Counted from the first letter of the stretch, positions 1 through 64,000 are shown. The stretch is 64,000 nt of DNA from Hypanus sabinus (GCF_030144855.1 NC_082721.1:42904001-42968000); one strand, 5' to 3'. The notes: generated by a model not told the origin, from the sequence alone. Program-made: numbers and translations.

Positions 1-59
1 GGGCTGAGGCTTATCCTTTCGGGATAAGCATGAAAGAACTGTAGAGATAAAGAAGCAGA

Positions 60-505
60 AAGTTGAAAGGGGAGAGAGGCAGAGAGGGACCTGGGATAGG
101 GGAAGGGGGGGGGGGGAGGGAATTACCAGAAATTGGAGAATTCAATGTTCATACCACCAGGCTGGAGGCTACCCAGATGGTAGATGAGGTGTTGCTCCTC
201 CAACCTGAGTTTGGCCTCATCATTGCAGTAGAGGAGGTCATGTATGGTCACATCTAGATGGGAATGAGAGGCAGAGTTGAAGTGGGTGGCAACCGGGAGA
301 TCCTGTCTATTGTGATGGACAAAGCGGTCCCCCAATCTGCGTCGGGTCTCGCCGATGTAGAGGAGGCTGCACCGGGAGCACCGGATGCAATAGACGACTC
401 CAGCAGACTTGCAGGTGAAGTGTTGCCTCACCTGGAAGGACGGTCTGGGGCCCGGAATGGTGGTAAGGGGGGAGGCGTGGGGACAGGTGTAGCATTACAG
501 TTTGT
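60..505 (-). mobile_element. Penelope-like element 3' fragment (GIY-YIG endonuclease)
   Basis: ORF 123-431 contains VVYCIRCSRC..LYIGETRRRLGDRF, the PLE GIY-YIG signature. It is closely similar to ORF 5981-6775. Confidence 0.85.
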
Positions 506-939
506 CACCAGCGGTGTCGCACAAGTTGAACTCAGTGATGCCTTTAGGACTGCACCTCCGGATTTTTCCTTGGGTTCACTCCTGAAGCCTTCTCCAAGAG
601 CGTGTATAGCTGCAAGGCTGCGGAGGTTTGAGGTCACAGTTCTTCTCCCAGATGAGCTGACAAGCCCCATCTGCCTGAAGTGACTGGTTTTAGGGTGCCA
701 ATGCGTACCTTGTTCCTTCTCCTGTCAGCGGAAATGTATCTGCTGGGCTTAGAAGCTAAGTTGCATGTGAAGGCCAGGAACTGGACTTGGTATCCAGAAG
801 CTATTTGTCATGTACGCCATTGGGAGCATTTAATAGGTCATGGGAACTTATCCTCACTACCTTCCCCGTTTACATCAACCTTAATGAATGTCATTAGTTG
901 GGCATAAGTAAAAGTGCATGGCAGGGTTATGGTATATCT

Positions 940-1345
940 TCATTAATGCTTAGTTAATTTATTAATAATTAATATTCAAGTTCTGGTCATTGTTCTATAT
1001 GAAAGATCTAAATGCACTGGAGAGGATGCAGTGGAGAATCACCAGGTTCTTGCCTGAAATCTGGTATTTCCGCCACGTAGAGAGACTGGATAGACAGTGT
1101 TTGTTTTCCAAGCGGTGGAGAAGGTCAAGGAGGATTTGACTGAGGAAAACAGAACCGAGGTGCATGAATAGTGTAGAGTGTGAGAAGCTTTTTCCTGTAG
1201 TGAAGGTGTCTAAAGATAGAGAACCAGGTTTAATGTAAAGGTCATTTAGTTGACTGTGCTATTTGCCAAGTACTGGAAAATGATATTAGTATTGATAGGT
1301 ACTTGGTGGCCAGCAAGGATGTGGTGGGCTGAATGGCCTTTATTA
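940..1345 (+). mobile_element. Degenerate CR1 LINE 3' end
   Basis: Resembles the RT C-terminus/3' UTR of the intact CR1 at 45100-45604 (ends ..gggctgaatggcct..). No ORF. Confidence 0.55.
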
Positions 1346-2699
1346 TGACTAATTTTACTAAGGTATATTGATGTCAGACTAGTACCTCATCTGTGAAATT
1401 CAGCAATTTTTTCTATGTTCAGAAGGCCTGGAGTAGGATGGACACTGACTAGGTATTGGTAAATAGAGTTAAACATTGCTACCACCACGATGATGTATGG
1501 AAGTAGATCAATGAAGCAGCAACTAGCAGGCTGGATTTATGTTTTTATTCTTGTGGACAAGGAGCTCCTCTTCCTTTGTGTTCAAGGACTCTTTATCATC
1601 CCCACCGTCCACCGATGACCCTTTCTCCAATCTCCAGTACACACCTCCACTTAGACTCTCCCTTCTGGCCTGTTATCCTTTTATTATTTCTAATTGCTGA
1701 CTACCATGCCCCTCATCCACTCCAAAGTTACCCTCTCCAATGTACAGCACTCTGCTCATTTCTGACCTGGATTGTCTTCATCATCAAACCAGCAGACAAG
1801 AAGGAATGGTGTTGTGGTCTTGTGCACTGAACTCTACAGATGTCAATTTCCAGCTTTCTGACATGTCCTCATACCTTCCTCTGCACTCTGACACCACTAA
1901 TGAACACCAGGTCACGTCTCTTGGACCTTACAGATCTCATAACATCAGGATATTTCCCCTCCATGCTTTCCAACATCATAGTGCCCAATCTCACACTGCC
2001 CACTTGTCTAAGCAGGAACCAGTTGTTCCTGCTTGTTCTTGATCTGCTTCTGTACTGTATAACTCTAAGCCCATGATCTCTACTTGCAAGAAGAAGGGCA
2101 GCAAAACATTGGAACACCATATAAGGTGACCGAGCCAGTAAATTCCACACCAGAAGGTATAGAATTCTCTCATTTTGGAACAATACTATTAAAGGAAGCA
2201 AGCAACACAATCCACAATGGTCAACATTGTAACTCATTGGCTAAATTTTACATGTAAGCATTGCCACTTTCCTTCCAGAAATGCCAGGATGGTATTTCTG
2301 TCCAGCACACAATCTAGAGAGATTGCTGAATGATGCTATTCTGTTGGATGAGCAGTTACTCAAAAGTTCCACTTACTTATTCAGGTGGGTGTGAAAAGGT
2401 CTCAATACATTATTCAGGGTAGTTATTCTCTTCTCAAATTATCTATGTCCTAATATAATTTCCAAGTTCATCATATGCAATGGAAATTACGTGAAAGTTA
2501 CTTCCAAGTTCATGAAAGAAATGGCAAATTGTTTTTTTTAGGATAATGTTCTTTGAACATGAACGGAATCTCAGATTACTCCATACATTAATCATATTCC
2601 AGTGTAACACATCTTGATAATTCCCCATTTATCCAATAAATGTTCAATTTTACCAGGAGCAGCTGAGAACACTGTCGAAACTAAGGCACCAATTCAGTA

Positions 2700-3350
2700 A
2701 GTTCTAACAAGCATCCAAATATAGCAAGCAGTATATATTCTCCAAATATATTCTCACTACAATAGTGAGAAAGTAGTGAGCTACCTTGTTAAAATGTAGC
2801 AGCCTCTTAAAGTACCAGCCCAATGCTCCTTACCTCATCGAAGAGCTCCAGTAAGTTTGCAGACAGGACCTGCTCTTCTTCACTCTATGCTGTGTTTGTC
2901 TGATGGAACCACTGTTATCTAAATTTCTTGCTATGTCTTGCTTAATGATATTTTCCAGCATTTTCCTGACTACAGCTGTTCAGCTAACCTGCCCCATAAT
3001 TATTTGCCTTTTGTCTACATTGGGTTTAAACTGGTGTGATATTGGGCATCTTCCAATCAATAGCATCTACTGTAACTTCAACCATTTCTTTCAGAAACTT
3101 GGGATGCATCCTATCAGGGCCGGGGGATGTACCTACCTTTAGGCTCACGAGTTTGCTCATCACTACCTCTTTAGTGACAGCGACTGTATCCAGGTCCTCA
3201 CTTCTCAATGAATCAGAACATCTCTCCTTGGCATGTTAGACATGCCTCTGAATGTGAACATTGACAAATATAATCTTCAAGGCATTGGCCATTTTCATAT
3301 CCAATATTAGTTTTCCTTTCTCATCTTCCAACAGACCCAAGTTCACTCAA
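2700..3350 (-). mobile_element. CR1 LINE RT fragment
   Basis: ORF 3026-3208 (LKVGTSPGPDRMHPKFLKE) parallels LKANKSPGPDGLHPRVLKE in the CR1 ORF at 43787. Confidence 0.75.
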
Positions 3351-3355
3351 ACCAT

Positions 3356-3870
3356 TGTTGGAAACAATTAAACTTCCAGCATCTGCAGACTTTCTCATGT
3401 TTATGATTGTCTACTGTTTTATTTTAAATACTTTAGGAGATACTAGATGAATCATTTGTGCTTTTACTGAAGTTGTAGGGTAATCATTTGTACTTTTTAC
3501 CAACGCATGTATTTTTCACAGTATGTGATGGTTTGCTGCCACTTACTGCCAGAAAGCGGTATAGCAGTTAAGCTAACGTTCATCATTTTTCATTGGCTAT
3601 AGTTAGCACATTACCCATGTAATATATTTGTGCATTTCAACCAAGGAATTTCCCTTTATAATAAAGGCGATGGATTTTTCTGAAGCACCTTTTTAATCTC
3701 CATTTTCTATGCTTTTCATTTATCTCTGCTTTGTTCCTCAGCTCTTTGCTTAGTATTTGTATGTTTCTTTAAACCTTAAAATAAACAATTATAAAAGAAT
3801 TAAAGCTGCTCACCAACTTGACCCCGTGGAAGAACCAGAAAAAGGATCAGTAAAGTAATAAGATCCAACA
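3356..3870 (+). repeat. 5' LTR of an old endogenous retrovirus-like element
   Basis: Terminal inverted repeat TGTTGGA (3356) / TCCAACA (3864-3870). About 350 bp align by eye with 19143-19510, which also starts TGTTGGAAAC. Followed directly by a PBS-like sequence. Confidence 0.7.
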
Positions 3871-3873
3871 ATT

Positions 3874-3892
3874 TAGTGCCCAGATGTGGGAC
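3874..3892 (+). promoter_or_regulatory. Primer-binding site, tRNA-Lys(1,2)-like
   Basis: TAGTGCCCAGATGTGGGAC lies 3 nt after the LTR end. It matches the Lys1,2 PBS TGGCGCCCAACGTGGGGC at 14/18 positions with one gap. Confidence 0.6.
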
Positions 3893-5165
3893 GATTACTT
3901 AAATAAAACCAGATGAAGAAAGGCAGCTTTAAGTGTGCATCTGTGAGGTAAGACAACTTCCTCTATTCCTTAATTGTCCAAGAATAAATATCTTCAGTAC
4001 ATTGTTTAAAGGGAGTTTAAGAGTGAGTAGAGGCTGTGTTTTACTTTACCTGTGGTGGTTGGTATAAATTTTTAGAGAAGTGCAGAGGGTGATATAAATC
4101 GTTGGACAAGAGGCCAATAAAAGTTCTAAATATTGGATGTATAAGTTTGTGTCATTGTTATAACCTGATATTATAGTCATAATGGGGTTATGAGATGTTC
4201 GATGTGCAAAAGTGAAGACTATCCCTTCAAGTCAAATCAAATCAAATCAAGTTTATAATTCAGACCATACTTAGATACAGCTGAATGAAAGTGTTCCTCT
4301 GGAGCCAAGGTGCAAAAACATACACACGCATTCAGAATAATGAGAAAAGAAAACAAAAGAACATAGTCACATAAGAAAACACATTTTTAGCCCAAGACCC
4401 TGAGCAACAAATCCTGGAAATTTATGGTTCCTGGCACCCAGCCTGTAATACCAGCAAACCACCACTGGAGGGCAGGATGGATGGGACAGCCCACCCCCAT
4501 GCCACATGACAATGCAAGCCTCTGGCTTGTGGCCTAGTCTTTGCTACAACAGCTGCCACGCAGCCTATCTCCCCACCAAACAAAGGAAGCAGGTCTGCGG
4601 TGATCAATGACTAGCAGGGTCTTGCGATCGCAAAAGAAACTTCTAGGATCGTCACTTACAGTTTCACTACATGCTGCCTTTGCACCAATTCGAAGGCATT
4701 AACTCCAGAACCTATGAGTGCCAGGCAGCGGCGTGGTCTGCACCCAGGTCAACTCTTCTGAACCCAAATTGGTTCTTTCTGAGATCTGGCAACCTGACTC
4801 AAATCCTTCAATCTGACTGGCCTTTCTGAACCGTTTGGCTGAGACCTGGCTGGCTACACCGAACGATGAGCAGCTTACTGATACAGCGGAACTGCCGTAC
4901 ATGTAGTTATTGGAGTCAAGAATAGCCTTACTATGTACAAAAGCTCATTTAACAAAGGAAAATGTACCTTTGGTTGGCCCCTGAGAGACTGCTATGTGTA
5001 TACATGCCTCCATCTTACTGGATCTTAACATCTTAAGATCAAATCTGATACAGTGTTCGAAGTTTTGAAAATGACCAGTGAATCCCTTGAACTCCCAGCT
5101 GGGAGGGAACAGCTAACTGAAGTCTTACTTAAGTGACGTATGTAAACTTGATACCATTGGTAAAG

Positions 5166-5400
5166 AGCACGGCAGCGTAGTGGTTAGCACAATGCTTTAC
5201 AGTCCCAGTGACCAGGGTCCATTTCTCACCACTGCCTGTAAGGAGTTTGTGCGTTCTCCCCAGGGGTCTCCTCCGGATGCTCACACAGTCACAAAATGTA
5301 CTGGTTGTTAGGTTAATTGTTAAATCAGGGGTCGCAGGGAGGTGTGGTTTGGAAAGCCCGAAGGCCTATTCCATGCTGTTTCTCAATAAATACATATGGA
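5166..5400 (+). mobile_element. tRNA-derived SINE
   Basis: tRNA-like head (GGCAGCGTAGTGGTTAGCA A box, degenerate B box), a SINE body and an AATAAA-containing 3' end at ~5385. Confidence 0.7.
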
Positions 5401-5651
5401 AGAAATGTTCTATCGATGCCAAGTCTAGTGAGGACTGGTTTATGATGTGGAACATGGTGGATTATGATCAGAAGGATGGGCTCAGGAACTAAGACAACAG
5501 CTTGAACGCCAGTGATCTGAACAGAGCAGCTAAACGAGCTGCATAACGAGATACAAAATCAGACAGACGCCTTAAAATGCAAACACAAACATACTGATTT
5601 AGAAAATCAAACCCGTGTACTGTGTCAATAAGTAAATGATTTAAGTAACCA

Positions 5652-6876
5652 AAACACAAAATGCTGGCAGAACTCAGCAGGCCAGACAGCATCTATGGGA
5701 GGAGGTAGTGACGACGTTTTGGGCTGAAACCCTTCATCAGGAGTGAAGTAACATGGGATGGTCGAGGGGGGATAAGAAGTGGGGGGAGGTTTGAAGTAGA
5801 GAGCTGGGAAGTGATAGGCTGGAGGGAAATGGGCTGGGGGAAGGTGGAGAATTATGCAAAATAAAAGAGAAAGAAAGGTAGGGCTGGGGGGAGATTGTAG
5901 TGAGGGGGGGGGGAAGAGAGAGAAAGAGAACCAGACTAAAATTATAGATAGGGATGGGGTAAGGGGGGGGGGCAGGTGTATCAACGGAGGTCTGTGAGTT
6001 GAATGTTCATGCCGGCAGGTAGGAGGCTACTTAGGCGGGAGATAAGGTATTGCTCCATCGACCTGCGTGTGGCCTCATCTTGACGGTAGAGGAGGCCATG
6101 GACAGACATGTCGGAGTGGGAGTGGTCTGTGGAATTGAAGTGTGTGGCCACAGGGAGATCCCGGCACTGCTGGAGGACTGAGCGCCGGTGTTCGGCGAAA
6201 CAGTCTCCCAGTCTGCGGTGGGTCTTCCCAATGTATAAATGGCCACATCGGGAGCTCCGAATACAGCATATCACCCCAGTTGACTCGCAGGTGAAGTGGT
6301 GCCTCATCTGAAAGGACTGTCTGGGGCCTGGGATGGTGGTGAGGGAAGAAGTGTGGGGGCAGGTGTAGCACTTCTTCCGTTTGCAGGGATGAGTGCCCGG
6401 AGGGAGGTCAGTGGGGATGGATTGGGGGGGGGGGAATGAATGGACAAGGGAGTCACATAGGGAGCGATCCCTGCGGAAAGCCGAGAGTAGGGGGGAGGGG
6501 AAGATGAGTCTGGTGGTGGGATCCCGTAGGAGGTGACGGAAGTTACGGAGAATTGTACGTTGGATCTGTAGGCTGGTAGGGTAATAGGTGAGGACCAGGG
6601 GGACTCTATCCCTGGTGGGCTGGCGGGGAGATGGGGTGAGGGCAGAGGTGCGTGAAATATGGGAGACGCGATGGAGGGCAGAGTTGATAGTGGACGAAGT
6701 GCCCCTTTCTAAAGAAAGTGCCCCTTTCTTTAAAAAAGGAAGACATCTCCTTTGTCCTAGAATGAAAGGCCTCATTCAGAGAACAGATACAACGGAGGCG
6801 GAGGAATTGAGAGAAAGGGATAGCATTTTTGCAGGAGACAGGGTGGGAGGAGGAATAGTCTAGGTAGCTGTGAGCG
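5652..6876 (-). mobile_element. Penelope-like element, 5'-truncated, with 12-bp target-site duplication
   Basis: ORF 5981-6775 (264 aa) has CKRKKCYTC and the GIY-YIG region (LYIGKT.RRLGDCFAEH). TTTAAGTAACCA occurs at 5640-5651 and 6877-6888. Confidence 0.9.
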
Positions 6877-7629
6877 TTTAAGTAACCAGCTGGGTGAAGA
6901 GGAAACCTGGCATGCTAAAAGAGCAGTACAAAAAAGACAGCAAAATGTCTGAAAAGCAGATCTGTGTGTTAACGGAATGGATGAAAGAACAGCATGCTGT
7001 ATGTTCTGTATGTCCATAGTCAGGAGCTCTATTCAGAGTTGCAGAGTGAAGTGAGGAAATCCTCGCTGCACGGGAAAGACCTTGATGGGCGGTTCAGCCA
7101 ACCCAGAGGGCGTGATAATGGTGATGTCAGTCATGTTGAAAGGCAGCCAACACTAACTCGTCTCCAGAAAAAATGCCCCCTCAGGAACTCCATGATGTGA
7201 ACAGTGATGTCACTTCAAATTGGAAGGCAGCCAACTCTGACTGGTCTCCAGAAACAGCGACACCTTGGGACCTCCAAGTAACTGCAAAGTGATACTGATT
7301 CACCAGAGACCTCTAGTGGCCGAAGTTATGATGACAGTAATAACATGGCAGTCGTGGCAAGATTTACCTCAGTAAAAACTAAGGGAAGTACACTCAAGAT
7401 TGCTGATGGAGATCTACTAGATCAAGTAGAAAATTGACAAATGGTCCAGGGAAGTTCCACATCCTCAAAAAATAAGCTTAAATCTTGTGCGAATTAAACT
7501 AATTCAACGAATTAAACTTAATTCAACGAATTAAGAACATATAAAATTGCATCCATTTGATGGTGTTCAGATTTTAGCTACTATGCTAACAACTCAGCAA
7601 ATAAACCACACTAGGAGCAAAGTGACCTT

Positions 7630-8085
7630 GATAGACCTAGAGGTGAATTGTCACCTCACCTAGAAGGACTGTTTGGGGCCCTGAATGGTAGTGAAGGAGG
7701 AGGTGTAGGGACAGGTGTAACATTTGTTCTGCTTTCAAGGATAAGTGCCAGGAGGAAGATCAGTGGGGAGGGATGAATGGACAAGGGAGTAGTGTAGGGA
7801 ATGGAAAGCAGGAATTCAGGGGCAGGGAAAGATGTCCTTGGTGGTAGGATCCCATTGGAGATGGTGGAAGTTCCGGAGAATTACGTGCTGACCATGAAGG
7901 ATGGTGGGTGGTAGGTGAGGATATCGGTGAGACCTGATGTAGATTGGGAGACTGCTTCATTGAACAGCTACGCTTCATCTGTCAGAAGAAGCAAGACCTT
8001 CCAGTGGCCACCCATTTTAATTCCACTTCCCATTTCCATTCTGAGTTGTCTATCCATGGCCACACTCAGGTCAGAGGAACAACAT
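7630..8085 (-). mobile_element. Penelope-like fragments
   Basis: Sequence parallels 6200-6560 and 17950-18050. Confidence 0.65.
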
Positions 8086-8089
8086 ATTT

Positions 8090-11000
8090 AGTGAGTAGGT
8101 CACACCGCAGTTTAAGGATCTAAGGAAAGATAGGGAATGGGTGACCAACAGGAACATTAGTAGCAGGAAGGTAGTACAGGAGCCTCCTGTGGTCATCCCC
8201 CTCCAAAACAGATACAGTATACCACTTTGGAGTCTGTTGGGGGAGATGGCTCATCAGGTGAAGGCAGCAGTAGCCAGGGTCGTGGCACCGTGGGCAAGAG
8301 GACAAGAAAAAGAGTGGCGGAGCTGTTGTGGTACGGGATTTCATGGTAAGGGAATAGAGAGGAGCTTTTGTGGCTGCAAACGGGACTGCAGTATGGTGTG
8401 AGGAGCTTTTGTGGCTGCAAACGGGACTGCAGTATGGTGTGTTGCCTCCTGGGTGCAAGGGTCAGAGATGTCTCGGAGAGGCTGCAGGGCATTCTGAAAG
8501 GGGAGGGTGAACAGCCGGCTGTCGTGGTGCATGTAGGTACTAACAATATAGGAAGAAAGCGGGATGAGGTCCTACAAGCTGAATTTAGGGAGCTAGGAGA
8601 TAAATTAGAGAGTAGGACCTCAGAGGTAATAATCTCAGGATTACTACCAGAGCCATGTGCTAGCCAGAGTTGGAATAGCAGGATAGCTAGAGTGAATATG
8701 TGGCTTGAGCGGTGGTGCAGGAGGGAGGGCTTCAGATTCTTGGGGCATTGGAACCACTTCTCAGGGAGGTGAGACCAGTACCATCCGGACAGTCTACATC
8801 TGGGCAGGGCCAGGATCAATGTCCTAGGGATTGTTTGCTAGTGCTCTTGGGGAGGTTTTAAACTAATATGGCAGAGGGATGGGAACCCATACAAAAAAGA
8901 AGAGGGAAGTGATGAAGAGACCAAAGCTAGAGTTAGTGAAGAAAAATGTAAGAGTAGATTGCATAAAAGTAAAAAGAAAAAAATCACATAGGTCACTAGA
9001 TTCCAAAAGGACAATGAGTATAAGGGCACTTTATCTACATGCCCGTAGTATTAGAAAGAAGGTTAGTGAACTTGTGGCACAAATCAGTACCAACACATAT
9101 GATTTAGTGGCCATTACAGAAACCTGGTTGCAAGTTGGAGATGACTGGGAACTAAATATCCAAGGGTATCAGGTAATACGGAAAGATAGACAGGAAGGCA
9201 AAGGAGTTGGGGTGGTGCTCTTGATTAAGGATGAGATCAGGGTGATTGTGAGAGACGACATAAGATCTATGGAGCAGAATGTTGAGTCCATCTGGGTAGA
9301 GATTAAGAATAGTAAAGGGGGAAAAAAAATCACTGGTGGGAGTTGTCTATAGGCCACCTAATAAAAATATTGCAGTGGCAGAGGCAATTAACCAAGAAAT
9401 AACTGAGGCTTGTAAGGATGGAACAGCAGTTGTCATGGGGGATTTTAACTTCCATATAGATTGGGTGAATCAGGTTGGTCAAGGAAGTCTTGAGGAGGAC
9501 TTCATAGAATGCATCCGTGATGGCTTTCTTGAACAGCATGTTAGTGAACCTACAAGGGAAAATACTATCTTAGATCTAGTCCTGTGCAATGAGACAGGTA
9601 AGATTAACAATCTTGTAGTCAGGGATCCTCATGGAAAGAGTGATCATAGTATGACTGAATTTCACATACAGATGGAGGGTGAAATAGTTAGATCTAAAAC
9701 TAGTGTATTATGCATGAACAAGGGAAGCTACAACAGGATGAGGGAGGAGTTGGCTAATGCGGATTGGGAGCACAGGCTATTTTGGTAAGACAGTTGAGGA
9801 ACAGTGGAATATTTTCAAAGAGATTTTTCACAGTGCTAAAACAAAAGTATATTCCAGTCAAAAGTCAGGACAGTAAGTTTGGGGAGAGCCAGCCTTGGAA
9901 AACTAAGGAAATAAAAGATAGTATCAAATTAAATGCTCATGTACACAAAGTCACAAGGAGCGGTGCAAACCGGAGGATCGGGAAAACTTTAAAAAGCAAC
10001 AAAGTACAACTAAACAAGAAATAAGGAAAGGGAAGATAGAGTATGAAAGTAAATTAGCACAAAATATAAAAACAGTTAGCAAAAGTTTTTATAAATATAT
10101 AAAGTGGAAAAGGGTGGTTAAAGTCAACGTAGGCCCTTTGGAAGATGAGAAGGCGAAACTGATATTGGGTGATAAGGAAACGGCTGAGGCATTGAACGAC
10201 TATTTTGTGTCGGTCTTCACGGTGGAGGACACATCTAATATGCCAAAGAATGATGTTATGGATGAAATGGGAGGTGAGGACCTCGATAAAATCACTGTCA
10301 CTAAAGAGATAGTGATGAGAAAAGTAGAGGGCCTGAAGGTAGATAAGTCCCCTGGTCCTGATGGGATGCATCCCAGGGTGCTGAAGGAATTGGCGGAGGT
10401 TATAGTAGACACATTGGTAATCATTTACCAAAATTCTCTAGATTCTGGGCAGGTCCCTGCGGATTGGAAGACAGCAAATATCACGTCACTTTTTAAAAAA
10501 GAATTTAGGCAAAAGACAGGCAACTATAGGCCAGTTAGCTTAACATCTGTAGTCGGGAAAATGCTTGAAGCTGTCATTAAGGAAGAAACAGTGATACATT
10601 TAGAAAGGAGTGGTTCCATTGGACAGATGCAGCATGGATTCAGAAAAGGCAGGTCCTGTTTGACAAATTTACTGGAGTTCTTTGAGGACATAATGAGTTC
10701 AATGGATAGAGAGGTACAGGTGGATGTCATATACTTGGATTTCCAGAAGACATTCAAGGTGCCGCACAAGAGATTTATAAATAAGATATGGGTGCATGGA
10801 GTCAGAAGAAGTGTATTGTCATGGATGGTGGATTGATTAACTGGTAGAAGGCAGAGAGTTGGTATAAATGGGTGTTTCTCTGGTTGGCAGGCAGTGGTGA
10901 GTGGGGTGTCGCAGGGGTTGGTGCTGGGCCCACAGCTGTTTACCATTTACATTGATGATTTGGAAGAGGGGACTGAGTGTAGTGTAGCAAAATTTGCTGA

Positions 11001-11237
11001 TGACACTAAACTGAGTGGAAAAGCAAATTGTACAGAGGATGTGGAGAGTCTTCAGAGGGATATAGATAGGTTAAGTGAGTGGGCCAAGGTCTGGCCGATG
11101 GAATACAATGTTGGTAAATGCGAGATCATCCACTTTGGAAGGAATAATAGAAGAGCAGATTATTACTTAAATGGCGAAAGATTGCAGCATGCTGTTGTGC
11201 AGAGGAACTTGAGAGTGCTTGTTCATGAATCGCAAAA
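8090..11237 (+). mobile_element. CR1 LINE (SGNH esterase, AP endonuclease, RT), frameshifted
   Basis: ORFs show VVHVGTN (esterase), ALYLHARS..ITETWL..YRPP..MGDFN (APE) and PGPDG..YRPVSL..YLDFQK, SQGLVLGP..FADD (RT). Confidence 0.9.
8359..8440 (+). repeat. Perfect 41-bp tandem duplication inside the CR1 esterase region
   Basis: GAGGAGCTTTTGTGGCTGCAAACGGGACTGCAGTATGGTGT occurs twice, head to tail. Confidence 0.95.
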
Positions 11238-11381
11238 AGGGGCACAGAGGTGTCACAGAGAGAGGGGAGACCAACAAAAAAAACTTGCTGATTTTCGATG
11301 TGTAAGTCTCATGCGTTGTTTTTTTACCTGAGTTGTCTAGCTTGGGAATCGGCACCAAACTCTTCCCACCAACGAGAGACG

Positions 11382-11501
11382 GAGAGAGAATGGTTCGTGC
11401 TACTTGTTCTTCATTGACTTTAGAGGCTTCTTCCCCATGATAGAGAGAGAATGGTTCATGCTATTTGTTCTTCATTGACTTTAGAGGCTTTTTCCCCATG
11501 A
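11382..11501. repeat. Near-perfect tandem duplication, period ~61 bp
   Basis: gagagagaatggttc.tgcta.ttgttcttcattgactttagaggctt.ttccccatga starts at both 11382 and 11443. Confidence 0.9.
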
Positions 11502-11734
11502 CAGTTGTGTCCTGTTTTTCTCTGTTGTCGAAACATCACCCCTGCCATAAAACACCCCCCCCCCCGTCATAAAGCATACATAGCTTCCTATAAGCCTCCA
11601 TCCAAACCAGTTATCCAACAAAGTACTCTGGACCACACGTTCCATTCCATTTTGTCACATTATGTTTTACAGAAGTTATAAATTCATAAAGAATTCTGGG
11701 TTACACACCTGCTAACCAGTAGAAAGGTGGAACT

Positions 11735-12300
11735 GCAATTCACAGCAATATGTTAATTTACTGGTTGCAAACAAACGTGATGCACTTTATTTGCTCGATG
11801 ATCTTGCCATCAGGGACACAAAACACAACTGCAACAAGAGAAATTTGGGAAATCAGTTGGGAAGTTTTCTATCCCAAGCAAATAATTTTCTCTTGTTGCA
11901 TTTGTTGCAATCTGCACTGAAGATCGTGCGAAGGCTGTTAAATCAGCAAAGCCACCTACAACAGTCCAGCACCTTCAATCATTTCTCAGCTTGTGCAACT
12001 ATGACCGAGTGTGAGTTGATTCATATGCTGAAATTGCTCCACCCCTCACTCATCTGCACTCTGACAACCCTATGAATTTTAATGAAGAACAGGCGGAAGC
12101 CTTTCAAACTTTGAAGGTGATACTGAGTATTGTACCTGCATTGGCAATCCCTGATGTGGGAAAACCATTTACCCTGTATGTCAAAGAGTAGCATGGTTTT
12201 AACTGGAGAGCAGTGTCCTACAGGCAGTGTGAGCAACTTACTTAGCAGTCATGACTGGTCATAGGCTGGTGACCCCATTTGAGCTGTTTCCTTATCTGGC
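11735..12300 (+). pseudogene. ERV pol remnant: RT palm/thumb and connection
   Basis: Hand translation gives QYVNLLVA (decayed YVDD), DALYLLDDLA, PPTTVQHLQSFLSLCNY and PALAIPDVGKPFTLYVKE, as in gamma/epsilon-like retroviral pol. Confidence 0.65.
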
Positions 12301-12424
12301 ACAGCAGACACACTCCTTAGGACACATTAGAGTTCAAAACATGGTTGATAACATTCTCTCAGTTTGGTGGAATCCAAAGTTCAGGATGCAGGCTTGACAA
12401 ACAATTGACATGCCAGAAAACAAA

Positions 12425-13875
12425 GAAGGTTGAAAGTAAAATTTATTATCAGAGTACATACATGTCATCGCATACAGCCACAAGATAACTTTTCCTGTAG
12501 GCATGCTCAGCAAATCTACAGAACAGTAACTGTAAACAGGATCAATGGGCAACAAACTGTGCAAATATTAATAAATAGCAATAAATAATGAGAGTGTGAA
12601 ATGACAAGATAAAGAGTCCTTGAAGTGGGATCATTGGCTATGGGAACACCAGAAGTAGACTGAGTGAAGTTATCCTCTTTTGTTCACAAGCCTGATCGTT
12701 GAGGGGTAGTAACTGTTTTCTCAAACCTGGTGGTGTGAGTCCTGGGGCATTTGTATTTTCTAACTGATGATAACAGCAAGAAAAGCGCATGGCATAAGTG
12801 GTCAGGATCTTTGATGGATGCTGCTTTTTTATGACAACATTTCATGTAGAAGTGCTCAATAGTTGGGAGAGCTTTACCCATGATGTACTCCACTACCTTC
12901 TGGAGGATTTTTTGCTCAAAGGCATTGGTGTTCCGATACCAGACTATAATGCAGCCAGACAATACACTTTCTACCACACATCTACAGAAGTTTGTTAAGG
13001 TTTTTGATGACGTGCCAGATCTCCGCAGACTCCTAAGGATGCACTGCCATGCTTCATTTGCAATTACGTTTATATGATGGATCCAGGACAGGACCTCTGA
13101 GATAGTGACCTCCAGGAATTTAAAGTTACTGACCCTCTCCAGCTCTGCTCCTCCAATGAGTACTGGCTCATAGACCTCTGGTTTCCCTCTCCTGAAGTTT
13201 ACAGTCAGTTCCTTGGTCTTACTGACATTGAGTGAGAGGTTGTTATGACACCATCAGCCAAATTTTCAAACACCCTCCCATATGCTGATGTATCACCATC
13301 TTTAACACGACCATAACAGTGCTGTAGACCTGTTGCTTTGGCAGACAAATTGGAGCGGATCCAAGCTGCTACTCAGACAGAAGATAATATGCTTCAACGT
13401 CAGCCTCTCAAAACACTTTATCACTGTGGATGTAAGTGCCACTGGGCAATAGTCATTGAGACAGGTCACCATGCTCCTCTTGGGCACCAGTATGATTGAA
13501 GCCTGCTTGAAGCAGGTGGGTACCACACACTGCCGGAGTGAAAGGTTGAAGATATCTGTGAATACACCCGTCAGTTGGTCAGCCCAGGTCTTCAGTACTC
13601 AGCCAGGTACTCTGTCTGGACCGGATTCTTTCCTTGGATTCACTCTCCTGAAGGCAGCCTACACAACATCGTCAGATACACTGACCAAAGGATCATTGGA
13701 AGATGTGGGGTGCATAAAGTTTCCTCCCTCTTCTGGAAGTCAAACTGAGCATAGAAGGCATTGAGCTCATCTGGAAGCGAAGCTCTGCTGTCCCTCATGT
13801 TGCTAGATTTAACTTTGTAGGAGGTTATGGCATTCAAACCCTGTCAAAGCTGTTAAGCATCTCTCGCTGATTCCA
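12425..13875 (-). mobile_element. Rex1/Babar-like non-LTR retrotransposon, decayed
   Basis: ORF 13302-13526 contains FKQASII.VPK..LNDY.PVALTS...KCFERL. The (TCTGAT)-type 3' tail region is near 12440. Confidence 0.75.
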
Positions 13876-13879
13876 GACT

Positions 13880-16023
13880 GTGGCTCTGCAGGTGAGGATA
13901 GGGGGATATGTGGATGACATTAGCCTCTATGTCATTGACTCTCCACTCATACCCCTGATCCTCGGGTGCCCTTGGCTGTCCCAGCATAACCTATGCATGG
14001 ACTGGAGGGAGGTGAGAATTATTGACTCGTCCAGGGCTTCAGGAGACAGATAAATGGGTAACAGATTGAAGCGGAGGCTGATTTTGCAGAGCTTAAACAA
14101 TAGTTCACAACAGCACCCGGCTTGGTTTCTCCTAACTATGACATCGGGAATTGGGAGCTTCTTGCAGTGAAGTTAGCCTTGGAGGGATGGCATTACTGGC
14201 TTGAGGGGCCAAGAACCCTTTTATCACTTGGACTGACCACAAGAGCCTGGCCTATATTCAGGAGGCCAAGAGGCTGAATTCCAGGCAGGCCCGGTGGTGT
14301 TTGTTCTTTAACCACTTTGATTTCATCCTGACCTGTGGACCAGGGTTGAAGAAACAAACGCCAGATGCCTTGTCCCATCAGTTTGACAAACCTGAAGAGG
14401 AGGAACAACCTACCACAATTTGGCCTCAAGCCAAGGTGGTAGCGCCAGTTCACTGAGGAGTTGATGCCCTCAGGGCTCAAGCACAAGTGGAGATTCCTGG
14501 GAACGGCCCTCCGGGTTGGCTGTTGGTCCCTACTTCAATGGGGATGTTCATCGAGAATGACTGTTCTCCCAGTGATTGCCAGAGCACTCGAGTTTATCAA
14601 GAAAGGGTATTGGTGGCCTGGAATGACAAAAGGGGTTTGGCAACATGTGCAAGAATGTGAGGTATGCACTCAGAAGAAGGAACCCTGTACTTGAACCCAA
14701 GGGCTCCTCCACTCTCTACCTGTTCCACCTTGGGCACACATCCCCAGGACCTTTGTCACGGGTCTCCCACCTTCCAAGAGGAAGTCGGTCATCATGGTAA
14801 TTGTCGAATGGTTTTTGAAAGCCTGCAAGTTCATTGCCTTGGAGAGGCTACGTCTGCAGTGGAGATGGCCAAAATTGACCCGGACCAGGTCCTCAGGAGC
14901 CATGTTTTCCTGGTGGACATTGTCTTGGATCGTGATCCACAATTCACATCACATTTCTGGGAGATGTTCTGTAAACTGACAGGGGCAACAGCAAGCCTTT
15001 CCTCTGGGTTTCACCCACAGTCCGATGGTCAGGTGGATTGGATCAACCAAGATTTAAAATATACCCCAAAATGCCAGCCACAGAAAGACTTAGATACCTG
15101 GCCTCAGAAAGACCTGATGAGTGGAGTGACACTTTCACATGGGCAGAGGTCGCTCACAACACCTTACAGCACTTGGTGCCTGGGATTTCACCTTCCAACT
15201 GTCTGTTTAGTTATCTTCCACCCCTCGGAAGCCGAAGTAGAAGTTCTCATCCAGCACTGCAGGCAGAAATGGATTCTGGCGAGAGCTTTTGCTGGACGCA
15301 GCCTGGAAAGCAAAGACCACGTTGAAGCGAAAGAGAAGACAGGGACCTGCTTTATAGCCTGGACAGTAAGTCTGGCTGTCCATTCATGATTAGCCTCTCC
15401 AAGTAGAGTCTGGAAAGTTGGCACCCAAGTTCATCGGCCACTTCAAAGTCCTGAGGAATATAAACCTGGTGGCTTACACCTTGCAACTCCCCAAGATGTT
15501 AAAGTTCAATCCCACCTTCCACATCTCTATATTAAAACCTGTCTGCGTCAGCCCCTTAGCCCCACAGCTACCAGGTTTATTGAGGGGAATAGATCTTCAC
15601 AGTGAAAACACATTTGGACTCATGTACTATTCAAAGAGTTTGACGATACCTTGTGGACTGGGAAGGCTTCGGACCTGAGGAGAGGTGCCGGATGCCTGAA
15701 AGTCACATCTTGGATCCGGCTCTCATCTGTGACTACCATGACCATCTCTCTGAGCTTCTGGGATATAGATGGTCCAACTGCATGGAGAATGCATAGCTGG
15801 CCTAGCCTTTAAGGGCTTAGGATGGTCCCGCTAATTGGTAAACATGTTTTGGGTGCCAAGAATCAAGTATTTAAGGAACACCTGAACTATGATTTGGTGC
15901 TCAATTGTAAGCCTACTAGAGGTATCATCAAGTGTTTGTTTTGAGCTCAGATCCGGTTTGATACCATGTTTTGAACCTTGCTTTGGATAGCCCAGCATTT
16001 GGGTCTAAACCATCCTTGTCACA
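13880..16023 (+). mobile_element. Decayed Tf1/sushi-type Gypsy pol (RT end, RNase H, integrase, chromodomain) plus probable 3' LTR
   Basis: YVDDI near 13910, NYDIGN.ELLAVK.ALE.W, DRDPQFTSHFW, SSGFHPQSDGQ and FNPTFHIS.LKP. A TATTTAAG-containing segment ends ..GTCACA at 16023. Confidence 0.75.
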
Positions 16024-16050
16024 GTTTGTCATAAACATTGTCGAGCTATC

Positions 16051-16385
16051 AAGTCGTCAAGTCAAGTTTATTGTCATTTCAACCATAAACTGCCGGTACA
16101 GTACACAGTGAAAATGAAACAATGTTCCTCCAGTATCCTGGTACTGCATGAAATAACACAAAACTACACTAGATTATGTGAGACAGCACAAGGCTACACT
16201 AGACTATGTAAAAACAACATAAAACGGCACTAGACTACATAAAGTGTACAAAACCGTGCAGGGCAGTACAATAATTTATAAGCAAGACAATAGGCACAGT
16301 AGAGGACAAATTACAATATAATAATAAATGATGTAGATGTCAGTCTAGACTCTGAGTATTGAGGAGTCTGATGGCTTGGGGGAAG
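16051..16385 (-). mobile_element. 3' fragment of the Rex1-like family that also sits in the J RSS
   Basis: Reverse complement of 39890-40152, including the (GACTT)n tail. Confidence 0.8.
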
Positions 16386-16389
16386 AACT

Positions 16390-16640
16390 ATGGTCCTCAT
16401 CATCCAGAGTCAACAGGACAAACTGAAGGAATGAATGGCATTACCAAACAATGGCTGACTGAGTATTACGAGGAAGTCGTAACATGGCCTACAGCTCTTC
16501 CTTTGGCCTGTGCAGTATCAGGGCAGCTCCAAACAAGAAAACAAAACTGAGCCCAGTTGAAATAGTGACGGGCAACTTATGTCACCACTGGAAGCTTCTG
16601 AACTCAGAGAGCAGAAATACACATTCTGGTCGACAGTTTA
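16390..16640 (+). pseudogene. ERV integrase catalytic-core remnant
   Basis: HHPESTGQTEGMNG..K...TWPTALPLA corresponds to retroviral YHPQSSGQVERMN..WP..LPLAL. Confidence 0.7.
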
Positions 16641-16649
16641 ATTAATTAT

Positions 16650-18690
16650 TATAGCTTCCTAACCAAAAGACCACAATCTGTGAGAATTGGAAATAACATG
16701 TCCACCTCACTGACACTCAACACTGGCGCATCTCAGGGTCATGTGCTTAGCCCACTGCCCTACTCTCCCAACACACATGACTGTGTGGCTAGGCACTGCT
16801 CAAATGCCATCCATAGATTTGCTGGTGGTACACTCGTTGCCAGCAGAATCTCAGGTGGTGATGAGGAGGCGTACAGGAGTGAGACAGATCAGCTGGTTGA
16901 GTGGTATCGCAGCAACAGCCTTGCACTCAACGTCAGTAAGATCAAAGAACTGATTGTGGACTTCAGAAAAGTTAAGATGAAGGAAGACACGGCAGCCCTC
17001 ACAGAGGGATCAGAAGTGGTCCCTCAATGAAGTGGTCAATGGGTGTTAATGTCTCTGGGGACCTAACTCACCTTCTGGTATGAGAGGGGAGGGGGTTACT
17101 ACCGCACAGGATCAACATAAGCTGCAGAGAGTTGTAAATTAGTCAGTTACATCATGGGAAATAGCCTTTGTAGTATCCAGGACATCTTCAAGGAGTGGTG
17201 CCTCAAAAAGGCAGTGTCCATCATTAAGGATCCACATCACCCAGGACCTGCCCTCTTCTCATTGCTGCCATAAGGGAGGAAGTACAGAAGCCTGAAAGCA
17301 CACACTCACTGATTCAGGAACAGCTTCTTCTCCTCTGCCTTCCAATATCTGAATGGACATTGAACCATGAACACTGCCTCACTACTTCAGAAACAAGAGA
17401 AAATCTACAGATGCTGGAAATCCGAGCAACACACACACACAAAATGCTGGGGGAGCTCAGCAGGCCAGGCAGCATCTATGGAAAAAAGTACAGTTGATGT
17501 TTCGGGTCGAAACCCTTCAGTAGGACTGGAGAAAAAAAGTTATGAGGGCAGGAGAGAGAGAAACGCCGGGCGATAGGTGAAACTTGGAGGGGAAAGATGA
17601 AGCAAAGAGCTGGGAAGTCGATCGGTGAAAGAGACAGAAGACCGTGGAAAAAAGAAAAAAGAGTGGGGGCTGGTGGTGGAGGACCAGAGGGAGGCGATGG
17701 GTGGGCAAGGAGATAACATGAGAGGGACAAGAGGATGGGAAATAGTGAGGGGGAGGGGGGAGGTTGGAGGCATTACTGGAAGTCTGAGAAATCGATGTTC
17801 ATGCCATCAGGTTGGAGGCTACACTACCATTCAGGGTCCCAAACAGTCCTTCCAGATGAGACGACATTACCTGTGGGTCAGTTGGGGAAATATACTGTGT
17901 TTGGTGTTCCCAGTGTAGCCTCTTGTATATCGGTGAGACCTGACATAGATTGGGAGACCACTTCGCAGAGCACCAGAACAAGTGGGATCTCCCAGGGCCA
18001 TCCATTTTAATTCCACTTCCCATTCCAATATGTCCATCCATGGCCTCCTCCACTGTTGGGATAAGTTCACACTTAGGTTGGAGGAACAACGCCTTATATT
18101 CTGTTTGGGTAGCCTTCAACCTGATGGCATGAACATCGATTTCTCAAACTTCCAGTAATGCCCTTCACTCCCTTTCACCATTTTCCATCCCCTTGTCCCT
18201 CTCTCATGTTATCTCCTTGCCCACCCATCGCATCCCTCTGGTGCTCCTCCTCCCACCCCATTTTTTGTTTTTCCATGGCCTTCTGTCTCTATCACCAATC
18301 AACTTCTTAGCCCTTTGCTTCATTCTTCCGTCTCCAAGTTTCACCTATCGCCCGGTGTTTCTCTCTCCACTCCCTCCACCCTTCAAATCTACTTCTGAGC
18401 TTTCTTTTCTCCAGTCCTGCGGAGGGGTCTTGGCCCGAAACGTTGACTGTAATTTTACCCAGAAATGCTGCCTGGTTTGCAGAGTTCCTCCAGCATTTTG
18501 TGTGTGTTACTACCTCACTATTTAAAAAATTTTTTGCACTGCACTACTTATTTAATTGAATATATACACACACACATATACTTGCTGTAATTCAGTTTTC
18601 TATTCTCTATTGCTATTTATTGCTGCAAAGTTTACAAATTTCACAAGATATGCTGGTGGTATTAAATCTGATTCTGAAGTTGCGTAGTCC
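16650..18690 (+). mobile_element. Rex1/Babar-like LINE 3' part, split by the inverted Penelope pair
   Basis: ORF 16680-17030 has TGASQG.VLSP..YS..THDC. The 3' UTR resumes at 18509 and ends in a TCTGATTCTGA tail. Confidence 0.7.
17388..18508. mobile_element. Penelope-like element with inverted terminal arms
   Basis: About 17425-17822 is the reverse complement of ~18110-18507, around a GIY-YIG-derived core. Flanked by ACTGCCTCACTACTT (17373) and ACTACCTCACTATTT (18509). Confidence 0.85.
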
Positions 18691-18908
18691 TTTTCCTCAG
18701 CAGGTTTCTGCTGCTTGGAGTAGTCCATGGAAAGGAGGACACTCTGATTCTTGGCGAGTGGGTCCTGGTCTAGAAAGCACACAAGGAACCTGGGGTGCTT
18801 GGTGGGAAGTTCCTTACCAAGTGCTGCTAATCACCGGTTCAGCAGTTAGCGTGGAAGGTAAAGGTAAATGGACACACACCAGCCTGTGCAAGCAACTCCA
18901 GATTAAGA
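18690..18908 (+). pseudogene. ERV integrase C-terminal (SH3-like) domain
   Basis: WEVPYQVLLITGSAVSVEGKGKWTHTSLCK matches the class I retroviral pattern WEGPYQVLLTTPTAVKV..W.H.SHCK. Confidence 0.8.
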
Positions 18909-19142
18909 CAAGAACTGCGGGAAGACTTCACACACAAATATAATTATTGGACATTATGGACTTTATTTGAATGCTTATTGTTATTATATTTTTGCCTGTT
19001 GCCCTTACTCATGATGCAGTGCTATAAATGCTTTTAAGAAGTAGTTTTTGATTAGTCTGTAATGTAGATACTGTAAGATTTTTCCACCTCTGAATTTTCA
19101 GATGTGATTCTGCCAGGGTGCTTTATAGAATCAAAAAGGGAC

Positions 19143-19510
19143 TGTTGGAAACCACTGTTTTTTTTTTAAAAAATACTTTGATGAATCATTTGTCTTTTAG
19201 TAAAGTTATAGTTTAATCATTTGTACTTTTTAAACAAACTCATGTATTTTTCACAGTATGTGGTGGTTTTTCACCACTTACTGGCAGAAAGTGGTATAGC
19301 AGTTAAACTAACAGTTTATCACCTTTCTCATTTTTCATTGGCTAAGTAATAGCACATTACCCATGTGATATATTTGGGTAACCAGTGATTATTTTTATTA
19401 AAGGAATTTCTCTTATCTCAATTATAAAGGTGATGGTTTTTTTCATTGACTCCTTTTTATGTTAGCTTTTTTGCTTTTCATTTATCTCTGCTTTGTTTCT
19501 CAGCTTTTTT
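19143..19510 (+). repeat. 3' LTR (truncated) of the ERV, preceded by a polypurine tract
   Basis: AAAAAGGGA at 19133-19141, then TGTTGGAAAC. Colinear with 3356-3760. The 3' end is lost to CR1 debris. Confidence 0.7.
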
Positions 19511-19569
19511 CACTTTATATAATTATTGGTATCTTTTTATATTTTGTACTAATTTACTTTCATAATATA

Positions 19570-19910
19570 TTTTCCTGTTCAGTATTGCTTACCCAATAGT
19601 TCTTCGTTGCTTTTAAAATTTTCCCAATCTTCCAGTTGCCACTAATCTTGGCAACTTTGTATGTCTGAGCTTTTAGTTCAATTATATAAATCATTAGCTG
19701 TGCAACACTTGGGTATTGTGTACAATTCTGTTTGCTCTGTTACAGAAAGGATATAGAGGCTCTGGAAAGGGTACGGAAGAATTTTACTGGGATGCTGCAG
19801 GGGTCAAAGGTTATGAGATAGAAGGGAGGTTGTACAAACTTGAATTGTTTTATCTGGAGCATTGGGGTCCCTACAGAAGTTTATAACATTACAAGATGCA
19901 TAGATAATGT
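19570..19910. mobile_element. CR1 debris in both orientations
   Basis: 19570-19680 resembles antisense CR1 RT. 19730-19910 resembles the sense CR1 3' coding end. Confidence 0.5.
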
Positions 19911-19974
19911 TATGTTTTGTAACTTTCAAAACATTAAACTAATTGAAAGGAAAACAAGGGAGCTGGGAATAACT

Positions 19975-20215
19975 GAATATAGTACAACGCGTAGTAGATT
20001 TTAAATTTTTCCATTCAGGCCTGAAGATTTACTAGCTTTCTTACCCTTGTGGGATAATGTCTTTCCTGACAAGGAGAATCTCTCTGCTTGGCAGGTGAGA
20101 ATTACGGATGTGAAACAATCTCAGGTTCTGGGTCCTCCTCAGTGGTGGTTGTAGCAGTTGACTCTGAGACTGCAGGAGGTGGTTCTGACAGCTCTGGACC
20201 CCTTCCTTCTCCTAT
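19975..20215 (-). mobile_element. Probable Gypsy pol C-terminal tail and start of 3' UTR
   Basis: Reads PELSEPPPAVSESTATTTTEEDPEPEIVSHP*FSPAKQRDSPCQERHYPTRVRK. An acidic/Pro-rich linker ending in R-Y-P-x-R-x-R is typical of Gypsy integrase C-termini (recognition only). Confidence 0.55.
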
Positions 20216-20895
20216 TCTTGGCTTTTCTCTCTCGATCTGCTCTCCTTTTCAACTTCTTGTCTTCCTTTTTCTTTTTCTAATTTCTAGTGAGTATCTCTGA
20301 ATTCACCTATTTCTTAAGAAATTGGGTCTCATTTATCTTCTGTTTCCATAGCACTGACCTCATCCTCCTTTTTCTTTTTTGTCTTTCTAGATTGTGCATC
20401 TTGATCTTCAGAAGGTGCATTTAGTTCACTCGAGTATTCTCTTATTAATCTTCAAATGCTTCCTTTATGATCTGAACTCTTCTCTTGTTTTCCTCATCCA
20501 AAACATCATCTGACAAATCCTCTGTTTTTGTATTTCCATTGACTCATTTCTTTTTGGCCCTCCATATTTGCAGACGGGCCTTGCATTTTGCATCTAATAT
20601 TACAAGCAGCTTTTTATCTCTCATTTGAAGTTCACGCAATAACCTTAATGCACACAGAGTAGATCCTGGTTCTTTATACTCAGAAAAACCGAATGCTTAC
20701 AACTTTCCTGAAGCTTATTGAACTCTCTTCCAGCTTAAAACCAAGCCACGTTTTGTGAGTATCTGCCTGTTTAACATATCAGAAGCCTTTTCAGATATGT
20801 TGCCAACAAAAACTGTTGTAGTTGGAGTACTGTTTTTGTCACTTTCATGATTCACTGACCAAAATGGACCTTCCTTGGTCCAATATGTGTGTGAT
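20205..20895 (-). pseudogene. RBM25: RBM25 processed pseudogene (RRM to start of the RE-rich region)
   Basis: PTTTVFVGNISEKASDML.RQ.L.K.GLVLSWKRVQ*ASGKL*AFGF.EYKEP.STL.ALRLL..LIREYSSELNAPS..FRDTH runs contiguously without introns and has several stops and frameshifts. Confidence 0.9.
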
Positions 20896-21030
20896 GAACC
20901 CTTTGGACCAGCGAGGAGCGCTGGGCAGCGGCAGATCTTGACGCATCTGAACTTCATTTATTTGAGCTTATTGGAGTTATTTTAATGACTACTTTTATCA
21001 TTAAGTTGACGCTGCATTTTTCATGATGCT

Positions 21031-22370
21031 TGTCATGTGAATATGATTTCCTGTGCTTCTTGTTCTTGGGCGATTAGTTTTTGATTTTGACCGCATGGGT
21101 TTGATGTTCCAGAAGGTTATACTGGACCAGTGCTCATTGCTGAGTCCTGGAGTTTCATTCTGTGAGCTCTAGTCCTGAGTAAGTGAGCTCTTAGTTTGAT
21201 TATTCTTTAAATTATTCACCAAAAGAAATCTTCATCATTAATTTCTTTTATTGGCAGAGTCCTGAGTTTAATTTGTACCCTAGTTCACTCATCTGAATAT
21301 TATGACAGCAGGACACAACGGGGACTGACGGCATGAAAAGCATCAGCTCTCTGGTTTCACACACTTGCCTGTGTGTCCTGCAACGTGTTCCCAGAACTAC
21401 CATGGAGAGTCAGTTAATCTGCTGGCCTGGAGTGACACAATGGGGACACTGAATCTTGCCCCAAGTTCTTACATCAGTGCTCCATTGTCTTTGAGTTAGA
21501 GCTTGCAGGGTTCCCTTTGGACCGGTGTAAGGAGGCCTATATAATTTCCCTCCTCTCGGGCAGAGCCCTTTCATGGGCAACGCCTTTATGGGAGAAGGAT
21601 GCTGCTCTGTATTCTGATACTGTATAAAGCTATTTCTTAGAATGATGCGGAGAATATTCTTTCATCCTGCTCCGGCTCAGATTCATTCAGCTACATCAGG
21701 GAGAGTGATCTGTGGCCAACTACTCCATTCATTTGCATATCCTCGTGGCAGAGAGCAGGTGGGACAATGAGGTTTTCATTGCTCTGTTTACCCAGGGATT
21801 AAATGACCGGTTTAAAAATGTTGTTGTGTCCAGGGACTGGACAGAGGATTTGGAGGAATTTATGGACATGGCCATAAGAATTGACAACCATGTTTCTGAG
21901 TGGCGAGTTCACCCTGAAGGCTGGTTCTCAGAAATACTCAATGCCTACTCCAGTTCCTCAGTTTGATAGTCAAAGCAGATCCCCGCAGTCATCAGTGGAA
22001 AATCCCATGTAACCTGGAAGAACCTGGATCTCCCCAGCTGACAGAGAGGGATGTATGAGTACTGTGATAAAGCTGGCCACTTCCGAGTCACCTGCCTCAG
22101 GTTGTTGGGAAAACTCCAAGGACTGTCCAGTGAGTGGAAATCTCAAGTCCTGGAGTGATTTTACCATTCCTATTATCTTGTGGGAGACATCAACTTTCTG
22201 TGAGAACCTTGAAACATTCTGGTTCAGAAGGGAATTTTTTGGACATCGGACTGGCAGAGAGAATCCAAATTCCCAAGGTACCCTGGGCCATCCTATCTGT
22301 GCTATGGCCCTGGTTGGTAGACTGTTGGAACATGCACATATGCTTCATCTTTCTGCCCTCTCAAGTTGAC
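21031..22370 (+). mobile_element. Decayed sushi-type LTR/gag/protease remnant
   Basis: TGTCAT (21031)..ATGACA (21307) ends, gag-like AYIISLLSGRALSWA and DSRWDNE..F.QGLND, a CxxC zinc-knuckle remnant near 22050 and a DIG protease remnant. Confidence 0.6.
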
Positions 22371-22399
22371 TATTGGATTTGTTTCCATTTTATTGATTC

Positions 22400-23300
22400 T
22401 CCAGACATTCCCCTAATAAGATGTAGAAGCCGAATTAGGCCATACGGCCCACCGATTCTGCGCTGCTATTTCATCATGACAGATCCACTTTCCTTCTCAG
22501 CCCCAATCTCCTGGCTTCTCCCTGTATAATGTTACATACTGATTAATCAATAATCAATCAACCTCTGCCTGAAATATACCAAGTGACTTGGTCCATACGG
22601 CCACAGATTCATCACTCTCTGGCTAAGTAAATTTCTCCCATTCTTCATTCCAAAAGGATGCTCCTCTATTTTGAGGCTGTGTTTTCTGGTCTTAGACTCC
22701 CCCACCATAGGGAACATCCTCATTACATTAATTCTATTGAGGTCTTTCAACATACAATAGATTTCAATGAAGTCATCCCTCATTCTTCTGAATTCCAGTG
22801 AGCAGAGGCCCAGAGCCATTAAACTTCCTCATATGAGAAGCCTTTCAATCCTGGAATAATTTTTGTGAACCTCAATTGAACCCTCTCCAATGTCATCACA
22901 TCCCTCAGATAAGAGGGCCCAAAACTGCTCACAATACTCCAAATGAGGCCTCACCAGTCCTGTATAAAGCCTTAGCATTACATTCTTGCTTTTGTATTCT
23001 AATCCTCTCAAAATGAATTCTAACATCACATTTGTCTTTGTCATCACCGACTCAACTTACAAATTAGTCTTTAGGGAATCTTACATGAAGATTCCAAAGT
23101 CCTTTTGCACCTCAGGTTTTTGAAATTTTCTCCATTTAGCAAATAGTCTACCTTTTTATTTCTTTTACTGAAGTGCATGATCAGACACTTCCTGAAACTG
23201 TATTCCATCTGCCACTTTGCCCATTCTCCTAGTCTGTCCTCCTGTAGCCTCTCTACTATCTCAAAACCATCTGCCCTCCACCTATTTTCATATTGTCTGC
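22400..23300 (-). mobile_element. CR1 3' portion
   Basis: ORFs 22547-22819 and 22829-23047 include LVRPHLEYC.QFW. Confidence 0.8.
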
Positions 23301-23436
23301 AAACCTGGACACAAAACCATCAATTGGCATATTCAATGCTCTGAAATAGTTCACCCATTCTACAGTACCTCTTGCATGCTGATGAAACTTTCCACCAAAA
23401 TTTCTCATTGAGCGAATCCTACCGTTGGGGCTGGGA

Positions 23437-23709
23437 ACAGGAAGTGTGGCTGTTCTTCACATGCTGATCTTGTTTTGGTCCAACATTTGACCAATGGACA
23501 TGGCCACACTGTGGTTTCCATATCCAGTGATCCAGGACCCTAAACTTGGCCTTATCTCTGTTTTTCCTTGGATATGGCCAGGCTTATCTTGAATAAGGGC
23601 ATACAGGAAGTAGATTCTATAGCAATTGACACTGAGAAGAATAACCATCTATCCACAATTGGCACATCTGTCTGAAGTTAAACCACACAGTTTCATTCTT
23701 TGTGTGGTC
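23437..23709. promoter_or_regulatory. Candidate haematopoietic enhancer (motif cluster)
   Basis: ETS ACAGGAAGT at 23437 and 23603; RUNX TGTGGTTT 23510, AAACCACA 23680 and TGTGGT 23703; GATA CTTATCT 23551 and 23583; E-box CATCTG 23665. Motifs only, no functional data. Confidence 0.35.
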
Positions 23710-25847
23710 TGATTTTTCCTCTTTCTCTGAGGGCATCAGGAGCATCAATCCCACTGATCCAGTGACTACTCTTTCCGTGGGAATCCAGACAGTGAGTGTG
23801 GGCAGACAAGGGCAAGTGAGCCCATCTGGACCAGTGCTGCCCTCATCAAACAGCCAGCAATCAGGGTCACTGATAGTGAGCAGGAGTGTGGACACCCTGG
23901 CTGAGCTTTAACTTGAAATCCCGAGCAGGGACATTGGTTGTGGTAACTGCATTCTCCTTGGTAGATCAATTGATCAATTCTGGAACAGGCAGCACGATGT
24001 GGACGTTGTTCTGTACATCTCAGTAAATGACTTGTATCGACACATTCTATTATATTAAATCTATATGCATATTAACACTGTGATCAATGACACATCTCCC
24101 TTGGATCCATTGCCTCATTGAGTTTTGGTCATCCCATTATGGGAATAACATGGAGGCTTTACAGAGGGTGCAGAAGAGGTTTACCACGATGCTCTCTGAA
24201 GTTGAAGGCAGGTGCTTATAGGAAGGGTTTGGATAGATCTGGTATATTTTTCTCATGATAAAAATGCCTGATACTAGAGGGCATGAATTTATCGAGAAGT
24301 GGGGTAAGTTCAAAGGAGATTTGCAGGACATATGTTTACACAGAGAGTGGCGAGTGCCTAGAATGCACTCACAGAGTTGGTATTGGAGGCAAATATGATA
24401 AGAGGCATTTCAGAGGCTCTTAGGTAGGCACATGGAAGTGCAGAGAAGGAAGACAGATGAACATTGTGGAGGCAGAAAGGAATTGTTTATTAAAGCATTA
24501 ATTAACCTCGTGGCTCAAGAGACCAGTTTCTGTTTTGTACTATCCTATGCCCCTTTCCTATCATCACAGAAATCCAAATATCTCTATTTCTGTTCTACTT
24601 GAGGCACTATGGATTCACTGATTTATGACCTGGGTTTGTATTTTCCAATGGGTGATCATTAATGAATGTCAATGATGCAGTGTGCTGGAACTTCATTTAG
24701 GGGAATTGTCCCATTGGAGTTAATTACTTCATTAGGTTCCACCAGCCTCTGGCATCGAGAATGTTCTTGCAGCCCAAGACAGCTTTGCTGATTTAATCCT
24801 TTAAATAAATTTCCCTCCAAAAGAAAGAAATCCAGGGGCTAAAACCAAACTGTAGACTCCATCAGAACCAAATGCAGGAACTGGCCTTTCTAACTCTCCT
24901 CTGTGTAAACCAGAGAGAGCTGTTGTCAGTCTAAATATATACCAAGTTCATAAGGAACATTTAGGATATCGAAGTATAGGTATTATATAAAAGAAGATAC
25001 AGCAACAAGGGAATGAAGAAAAAGATGAGATTTGTGTGGGAATTATAAAGATTTGGATGTATTGAAGACAAGGCAGTTGGTGGCATGGAAAATGTAGCAG
25101 AGATTTACAAAATGGAGAGTTAAAGGAAGAGACAGAGTGATAGAAACAGAGATGCATGATGTAAAGAATGAGAATTTAGAATTAGAGATGGTACCAAATT
25201 AGGCCAAGTATAGAGGGACAATCCATCAATGGAATGTGGTGGTGGTGGTGGGGGGAGGAATGGTGGTGGTACTGTGAGCCTGAGCAATTACACAAAATCA
25301 AAACACAGGATTTCACATCCTTCTTCACAATCTCACAATCCCAAATGTCCACAAATACATCTATCACAATAAGATTAGAATGACATTGCACAACAAAATC
25401 GGTCAATAACAAACCATTTTGCAGGAGCCAGCACTCTTCCCCCTCTCCCAAAATTAACTCTACTGCTGAGTCAGCACAGAGCACGTGCCACTACAAACAG
25501 GCACTTCTTTAAGACACCACACTCATCAATCAGGGGCCATTCCTGAACGGGAAGCAACAACACACATGACGCATCACCAAATGCCACTGTCCTGGAGGGG
25601 AAAGTACAAACAAAGTGCCCACATTCTACATTAGCCTAACGTGCACCCAATAAGCATAACGTCAGCACAGCCAGACAGGGGCAATGCAATTATGGGGCTA
25701 CTGTTGGGGTTGGGGGTTTGAGGAAATTACTTGTATTGGACCAGCTCAGTCACAGCTGCCTTCCCAACCCTCCAAAATTTGTATAATGTATATACTTGTA
25801 CAGTGATATTGAGCTGGATGTTCCAGTATCCATACCAGAGATGACAA

Positions 25848-26150
25848 GTACCAGAGGGCATGGATTGAGAATAAGAGGTCAGTTATTTAAAACAGAGTTG
25901 AGGAAAAACTTCTTCTCCCAGAGAGTTGTGGAGGTGTGGAATGCACTGGCTCGGAAGACGGTGGAGGCCAATTCTCTGGATGTTTTCAAGAAGGAGCTAG
26001 ATAGATATCTGATGGATAGGGGAATCAAGGGATATGGGGACAAGGCAGGGACTGGGTATTGATAGTGAATGATCAGCCATGATCTCAGAATGGCGGTGCA
26101 GACTCGAGGGGCCGAATGGTCTACTTCTGCACCTATTGTCTATTGTCTAT
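25848..26150 (+). mobile_element. Young 5'-truncated CR1 with 6-bp TSD
   Basis: Near-identical to 45302-45604, with a (CTATTGT)n tail. TGACAA at 25842-25847 and 26151-26156. Confidence 0.9.
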
Positions 26151-27999
26151 TGACAAAGAAACTGGTCAGTATAATGAATGACATTGGAGTAAGTAGGGCA
26201 GGGATGTGGGATGGGGAGGTGGAATCCAGCTTGTCTTGTCCCCATGTGCTGGTCATTTGTTTTAATGATGCTGCTGAAGAAGCCTCGCAGTGAAACACGA
26301 TCCTCACTCGTCCAGACTGATGTCAGCCAGGTTCAGACCACTGAAACCATGCGGGATTTCACTACCTGCACGATCCTCAGCAGTGAAATCTGTCCTTCAG
26401 CAGTTTACTACAGAGTGGGGTGGACTAAATCTGTAGTCATTCCTCTCCCCTCACTGACTCCCCAATTGTTATCCCACTATTGATCAGCTCACTGGTTTGG
26501 ACTGCAGCTAGTTTTGGCAAAATGGTGCAGAGTGAAACAGAACTCAGCAGTCTCAGGGCTGCACAGGTTCCCCTTATTCCCATCTACTTCTTACAGAAGC
26601 AGTGGGCCATACATTGGGAGGATAGATAGAAGGATGCCGAGGTAGCATGTAAGGGGCGTGGTGTCATGCTGATATCTCACAGCTTCAGTTACCCAGATTT
26701 GATTCTGCACTTGTCCATGTGAAATTTGTATGTTCTCTCTGTGACCACTTGAATTACCCACTGATGCTCAATGTTCATCGCATTGTGCAGATATGGGACT
26801 GTATATTTCTCCTTAGTGCAATGAAGCAACAATAGAATCAAAGGGTGCTTGGTGGCATGGATGAGTAAAATGGAACTAGCATCAATGGGGTTACTCTGAA
26901 TGGCCTCATTATGTATTTTGCTACATAACATTTGCAGTTACTGCTGTCATATTTGGTTACTGATAATTTTTCAGTATAACATTACTACAAATGATAATTA
27001 TCTTCCTCCTGTAGGGGGCACTGAGATACCACTTACTGGGAATAGGTTGCTTTGGGATTTTTCAGGTGGGAGAGGTAGGCCTTGACCATTGCATTGTCGA
27101 TAGTTGGTGATTGTGTTTTCTTTTCCAGGAACCTAGTGCTGCAGGTTATATAGTGCTGGGGTATGAGAAACTGAACCTGGGGTCCGACTCAACACAATGA
27201 ATGAAGGAGCACCGAGGAAGGAAAACAATTCTTCCAGGCAAGGATGCAGTTTAACTTGGAGTCAATATTGCAGGTGTTCAAACACTCGGCCAGCTCCTGA
27301 CAACTCCACTAAGTTGGACTAGCCCGAGTCCTTCCTTCTGATGAGCAGGAAGATTCCACGAACCCCTGCCAATCAGATCTGAGCTGGTAATTGGCTACTA
27401 ACTGAACAATGGACAGAATTGTCTGAGGGATGGCTGCGTGAAGCTATTTTGAAGTGAGGTGCAGTTTTGCTCAGTCATACGCAATCTTCAGTGATGTGTC
27501 GTAAATGCACTTAGGTAAATTTCCACATGAACATTGGTTCAGATGAAGTAGATTACTCAGCCTCTTGAAACTACTCTGATGTTCAATCACATTATGGCTG
27601 GTCTTATTGAAATCTTAAAGTTCCAATACTCTATATTCCAGGTAACCGTTCACCCTCTTCCTGATTTGAAAGTATCAATTGATTTTGCTTCCAAAGCCCC
27701 TCGAGAGAAAAAATAAAAAGGTTTATGACCCTCTGAGAGAGAAACAAACTTATCTTCACATCTGTCCTAAATGGACAGCCCTTGATTTTTAAACACTAAA
27801 AATTTGTTCCAGATACTCTTAAAAGAGGAAAAAACCTGCCCATATCCACCCTGCCAAGGAGATGATGATCCAATCAATTTCCCTTTCAGTCTTCAAAACT
27901 CCAGAGGATACAGGCCTCACCTTCCTTCACAAGATGATCTACTCATCAGTGCACTGAATCCAGTAAATGGGAGATCACAGAGAAGAAGCAGGTTCCTCC

Positions 28000-29209
28000 A
28001 CTCAGGTAGCAAAGCTATTGGAGAGGAATCTTAGGCATTGGATTTAGTTACATTTGGAAAAGCATGGGCTTATTACTTAGAGACACATGATAAACAGGCT
28101 AAAATCGGCATGATTAACTCAATGGGAAATCTTGCCTGAAAAGCTTGTTGGAATTCTTTGAATAAATAAGAGCAGGATCAGCTAAGGAGAGTTAGTGCAT
28201 GGTTTTTGACTTGGATTTTCAGAGGCCTTTGATAAGAGCACACGGATAGAAGATTGGCTGACTGGCAGGAGGCAAAGTGTGGGAATAAAGAGGGCTTTTA
28301 GTAGTTGACTGCCATGACTGGTGTTGTTTTGCAGGGGTCAGTGTTGGGACCGCTTCTTTTCCATTTCTGTATCAATGATTTATTTAGATGATGAGATTCA
28401 TAGCCTTATGGGAAAGTTCACGGACAATACAAAGATAGGTGGAGGGGCAGGTTGTGTTGAGGAAGCAGGGAGTATGTGGAAGGACATTGACAGATTCGGA
28501 AAATGGGCGAAGAAATGGCAGATGGAAGACATAGGGAGATGTTTGGCTATGCACTTAGGGAGAAGGAAGAAAGGTTTAGACTATTTCCTTAACAGGGGAA
28601 AAAGTTCACAAATCAGGAGTGAAAAGGGAGTTGGGAGTCATTGTGCAGAATTCCCTGAAGACGAACTTGCAGGGTAAGTCAGTAGTAAGGAAGGCAATTG
28701 TAATTTTAGCATTCCTTTTGAGAGGATGCAATGTTGAGGCTTTACAAGGCATGAGTCAGACCACACAAGGTGAGTACTGTCAGCAGTTTTGGTCCCCCTA
28801 ACTGGGAAAGCATGTACTGGAATTGTAGAAGAGGTTCACGGGAGTGGTCGCTGGAATGAAAAGGTTAACATATGATGAACATTTGATGGCTCTGGACATG
28901 GACTCACTGGAGTTTAGATGAATGAGGAAGGCATCAAATTGAACTCTATTGAATATTGAAAGGACAAGTGGACTGGATGTTTCTAATATCTGTAGAATAT
29001 AGGACTAGGGAATAGAGCCTCAGAATAGGAAGATGTCCCTTTAGAACAGACATGAAAAGGAAGTTCCTTAGCCAGAGGGTGATGAAGCTGTTGAAGCTTT
29101 TGCCACAGGCAGCCTTGGAGGCTGTGATAAAGGTTATATTTAAAACAGAGGTTGATATGTTCTTGATTTGTAAGGGTGTCAAAGTGTACGGGGAGAAAGC
29201 AGGAGTATG
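28000..29209 (+). mobile_element. CR1 RT 3' portion, left part (continues at 34419-34535)
   Basis: QGSVLG / K.TDNTKIGG motifs in decayed frames. The 3' UTR is interrupted by the LTR element and resumes after it. Confidence 0.75.
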
Positions 29210-29658
29210 TGTTGCACTGAGAGACTGAAGTGAACCCAAGTGCAGGACACAGGCACGGAGATTGAGTTTAGATGTTTTACACGGGCATAAACACTGAACA
29301 GCAAGCAAGAGGGATCTTGACACGGAGCCCTGATATGGAACCTTGACATGAAGCTTTGACTCAGAGACTTGACATGGAGTGTTGACTCGGAGAAATGGAG
29401 TCTCATAGGTAACCCCTGAAACTGGAGCTAAATTTAGTCCTAAGCGGTCAGGAAAAGTAGTTTACTCACCGGAAAAAAGACCAACGAACTGGTGACGAGT
29501 GGTTATGATGTATAGGTTCTTAAACTGAGTTTTTGATGGAAACAAGGTGTGCCATCATTAAAGAGAATTGGAAGCAATTTGGGAAATTAACGATTTGGAT
29601 CATGGCCTAATCAAAAATTTAGGAGCAACATAGGGATGTAATGATCGGGACCATGACA
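29210..29658 (-). repeat. 3' LTR of the sushi-type element
   Basis: 449 bp, colinear with 34016-34418 but with an extra ~46 bp internal block. Confidence 0.9.
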
Positions 29659-30786
29659 GTAACCACCCACCCCCACCAACGGGAGTCTCCAAGAGATCCA
29701 CCAGGCTTGTCCGAATGGTCCCGATGGAAATCATGGATGAGGAAAGGGTCCAAAATGAAGAAGCAGGGAATCCAGGAACGTTCCTCCAGGCCGTATCCTT
29801 CCCAATCGACCAGGTATTGGAGGCCCCTGCCTCGGCAGCGCACATCCAGCAATCGCCGGGTGGTGTACGCTGGGTGGTTGTCAATGACCCAGGTGGGTGG
29901 AGAGTGTTTGGCAGGAGGGCATAAAGGGCTGACAGACATCGGCTTCAATTGAGAAATGTGGAATGTAGGATTGATGTGCATAGATTTGGGTAGTTTGAGT
30001 CGGATCGCCGAGGGGTTGATAATACAGTACTCTCAATCTCGAATGGTCCCAGGAAATGGTGGGGGGGGGCGAGTTTCCTGGGCTCTTGAGGGGGATGTCT
30101 CTAGAAGAGAACCAAACCTTCTGCCCAGGCCGAAAATCAGGTGCAGGAATCCGATGGCGATTGGCAATCCTCCGGTTGCAGTCGGCTGAACGGAGCAGGG
30201 CTGCACGTGTGTCTTTTCAGATGTTGCGGCACCAGCGGAGATGGGCCTGAACAGAAGGCACAGCGATGTCATCTTCAAGAACGGAGAACAGAAGGGGTTG
30301 GTAACCGAGGGAGCATTCAAAGGGAGACATTCTGGTGGTGGTGCTGACCAGGGTGTTGTGGGCGTACTCTACCAAGCAAGATGGGTGCTCCAGGCAGACA
30401 GGTTGTTGGTAGTTAGGCAGCACAGTGCTGCTTCCAAATCCTGGTTAGCTCGCTCTGTTTGCTCGTTCATCTGTGGATGAAAACCAGATGACAGATTTAC
30501 TGAGGCTCCAAGGGCTTGACAAAAAGATCTTCAAACTTGAGTGACAAATTGGGGACTCCGGTCAGAAATAATGTCCGAAGGAATCCCGTGAAGACGGAAG
30601 ACATGATGGACGAGAAGGACGGCTGTTTCATGGGCTGTAGGGAGTTTGTAAAGGGCTACGAATTGCATAGCTTTGGAGAAGTGGTCCACCACGGTGAGAA
30701 CTGCAGTGTTCCCGTGTAAAGGGGGTAGTCCAGTGAGACCAAGGGCGACTAGGGACAGGTAAGGGTCGAAGCAATCCAGCAGGTGG

Positions 30787-31872
30787 TCAGTGGGAGGCTT
30801 GTCCACCGGCACAAAGAGAACAGGCCGAGACAAAGGAACGGGTGTCAGCGTCCATGGAGGGCCACCAGATATGTCTCCTTAGGAGGGACAAAATCTGATC
30901 ATACCTGGGATGGCAGGCGAAATGTGATGTGTGCCCCCACTGGAGAACCTGAGATCGAATGGAGACAGGCACAAAGAGGAGATTGGAGGGTCTGTTGCCT
31001 GGGCCTGGCTGAGTCCGTTGAGCCTCTTTGACTATGGCCTCGATCTCCCAGGTGAGGGCAGCCACGACACAGGATGGCAGAAGGATGGTTTCGCGGTTGG
31101 GAAGGCCCTCCTTGGAAATGTATTGATGGGAGAGTGCATCAGGCTTCCTGTTCTTGGACCCCGGATGATAGGTGAGTGTAAATCTGAACTGACCAAAAAA
31201 TAATGCCCAACGGGCCTGACGGGAATTCAGGTGTTTGGTGGTTTGGATATATGCAAGGTTCTTGTGATCAGTCCAGATGATAAATGGATGTTCCGCTCCC
31301 TCCAAATAGTGCCTCCACTCCTCCAAAGCGAGTTTGAATGCCAGTAACTCCCGGTTCCCTATGTCGTAATTTCGTTTGGTGGGGGATAGCCGGTGAGAAA
31401 AGAAGGCACAGTGATGAAGTTTTTGGTCAGGGCCTGAACATTGGGAGAGGACTGCTCCTATCCCAGAGTCAGAGGTGTCGATCTCCACAATGAATTGACA
31501 AAAAGGGTCAGGTTGGACCAGGATGGGAGCAGAGGTGAAACGCCTCTTCAGCTCCAAGAAGACAGCATCCGCTTCGGGGTCCCAGTGAAAAGGGGGCTTA
31601 GGAGATGTGAGATGAGTTAGGGGCACTGCCACTCGGCTGTAATCCCTGATGTAATGACGATAAAAGTTTGCGGACCCCAGAAATCGCTGGAGTTGCTTGA
31701 GTGTTGTAGGTGTTGGCCATTCTGCTACCACCCAGATCTTTTCGGGATCTGCTCTCTCTTGCCCGCTCTCGATGATGTATCCTAAGAAACTAAATGAAGG
31801 AACGTGAAATTCACACTTCTCGGCTTTTATGAAGTTTGTTTTCCCAAAGCCTCTGCAGAACCTGATGGACAT
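30787..31872 (-). pseudogene. Longest open pol segment (RT thumb, RNase H, start of integrase), 361 aa
   Basis: [58 protein letters not shown] zinc finger. Confidence 0.9.
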
Positions 31873-34015
31873 GGTAGGTGTGTTCCTGAAGATTGCTGGA
31901 GAAAATTAAAATGTCATCCAAATAAACAAATATGAAGCGGTTAATGAAATCTCTAAGGACATTGTTTATCAGAGCTTGAAACAGCGGCGGCATTGGTGAG
32001 GCCGAATGGCATGACCAGGTATTTGAAGTGACCAAGAGGGGTGTTGAACACAGTTTTCTTATCATCTCCCTCCCTTATCCTGACCAGATGATAGGCACTT
32101 TGTAGGTCCAACTTGGAGAAGATGGTGGCTCCCTGAAATGGTTCGAAAGCAGAGTTGAGAAGGGGCAGTGGATATGTGTTGTTTTGACCACAACACCTGC
32201 AGTGCACTTTGTGTTTGATATTTGCTCTTTATGGTTATGCTATTTAGGCCTCGGTAGTCAATCATTGGCGCAGTGAGCAGTCCTTCTTTGGAATGGGATG
32301 AGGGCCGGATAATGCCTGCTGCGAGAGATTCATTTAAGTATGCCTCCATTGCCTCCCTTTTTTTGGCCGGGACAAGCTGACTGGTGGGAAGAGGGGCCCC
32401 GGGGAGAAGGTCAATTGCGCAATCATGAGGGCGGTGTGGAGGCAGGGAAATGGCCTGTTGTTTGCTGAATACTTCTCCCAGATCGTGGTACTCTGCTGGA
32501 ACCTTGGATAGGTCGGGGGTCTCAGCTGCAAATGAGGTCACCTTGTCTTTCATAGGGGAAAGGGCCGATTGAAGACGTGGAGTGACAGAGTGGGCTCCAG
32601 CTGTCTATCTTCCCAGTAGACCAGTCAATGTGAGGATTATGTTGGACCAACCACGGATACCCAAGAACTATAGGAGCTTGAGGGGAGGGAATTAAATTAA
32701 ATTGTACTTGCTCCCGATGGTTCCCGGAGAGAATTAGAGACAGGGTGGTGTGCAGTGTGTGACCTGGGCCAGAAGTCTACCGTCCAGCGCCTGGGCCTCC
32801 AGTGGGTCACTCAACGGCTCCAGAGGATTTCCGGCCTGGGAAACTATGTCTTCATCCAGAAGATTGCCCTCAGCACCGGAGTCCATTAGAGCTGACAGAG
32901 GCAGGGATTGTTTGTTGTAACATAAAGTTGCCAGGATCTGCATCCGGGTTCTGGGAACGGAAGGGAACCCTTTCTACTGGTGAGCCTTCCTTCTTTGGCC
33001 GAAGGGGACAGGTAACTTGGAAGTGGCCGGACTGGCTGCAATATAGACACTCAACTGTTCCCAATCTCCGGAATCGTTCTGTGGGGATGAGGCTGTTCTG
33101 TCCCAGCTGCATGAGTTCCTCTCCCGGGAAGGTGGAAGTGGCTGGACTGGGAGCTACTCTTGGAGCAGGAGGAGGAAAGGGATTTGTTCTTGTGGGAGGC
33201 GGAAACGAGTGCCGTGGAGTGGCCAATGGTGGTGAACGACCACATCTTTCCGTATGACGTTCTCGAAGATGGTTGTCCAGACTGGTGGCTAGGGAGATCA
33301 ATGCATCCAGGCTGTCAGTGTCATCCCTTGCTGCCAACTCGTCCTTCACCATGTCACTGAGGCTATTCTGGAAAACCCCTTGGAGTGCCTCATCGTCCCA
33401 CCTCGAGTCGGCCGCTAACATCCGGAACTCCACGGAATACTCGGCGACACTACGGGAGCCCTGACGGAGGGTGAGTAGACACTTAGCGGCATCTTTACCA
33501 TGGACGAGGTGATCAAAGATCTTTCTCATCTGTGATAAAGGTGGGGAATGACGAGAAGATATCCAGCTGATTATTCCAGACTGCCGTAGCCCACTCTAAG
33601 GCATTTCCCCGCAACAACCCTATGATGTAAGCTACCTTGGACTTGTCTGTGGAGTAAGTGGATGAATGCTGATCGAAAACCAAGGAATATTGCAGAAGGA
33701 AGGCCCGGAACTTCCCCAAATCCCCAGCGTTGTGCTCCGGTTCAGGTATGTGTGGCTCTCTTGGCTGATGCATAGGGGGTCGCCACTACAGACTGTCTGG
33801 ATTGGTTTGACTGAGTTCCAGGAGAGGATGGGATAAGATTAGTGGATACACAATCCACCTGGTCATCGATCTTTGTTATGTTAGCAGACAGGGAACGGAG
33901 GTTGTCCATGACATCCCGGAGGAGTTGATCGTGTAGACCCAGAAGGGAGACCTGGCTGGCAAGGACTTGTTGCAGAGTCTTCATGTCCACTGGGTCCATA
34001 GTGGCCAGTTCATTC

Positions 34016-34418
34016 TGTTGCAATGAGTGACTGGAGTGAAGCCAAGTGCAGGACACAGGCACGGAGATTGAGTTTGCATGTGTTACATGGGCGTAAATGC
34101 TGAACAGCAAGCAAGAGGGATCTTGACACGGAACTTTTGACTCAAAGAAACTCATAGGTAACCTTTGAAACTGAAGCTAAACTTAGAACGAATGGTTCTA
34201 AGCGGTCGGGAAACATAGTTTACTCACAGGAAAAAAGACCAACAAACTGGCGACTAGTGGTTGTGACATAGAGGTTCTTACACTGAGTTTTTGAAGGAAA
34301 CCAGGTGTGCCATCATTAAAGACAATTGGAAGCAATTTGGGAAATTAACGATCGGGATCATGGCATAATCAAAGAAAATTAAGAGCAAGATAGGGAATTA
34401 ACGATCGGGACCATGACA
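34016..34418 (-). repeat. 5' LTR of the sushi-type element
   Basis: 403 bp, followed on the minus strand by a non-tRNA PBS (34000-34015) and the gag ATG. Confidence 0.9.
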
Positions 34419-36526
34419 GAATGTGGTTTAGAAGGGTAATGAATCAACCATGAATCAATGGGGTTGAAAAGGACTATAAATCAAACATGACAGAGCTGAC
34501 TCGATGGGTCAAATGGCCTAATTCTGCTCCCGTGTCTTATGGAGATCTTTCAGTGGAAGGAAGATTCCTGATGAAGCAGCAGAACATGCTTGGGTTGCAT
34601 GTATTCCATGAGGAACTGCAGCAGTGATATCACGGGACTGGGACGTTTGAAGTACAACAACCACAACATCTTCCTTCAGGTGAGATATGATTCCATTCAC
34701 TGATGTGCTTTTCTCATGATACCCCATTGATTTCAGTGTAACCAGTACTTGATGGCAAGATTGAGGAGAACAGAACAGGCAACAATAGGAGTTTCTCATT
34801 ATGTGTTTGATAAATTCCACCCATAAGACCACAACACGTAGGGGCAGACACAGGTCATTCAGCTCATCTACTCCGCCATTCCATCATGGCTGATTTATTA
34901 TCCCTCTCATTCCCCTTCTTCTGCCTTGTCCATGTACACGTTGATGCGTTTACTTAATAAGAAACTATCTATCTCCATTTTAATTATACTTTGTGACTTG
35001 GCCAGCATAGCCGACCATTGCAATGAACTCCACAAAATCACCAACCTCTCGCTGAAGAAATTCCTCCTCATCTCTGTTTGAAAGGGACGTCGTTGTTTTC
35101 TGAGACTGTTCCGTCTAGGGGAGGACAGCTTGGGAACAGGTCGGTGTGCGGTTTCTTTGTGTGATGGGAGTGGTGGGTCTTGCCCATTGCAGGGTGGTAT
35201 TTTAGTGAGTGTGCTTTCTTTCTCAGGAACTCAGTGCTGCAGTGTCTATGCTGTTGGAAGTTGAACCTGGGAATTCCCCTGAACTCTACCTTTCTATGCA
35301 AGTGCAAATGGCAGGGGTCAAACTGCCAGCTGTACCAGGATTGCTGGGTCTCTCTTTGCCTCTCGCTCTGTCACCCATCCCACCCCTTTCCCAACTGGTT
35401 CCCTTCCCACATTTCTGTCTCCTGGGCGTTTTTCTCTCTCATCCCCCCTTCGCTATCAGCTGTTTCTCTGTCACTCCCTCTCCCTAACCATCCTATCCAC
35501 CTCTCCTTCCCTCTCTCAGTATCTCTCTTCCTCAGAACAGACACACACTCTTCCTCCCTCTGCCACCACTCTCATGCTCCTCAGTATGAACAGCAGCAGG
35601 GAAGCTGCCATTACCTGAAATCCCGGACTGAATCGACCAGTGGTGACTACCACGGCCATCGAAGTAACGGCAAGGGGGTGAGGGAGAGGTCAGCGGTAGT
35701 GGGCTCTGAGCGAGTTGCTGGGGAGGGAGGGGAAGGGCCAAAATCGGAACAGGATTCGGGAAATGAATGCAGTGGCGCTACAGATTGAGAGAGGGTGAGG
35801 GTTCAGCCTAGGAAACATTGATCGGAGTGGGAAGGAGAAGGGAGGGAGGTCGAGGGTATGACTGGGAGAGTAGTGGAAAGGGGAGCAGTAGCTAGTGTAA
35901 AATAAATCCTGAAACTACTGTGTCTCTGGGCTCCTGTACCTGCATACCATCACCCAATACATAGTTGAGGAACAGTAATTCAATTTATTACAGGGAAGTT
36001 TACATCACTTGTGACCCAACCATTTCAGACACCCAGACTTTCTAGTTTGTGTCAGTATTTATAATTCCTGGAGAAACCTCATTAGCCCAAATCGTACCTA
36101 CAATTTATTCCTCTCTCTATCAGTGCTGCCCCAGAAACTGATTATTTCCAGCCACATTCAAGTTCATTTCCTTTATCAACCTTCCCAAAACCAACTGCTT
36201 TGTTCTCATTTTACATCGCAGCCGAACAGTCAACACATCATCCTGACCCCGACTCTTTCCACAATGGAACTTCCCGTCCCTCGGTGCTGACATTCGGTGT
36301 CCAAAGCTGCCGTAGAGATTTCCTAAATTTCAGGAAACCAGGACTCGAACCAGAGCAGAGAGACGAGTCTCCTCTCTTTTCCCTCCTCCCACTCGATGTT
36401 AGAATAGGAAAAACACGAAAGATGACGAGACACACATGGAAATCATTCCTGCACTGATCATATTTATTGGTAGATAGTCACCGTTACCGTCTGTCAGTCT
36501 GATCCTGACGACAAATCACGAAAACA

Positions 36527-36532
36527 TTTATT
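36527..36532 (-). promoter_or_regulatory. Probable polyadenylation signal of the Ig light-chain C exon
   Basis: AATAAA on the minus strand ~270 nt after the stop codon. A second one is at 36463-36468. Confidence 0.55.
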
Positions 36533-36801
36533 AATAATTCTAATTATTAATAGAAAACCATTCACCGCCTGAAATTTCTAGAAGATATGTAACTGTCCGC
36601 TTCAACATCGTGTAGCCTCTCGGTAGGAAAAAGAGAAAAATCAGCCTCGGGTACAAATATTCCAAGATCAAAATGGAAACTACAGAGAGCGGAACAGAAG
36701 GGAAGTACAGGGATGAGTGAGTCAGTGTGGTAAAGGAAAAGGATGCAAGGTAGTGATCTCCCGTTAATCAGGGAACAAACAAGGCCGAAGTCGCGCACTG
36801 T

Positions 36802-37124
36802 TTAACAGCTGGATTGTGTGACTGTTGCGGATATTGTCGAGGCTTCTCCTTGTTGAACTGAGCAGGAGTACCTCTTCCCACTGCTCCAGTCTGCGCCGGG
36901 CACCGTCAGGTAGCTGCTGAGACTGAAGGTTTTGTCCGCGTTCTGAGTCACCCCGCTGGTTTGCACCTCACTGCTCGTCGGACTGTCCTTCACTGTCCAG
37001 CTGACGACAGGGAAGCCTATCGACAATTTACTGACCAGGCAAAGTAAGGTGCCCGATCCTCTAGCCGAGATCTCCTCGGCTGACGGGCCAAGTAGTTTCA
37101 CTGAAGGGTCCGGGATGTGCTGAG
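36802..37124 (-). CDS. Immunoglobulin light-chain constant exon (C1-set), probably sigma isotype; reading frame open
   Basis: Acceptor ttctcgttccAG at 37126-37125, phase 1. Encodes PDPSVKLLGPSAEE..TLLCLVS..WTV..FSLSSYLTV..W..YSC..SSC-TAA, with both Cys, the Trp and the terminal inter-chain Cys. Confidence 0.9.
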
Positions 37125-38258
37125 CTGGAACGAGAACAAAAGAAACGTGTTTCAAGATGCGGAATAACTTCCATTAGTTCACAGTTTTTCAGAATCATGA
37201 CTAAAAGGTTTCAGCTTCATTGAGTGGGGCCCAGAGTCTCAGGGAGGGACAGGACAGTGCCCATGGGGGGCAGTACATATTGATCAACACGCAACAACTA
37301 GAGACCTGCTCCAACCGGTGAGGCTTTCTGGCGCAGAGTCGTTCCGGAATTGAAGACCCAAGGACATCGAAGAGCCCCGGAGTAGTTTAATGTGCCCACT
37401 CTTCGTGCCACCCGTGAAACGTTGCTCCTCATCCCTCCACCCCACCATTAATTGCTCCGCCGCTGTTGGGGGGTTAAACACCTCACAATCTGCTTTGCCC
37501 CAGAGGGCGAGGGCTCCGATTGCGCGGTCCTGAGCTCCAGGGAGCCGGGCGGGGCAGGTCGCTCTGTGATCTGTGATGTCGATGATTCGGCTCCCACTCA
37601 TCGTGAGGGATGGGAGGTTGAATTCTCCCCAGAATCGGAGCTCTGGCCAAAGTCGGTGTAGTGACCGGGATCGCTGAACAATGGTTTTCGGAAAGGAGTG
37701 TCGCTCAAGGGCAGGAGAGAGGAGCAAGGACTGAGCAGCGGGAGAGGGTCTGTTATCAGATGGTGAAGGACGAGAGTTCCACCCTCACTGGGAATTCAGT
37801 GATAGTCCGAGGGCTGTTTCGTTGGAGAGTCCTAAACAATGACTTGAAACTGGTCATTCTACTGTGTTGACAACCACGGTAGAATGTCCGGACCCCACTG
37901 ACACCTCAAGTCCCACTGTGTCCCTTCACTGGATCCCTTCACGTTCCTTCCTGTGAAACCACCTCAAAAACTGACAAACTTACACGAGAGCAGGGAAAGC
38001 ACCAATAAACAGAAAGTGTTAAATCATGGTTCGTCCGAAAACACAACCGAGAAAGGAAATGATTCATTAAAAGACGGAAACAATTCACCAAACACAACTC
38101 TATCAAGTAAAGCTGATGCTGGACACGAACACGATTAGATTGTAAATCAACATTTCCACTGTAACATTAGCTAGGAAATTATAACGAAAAACTTATGAAT
38201 TGCTGGGTGACGGTATTTATCCCGTGGTTATTGCAGGAGATATTTTCAAGGCACTTAG

Positions 38259-38294
38259 CTGTAATACAGAGCTTAGTCCCTGGGCCGAACACCA
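38259..38294 (-). pseudogene. Ig light-chain J segment with non-canonical splice donor
   Basis: TG GTG TTC GGC CCA GGG ACT AAG CTC TGT ATT ACA G = VFGPGTKLCIT (FGxG motif), followed by CTAAGT instead of GTAAGT. Confidence 0.9.
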
Positions 38295-38301
38295 CACAAT
38301 G
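38295..38301 (+). other. J RSS heptamer (CACAATG), separated from its nonamer
   Basis: Directly abuts the J coding end. There is no nonamer at 12 or 23 nt because LINE sequence starts ~2 nt later. Confidence 0.85.
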
Positions 38302-38302
38302 T

Positions 38303-40152
38303 GCCACTTCCAGGACAGCGGCGACACGCTGACACATGTGGAAGGGCAGTCAGGACATCACCAACTACAGGACAACATCACCTGCCTGTGCGGGTGATGC
38401 CTCCCTCCCAGATGCGTTGAACAACTACTTCGCTCGTTTCCAGGCGGAAAATGACGTGGTAGCGAGGAAGACCACTCCTCCTCTCAATGACCAAGTGTTG
38501 TGCCTTAGCGTGGCCGAAGTGAGGAAAACTCTATGCAGGGTCAACCCATGGAAGGCTGCTGGACCAGACAATATTCCTGTCAGAGTGCTTAGGGGATGTG
38601 CAGACCAGCTGGCAGATGTTCTCACTGACATCTTCAACATCTCCCTGAGCAGCGCCATTGTTCCAACGTGCTTCAAGGCCGCCACCATCATCCCCGTGCC
38701 GAAGAAGTCTTCAGTGTCCTGCCTCAACGACTACTGTCCCGTTCCACTCACATCCATCATCATGAAGTGTTTCGAGAGGCTCGTCATGAGGCATATCAAG
38801 ACCCTGCTGCCCCCTCACTGGACCCCCCCTGCTGGTCGCGTATCGTCCCAACCGCTCAACAGACGACGCCACCACCCTCCACCTGACCCTCACCTACCTG
38901 GACAAAAAAAGACACGTACGTTCGAAAACTGTTCATAGACTTCAGTTCAGCATTCAACACAATCATTTATCAGCAGCTGGTTGGAAAGCTGAAACCGCTG
39001 GCCTGAACACCTCCCTCTGCAACTGGATCCTAGACTTCCTGACTGGGAAACATCGGTCAGTCCGGATCGGGAGCAGCATCTCCAACACCATCACACTGAG
39101 TACGGTCACCCCACACCCCCGAGGGCTGTGTGCTCAGTCCACTGCTGTTCACTCTGCTGACCCATGACTGTGCTGCAACACACAGCTCGAACCACATCAT
39201 CAAGTTCGCCATCGACACGACCGTGGTGGGTCTCATCAGCAAGAACGACGAGTCAGCATACAGAGAGGAGGTGCAGCGACTAACGGACTGGTGCAGAGCC
39301 AACAACCTGTCTCTGAATGTGAACAAAACAAAATAGATAATTGTTGACTTCAGGAGAGCAGGGAGTGACCAGTCTCCGCTGAACCTTGACGGCTCCTCAG
39401 TTGAGATCGTTAAGAGCACCAAATTTTTTGGTGTTCACCTGGCGGAGAATCTCACCTGGTCCCTCAACACCAGCTCCATAGCAAAGAAAGCCCAGCAGCA
39501 TCCCTACTTTCTGCGAAGTCTGAGGAAAGTCCATCTCCCACCCCCCCATCCTCATCACATTCTGCAGGGGTTGTACTGAGAGCATCCTGAGCAGCTGCAT
39601 CACAGCCTGGTTCGGAAATTGCACCATCTCGGATCGCAAGACCCTGCAGCGGATGGTGAGGTCAGCTGAGAAGATCATCGGGGTCTCTCTTCCTGCCATC
39701 ATGGACATTTACACTACACGCTGCACCCGCAAAGCTAACAGCATTGTGAAGGACTCCATGCACCCCTCATACAAACTCTTCTCCCTCCTGCCATCTGGCA
39801 AAAGGTACCAAAGCATTCAGGTTTTCACGATCAGACTGTGCAACAGATTCTTCCCCCAAGCTATCAGACTCCTCAATACCCAGAGTCTAGACTGACATCT
39901 ACATCATTTATTATTATATTGAAATTTGTCCTCTGCTGTGCCCATTGCCTTGTTTATTATTAATTAATTAATTATGGTACTGCCCTGCATTGTTTTGTGC
40001 ACTTTATGTAGTCCTGTGTAGATCTGTAGTCGAGTGTAGTTTTGTGTTGTTTCATGTAGCACCAAGGTCCTGCAGGAACGTTGTTTCGTTTTTACTGTGT
40101 ACTGTATCAGCAGTTTATGGTCGAAATGACAACAAAAAGCGACTTGACTTGA
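38303..40152 (+). mobile_element. 5'-truncated Rex1/Babar-like LINE inserted into the J RSS spacer
   Basis: ORFs show [36 protein letters not shown] and [18 protein letters not shown]. 3' UTR ends in (GACTT)n at 40141-40152. Confidence 0.9.
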
Positions 40153-40170
40153 TTCCGGGCAGCAGTCCAT

Positions 40171-40179
40171 ACAATTACC
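40171..40179 (+). other. Displaced J RSS nonamer (ACAATTACC)
   Basis: 7/9 match to ACAAAAACC, about 20 nt after the LINE tail. Removing the LINE restores a 21-23 nt spacer. Confidence 0.7.
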
Positions 40180-40492
40180 CAGGACCATAATCAGACAGAA
40201 AACACGGTCAGACGTCTCCGTGTCAGCATGAAACCAGACTTCACACATCCCGAATGTCCCGGTCTATGAGGGACTGGCGGGGTGAATTCACCGCCGCATC
40301 GACAGACTGACATTAAACGACATCAAACACTCGATAGTGGGCGGTGGGATTCGGAAACTTTCCAAATATGGCAAGATTGCCATTGGAAAATACCGTATCA
40401 TGGGTACAATTAAAGTGGCTGTATGAAGAGTGATTGATGAGAATGTTTCCATCCGATACAACGATGTGAAGTGTATTATGTCTGCTGACCCC

Positions 40493-40520
40493 AGCTTTTG
40501 TTTTACCTTCTTTCACTGTG
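40493..40520 (-). other. V 12-RSS, intact
   Basis: CACAGTG (40520-40514), 12-nt spacer AAAGAAGGTAAA, nonamer ACAAAAGCT (40501-40493). Confidence 0.9.
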
Positions 40521-40829
40521 ATAACGAAGTACTACCCGATAAAAACCGCTTCCAGCAATAATAGACGGCAGCGTCCTTCAGCTCCAAGCTGTTTATGATC
40601 ACCTGGTAAACGGTGCCGGCACTGTTGGCTATCGACGTGAAACGGTCGCTGTTAAACCCAGGGCCGTAGGTTACTCCAGGAAAAATAGTAATAGAGAATC
40701 TATTGTGGAGCTGTTCCCGGTGTCTGCTTGTACCAATACACATTTTGGCCATCTTTGTTCCGATGTCACAATTCAGCGTGGCCGTGGCTCCTGGACTCAC
40801 CGACACGGTCGGAGTCTGGGACTCTCCAG
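40521..40829 (-). pseudogene. Ig light-chain V exon, probably sigma type, pseudogenised
   Basis: Acceptor tttttcacAG; VSVSPG..ATLNCDIG..TYGPGF.SDRFTS..DAAVYYC. The WYKQTPGTAPQ*ILYYY segment lies in another frame (40753-40673) and contains TAG at 40702-40700. Confidence 0.9.
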
Positions 40830-40932
40830 CTGTGAAAAATCAGGAATTCAACTTTAACCATTGACGCTTTAATGTGACCCCACGACCCATCTCAGCTACC
40901 GCTGGCGGTGCAGACTTGCTGCCTGTACTTAC

Positions 40933-40978
40933 AACCCAGCCACACTGCCAGAGACCAGAAAAAGCACAGCGTCCGCAT
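40933..40978 (-). CDS. Ig leader exon (signal peptide)
   Basis: ATG CGG ACG CTG TGC TTT TTC TGG TCT CTG GCA GTG TGG CTG GGT T|GTAAGT = MRTLCFFWSLAVWLG. 46 nt, phase 1, compatible with the V acceptor. Confidence 0.85.
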
Positions 40979-41058
40979 CGTTGCTGCCCGTCAGCTTCCT
41001 GCCTCCCTTCTGTCGATGGATTTATGACTGACTGGCCGCCGCTGCCGGTGGAACCCAG

Positions 41059-41100
41059 TTATAGAGCCATTCACACCGGGGAGGAAATCGATGCAAATCA
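41059..41100 (-). promoter_or_regulatory. Ig light-chain promoter: decamer/octamer, PU-box-like site, TATA-like element
   Basis: TGATTTGCAT (41100-41091) matches the light-chain TNATTTGCAT decamer. GAGGAAAT at 41081-41088; TATAA at 41063-41059. Confidence 0.8.
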
Positions 41101-41199
41101 GGCCCACTCACACTGACCAACCAGAGTGGGATCTGAACCTCTCCTTCCTCCTCATTCGCTGTCACACACGGTCAGGTTGAGACTGTCAGCAATTGTTCA

Positions 41200-44100
41200 A
41201 AAAGAACTCGCGAATGGAAAGGTTGTTCACAACCGGAAGATCAACAATGGAATCTGTTGCCCTTTTAGATCATGATATTAAAAAGGCATTTCAAAATAGA
41301 GAAATAATGGTAACTGTATTTCTAGATATTGAAAGAACATATGACTCACTATGGAAGGATGGTTAATTAAATTCTATTATGCGGGAATTAGAGGTAGAAT
41401 GTTTAATTGGATCAAAGATTTTCTTAAAGATAGGACAATAGGGCAGCGGAGTCCGTGGAAGCAGAGTCCTGGGCTTTGGCTAAGTGGGCTTTGTCGTAAG
41501 GGGACTTCGGTAAGCCTGTGTGATTGCTCGCTGAGGGGAAGAAGGTAAGGTCGCTAGGTGCTTTTTAGACTTATTCTATTAATCCAGTTCAGGTATGGGG
41601 GAGACAGTCAGAGGCGTGGTGTGCTCCGTATGCAGTATGTGGGAAGTCAGGGTCAACACAGTTGTCCCTGATGACCACACCTGCAAGAGGTGCGTCCAGC
41701 TGCAGCTCCTATCAGCCCGAGTTAGGGAGTTGGAGCTGGAGCTGGATGAACTACGGATCATTCGGGAGGCAGAGGCAGCGATAGATAGGAGTTATCAGGA
41801 GGTAGTCACACCAAAAAACCAAGAAGTAGGCAGATGGGTGACGGTCCAGAGAGGCAGGGGGAGCAGGCAGAGAGAGCAGAGCACCCCTGCGGCCATTCCC
41901 ATTAACAATAAGTATACCGTACTGGATACTGTTGATGGGGATGACCTACCAGGAATGAGTTGTAGTGGTCCTGCCTCTGGCACGGAGGTTGAACCCTCAA
42001 CTAGAAAGGGGAGGAGGGAAGAGAAGAGAGCGATAGTTTTAGGGGATTCTGTAGTTAGGGGGGCAGATAGGAGATTTTGTGGGGCAGATCGGGAGTCTCG
42101 GATGGTATGTTGCCTCCCTGGTGCCAGGGTCCGGGACATCTCAGATCAGATGCAGGCTATTCTTGAGAACGAGGGCATGAACCCAGATGTAGTGGTCCAT
42201 GTAGGGACCAACGATGTAGGTAAGGTGAGTGAGGGGGTCCTGCTTAGAGAGTTCAGGGAGTTAGGAGTGAAGCTGAAAGGCAGGACCTCCAGGCTGACAA
42301 TCTCAGGATTGCTACCTGTGCCACGTGCGAGTGAGGCGAAGAATAGAATGATTATGCACATCAATACGAGGCTGAGAGCATGGTGCAGGAAGGAAGGGTT
42401 CAGGTTTTTGGATAATTGGTCTTTGTTCCAGGGACATTGGGATCTGTTTCGAAGGGACAGTCTACATTTGAACCGGAGGGGTACTAACATTCTTGCAGGA
42501 GTGTTTGCCAGTGCTGCTCGGGGGGGGTTTAAACTAGATGTGCAGGGGGCAGGGATCCAGATCCAGAGGGTTGGTCAGAAGGAGCATGGGGTTAAATGTG
42601 TAGAAGGTTTGGGTGATCTTGAGAAGGTCATCAAAATTCAGGGTGCAATTAGCCCGATGGAAGTTCAAGGAGCTGGGTTAGGTACAGTGGACAGTGTTTT
42701 AAGCAAAGAGAGGAGGAATGGGCTAAGAATTCTATACTTGAATGCGCGTAGTGTCAGAAATAAGACAGATGAGCTTGAAGCTCAGATGAAAATGGGGATC
42801 TACGATATTGTTGGGATAACGGAGACATGGCTGCAAGGGGATCAGGCCTGGGAATTGAGTATACCAGGGTATACGTGCTATCGTAGAGACAGAAATATGG
42901 GAAGAGGGGGTGGGGTGGCCCTGTTTGTGAGGAATGAGATTTAGTCCTTAGCAAGAGGTGACTTGGGAACAGGGGAAGCAGAGTCTGTGTGGATTGAGCT
43001 GAGGAACAGTAAGGGTAAAAAGACCCTAATGGGTGTTGTGTACAGGCCCCCAAACAGTAGCGTGGATATTGGGTACAAGTTGATTAGGGAGTTAACATTG
43101 GCATGTGCTAAAGTAATGTAGTCGTTATGGGAGATTTCAACATGCAGGTGAACTGGGAGAATCAGGTAGGTGCTGGACCCCAGGATAGGGAGTTTGTGGA
43201 GTGTCTAAGGGATGTATTTTTGGAACAGCTTGTGCTTGAGCCAACCAGGAACGAGGCTATTTTGGACTTGGTGATGTGTAATGAACAGGAATTGATAAGT
43301 GATCTTGAAGTAAAGGAGCCATTAGGAAGTAGTGATCATAACATGATAAGTTTTTATCTACAATTTGAGGGATAAGGGCAGATCAGAGGTGTCAGTGTTG
43401 CAATTAAATAAAGGAGACTACGGAGCCATGAGGGAAGAGCTGGCCAAAGTTAAATGGGCGGATGCCCTGGCAGGAAAGACAGTGGATCAGCAGTGGCAGA
43501 TATTCTTGGGCATAATACAAAAGATGCAAAAGCAGTTCATTCCAATGAGAAGGAAGGATTCAAAGAGGGGGAAGGGGCCACAGTGGTTGACAAAAGAAGT
43601 CAGAGATTGTATAGCATTAAAGAAAAATAAGTATAACAGGGCTAAGATGAGTGGGAATACAGATGATTGGGAAAGTTTTAAGGAGCAGCAGATCTTAACT
43701 AAAAAAGCAATACGGAGAGAAAAAATCAGGTCTGAGCTCAGTCTTGCCAGGAATATAAAAGGGGATAGCAAAAGCTTTTTAGCTATGTGAAGAGAAAGAA
43801 GATAGTTAAGAACAATGTTGGCCCCTTGAAGAATGAATTGGGAGAAATTGTTATGGGAAACAGGGAAATGGCAACAGAATTTAATGCGTACTTTAGATCT
43901 GTCTTCACCAGGGAGGACACAAGCAATCTCCCAGATGTATGGATGGGCCAGGGTCATAAGATATCAGAGGAATTGAGACAGATTGACATTAGGAAAGAAA
44001 CTGTGATGAGTAGACTGGTAGGACTGAAGGCTAATAAATCCCCGGGTCCAGATGGTCTGCATCCGAGGGTTCTGAAAGAGGTGGCTCAGGAAATTGCGGA

Positions 44101-47100
44101 TGCATCGGTAATCATTTTCCAATGTTCCTTAGATTCAGGATCAGTTCCTGAAGGTTGGAGAGTGGCTAATGTTATCCCACTTTTCAAGAAGGGAGGGAAG
44201 GAGAAAACGGAGAACTATCGCTCTGTTAGCCTAACGTCAGTCGTGGGGAAGATGCTTGAGTCCATTATTAAGGACGAAATAGTGGCACATCTAGATGGCA
44301 GAAATAGGATTAGGCCGAGCCAGCATGGATTTACCAAGGGCAAATCATGCTTGACTAATCTGTTGGAGTTTTTTGAGGGTGTAACAAGGATGTTAGACGA
44401 GGGTAAGCCAGTGGATGTTGTATACCTAGATTTTCAGAAGGCATTCGATAAGGTGCCACATAGGAGATTGGTGAGTAAAATCAGAGCTCATGGCATTGGG
44501 GGGCAGGGTTTCAACATGGATAGAAAACTGGTTGGCAGATAGAAAGCAAAGGGTAGCAGTGAATGGGTGTTTCTCGGACTGGCTGGAGGTGACTAGTGGG
44601 GTACCACAGGGCTCTGTATTGGGACCACAGCTCTTTACGATTTATGTCAATGATTTAGATGAGGGCATTGAAAACTATATCAGCAAGTTTGCTGATGATA
44701 CTAAACTGGGTGGCAGTGTGACATGTGAAGAGGACGTTAGGAGAATACAGGGAGACTTGGATAGGCTGGGTGAGTGGGCAGATACTTGGCAGATGTCATT
44801 CAATGTGAATAAATGTGAAGTTATCCACTTTGGAAGCAGGAACAAGAGGGCAGAGTATTGTCTGAACGGTGTAGAGTTAGGTAAGGGAGAAATGCAAAGA
44901 GACCTAGGAGTCCTAGTTCACCAGTCAATGAAGGTGAATGAGCAAGTGCAACAGGCAGTGAAGAGGGCAAATGGAATGTTGGCCTTTGTTACAAGGGGAA
45001 TTGAATACAAGAGCAAGGATGTCCTTTTGCATTTGTACAGCGCCCTGGTGAGACCACACCTGGAATATTGTGTACAGTTTTGGTCTCCAGGTTTAAGGAA
45101 GGACATTCTGGCAGTTGAGGAAGTGCAGCGTAGATTCACTAGGTTGATTCCTGGGATGGCAGGGCTGTCTTACGTGGAGAGATTGGGCTTGTACACGCTG
45201 GAATTGAGGAGATTGAGAGGGGATCTGATTGAAACGTTTAAGATAATTAAAGGATTTGATAGGATTGAGGCAGGAAATATGTTCCAGATGCTGGGAGAGT
45301 CCAGTACCAGAGGGCATGGATTGAGAATAAGAGGTCAGTTATTTAAAACAGAGTTGAGGAAGAGCTTCTTCTCCCAGAGAGTTGTGGAGGTGTGGAATGC
45401 ACTGCCTCGGAAGACGGTGGAGGTCAATTCTCTGGATGCTTTCAAGAAGGAGCTAGATAGATATCTGATGGATAGGGGAATCAAGGGATATGGGGACAAG
45501 GCAGGGACTGGGTATTGATAGTGAATGATCAGCCATGATCTCAGAATGGTGGTGCAGACTCGAGGGGCCAAATGGTCTACTTCTGCACCTATTGTCTATT
45601 GTCTAATTCATGTAAGAATAGGCGGAACAAGCTCCAAGTCAGTTAAAATAGATAATGGTACCCCTCAAGGAAGCGTCATTAGTCCAGTTCTTTTCAATGT
45701 CATAAATAAACAATATCTTTGAGCAGGTAGGGACAGGACTTGGCAATTCATTGTCTGCAGACGACGGTGCAATCTGGAAAAGAGGAAGAGACGTCAAGTA
45801 TATATTAAAGCAGGTACAAAAGGCTTTAAGATCAGTTGAAATCTGGGCAAACAAATGGGGTTTCAGGATTTCTGCTTCTAAGTCCAAATATATGATTTTT
45901 GGCTTTAGAAGAAAGATTCCTGATTGTGAATTGTGTCTATATGATTCTCCATTAAAAAGAGTCAAGGTATTCAAGTTTTTAGGTGTCTGGTTTGATGAAA
46001 GACTTCCTTGGAGGGTTCATATAGATAAAACAATTGGAAAGTGTGAGAAAGTTTTAAATGTTATGAGAAGTATTGCTGGATGTGACTGGGGAGCAGGGCG
46101 GGAAACTATGTACTTAATATATCTAGCTATGATTAGATCAGTGTTTGATTATGGTTGTATTGCTTATAGTTCTGCTGCTATGGCAGTGCTTGAAAAATTA
46201 GACATTGTGCAGTCCAAAGCACTTAGACTCTGTTGTGGAGCTTTCAGAACATCAGTTCCCTGCATTATGTGTGAAGATGGGAGAAGCGCCTCTACATTTA
46301 AGACGAGTTAAGTTGGGCCTGCAATATTTTGTAAAACTAAATGGCTTCAATCACAGCTGTCCATCAAAATGTGTTTTGCAGCAGATGTTGGAGTGCCAAA
46401 GTAAAATTAAAAGATATCCATTTTTAGATTTGGTTAATATCTGGACTGTGAAATTGAAACTGATTGAGAAAGACATAGCTGACCAAATTTGCATGCCACC
46501 TGTTCCTTTTCCGCTTTTGCCAGAATTAGAAGTAGACCTATTCCTCCTTTTTCATCTTCAAGGAAGCAAAGCAATTTCAACAGAGTTGATCATAAATGAA
46601 TATTTAAATAATAAATGGGGATCTTATCTGAAGATTTTTACTGATGGCTCAGTGGACCCAGAGAGCAGAAAGGCAGGATTTGGGATGTACTTGTCTCAAC
46701 TTGGAGTTGGGTTTGGTCACCGGGTTTCAGATGGTGTTTGTCTTTGCAACAGAATTGTTAACAATCCTCTGGGCCTTATGGTGGATAGAAAACTCTCAAC
46801 CATGCAGGGTTGTCATCTGTTCAGATTCTGCTGCTGTCTTAGAGGCTACAAAAGGTAATAAATCAAAAGCTCACCCTGACATAGTTAGTTTTGTTTAGAG
46901 TAGGGAAGATGGGTTGTGAAGTCAGATTTACATGGATACCTGGGCATGCTGGGGTGGAGGGAAATAAAATTGTGGATGGCATTGCAAAGTCTTCCTTACA
47001 GAACGGGCAAGTAGGAATTAGAATACCCCTAAGCAGAGCAGAATTGACAAGTAGGATAAAAAAGGCACAGAGAAGAAATGGCATGAGGATTGGAAAAATG

Positions 47101-47568
47101 AAAAATGAAGGGAAGGCATTTTTTTTCTAGTCACCCTCTAGTTAAAAAAGACTCAGACTGTTACTCTTTAAGTCATAGAGATATGGTGAAATTAACAAGA
47201 TTTAGGTTGGGGCATTGTGGGCTAAACTATTACTTAAAAGAGAACAGGAAGACATTCTACTGGAGTATGTGAGTGGTAGTCCAGAGACAGTTCAGCATGT
47301 TTTGCTGAGTTGTAATCCATATCAAATTGAAAGAAGAATATTGCTCAAGAGGCTGTCTGACTTAAATGTATTTTGTTTTTCTTTGTTTGACCTCCAAGAG
47401 AACAACCATCTGATTGAAAAGTTTGTTATTCTGTTTCTAAGTGCGACTAGTTTATACTTGAGAATTTGAGTTTCTTGAAATTCTGTAGTTAATTGTACAT
47501 CCTGCAGAGGGCAGTAATACGCCTGGATGCGTCTAAACTGCCAGAAATAGAAGAAGAAGAAGAAGAAG
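41200..47568 (+). mobile_element. RNase H-containing I-group (Nimb-like) LINE, 5'-truncated, split by a CR1
   Basis: FLDIERTYD (41320), GTPQGSVISPVLFNV, ADDGAIW; RNase H FTDGS and WIPGHAGVEGN..D..AK; (GAA)n tail. 8-bp TSD ATTGTTCA at 41192-41199 and 47569-47576. Confidence 0.85.
41440..45604 (+). mobile_element. Near full-length CR1 LINE (zinc finger, SGNH esterase, APE, RT)
   Basis: CSVC..CKRC, GDS/GTND/D.LH esterase motifs, NARS..ETWL, PGPDG, PQGSVLGP, FADD and a (CTATTGT)n tail. A few stops and frameshifts; possible AAT TSD. Confidence 0.95.
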
Positions 47569-47728
47569 ATTGTTCATTGTCTGATGTTTTTCACACTCTG
47601 CCTTCATTTCCTCAGACCTCCAGTGATAACAGAGCAGGACAGTGCAGGCTTCCTGTTCCCACATCAGTCTTTCAGCCATGGACTTCAAACCCACTCTGGC
47701 AGTCTGAGTTTCCAAATGTGCAGATTTA

Positions 47729-47860
47729 GATCAGAATCAGAATCAGGTTTATTATCACCGGCATGTGACGTGAAACTTAGCAGCAGGAGTTCAATGCAAT
47801 ACATAATCTAGCAGAGAAAAAAAATTAATAAAATAATAACAATAATTATGAAACATAATT
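47729..47860 (-). mobile_element. Short LINE 3' end with (ATTCTG)n tail; second copy at ~60557-60820
   Basis: atcagaatcagaatcaggtttattatcaccggcatgtgac is shared by both sites. Confidence 0.7.
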
Positions 47861-47910
47861 AATAATATCAATGAAGTTTATTTAGTTATGAAATAACCTA
47901 TATGACTGAA

Positions 47911-48381
47911 TGTGACGGTATGGCCCAATTGCGGGGAAGGAAAGAGAACGGGAAGGAGTGACTGAAACGGATTAACAGTTCTTTGACTTTAATGGAAACT
48001 GGGCCGAAGTAAAAAAACTATGAACGCTGGACCAGGAGGGCCATTAACTGGAACTGTTGAACTAAAGCTCATGTTGATACAGTGGCTTGGCTGCAGTAAC
48101 TTAATACTAATTAAATACCACTTCTGAGCAGCGTCAGGCTAAACGGTTGTCTTCTTTCCTGGAACCTGGACATCGGTAAGTAGGGAAGATTGGTGCTACT
48201 CTGCTATTGGTCTCGGAAGACTGGAACGAGAGGAAGGGGCTAAAGAAAAACACAACAAAACACTAATTAGCTGGAACCTGCAACTTTGCAGCATGATTGC
48301 TGAACCTGGTCCAGATCCCGCCTGCGAGAACGCGCAGACCCCGGCCCACGGCAGAGCCCGTGGTTGTGACACCATGCCACA
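47911..48381. mobile_element. Possible solo LTR
   Basis: TGTGAC..GCCACA ends and LTR-like length and composition. No convincing TSD. Confidence 0.35.
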
Positions 48382-48984
48382 GAAAGGCCACAAGTATAGC
48401 CTCTATCGTCCTCCATCAGGGATGTGTTTGACAGCTGCAAGTGCGAGAGTCAGAACCATACAATGACACTGGAGGAGCTGACTGGCTCCATCCATTCTTT
48501 CATATAGAACAAAACTCCCAGAATTGATGGCTTACAGTACCCAGCTCTGAAGGACGTTTTCAAGTCAAGTCAAATCAAATGAAATCAACTTTAATTATCA
48601 GTGAAACCATAGGTGGAGACAGTCCAATGAGACAGCATTCTTCTGGAGTCAAGGTGAATAACATACACCCAGAACTGTAAGCCTAACTGCTAGAAGATTT
48701 TACTTTCATACTTTCCACTTTTAAAGTAGAAAGTCAAAATACTGCAGTAGCTATAAAACTGAAATTAAAGTAGAGACACTCAGCAATTTGGATGGTATCC
48801 AATATCTGACTTTCATCAAGGACAATGATATCTTGTTTTACATTTCATTGGTAAGTTGGAATTTTAGCTACCATATCAGCCTGGCCATTTGAAATGACGT
48901 AGTTATGGTGGACATATCTACCCAATAGGAACTGATTTCTAAACAGAACTTTCTGATGAGTGAATTCACATTTTGCTGTAAAGT

Positions 48985-49403
48985 GCAAACACGAGGAAAT
49001 CTGCAGATGCTGGAAATTCAAACAACACACACAACATGCTGGTGGAATGCAGCAGGCCAGGCAGCATCTATAGAAAGAAGTGCAGTCAACATTTCGGGCC
49101 AAGACCCTTCGTCAAGACTAACTGAAAGAAAAGATAGTAAGATATTTGAAAGCAGGAGGGGGAGGGGGAAATCCGAAATGATAGGAGAAGACAGGAGGGG
49201 GAGGGGTGAAGCTAAGAGCTGGAAAGTTGATTGGCAAAAGGGATACACAACTGGAGAAGGGAAAAGATCATGGGACAGGAGGCCTAGGGAAAAAGAAAGG
49301 GGGAGGGGAGCACCAGAGGGAGATGGAGAACAGGCAAGGAGTGATTGTGAAAGGGGCAGAGAGAGAGAAAAAAAAACCAAGAGGGAAATAAATAAATAAA
49401 TAG

Positions 49404-49455
<52 letters not shown>

Positions 49456-49670
49456 ATAAATAAATAAGGGATGGGGTAAGAAGGGGAGGAGGGGCATTAA
49501 CAGAAGTTAGAGATCAATGTTCATGCCATCAGGTTGGAGGCTACCCAGACGGAATATAAGGTGTTGTTCCTCCATCCTGAGTGTGGCTTCATCTTGACAG
49601 TAGAGGAAGCCGAGGATAGACATATCAGAATGGGAATAGGACGTGGAATTGACATATCAGAATGGGAATG
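48985..49670 (-). mobile_element. Penelope-like 3' end/pLTR
   Basis: Parallels 17390-17820 and 1-260, and contains a hammerhead-like motif at 49083-49120. Confidence 0.8.
49386..49467. repeat. Compound (AAAT)n(AGAT)n microsatellite
   Basis: Read directly from the sequence. Confidence 0.95.
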
Positions 49671-50950
49671 AATGGGCCGATGATGTGTTCGTCATACCCT
49701 TTGTACAGAACGTCCTGTCCACCACAGTGCAGTTTTGATACCATTAAGCTTGATAGGATGCTCTCCACTGTGCATCTGTGATGGAGTGGTGCATTTAGAC
49801 CGAGGAGTAGGAGTTTGTTCACCAATATCTATGGGACAATAGTGTTGAATGCCAAACTGAAATCCAGAAACAGCATTCTGACACAAGTGTCCCTGTTTTC
49901 CAGGTGTACCAGTGACAGGTGCATGACAGATGCTATTGTATCTGTTGTAGAGAGGTTCTGTTGGTAAGCATATTTGTGAGTGTCCAGTGTGGCAAGAATG
50001 GAGCTTTTGACGCTGCCATTACCAGCTGTTCAGAGCACTTCATGATAATTGGTGTCAGTGCCAGCAGGCTGTACTCACTTAGTTCTGAATATGTAGAGTT
50101 CTTTGGTATGGAAACGATGGTAGCAGCCTGGGTGAGTGAAGTGTTGTAGATATCCGTGACGAGGTCAGGGAGCTGATGTGTACATTTCCTGAAACCTTGG
50201 CCTGGGATGTTGTCTGGCCTGACTGCTTTATGGAGTTTGACTCTCTGCAGAGTGACTCTCTCTTTTGTAAATAAAACCTTTTAAATCTGAGGACAATAAC
50301 ATAGTATGCAAGGTGGGACATTATTAACAGTTATTCATGAGATAAGCTGTCCAAAGCATTGATGGTAACAAAACAAATGATGGTGACGAGGAGTTGTACA
50401 GTAGCAAGACAGATCAGCTGGCTAAGAGGTATTGCAACAACTTTGCACTCAGTATCAGCAGCACCAAGGAATTGATTATGGACTTCAGGAAGGGGAAGTC
50501 AAGGGAACACACATCAGTCCTCATCGAGGGATCAGAATTTGAAAGGATGAGAAGTTTCACTCAAAAGGTGATGACTTAAACAGGTGCCATCCATCATTAA
50601 GAACTCCCATCAAACAGGACATGCCCTCTTCTCATTGGTATCATCAAGGAGGAGGTACAGGAGCCTAAAAACACACACTCAACATTGCAGGAACAGCTTC
50701 TTCCCCATTGCCAACAGATCTCTGAATGGGCAACGAATCCATGATGACTAATTCAGTATATTTTCCCTTTCTTTTTGCACTACTTATTTAATTTAATTAT
50801 ATATATATTATCTCATTGTAATTGAATGTTTTTTTAATATTATGGATTACACTGTAGTGCTCCTGCAAAGCACCAAATTTCACGACATATTGCCAGTGAT
50901 ATTAAACATGACTCTGATTCTGAAACATTCTCCCTTAACTGAGAATACTG
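49670..50950. mobile_element. Rex1-like LINE fragments in opposite orientations
   Basis: 49670-50330 is antisense RT (KCSEQLV.A); 50340-50950 is a sense 3' end with a CTGATTCTGA tail. Confidence 0.6.
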
Positions 50951-51999
50951 TGGCAAAATATTTAACATAGAGACTTACTGTAAATTAAGTGAACACTTCA
51001 GATATTGTTTCATCAATATTACTGTTTGTTTCCATGTTTCAACCATAAATCATCCTGCTTCACTTGACAGAGAATGATATTTTCAATAGTACTAATACAT
51101 TAATACTATTGGACTATAATATTCCAACTTGTTATCAATGGACTGTAGAATATTAAGACCTTACATTCTAGCCATTGATAAAATATAGTCCAGATTTTTG
51201 GATCCTTGGAATAAAAAGAGTACTTTGAAAGCCAACTGCACTTATTTCAATACAGAAAAATGAATGGGTGAGGGAAGGCTGCTGTGAGTTAGGTCTTCAC
51301 CAATCAGTTTACACTATCACAAATTAGCTTTATCAAATTAGAAGAAATTATGAATGGGGGAGGTCTGTAATGAAACCAGGGAGTTAGAATTCTATGGAAA
51401 TTGACTATATTTTGAGCTGTGCTAATGTGACAGAAACAACCTATTTTAATATCAATTTTGCAAATAAAAATTGCCTTGCCATTTAAAGAAAGGAGCTTTG
51501 GTGCAGTTCAGTTCAGCTGCTGCCTGGGTATGAAAATAGCAAGCATCTGTGGCCCCAGGAGGTTATGAGCTGTTAACTTAAGCAGAGGGACAGCCCAGAA
51601 CATTTATGTTTGCCTTTTCTACCATATTATCCAAATATCACAGTTTCTGTTCTGCCTGATATTACTTTAAGTATCGACCAAGCACTTGACATTATCTCTG
51701 GTGCTCCCCTTGAGGTATGGAAGTGAGAACAAGAATTGCTTTGGAATTTGTGCTATGTTATTGGTCAGTGAAACTTCACCCCACAGGCTTATTCACTGAA
51801 TTCCTGGGGAAGGGAATGTTAATGAAGCCTGATGGTTTAACTGTGTGACAGTGAGTTCACCCTCTTTACAGCTTGGGTTCCTTTCCAATGGAGTCAGAGG
51901 AACATAGAAATGAAGAGATTTGGAGAAATTTGGAGAATATGGCTTCTGCTCACTGCCATCTACTTTGCATTCATCCAGTGATCACCTCTACCATTAAAA

Positions 52000-53200
52000 T
52001 TATTGACAGAAGCATCTGCCATTTGTGAGGTTGAGGTCATATATGTTTCTCCCTGCTGTTGTTCATTCATTGCCTGATGCAGGCTCAGTCTGGAAGCTCT
52101 GTCTTTCAGGACTTGGCCAACTCAGTCAGTGGTGGTGCAACCAAACCACTCTTGGTGACGGCCATTGAAGTCCCTGGGAACACTCTGTGTCCATGCTTCT
52201 CTCAGTATTTTCTCAGTGTTGCTCAACATGGGGTCAGCGATTCATCTGTGGAAGGAGGCCAGGAATTTGTAACCAGGAGTTGTTTTCCTTGTCCATGTTT
52301 CACCTAATGTTATGAGACTTTGCTGTGTCTGGATTCAATGCTCAGGACACCAAGGGATCCTTTCCCCTGCCAGTACACCACTGTGCCCCGTCTCCAGAGA
52401 GTCTTCTGGGACAGGACATACCCAGAATGGTGAGGGTGGAGTTGGCATCTTGTCTATACTACTTTTGTCTATGGATGGAGCCATGCTTTGCATAAAGGGA
52501 CATCAAGCATCCCAGAACCAGGACATCACTGCAGGATGATGGATTTCCAGCATCTGCAGAATATCTTGTTTCCATCATCATTACAGGTGTTCCTCAGGTC
52601 AGTACCCTCATCACAATTGCTTCATCAGTGACCTTCCTCCCATTGTAAAGTCAGAAATAGGATGTTCACTGATATTTGCAGAATGTTCTGTTCCACTTGT
52701 AACCCCTCAGCTAACGCTGCAGTCCCAGCCTGTATACCACTCAGACATCGACAACATCCAGCCATGGACTGATAAGTGACAAGTGATATTTGCACCCATA
52801 GTGTCAGGCAATGACTATCTCCAAGAACAGAGAATCTAACTACCTAGCCTTGACATCCAATGACATTAACATTGCTAAATCCTCCACCATGAATATCCTG
52901 AGAGTTCACATTGACTGAAAAGTCATGTGAGCTATTTAAACTAGCACCTCTCAAACTGCAACTAGACCACCTGGAGGGACAAGTACAGCAGAGCAGACCA
53001 ACACCAGCACCTACAGTCTCTGCTCGAACTTGCACACCATCTAGACCTAGAAATGTATCACTGGTCTACCACTGAATTTCAGGACCATTCTCTCTGACAT
53101 CACTGTGGGAGCACCTTCCTCTGGACAGCAGCAGTGCAAGACCACAGTTCACCACCAATCTCTGATGGAATGAACAATGGATACTGGGCCTGCCAGTGAT
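52000..53200. mobile_element. Old CR1-like fragments (antisense endonuclease region, sense RT region)
   Basis: 52510-53200 decays from QDITAGVPQG..FADD-like motifs. A related antisense piece is at ~34590-34800. Confidence 0.5.
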
Positions 53201-53399
53201 GCCCAGATTTCAGACATGAATTTAAAATAAAATTAAAATCGACTTCAACTAATTTGAATATTTACTGAATCACAGTTTAATTCAGTTATAGATATTACAT
53301 CATAGGTGCAAGATTATTGCAGGTTGGTTTGTATGCAAAAGCTGAGAGAAGCTGGTTTTAAGAATGGACATTTCTCCCAATTCTTGAGATCAAAAGTTG

Positions 53400-54545
53400 T
53401 TTTGCTTCCTGAATTGGAATTGGTTTACTCTTGTCACATGTACTGAGGTATCATTATACTCTGCATTGAGGTAGTACAATGAAACACAATAATGAAATGC
53501 ACAGTAAAGTGTAGCTGCTACAGAGAAAGAGCAGTGCAGGTAGACGGTAAGGTGCAGGATCAGGTTGAAGTGAACTGTAAGGTCAAGAATCTGTCTCGTT
53601 GTACTAGGGAATCATTCAATAGTCTTATAACAGCAGTTAGAAGTTAACCCAGTAACTGGTGGTATATACTTTCAAACTTTTTCTGTTTAGCCTGATGAAA
53701 GAGGAGATGAGAGACAATATCCAGGATGGAAGGGGTCTTTGATTATGCTGGTTGCTTTAATGAGGTAGCAGGAATTATAGATAGAGTCCATGGAGGATAG
53801 GATAGTTCTCTTGATGTGCTGAGTTGTGTCCACAACTCTCTTAGCACCATTGATATGGACAGGTTTATGTGCATCAACCCTATCCTGGAGAAATTGACCA
53901 GATCTTTTGTTTGTCTGACATTGAGGAAAAGATTGTTGTCATGACCCCATGTTACTAAGCTCTCTGTCTTCTTCCTGTATTCCGATACATTGTTCTTTGT
54001 GTTTTGCCCACCAAGGTGGTATCATCTGTAATCTTGTAGATGGTGTTAGAGCAGAGTTTAGCTGTGCAGTGACGACTGTACATAAATCTCAAGCTTGTAT
54101 ATGGTATACATAGTTTGGTAATAAATGAGCTTTGAACGTCTAATGTACAGGCAGTAGAGTAGGTGGCTGAGAACAGAATCCTGTGTAACACCAGAGTTGA
54201 AAATACTCTTGGCAGAAGTACTGTTGCCACTCCTTACTGATTGTGGTCTTGTGGTCTATTGGTCAGGAAGTCAAACATCCTGTTGCGGAAAGATCTTGCA
54301 GCATTTAGATGAATTTGCGTGGGGTTACAATATTGAAGCTGAGGCTGTAGTCTGTAACCAATAGACTAACATAGGAGTCTTTATTGTGCAGATGCTCCAG
54401 AGATATATATAGTACTGGGGAAATGGCATGAACCACAGGCAAACTGCAGTGGGCTGAAGTAGATTGGGAGGCTGGAGATAATGTGTGCCTTTCAAAATAT
54501 TGAATTCTGGAGGACATCCGCGTTGGAGAAAGGATCAATATGCCA
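53400..54545 (-). mobile_element. Decayed Rex1-like LINE
   Basis: ORFs 53955-54230 and 54305-54553 include KITDDTTLVG and YVSLLVTDYSLSFN.I.P. Confidence 0.65.
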
Positions 54546-54910
54546 TGTCGCATAAACTCTTCTTGGGCTCCAGCTGGGTCCAGGTGTCAATTTTGACTGA
54601 TGCTTTGAGACAAACTCTCTCATCTTCATCAGGGATGATTCCAAGGAACCTCTAGTCTGGCGGTATATATACTCAACTCCCGTCGTCCATCTCTTCTGAT
54701 TGGTTAGTCCTCAACCATTCAGGTTTCCGCTATTCCACCTTGTTTACAATTATATTCCATTTCCTCCTTAAAGCGAGACCATTGTCATTTTTGAAATTCT
54801 TATTCTGTAGTCTTATTTCAATGGCTTCATGCTCCAGGCATGGCACAGTAGTTTTGTGCTGTTGATGACAATCCTGTGGTCATTGCCTATGATCAGTGTG
54901 TGATGTACCA
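54545..54910 (-). mobile_element. Penelope-like 3' end of a second family
   Basis: Minus strand reads EAIEIRLQNKNFKNDNGLAL..KWN.IV (GIY-YIG C-terminus), followed by a CTGATGA-containing pLTR. Confidence 0.6.
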
Positions 54911-57035
54911 GCCAAGGACCTGTAGTACTGAACTCAAAGTTTAATGTGAGGCAAAGCCACTTGATGATCTGAAGAAATGGGACAGATTTTCATCGTGTGG
55001 CTCGTCTATGTTACAAAAGTCACAAGTGTTGAATTCAAGTGAACTAAATGGTACCTGTTTAGGAAATATTCTGCAGTGTGAATTAAGCAAGTCTGCTTTT
55101 TAATCAATAGGAATCATGTTCTACAGCCAAGGTTTGATAATACTATAGTGAAGGTTTTTGATATCAGGACTGAGGAAGGTCTGATGATCCTCTCCTCTCC
55201 CTCCCCTCTCCCTCTCCATCTCCCTCTTCTCTCCTCATTTCTCAAGAGGTCTGCAAAACTTCCAACTCATAAATCATTCATAGTCTGAAGGATGAAAGGT
55301 GGTGGAGGTGGGGGGAATGTGGCAGCTGAGAACTGAATTATTCACATTTCAGAGAGATCTTGTGGGATATGGGAAGGCAGGGAGACTTCCAATGTCCCTG
55401 AGGACTGCAGCTGCCAGAAATGCATCCAGCTTCAGCTTCTAACAATCCACGTTAATGAGTTGGAGCTGGAACTGGATGAACTGGGGATCATTCAGGAGGT
55501 TGACGGGGTGATAGGTAGGACAAATACACCCAAGAGGCAGGATACAAAAAACTGCGTGACATTCAGGAAGATTAAATGGGTTCAAGAGCCAGCATGGAGT
55601 ATCACTGGGCCATCCACCTTAACATCAGGTTAATCACTTTGGATACTGTTGGGAGGGTTGACCTAACAAAGGGAAGTCACAGTGTCTCTGTGTTCAGTGT
55701 CTCTGGCACTGAACTCTGACTCTGTGACTCAGAGGGATGGGGGAGAAGAGGCACACTGGAGTGATAGGGGATTTATTAGTAAGAGGAATGGGCAGAAGGT
55801 TCTTTGGGCAAGAACAAGATTCCCGGATGGTTTGTTGCCTCCTGGGTGCCAGGACCTGGGACATCTTGGATTGAGTCCTCAGCATTCTTAAATGGGATGG
55901 TGAACAGCCAGAGGTTGTGATTCATGCAGATACTAATGACATGGGTAGGACAAGTGATGAGCTTCTGCAAAGTGAGTTCAGGGAGTTAGGTGCTAAGTTA
56001 AAGGACAAGACCTCCAGGGTTGTGATCTCACAATTGCTATGCAAGCCACATGCTAGTGAGGCCAGTACTAAGAAGAATATACAGTTTAATATGAGGCTAA
56101 GGAGCTCGTGTAAGAGGGAGGACATAAGACTTTTGGATCATTGGTCTCTCTTCAAGGGAAGCTGAGATCTGTACAGACAGGATGTCTTGCAACTGAACTG
56201 GTGCAGGACTTATATCCTAGTGGGAAGACTTGTTAATGCTGCATGGTGGGGTTTGAACTCGAGTTGCAGGTGGATGGGAACCAAAATGCCAGAAGAGTTA
56301 CTGGAGAGGTTGTGGATGCAGATGCCAGTAAGAGCTCAGATAAAGTTAGAAATCAAAAGGTTGAGCATGGTGCGACTGTGTCCTGAGCTGCCTGTATTTC
56401 AATGCAAGAAGTATCACAGAAGGGTGGACGATAGTGCTGAAGATGAGGTGGCTGGTTCACAAACAGAGGCCATGTATAGTGAGCAGGTAGCTGTTGATTT
56501 GCTAAAATTACAGTCAACGGGATGAGTCATTTTAAAAGGTGGAGAAATTTGAAAAAGGCAAACACAAGACTAAAGATGTTATATTTGAATGTGCACAGTA
56601 TATGGAATAAGGTAAATGACCTTGTAACACAGTTGCAGATTGATATTTATGATATTGTAGTCATCACTGAATCATGGCTGAAAAAATATTATAGCTGGGA
56701 GCTTTATGTCTAAGGATAAACATCGTATCTAAAGGACAGGCCGGGAGACAAAGGAGACGATGTTGCTCTGTTGGTAAAAATAAAATCAAACTTTCGAAAG
56801 AGGTGACATTGGGTTGAAGGGTGTTGATTCATTGTGGATACAGCTAAGGAACCGCAGGGGTAAAAATGCTCTGATGGGAGTTCTATACAGACTCCCGAAC
56901 AGTGGTAAGGATGTGGTCTACAAATAAAAATGGGAGATAGAAGATGCATGCCGAAAGGGCAATGTAGAATTTCAGTATGCAGATAGACTGGGAAAATCAT
57001 GTTGGTGCTGAATTCCAAGAGGAGGAATTTCTAGA

Positions 57036-57335
57036 AAAAGAAAAAAATCTGCATTTGCTGGAAATCCGAGCAACACACATGGAATGCTAGAGGAACGCAG
57101 CCGGCCAAGCAGCATCGATGGAAAAAAGTACAGTTGACATTTTGGGCCGAAACCCTTTGGCAGGACTGGAGAAAAAAAAAACTGAGGAGTAAATTTAAAA
57201 GGTGGGGGGAGTGCAGAGAGAACCAACAGGTGATAGGTGATACCTGGAAGAAGAGGAATGAAGTAAAGTGCTGGGAGCTGATTGCTGAATGAGACAGAAT
57301 GCCAAGGAAGAAAGAAGAAAGGGGAAGAGTGTTGT
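57036..57335 (-). mobile_element. Penelope-like pLTR fragment
   Basis: Parallels 17390-17660. Confidence 0.75.
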
Positions 57336-57907
57336 GCAATGAACCAGAATTGATTAGTGAGTTTGAGGTAAAAGAACCCTTGGGGCAAGTGATCATAATA
57401 TGATTGAATTCTCCCTGAAATTTGAGAAGGAGAAGCTGAAGTTAGGCTTATCAGTATTACAGTGGAGTAGTAGGAATTACAGAGGCCTGAGAGAGGAGTT
57501 GGCAAGAAATAATTGCAAAAGAACACTGATAGAGATAATGGCAGAGCAGCAATGGCTGGAGTCTCTGGAAGCAATTTGAAAGGCACAGGATATATACTTC
57601 CCAAAGAGGAAAATGTATTCTAGATGCAAGTTGACACAACAGTGGCTACAAGAGATGTCAAAGCCAGCATAAAAGCCAAAGGGAGGGCATATAATAGAGC
57701 AAAAATTTGTGGGAAGTTATTGGATTGGGAAACTTTTAAGAAACAACAGAAGGCAACATAAAAGGCATTAAGAAGGTAAAGATAGAATATGAAAGCAAGT
57801 TGGCCTATAATATTAAACTGGATACCTAAAGTTTCTTCAGATACATAAAGTGTAAAAGAGAGGTGAGAATGAATATTAGACTGATGGAAATTAATGCTGA
57901 AGAAGTA

Positions 57908-58435
57908 CAGGTTTTCCCTGCTATCCAAAAGTAGAGTGTTCCTATGAAACCTTTTGTAAGCCAAAATGGCGTAAAGCAAAGAAGCAATTACCATTAATTT
58001 ATATGGGAAAATTTTTTGAGCATTCCCAGACCCAAAAAAATAACCTACCAGATCATACCAAATAGCACATAAAACCTAAAAGAACACTAACACGTAGTAA
58101 AAGCAGGAATGATATGATAAATACACAGCCTATATAAAGTAGAAATAATGTATGTACAGTGTAGTTTCACTTACCAGAATTGGGAAGATTTAGCTAAAAC
58201 TGATTTGTAGAAAAAAATCGGCACGTACATGCATGTGTACACACCTGTGCGCACAAGGCTTTACGGTCATGGTAGTCTTTCTCGGGGTAAACACAAGTTT
58301 AAAGCGTGTGCCTTTTTTTGTAAAAGTGAAAATCCCCTTTGGATATCTTTCAGTTAGCAAAAACAGGTACTAATGTAAGCCTTTCATGAAAGCGAAGTGG
58401 CGTAAAGTGAACTTTTGTAAAATGGGGGACACCTG
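57908..58435. mobile_element. Non-autonomous Tc1/mariner (Tigger-like) DNA transposon
   Basis: TA|CAGGT...ACCTG|TA with imperfect ~25-bp TIRs (CAGGT....CAAAAGT). The CR1 frame is continuous across the insertion site. Confidence 0.75.
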
Positions 58436-59824
58436 TAAAGTGGGGGAAAAAGAAATGGTGGATGAACTGAATAAGTATCTTGCATCAGTCTTCTATGAGG
58501 AAGACACTAGCAGTATGGTGGAAGTCCAAGGTGTCAGGGAGCTGAAGTTTGTGAAGTTACCATTACTAGAGAGAAGGTTCTTGGGAAACTGAAAGGTCTA
58601 AAAATAGATAAGTTGCCTGGATCAGATGGTGGACACTCCAAGGTTCTGAAAGAGGTGAATGAAGAGATGTTGGAGGCATTAATAATGAACATTCAAGAAT
58701 TACTGGATTCTGGAATGGTTCTAGAAGACTGGAAAATTACAAATGTCACTCCACTCTTAAAGAAGGGACAGAGGCAGAAGAAAGGAAGCAGTAGGCCAGT
58801 TAACCTGATCTCAGTAGTTGGGAAGATGTTGGGGTCGATTATTAAGGATGTGGTCAGGGTACTTGGAAGCGCATGATGAAATAGCATGTAGTCAGCATGG
58901 TTTCCTCAGTGGAATATCTCACCTGGCAAATCTGTTGGAATTCTTTGAAGAGATAACAAGCAAGACAGGCAAAAGAGAATTGGTTGATGTGTACTTGGCA
59001 TTTCAGTAGGCCTTTGACAAGTTGCCACACATGAGGCTGCTTAGCAATCTTAAAGCAGTGGCTGATTGGCAGGAGGCACAGAATGGGAATAAATGGAACC
59101 TTTTCTGGTTGGCTGCTGGTGACTAGTAGTGTTCCACAGAGGTCTGTGTTGGGAAAGCTTCTTTTTACGTTATCTATCAATGGCTTGGATGCCAAAAGTG
59201 ATGGCATTGTGGCCTAGTTTGCAGATGATATGAAGATAGGTAGAGGGGAAGGTAGTATTGAGGAAGTAGGGAGGCTACAGAAAGCCAGACTGATTAGGAT
59301 AATGGACAAAGAAGTGGCAGATGGAAAAACAGTGGGGAAGTGTATGGTCATGTACTTTGGTAGAAGAAATGAAAAGGTTGAATATTTTCTAATTGGAAAG
59401 AAAATACAAAAACTTGAAATCCAAAGGAACTTGGGAGTTCTTGTGCAGGACTCCCGAAAGGTTAATTTGTAGGTTCGGTCTGTGGTGAGGAAGGGAAATG
59501 TGATGTTAGCATTCATTTCAAGAGGACTAGAATATAAAAGCAAGTATGTACTGTTTAGAACTTATAAAGCACTAGTGAAGCCTCACTTGGAGTAGTGTGA
59601 GCAGTTTTGGGCCCCTTATCTTAGAAAGGCCATTCTGAAACTAAACAGGGTTCAAAGGAGGTTCAGGAAAATGATTCCATGTTTGAACGACTTGAGCATT
59701 TGATGGCTCTGGGGCTGTATTCACTAGAATTCAAAAGAATGAGGGGTGACCTCATTGAAACCTATTGAAAGGTGAAAAACCTTGATAGAGTGGCTGGAGA
59801 GAGGATTTTTCCTCTGGTGGGACA

Positions 59825-62800
59825 TGTTGTATCTGTGCAACTACATATCAATTAAATAAAAGCACGCACATGGGAGATAGTTTTAACTGGTGTGTTCACA
59901 TTGCTGCACGAGAGAGAGGGGGGAGAGCAACGCAAATGCGTGGACAATAGATCAATACGCGGGCGCAGATAACACTCCATATGTCATGCTAAGGGGCATC
60001 ATTGCTCTAAAAGATATAGATCCATACATTACATGCCCCTCTTTTTGATTAATGTAACATGAACCTTTATATGTGTGAAACATTCAATTTCCCTTTCTTC
60101 AAATAAACATGCTTTCACATTAAGTCCATAACTAACTTCACTAAAAATTCCATCTTTTGGGTTATGCTCTGTTTCTTTCAGGATAGTGCTTCTAAACCTT
60201 TGGAGCGGCATCAGGTTTGGCAGTGTCTTGTCAACGATAATGTTCTCAGCTGCCAGTGTCACATTGCTGTCAGTGACATCATCACTGAGAGGTAAGGCCG
60301 GTGACTGTAACGTGTCTGTCTTGCTGAATGCAATTGAATCAGGTCTGTTCTTCAGTAGAGCATCCAGTTTCCAGTCCATGCGACATCTCCATCCATGAGC
60401 TCCAACACCCATTGTGCACATCTGTGGTCCAGTTCTTCTAGCTGTCCTACCAGATGTTCACTTCTCAATAACAAGACTTCCTGTCCAATCTAGAAGTTTC
60501 TAGCTCATTCACTTGGTGACTGGTTGAACTGTTTATTCTGCACTTCCCAATGTAAATCAGAATCAGAATCAGGTTTATTATCACCGGCATGTGACATGAA
60601 ATTTGTTAACTTAGCAGCAGCAGTTCAATGCAATACATAATCTAGCAGAGCGAGAAAATAATAATAATAATGATAAATAAAATAAAACATAATAAATAAA
60701 CAAGTAAATCAAATACATATATTGAATAGATTTTTTAAAAATGTGCAAAAACAGAAATATTGTATATTAAAAAAAGTGAGGTAGTGTCCAAAGTTTCAAT
60801 GCCCATTCAGGATTCAGAAGGTCTATGCAAGATCTTAGATTCCTGCTCATGAACAGCATTTTAGGTGTTTGATTTGACATCACAGGAACAGAGTTCTGAA
60901 ACACAAAATGGAAATTGTCCACATTGTGCTATAGAGAAATGTCCTCCTTGTCCATAGCTTTAATGGACTTCCTGATGGTTTGGATAAACCTTTGAACTAA
61001 CCTATTTGTTGCTGGTGGTGACGAGCTGAGTTGAAATGTTTGATGGCATTTTTTGTCATGAATAGTCTGCACTCTGCTGATGTGTCAAGTGGTCTGTTGT
61101 GGCTTACAATTTGTTCTGGTAGGCCATTTCTGCTGAAGATAATCCTCAGAGTGGAAACAAATGTTTTCTGAGGTGATCGACTTCATTGTTATGACCTCCG
61201 GTCACTTCGAATGAGCATCCACAGCAATCAGAAACATGAAGTCCATGAATAGCCCAGCAAAGTCAACATGTAGTCTTTGCCATGGTGACAACGGCCACTC
61301 CCACTGGGGTGACAGAGCCTATGGTTGTGCATTTTGAACTTATTGGCATCCCAAGTAGCACAATATGCAGCCCTGGGTTGATGCTCATTTTGAAATTCCC
61401 ATATATGCGAACAGCATCAGCCTTCCCCTTCTTGATCACTGGGACAATGGGCATGGCCCAATTGTTCCAGTCAACCTTGGAGAATATTCCAGATGTTTCC
61501 AAGCACTGAAGTTCAGCATCCACTTTAGGATGTAATGCATAAGGCACTGGAGGCACTTTATGGAATCTTGGAGTTGCTGCTTCATTCAATTCAATTCTGG
61601 CTTCATGCCTTTGAGTTTACCAATTCTCTTTTCAAACATCTTCTTATTCACATTAAGCAGCTGTGACAGTCTCTGGTTAGTGCTATCATTTGGGCTGCAG
61701 TTCTCTGTTGATGGCACATTGTGAGCTTTGATTGTGTGCCAGTCTAGTTGGATTTTTCTCAACCATTCATGTCCAAAAAGTTCTGGCCCTCTGCTTTTCA
61801 ACACATAGAGCTCCGACTGTTGTGTTTGGACTCCATTAATCACATTCACTTTCAGTTTGCCTTTGGAAGACTCTTTTTTCACCTGTGCTGGTCTTTAGCA
61901 TCACTAAGATCTTTTCTAATAGTATTTTAGAAAACAATCTGTTGTAGTCAGCTTCTGAAATTATAGCTAAAGCTGACCCTGTATCCAGCTTCAATTGTAT
62001 TTTTACATCAGACATATCTCTTGTGATCCATATGATTTTATGATCTACTTCAGTAATACTATGCAGATCTAGGCATGATAGCTAACCTTTGTCAAGACTC
62101 TGTGTTGTTTAATTCTGTTTCACATTCCGGTCACTTTATGTACCTGCTTAGTTTTGTGTCTGAAACTTTTCACTTGGTGATTTTTCACTTTGGTTGTGGT
62201 TTTTACCTGACTTGTACGCTCACTCTATATGACCTTGTCGATAATACTTTCTGCAAACTTTTTCCTTGAATGAACAGCTATTTGCATCATGGGAGGATTT
62301 GTCACCGATAGCATTTTTGGATTTTTGTACCATTCAGGGGCATTTTGTTGGTTTCATGTTCTCAACTCCTTTTCTGTAGTTCTGCTGCATCCTTTGCTGC
62401 AGTCTCAAACAATATTGCAATGGTCAATGCCTGTTCTATGGTTAGGTCACTTTCTGTCAGCAGCCTCTTTTGAGTGCTTCAACTGTGCATGCCCATACAA
62501 GGCTGTCCCTTAATGCATCAGAAAGTCCATCTCTAAAGTCTCAGTATTGGGATCATTTGCCAAGTTCTACAATGTATTCAGAAACGTTTTCATCTTTGAT
62601 TGGTTCCTTATGTGAAACCGTAATCTCTCAGCTATTACCAAAGGTTTAGCACTCACGTGATTTTGTAAATTGTAACAATTTCATTGAATGCCTTGCTTAC
62701 TGGCTTTTGTGTAAGTAAGTTGTGTAAGAGACTGTATGTTCTGGCACCTGTTAATCTAAGAATTGTGGGGGCTTTCTTTTCCTCACCCACGCTGTTCATG

Positions 62801-63270
62801 TTACAATTCAGTTCAACCCTCTCACTATATGACTCCCATTGCTCTTTAGCGCTACGAAATTCATCAACTTTCCTGACTGAATTCATCACCACATTATTTT
62901 CACTTTAACTTTGCTGGTTGTGGCTTTCACTGTATACTGTGCAGTTACTCGTGTGTCCCTTTATTAGTGTCCGTGATGGCCTACTCCATACTGTCTAACT
63001 TTTTCCTCTCGGTGTTTCATCTTGTAATCATCCCACAACTGTTGGAGCAGTTGGTGATACTCTCTGACATTCAAGTTCATACTTGTCACCAATTTTTTGT
63101 GTCTGTGCAATGACATGTCAATTAAATAAAATTACACACGAGATGGTTTTCACAGATGTATTCACATTGCAGTGAGAAAGAGAAGGGAGGTGATCAATAT
63201 GCATATGTCAACAACAGTCCATACATGGAACTGTGTCATTTTTCTTAAAGAAATCAATCCATACATTATG
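59825..63270 (-). mobile_element. Gypsy LTR retrotransposon with internal deletion
   Basis: Diverged LTRs at 59825-60033 and ~63095-63270; PBS-like TTGGTGACAAG; PPT AAAAAGAGGGG. Gag (WESYSER), protease (KLDTG) and RT N-terminus (WAMPIVPV.K) are joined directly to integrase (HPWQRLHVDFAG). Confidence 0.8.
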
Positions 63271-64000
63271 GAAGCACATAGGACCCAAGGGTACAGGCTC
63301 AGAATAGAGGGGCATCCATTTAGAATGGAGATGAGGAGGTATTTCTTTAGCCAGAGTGTGCTGAATCTGTGGAATTCTTTGCCACAGGCCATCTTTATGT
63401 ACATTTAAAGCAAAGAATATGAGGAGAAGGCAGGAGGTTGGGGCCAAGAGGAAAATTGGATCAGTCATAATGAAATGGAGCAGACTCAATTGGTCAAATG
63501 GCCTAATTCTGCTCCCATATCTTATAGTCTTAAGTTTCAGGTTTTAAATGAAAGGAATGGCAATTTGTTGATGATGTAAACTCCAACTCAAACACCAACC
63601 AATACCCCCCCCCCACCAAACATCAGCCAGAACCTCAGTAGCCTGGAGATCAAGTAAGATTTGACTATAGAGAGAGAGTTAGCTGTCCAGGAAGGTGCAC
63701 AGGCACCTGTTCTTGGGCAATGTAATGAGATATATTTCTAGTTGTCCAGGGTTACAAATCAGATCTCAGCCAGAAATTCCACTCTTCTACTCACCCTCAG
63801 TGACTCAGATTGCTGTGAGTGTAAGGAGGGGAGAATGATGCTGGGCTCCTTCACTTCCACTTGTCTGCCCACGCTCTCCATCCAGCTTCCCACAGGCTGA
63901 GTCATCACTGTGTCAGAGTGCAGACCAGAACGACTCACTGGTTTCAGAAACAGGAGGTGGGTTGGGGGTGGGTGGGAATGATTTGACTAAATAAAAGAAT

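What the first reader, a model, noticed from the sequence alone, without database searches (positions are those of the whole stretch)
38295..40179. A LINE inserted inside the J recombination signal, pulling heptamer and nonamer 1.85 kb apart
Seen: heptamer CACAATG (38295-38301), then ~2 nt, the 5'-truncated LINE (38303-~40152), ~19-21 nt, and nonamer-like ACAATTACC (40171-40179). Excising the LINE restores a 21-23 nt spacer, depending on how the TG/GA junction bases are assigned; only a 23-RSS fits, complementing the V 12-RSS. Known: RAG needs correct heptamer-nonamer spacing. Inferred: this one insertion locks the cluster in germline configuration, a neat way for a transposon to silence an antigen-receptor locus without touching coding DNA.
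Basis: partly seen in the sequence, partly recalled or inferred. Interest (0 to 1): 0.8.

Follow-up and report, generated by a model that had tools for sequence, protein, structure and literature searches.

The report
LINE splits J recombination signal
An old jumping-gene copy really did land inside the 23-letter recombination signal of one antibody light-chain J segment in a cartilaginous fish, but that gene cluster is a many-times-broken pseudogene, so this is a tidy example of ordinary gene decay, not a special silencing mechanism.

Summary
On the minus strand lies an Ig light-chain V-J-C minicluster. A 5'-truncated, decayed LINE (38304-40150/52, + strand) sits between the J heptamer (38295-38301) and the nonamer-like ACAATTACC (40171-40179).

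Two paralogous split clusters on the same chromosome supply the empty site. Each has heptamer, 23 nt, nonamer, with homologous spacers: CACGGTG-23-GCAATTACT and CACAGTG-23-ACAGTTACC. Removing the LINE from the window leaves 22 nt, with spacer position 3 lost. The V carries a good 12-RSS, so this was a real 23-RSS.

The J heptamer is now orphaned, so 12/23-rule joining should fail. But the cluster has at least five other lesions:
- two V frameshifts
- a TAG in FR2
- a 12-nt FR1 deletion
- a J splice donor changed from GT to CT

All three split clusters in this roughly 19-member array are dead by independent lesions. The five intact V(J) exons I found are all germline-joined and need no RSS.

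The LINE is old (about 5.8% terminal divergence), and its 3' junction is present in contigs of two other public DNA-like runs. I could not determine whether it came before the other lesions.

The scan had flagged this same stretch before (s1-179814, s1-179863), and not on other DNA.

The parts
36802..37124 (-). C exon with stop codon. Open, C1-set domain, ends ...TQSSC.
   Evidence: PF07654, E=3.7e-15. It has 6 unique changes, all non-synonymous.
37125..38258 (-). J-C intron. The donor dinucleotide at 38258-38257 is CT instead of GT.
   Evidence: paralogues read ACAG|GTAAGT, the window reads ACAG|CTAAGT. K2P to the L002 intron is 0.144.
38259..38294 (-). J segment, encoding (W)VFGPGTKLCIT.
   Evidence: It is the only FGXGTK motif in the window and is homologous to 10 paralogous J segments.
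38295..38301 (-). J-RSS heptamer. Reads CATTGTG on the minus strand and CACAATG on the plus strand. One change from the CACAGTG kept by paralogue X.
38302..38303 (-). Heptamer-side stub of the 23-nt spacer (TG on the + strand). The G could also be LINE-derived.
   Evidence: LINE copies have ..caG|CCACTT; the paralogue spacers start TGG/TGA.
38304..40150 (+). 5'-truncated, decayed non-LTR retrotransposon (LINE). It holds the C-terminal part of the RT, a 3' UTR and a (CTTGA)2 tail, and lies antisense to the Ig cluster.
   Evidence: There are thousands of copies. Terminal branch is about 0.058. The reading frame is broken across at least 3 pieces.
40151..40170 (-). Nonamer-side remainder of the 23-nt spacer. 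The first two bases (GA on +) are shared with the LINE tail as microhomology.
   Evidence: The alignment to paralogue X runs through 40151 and then stops.
40171..40179 (-). J-RSS nonamer. Reads ACAATTACC on + and GGTAATTGT on the minus strand, matching the consensus at 7 of 9.
40180..40492 (-). V-J intervening DNA.
   Evidence: Homologous only to the two other split clusters.
40493..40520 (-). V 12-RSS: CACAGTG, then aaagaaggtaaa, then ACAAAAGCT.
   Evidence: L002 has CACAGTG-12-ACAAAAACT.
40521..40829 (-). V exon, a pseudogene. It has a 12-nt deletion at the start of FR1, a 1-nt deletion in CDR1 (40754/53), TGG>TAG at 40702-40700, and a 5-nt deletion in CDR2.
40933..40978 (-). Leader exon (ATG at 40978-40976). 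The ATTTGCAT octamer lies upstream at 41098-41091.

Best explanation
A 5'-truncated copy of an abundant LINE family with a pentanucleotide (CTTGA)n tail integrated into position 3 of the 23-bp spacer of the J-segment recombination signal. The host is one sigma-like Ig light-chain V-J-C minicluster of a cartilaginous fish.

The integration is inferred to be target-primed reverse transcription, with 1-2 nt of microhomology at each junction, no target-site duplication and loss of one spacer base. It moved the nonamer 1.87 kb from the heptamer.

From the established 12/23 rule (inference, not tested here), RAG can no longer synapse this J with the neighbouring V 12-RSS. The insertion is therefore sufficient on its own to keep the cluster unrearranged.

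It is not the only lesion, and cannot be shown to be the first. The V exon is frameshifted and stopped, the J splice donor is destroyed, and the C exon evolves as if unconstrained.

The cluster is one of three split relics, all dead by different lesions. They sit at one end of an array of about 19 clusters whose working members are germline-joined VJ genes that need no RSS.

The most economical reading is that split clusters of this isotype were released from selection as a class, and the LINE is one early hit among several.
For: - Anatomy and coordinates.
- Empty-site paralogues with 23-nt homologous spacers.
- LINE borders, copy number and RT domain.
- No substitute nonamer at 12 or 23 nt.
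- V lesions.
- Donor lesion.
- C exon: 6 unique changes, all non-synonymous. dN/dS is about 1, against 0.2-0.3 in three comparison pairs among other clusters..
- Array composition: 9 of the 11 clusters found with the J probe are germline-joined. Five of those have open VJ exons, and none of the 3 split clusters is intact..
- Age: the LINE terminal branch is about 0.058, against 0.072 per lineage for the window-L002 intron..
- The 3' junction is bridged by contigs of two other public DNA-like runs that differ from the window by 1.5-4% across it. One search, records 14 and 29.
- No RNA-like contig of the one run laid touches the J, the intron or the V. One search, run X12.
Against: - The order of the lesions is unknown. 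The LINE is old enough to have been first.
- The 5' junction was not seen in an independent data set.
- The ancestral nonamer (ACAATTACC) already departs from the consensus at positions 5-6, so the strength of the J-RSS before the hit is uncertain.
- Loss of recombination is inferred from the 12/23 rule and was not measured.
- The only RNA-like run laid is small, and whether it is RNA at all is a guess.
- The sigma assignment rests on CDR lengths alone.
Confidence: 0.85

Rival explanations
1. One reading: the LINE insertion was the first and causal lesion. It made the cluster unrearrangeable, selection then lapsed, and the V, donor and C lesions followed.
For: - The LINE terminal branch (about 0.058) is roughly 80% of the per-lineage divergence since the window-L002 duplication (0.072), so the hit came early.
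- The 3' junction is shared with contigs of two other runs that are 1.5-4% divergent across it.
- V-region contigs of those runs are 6 letters longer than the window. That equals the sum of the 1-nt and 5-nt V deletions, which would fit a LINE-bearing but unshifted V. The positions were not printed.
Against: - With at least 5 other disabling changes and no way to date them, the prior that any one was first is low. It is about 0.3 even allowing for the LINE's age.
- The two other split clusters died without a LINE in the J-RSS. Relaxed selection on split clusters therefore does not need this event.
- The printout fits a single 6-nt indel better. Table 4 hid only two events, and the extra tail unit of records 14 and 29, which it also did not print, would be one of them.
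Confidence: 0.3
2. Post-mortem insertion: the cluster was already non-functional, or under no selection because germline-joined paralogues supply this isotype, when the LINE landed. Its position in the 23-bp spacer is a coincidence noticed after the fact.
For: - All 3 split clusters are dead by independent lesions, and the intact genes are all germline-joined.
- Another TE-sized insertion of about 5.8 kb splits the V-J spacer of cluster X.
- LINE and RT sequences reach to within about 100 bp of this cluster's promoter.
- The family has thousands of copies, so hits in neutral DNA are expected.
Against: - The LINE is nearly as old as the cluster duplication. That leaves little time for earlier lesions.
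- No lesion is shared between the window and L002, so their common ancestor was probably intact.
Confidence: 0.5
3. ACAATTACC is a chance look-alike, and the J never had a 23-RSS at this spot.
For: It matches the consensus at only 7 of 9, with T at the normally conserved positions 5 and 6. Such 9-mers occur at 0.21% of positions.
Against: Two paralogues carry the homologous 9-mer exactly 23 nt from a heptamer that abuts J. The V carries a 12-RSS.
Confidence: 0.02
4. Assembly artefact: the LINE was placed here by mis-assembly of a repeat.
For: The family is highly repeated, and the 5' junction was not bridged by any listed independent contig.
Against: The 3' junction is bridged by contigs of two other public runs, with 35 nt on the LINE side. 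The copy is unique in sequence, at most 92% identical to any other. Both flanks align colinearly to the paralogues.
Confidence: 0.02

Closest known systems
Pseudogenes and 'ORF' segments of Ig/TCR loci with a defective RSS. Examples are split nurse-shark NS4 pseudogenes with non-canonical heptamers (PMC2193156) and the recombinationally inactive mouse J-beta-2.6 (PMC212687).
   Same: A V or J segment is made unrearrangeable by a lesion in its recombination signal. It occurs in a multigene family evolving by birth and death.
   Different: Here the lesion is not base substitution. It is a 1.85-kb retrotransposon inside the spacer, which leaves the heptamer and nonamer recognisable. The cluster also carries coding and splice lesions.
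Cartilaginous-fish Ig light-chain miniclusters with germline-joined VJ. Lambda/type II is joined in all species studied, sigma-2/type I is all joined in skates, and nurse-shark kappa is a mix (PMC5192425, PMC2193156, PMC2192082).
   Same: V, J and C lie within a few kb. V and J are about 0.3 kb apart in split members. Most members here are VJ-joined in the germline, with junctions that look RAG-made. C exons are homogenised among clusters.
   Different: In this array every split member examined is a pseudogene. The isotype looks sigma-like by CDR lengths. My literature searches found no account of the joined or split status of sigma genes.
5'-truncated LINE insertions by target-primed reverse transcription, from families with short tandem-repeat 3' tails. 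Assignment to the L2 clade is from my own knowledge and was not tested.
   Same: It has an RT domain, 5' truncation, a variable-number pentanucleotide tail, junction microhomology and thousands of decayed copies.
   Different: It has no target-site duplication and lost 1 nt of the target. The clade was not determined here.

Membership tests
23-RSS (V(D)J recombination signal) | CAC-initial heptamer directly abutting the coding end | tested here: met
   CACAATG abuts the J at 38294/38295. The paralogues have CACAGTG and CACGGTG at the same place.
23-RSS (V(D)J recombination signal) | Spacer of 23 +/- 1 bp between heptamer and nonamer | tested here: not met
   The present distance is 1869 bp (38302-40170). 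The pre-insertion state is inferred to be 23 bp from two paralogues, and 22 nt survive in the window. It is an ex-RSS.
23-RSS (V(D)J recombination signal) | A-rich nonamer close to ACAAAAACC | tested here: inconclusive
   ACAATTACC matches at 7 of 9 but has TT at positions 5-6. The homologues are ACAGTTACC and GCAATTACT. Its activity is unknown.
23-RSS (V(D)J recombination signal) | Partner segment carries the complementary 12-RSS | tested here: met
   The V signal is CACAGTG-12-ACAAAAGCT at 40520-40493.
23-RSS (V(D)J recombination signal) | Cleaved and joined by RAG in lymphocytes | not testable with these tools
   No lymphoid DNA or repertoire data could be laid. One RNA-like run shows nothing on the J or V.
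Non-LTR retrotransposon (LINE) insertion | Reverse-transcriptase coding sequence | tested here: met
   RVT_1 scores E=3e-4 in the window fragment. In family members L036 and L030 it scores 51.8 and 61.2 bits, above the 29.6 cut-off.
Non-LTR retrotransposon (LINE) insertion | 5' truncation relative to longer copies, with a family-specific 3' tail | tested here: met
   other copies continue 5' of 38304. The tail is (CTTGA) in about 2-5 units.
Non-LTR retrotransposon (LINE) insertion | Target-site duplication | tested here: not met
   Comparison with the empty sites TG[A/G]GATTCC shows no duplication and the loss of 1 nt. This is common for some LINE clades and does not argue against TPRT.
Sigma (type IV) Ig light chain | V-set plus C1-set light chain in a V-J-C minicluster | tested here: met
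   for the domains. for the cluster layout.
Sigma (type IV) Ig light chain | Short CDR1 and the longest CDR2 (9-10 residues, IMGT), per PMC5985310 | tested here: met
   The intact paralogues give CDR1 = 6 and CDR2 = 8-9 by my count (against the criteria read). Sigma-2 would be 8 and 7.
Sigma (type IV) Ig light chain | Clusters with reference sigma sequences in a phylogeny | not tested
   No reference shark, skate or Xenopus sigma sequences were reachable. The protein search returned nothing.

The most novel reading that the evidence does not exclude
The LINE hit was the first and sufficient inactivating event for this cluster: a retrotransposon disabling an antigen-receptor gene purely through RSS geometry. 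On this reading the three dead split clusters are also the last RAG-dependent relics of a sigma-like isotype that this lineage now expresses only from germline-joined genes. They would preserve its ancestral V-12/J-23 signal arrangement.
Probability: 0.2. Interest if true: 0.5.

Novelty: new member of a known kind. Interest (0 to 1): 0.3.

Why it matters
It is a clean natural illustration that RSS geometry can be destroyed without changing the heptamer or nonamer. Two paralogous empty sites pin the insertion down to the base.

Its biological weight is small. It concerns one pseudogene in a large multigene family that turns over by birth and death.

The context may be the more useful result. 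In this sigma-like array every intact gene is germline-joined and every split gene is dead. That bears on how far cartilaginous fishes have replaced somatic rearrangement with inherited VJ joins. It also provides the ancestral RSS configuration for this isotype.

Tried and rejected
- Large protein search with the C domain: no hits. The collection seems not to hold shark Ig.
- Criscitiello & Flajnik 2007 and Shamblott & Litman 1989 are not held. Isotype criteria were taken second-hand from PMC5985310.
X was read through pattern matches instead.
- SRA look-ups: no run holds more than 36% of the sampled words, and none is on record as RNA.
- Laying four runs confirmed the 3' junction. It printed neither the 5' junction, nor an empty-site joint, nor the positions of a 6-letter difference in the V region.
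- Dating pseudogenisation from the C exon was rejected. C exons are homogenised among clusters (dS 0.03-0.12 against intron distances of 0.14 and above, and largely unalignable between distant clusters), probably by gene conversion. Their intactness therefore says nothing about timing.
- A V-region tree to ask whether germline joining arose more than once: the nodes placing the split clusters have 37-46% support, so no conclusion.
- RAG-break-mediated LINE capture was considered and rejected. RAG cuts at the heptamer-coding border, not at spacer position 3.
- Literature search for a TE inside an RSS spacer: nothing specific was found. This does not show that it is unreported.

Full report
WHAT IS THERE

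The window (G000 contig C35:42904001-42968000, in a 4.04-Gb genome) carries one Ig light-chain minicluster on the minus strand. It is the only one in the window. Its parts, are:
- octamer ATTTGCAT at 41098-41091
- leader exon at 40978-40933
- V exon at 40829-40521
- V 12-RSS, CACAGTG-12-ACAAAAGCT, at 40520-40493
- 313 nt of V-J spacer DNA
- nonamer GGTAATTGT at 40179-40171
- 18-20 nt of spacer
- a LINE on the opposite strand
- 1-2 nt of spacer
- heptamer CATTGTG at 38301-38295
- J at 38294-38259, encoding VFGPGTKLCIT
- an intron of about 1.13 kb
- an open C1-set exon at 37124-36802 (Pfam PF07654)

THE LINE

The 1.85-kb element belongs to a family with thousands of copies. The first look found 3045 and 6328 candidates for its two ends. 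The best copies are 88-92% identical over the end probes and 82-90% over the whole element.

Twenty-nine other copies continue 5' of 38304 with conserved sequence (...ccacag|CCACTTCC). The window copy is therefore 5'-truncated at 38303/38304. The family ends in a variable (CTTGA)n tail of roughly 2-5 units, and the window has two.

The window fragment gives a weak RVT_1 hit. Less decayed members give RVT_1 above threshold, plus PF09004. The window copy's reading frame is broken into at least three pieces.

A maximum-likelihood tree and a star-phylogeny estimate both give the window copy a terminal branch of about 0.058 substitutions per site. That is typical of the family, whose branches run 0.05-0.08.

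IS IT REALLY INSIDE AN RSS?

A search of the whole genome with the J and flanking intron found 10 paralogous clusters. All lie on the same contig and strand, between 43.07 and 44.02 Mb.

Nine of them (L003-L011) are germline-joined, reading YYC-CDR3-FGPG with no RSS. The closest, L002 (91% identical), is split. On the + strand it reads CACGGTG-TGGGATACCGGGCATCAGGCCAT-GCAATTACT, an uninterrupted 23-nt spacer homologous to the window's.

A search with the V-J intervening DNA found a third split cluster, X, about 52 kb from the window's. Pattern searches read it as CACAGTG-TGAGATTCCGGGCTTCAGTCCAC-ACAGTTACC, again with 23 nt.

The three signals align as follows:

| Cluster | Heptamer | Spacer | Nonamer |
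|---|---|---|---|
| X | CACAGTG | TG-A-GA-TTCCGGGCTTCAGTCCAC | ACAGTTACC |
| L002 | CACGGTG | TG-G-GA-TACCGGGCATCAGGCCAT | GCAATTACT |
| window | CACAATG | TG-[LINE]-GA-TTCCGGGCAGCAGTCCAT | ACAATTACC |

The similarity of X to the window runs through 40151 and then stops. The terminal GA is therefore target sequence, or a 2-nt microhomology with the CTTGA tail. The LINE replaced spacer position 3, leaving no target-site duplication and 22 of the 23 nt.

Nonamers matching the consensus at 7 of 9 or better occur at 0.21% of positions in the window. Chance is therefore excluded by positional homology in two paralogues.

CONSEQUENCE

In the present sequence no 9-mer at 10-14 or 21-25 nt from the heptamer matches the nonamer consensus at more than 4 of 9. 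By the 12/23 rule and the 23 +/- 1 spacer requirement (established knowledge; see PMC3308330 as read), the J is left with an orphan heptamer. It should not pair with the V 12-RSS. This step is inferred, not measured.

Aligned with its paralogues, the window's V exon has four lesions:
- a 12-nt deletion at the start of FR1
- a 1-nt deletion in CDR1
- a TGG>TAG change in the true FR2 frame (40702-40700)
- a 5-nt deletion in CDR2

Several other features point the same way.
- The J splice donor is CT. Nine of ten paralogues have GT.
- The heptamer has one change from the canonical form kept by X.
- The C exon is open, but its six unique substitutions are all non-synonymous. Its dN/dS against other clusters is about 1, compared with 0.2-0.3 in the three pairs among other clusters that I compared.
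- C exons are strongly homogenised across clusters. Their dS is 0.03-0.12, while introns are 0.14 (window against L002, whole intron) to effectively unalignable between distant clusters. An intact C exon therefore cannot date the death of the cluster.

THE FAMILY CONTEXT

A protein search with the C domain finds about 19 C exons of this isotype on C35 between 42.94 and 44.16 Mb. The window's is the first in the array. Three other light-chain loci lie on C28, C27 and C76.

Of the clusters I could read, open VJ exons occur only in germline-joined members: L003, L005, L007, L008 and L010. Four joined members are broken.

All three split members are dead, each in its own way:
- the window, by the lesions listed above
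- L002, by 13-nt and 17-nt V deletions
- X, by a wrecked J with the FGXG motif lost, a truncated C exon and about 5.8 kb inserted in its V-J spacer

No lesion is clearly shared. Relaxed selection on split clusters as a class therefore explains all three. Only one of them involves a LINE in the J-RSS.

By IMGT-style CDR lengths (CDR1 = 6, CDR2 = 8-9), and with the V-12/J-23 arrangement being compatible, the isotype looks sigma-like. The length criteria come from PMC5985310. The counts are mine, made. No phylogeny against reference sequences was possible.

AGE AND ORDER

The window-L002 intron distance is K2P 0.144, or about 0.072 per lineage. The LINE's terminal branch is about 0.058. The insertion therefore happened early in the cluster's separate history.

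Contigs of three public DNA-like runs cover the cluster with 1.5-6% differences that the three runs share. Those runs are labelled as three different organisms. In two of them, contigs bridge the LINE's 3' junction (40118 to 40249 and 40118 to 40322). Each carries five extra letters that would fit one more CTTGA unit.

The insertion is therefore not private to this assembly. No listed contig bridges the 5' junction, and no empty-site joint was listed.

The V-region contigs of all three runs are six letters longer than the window. That equals 1 + 5, the two V frameshift deletions. The printout fits a single 6-nt event slightly better.

One small RNA-like run carrying the commonest species label among the holders shows only C-exon contigs, with 2.5-4.4% differences, which I take to come from paralogues. 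It shows nothing on this cluster's J, intron, V or leader. That is weak evidence of silence.

VERDICT

The mechanism, an RSS pulled apart, is sound as far as sequence can show.

The claim that this single insertion silenced the cluster without touching coding DNA is not supported. The cluster is a multi-hit pseudogene in a family whose working genes do not rearrange.

I put the chance that the LINE was the first lesion at about 0.3. The finding is a new example of a known kind of event (an RSS-defective Ig pseudogene, a LINE insertion) and is of modest interest. The array-level pattern of joined and alive against split and dead is the more noteworthy by-product.

Another note of this scan calls the genome a stingray (s1-178133). 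I did not verify that.

Noticed in passing
G000 C35:42.94-44.16 Mb (loci L002-L011; cluster X at C35:42992648-43001930): The array holds about 19 sigma-like light-chain clusters, all on one strand. Nine of the 11 found with the J probe are germline-joined VJ. Five of those have open VJ exons. All three split clusters (the window, L002 and X) are pseudogenes with independent lesions.
   Followed up: partly
C exons of the window and L002-L011 (window 36802-37124): C exons are far more alike than the flanking introns: dS is 0.03-0.12, against intron distances of 0.14 and above (largely unalignable between distant clusters). This points to concerted evolution or gene conversion among clusters, pseudogenes included.
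   Followed up: partly
G000 C28:144.9-146.7 Mb, C27:93.2-96.1 Mb, C76:9.7-29.9 Mb: Three further sets of light-chain-like C1 exons match the window's C domain: about 55 at 36-50% identity, about 35 at 41-47%, and 4 at 35-39%. They are presumably the other light-chain isotypes. The C28 set lies in blocks of opposite orientation.
   Followed up: no
window 41190-46300 (+ strand): LINE-type ORFs begin about 100 bp upstream of the V octamer. They include a 449-aa ORF followed by RT-like ORFs, and a separate RT fragment at 41193-41548. The cluster's upstream flank is therefore TE-derived as well.
   Followed up: no
window 32870-34155 (- strand): These are ORFs resembling the gag of an LTR retroelement, for example a CCHC-like ...[14 protein letters not shown] motif. 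They lie about 2.6 kb downstream of the C exon.
   Followed up: no
L020, L021, L024, L025, L036 (C35:65.4-66.3 Mb and C2889): Five copies of the same LINE have near-identical sequence and identical 5' flanks (terminal branches 0-0.008). They look like a recent segmental or tandem duplication, not independent insertions.
   Followed up: no
L002 and L003 leader introns (alignment): The split cluster L002 and the neighbouring germline-joined cluster L003 share a 17-nt leader-intron deletion that the other clusters lack. This hints that germline joining arose more than once in the array. The tree support was too weak to say so.
   Followed up: partly
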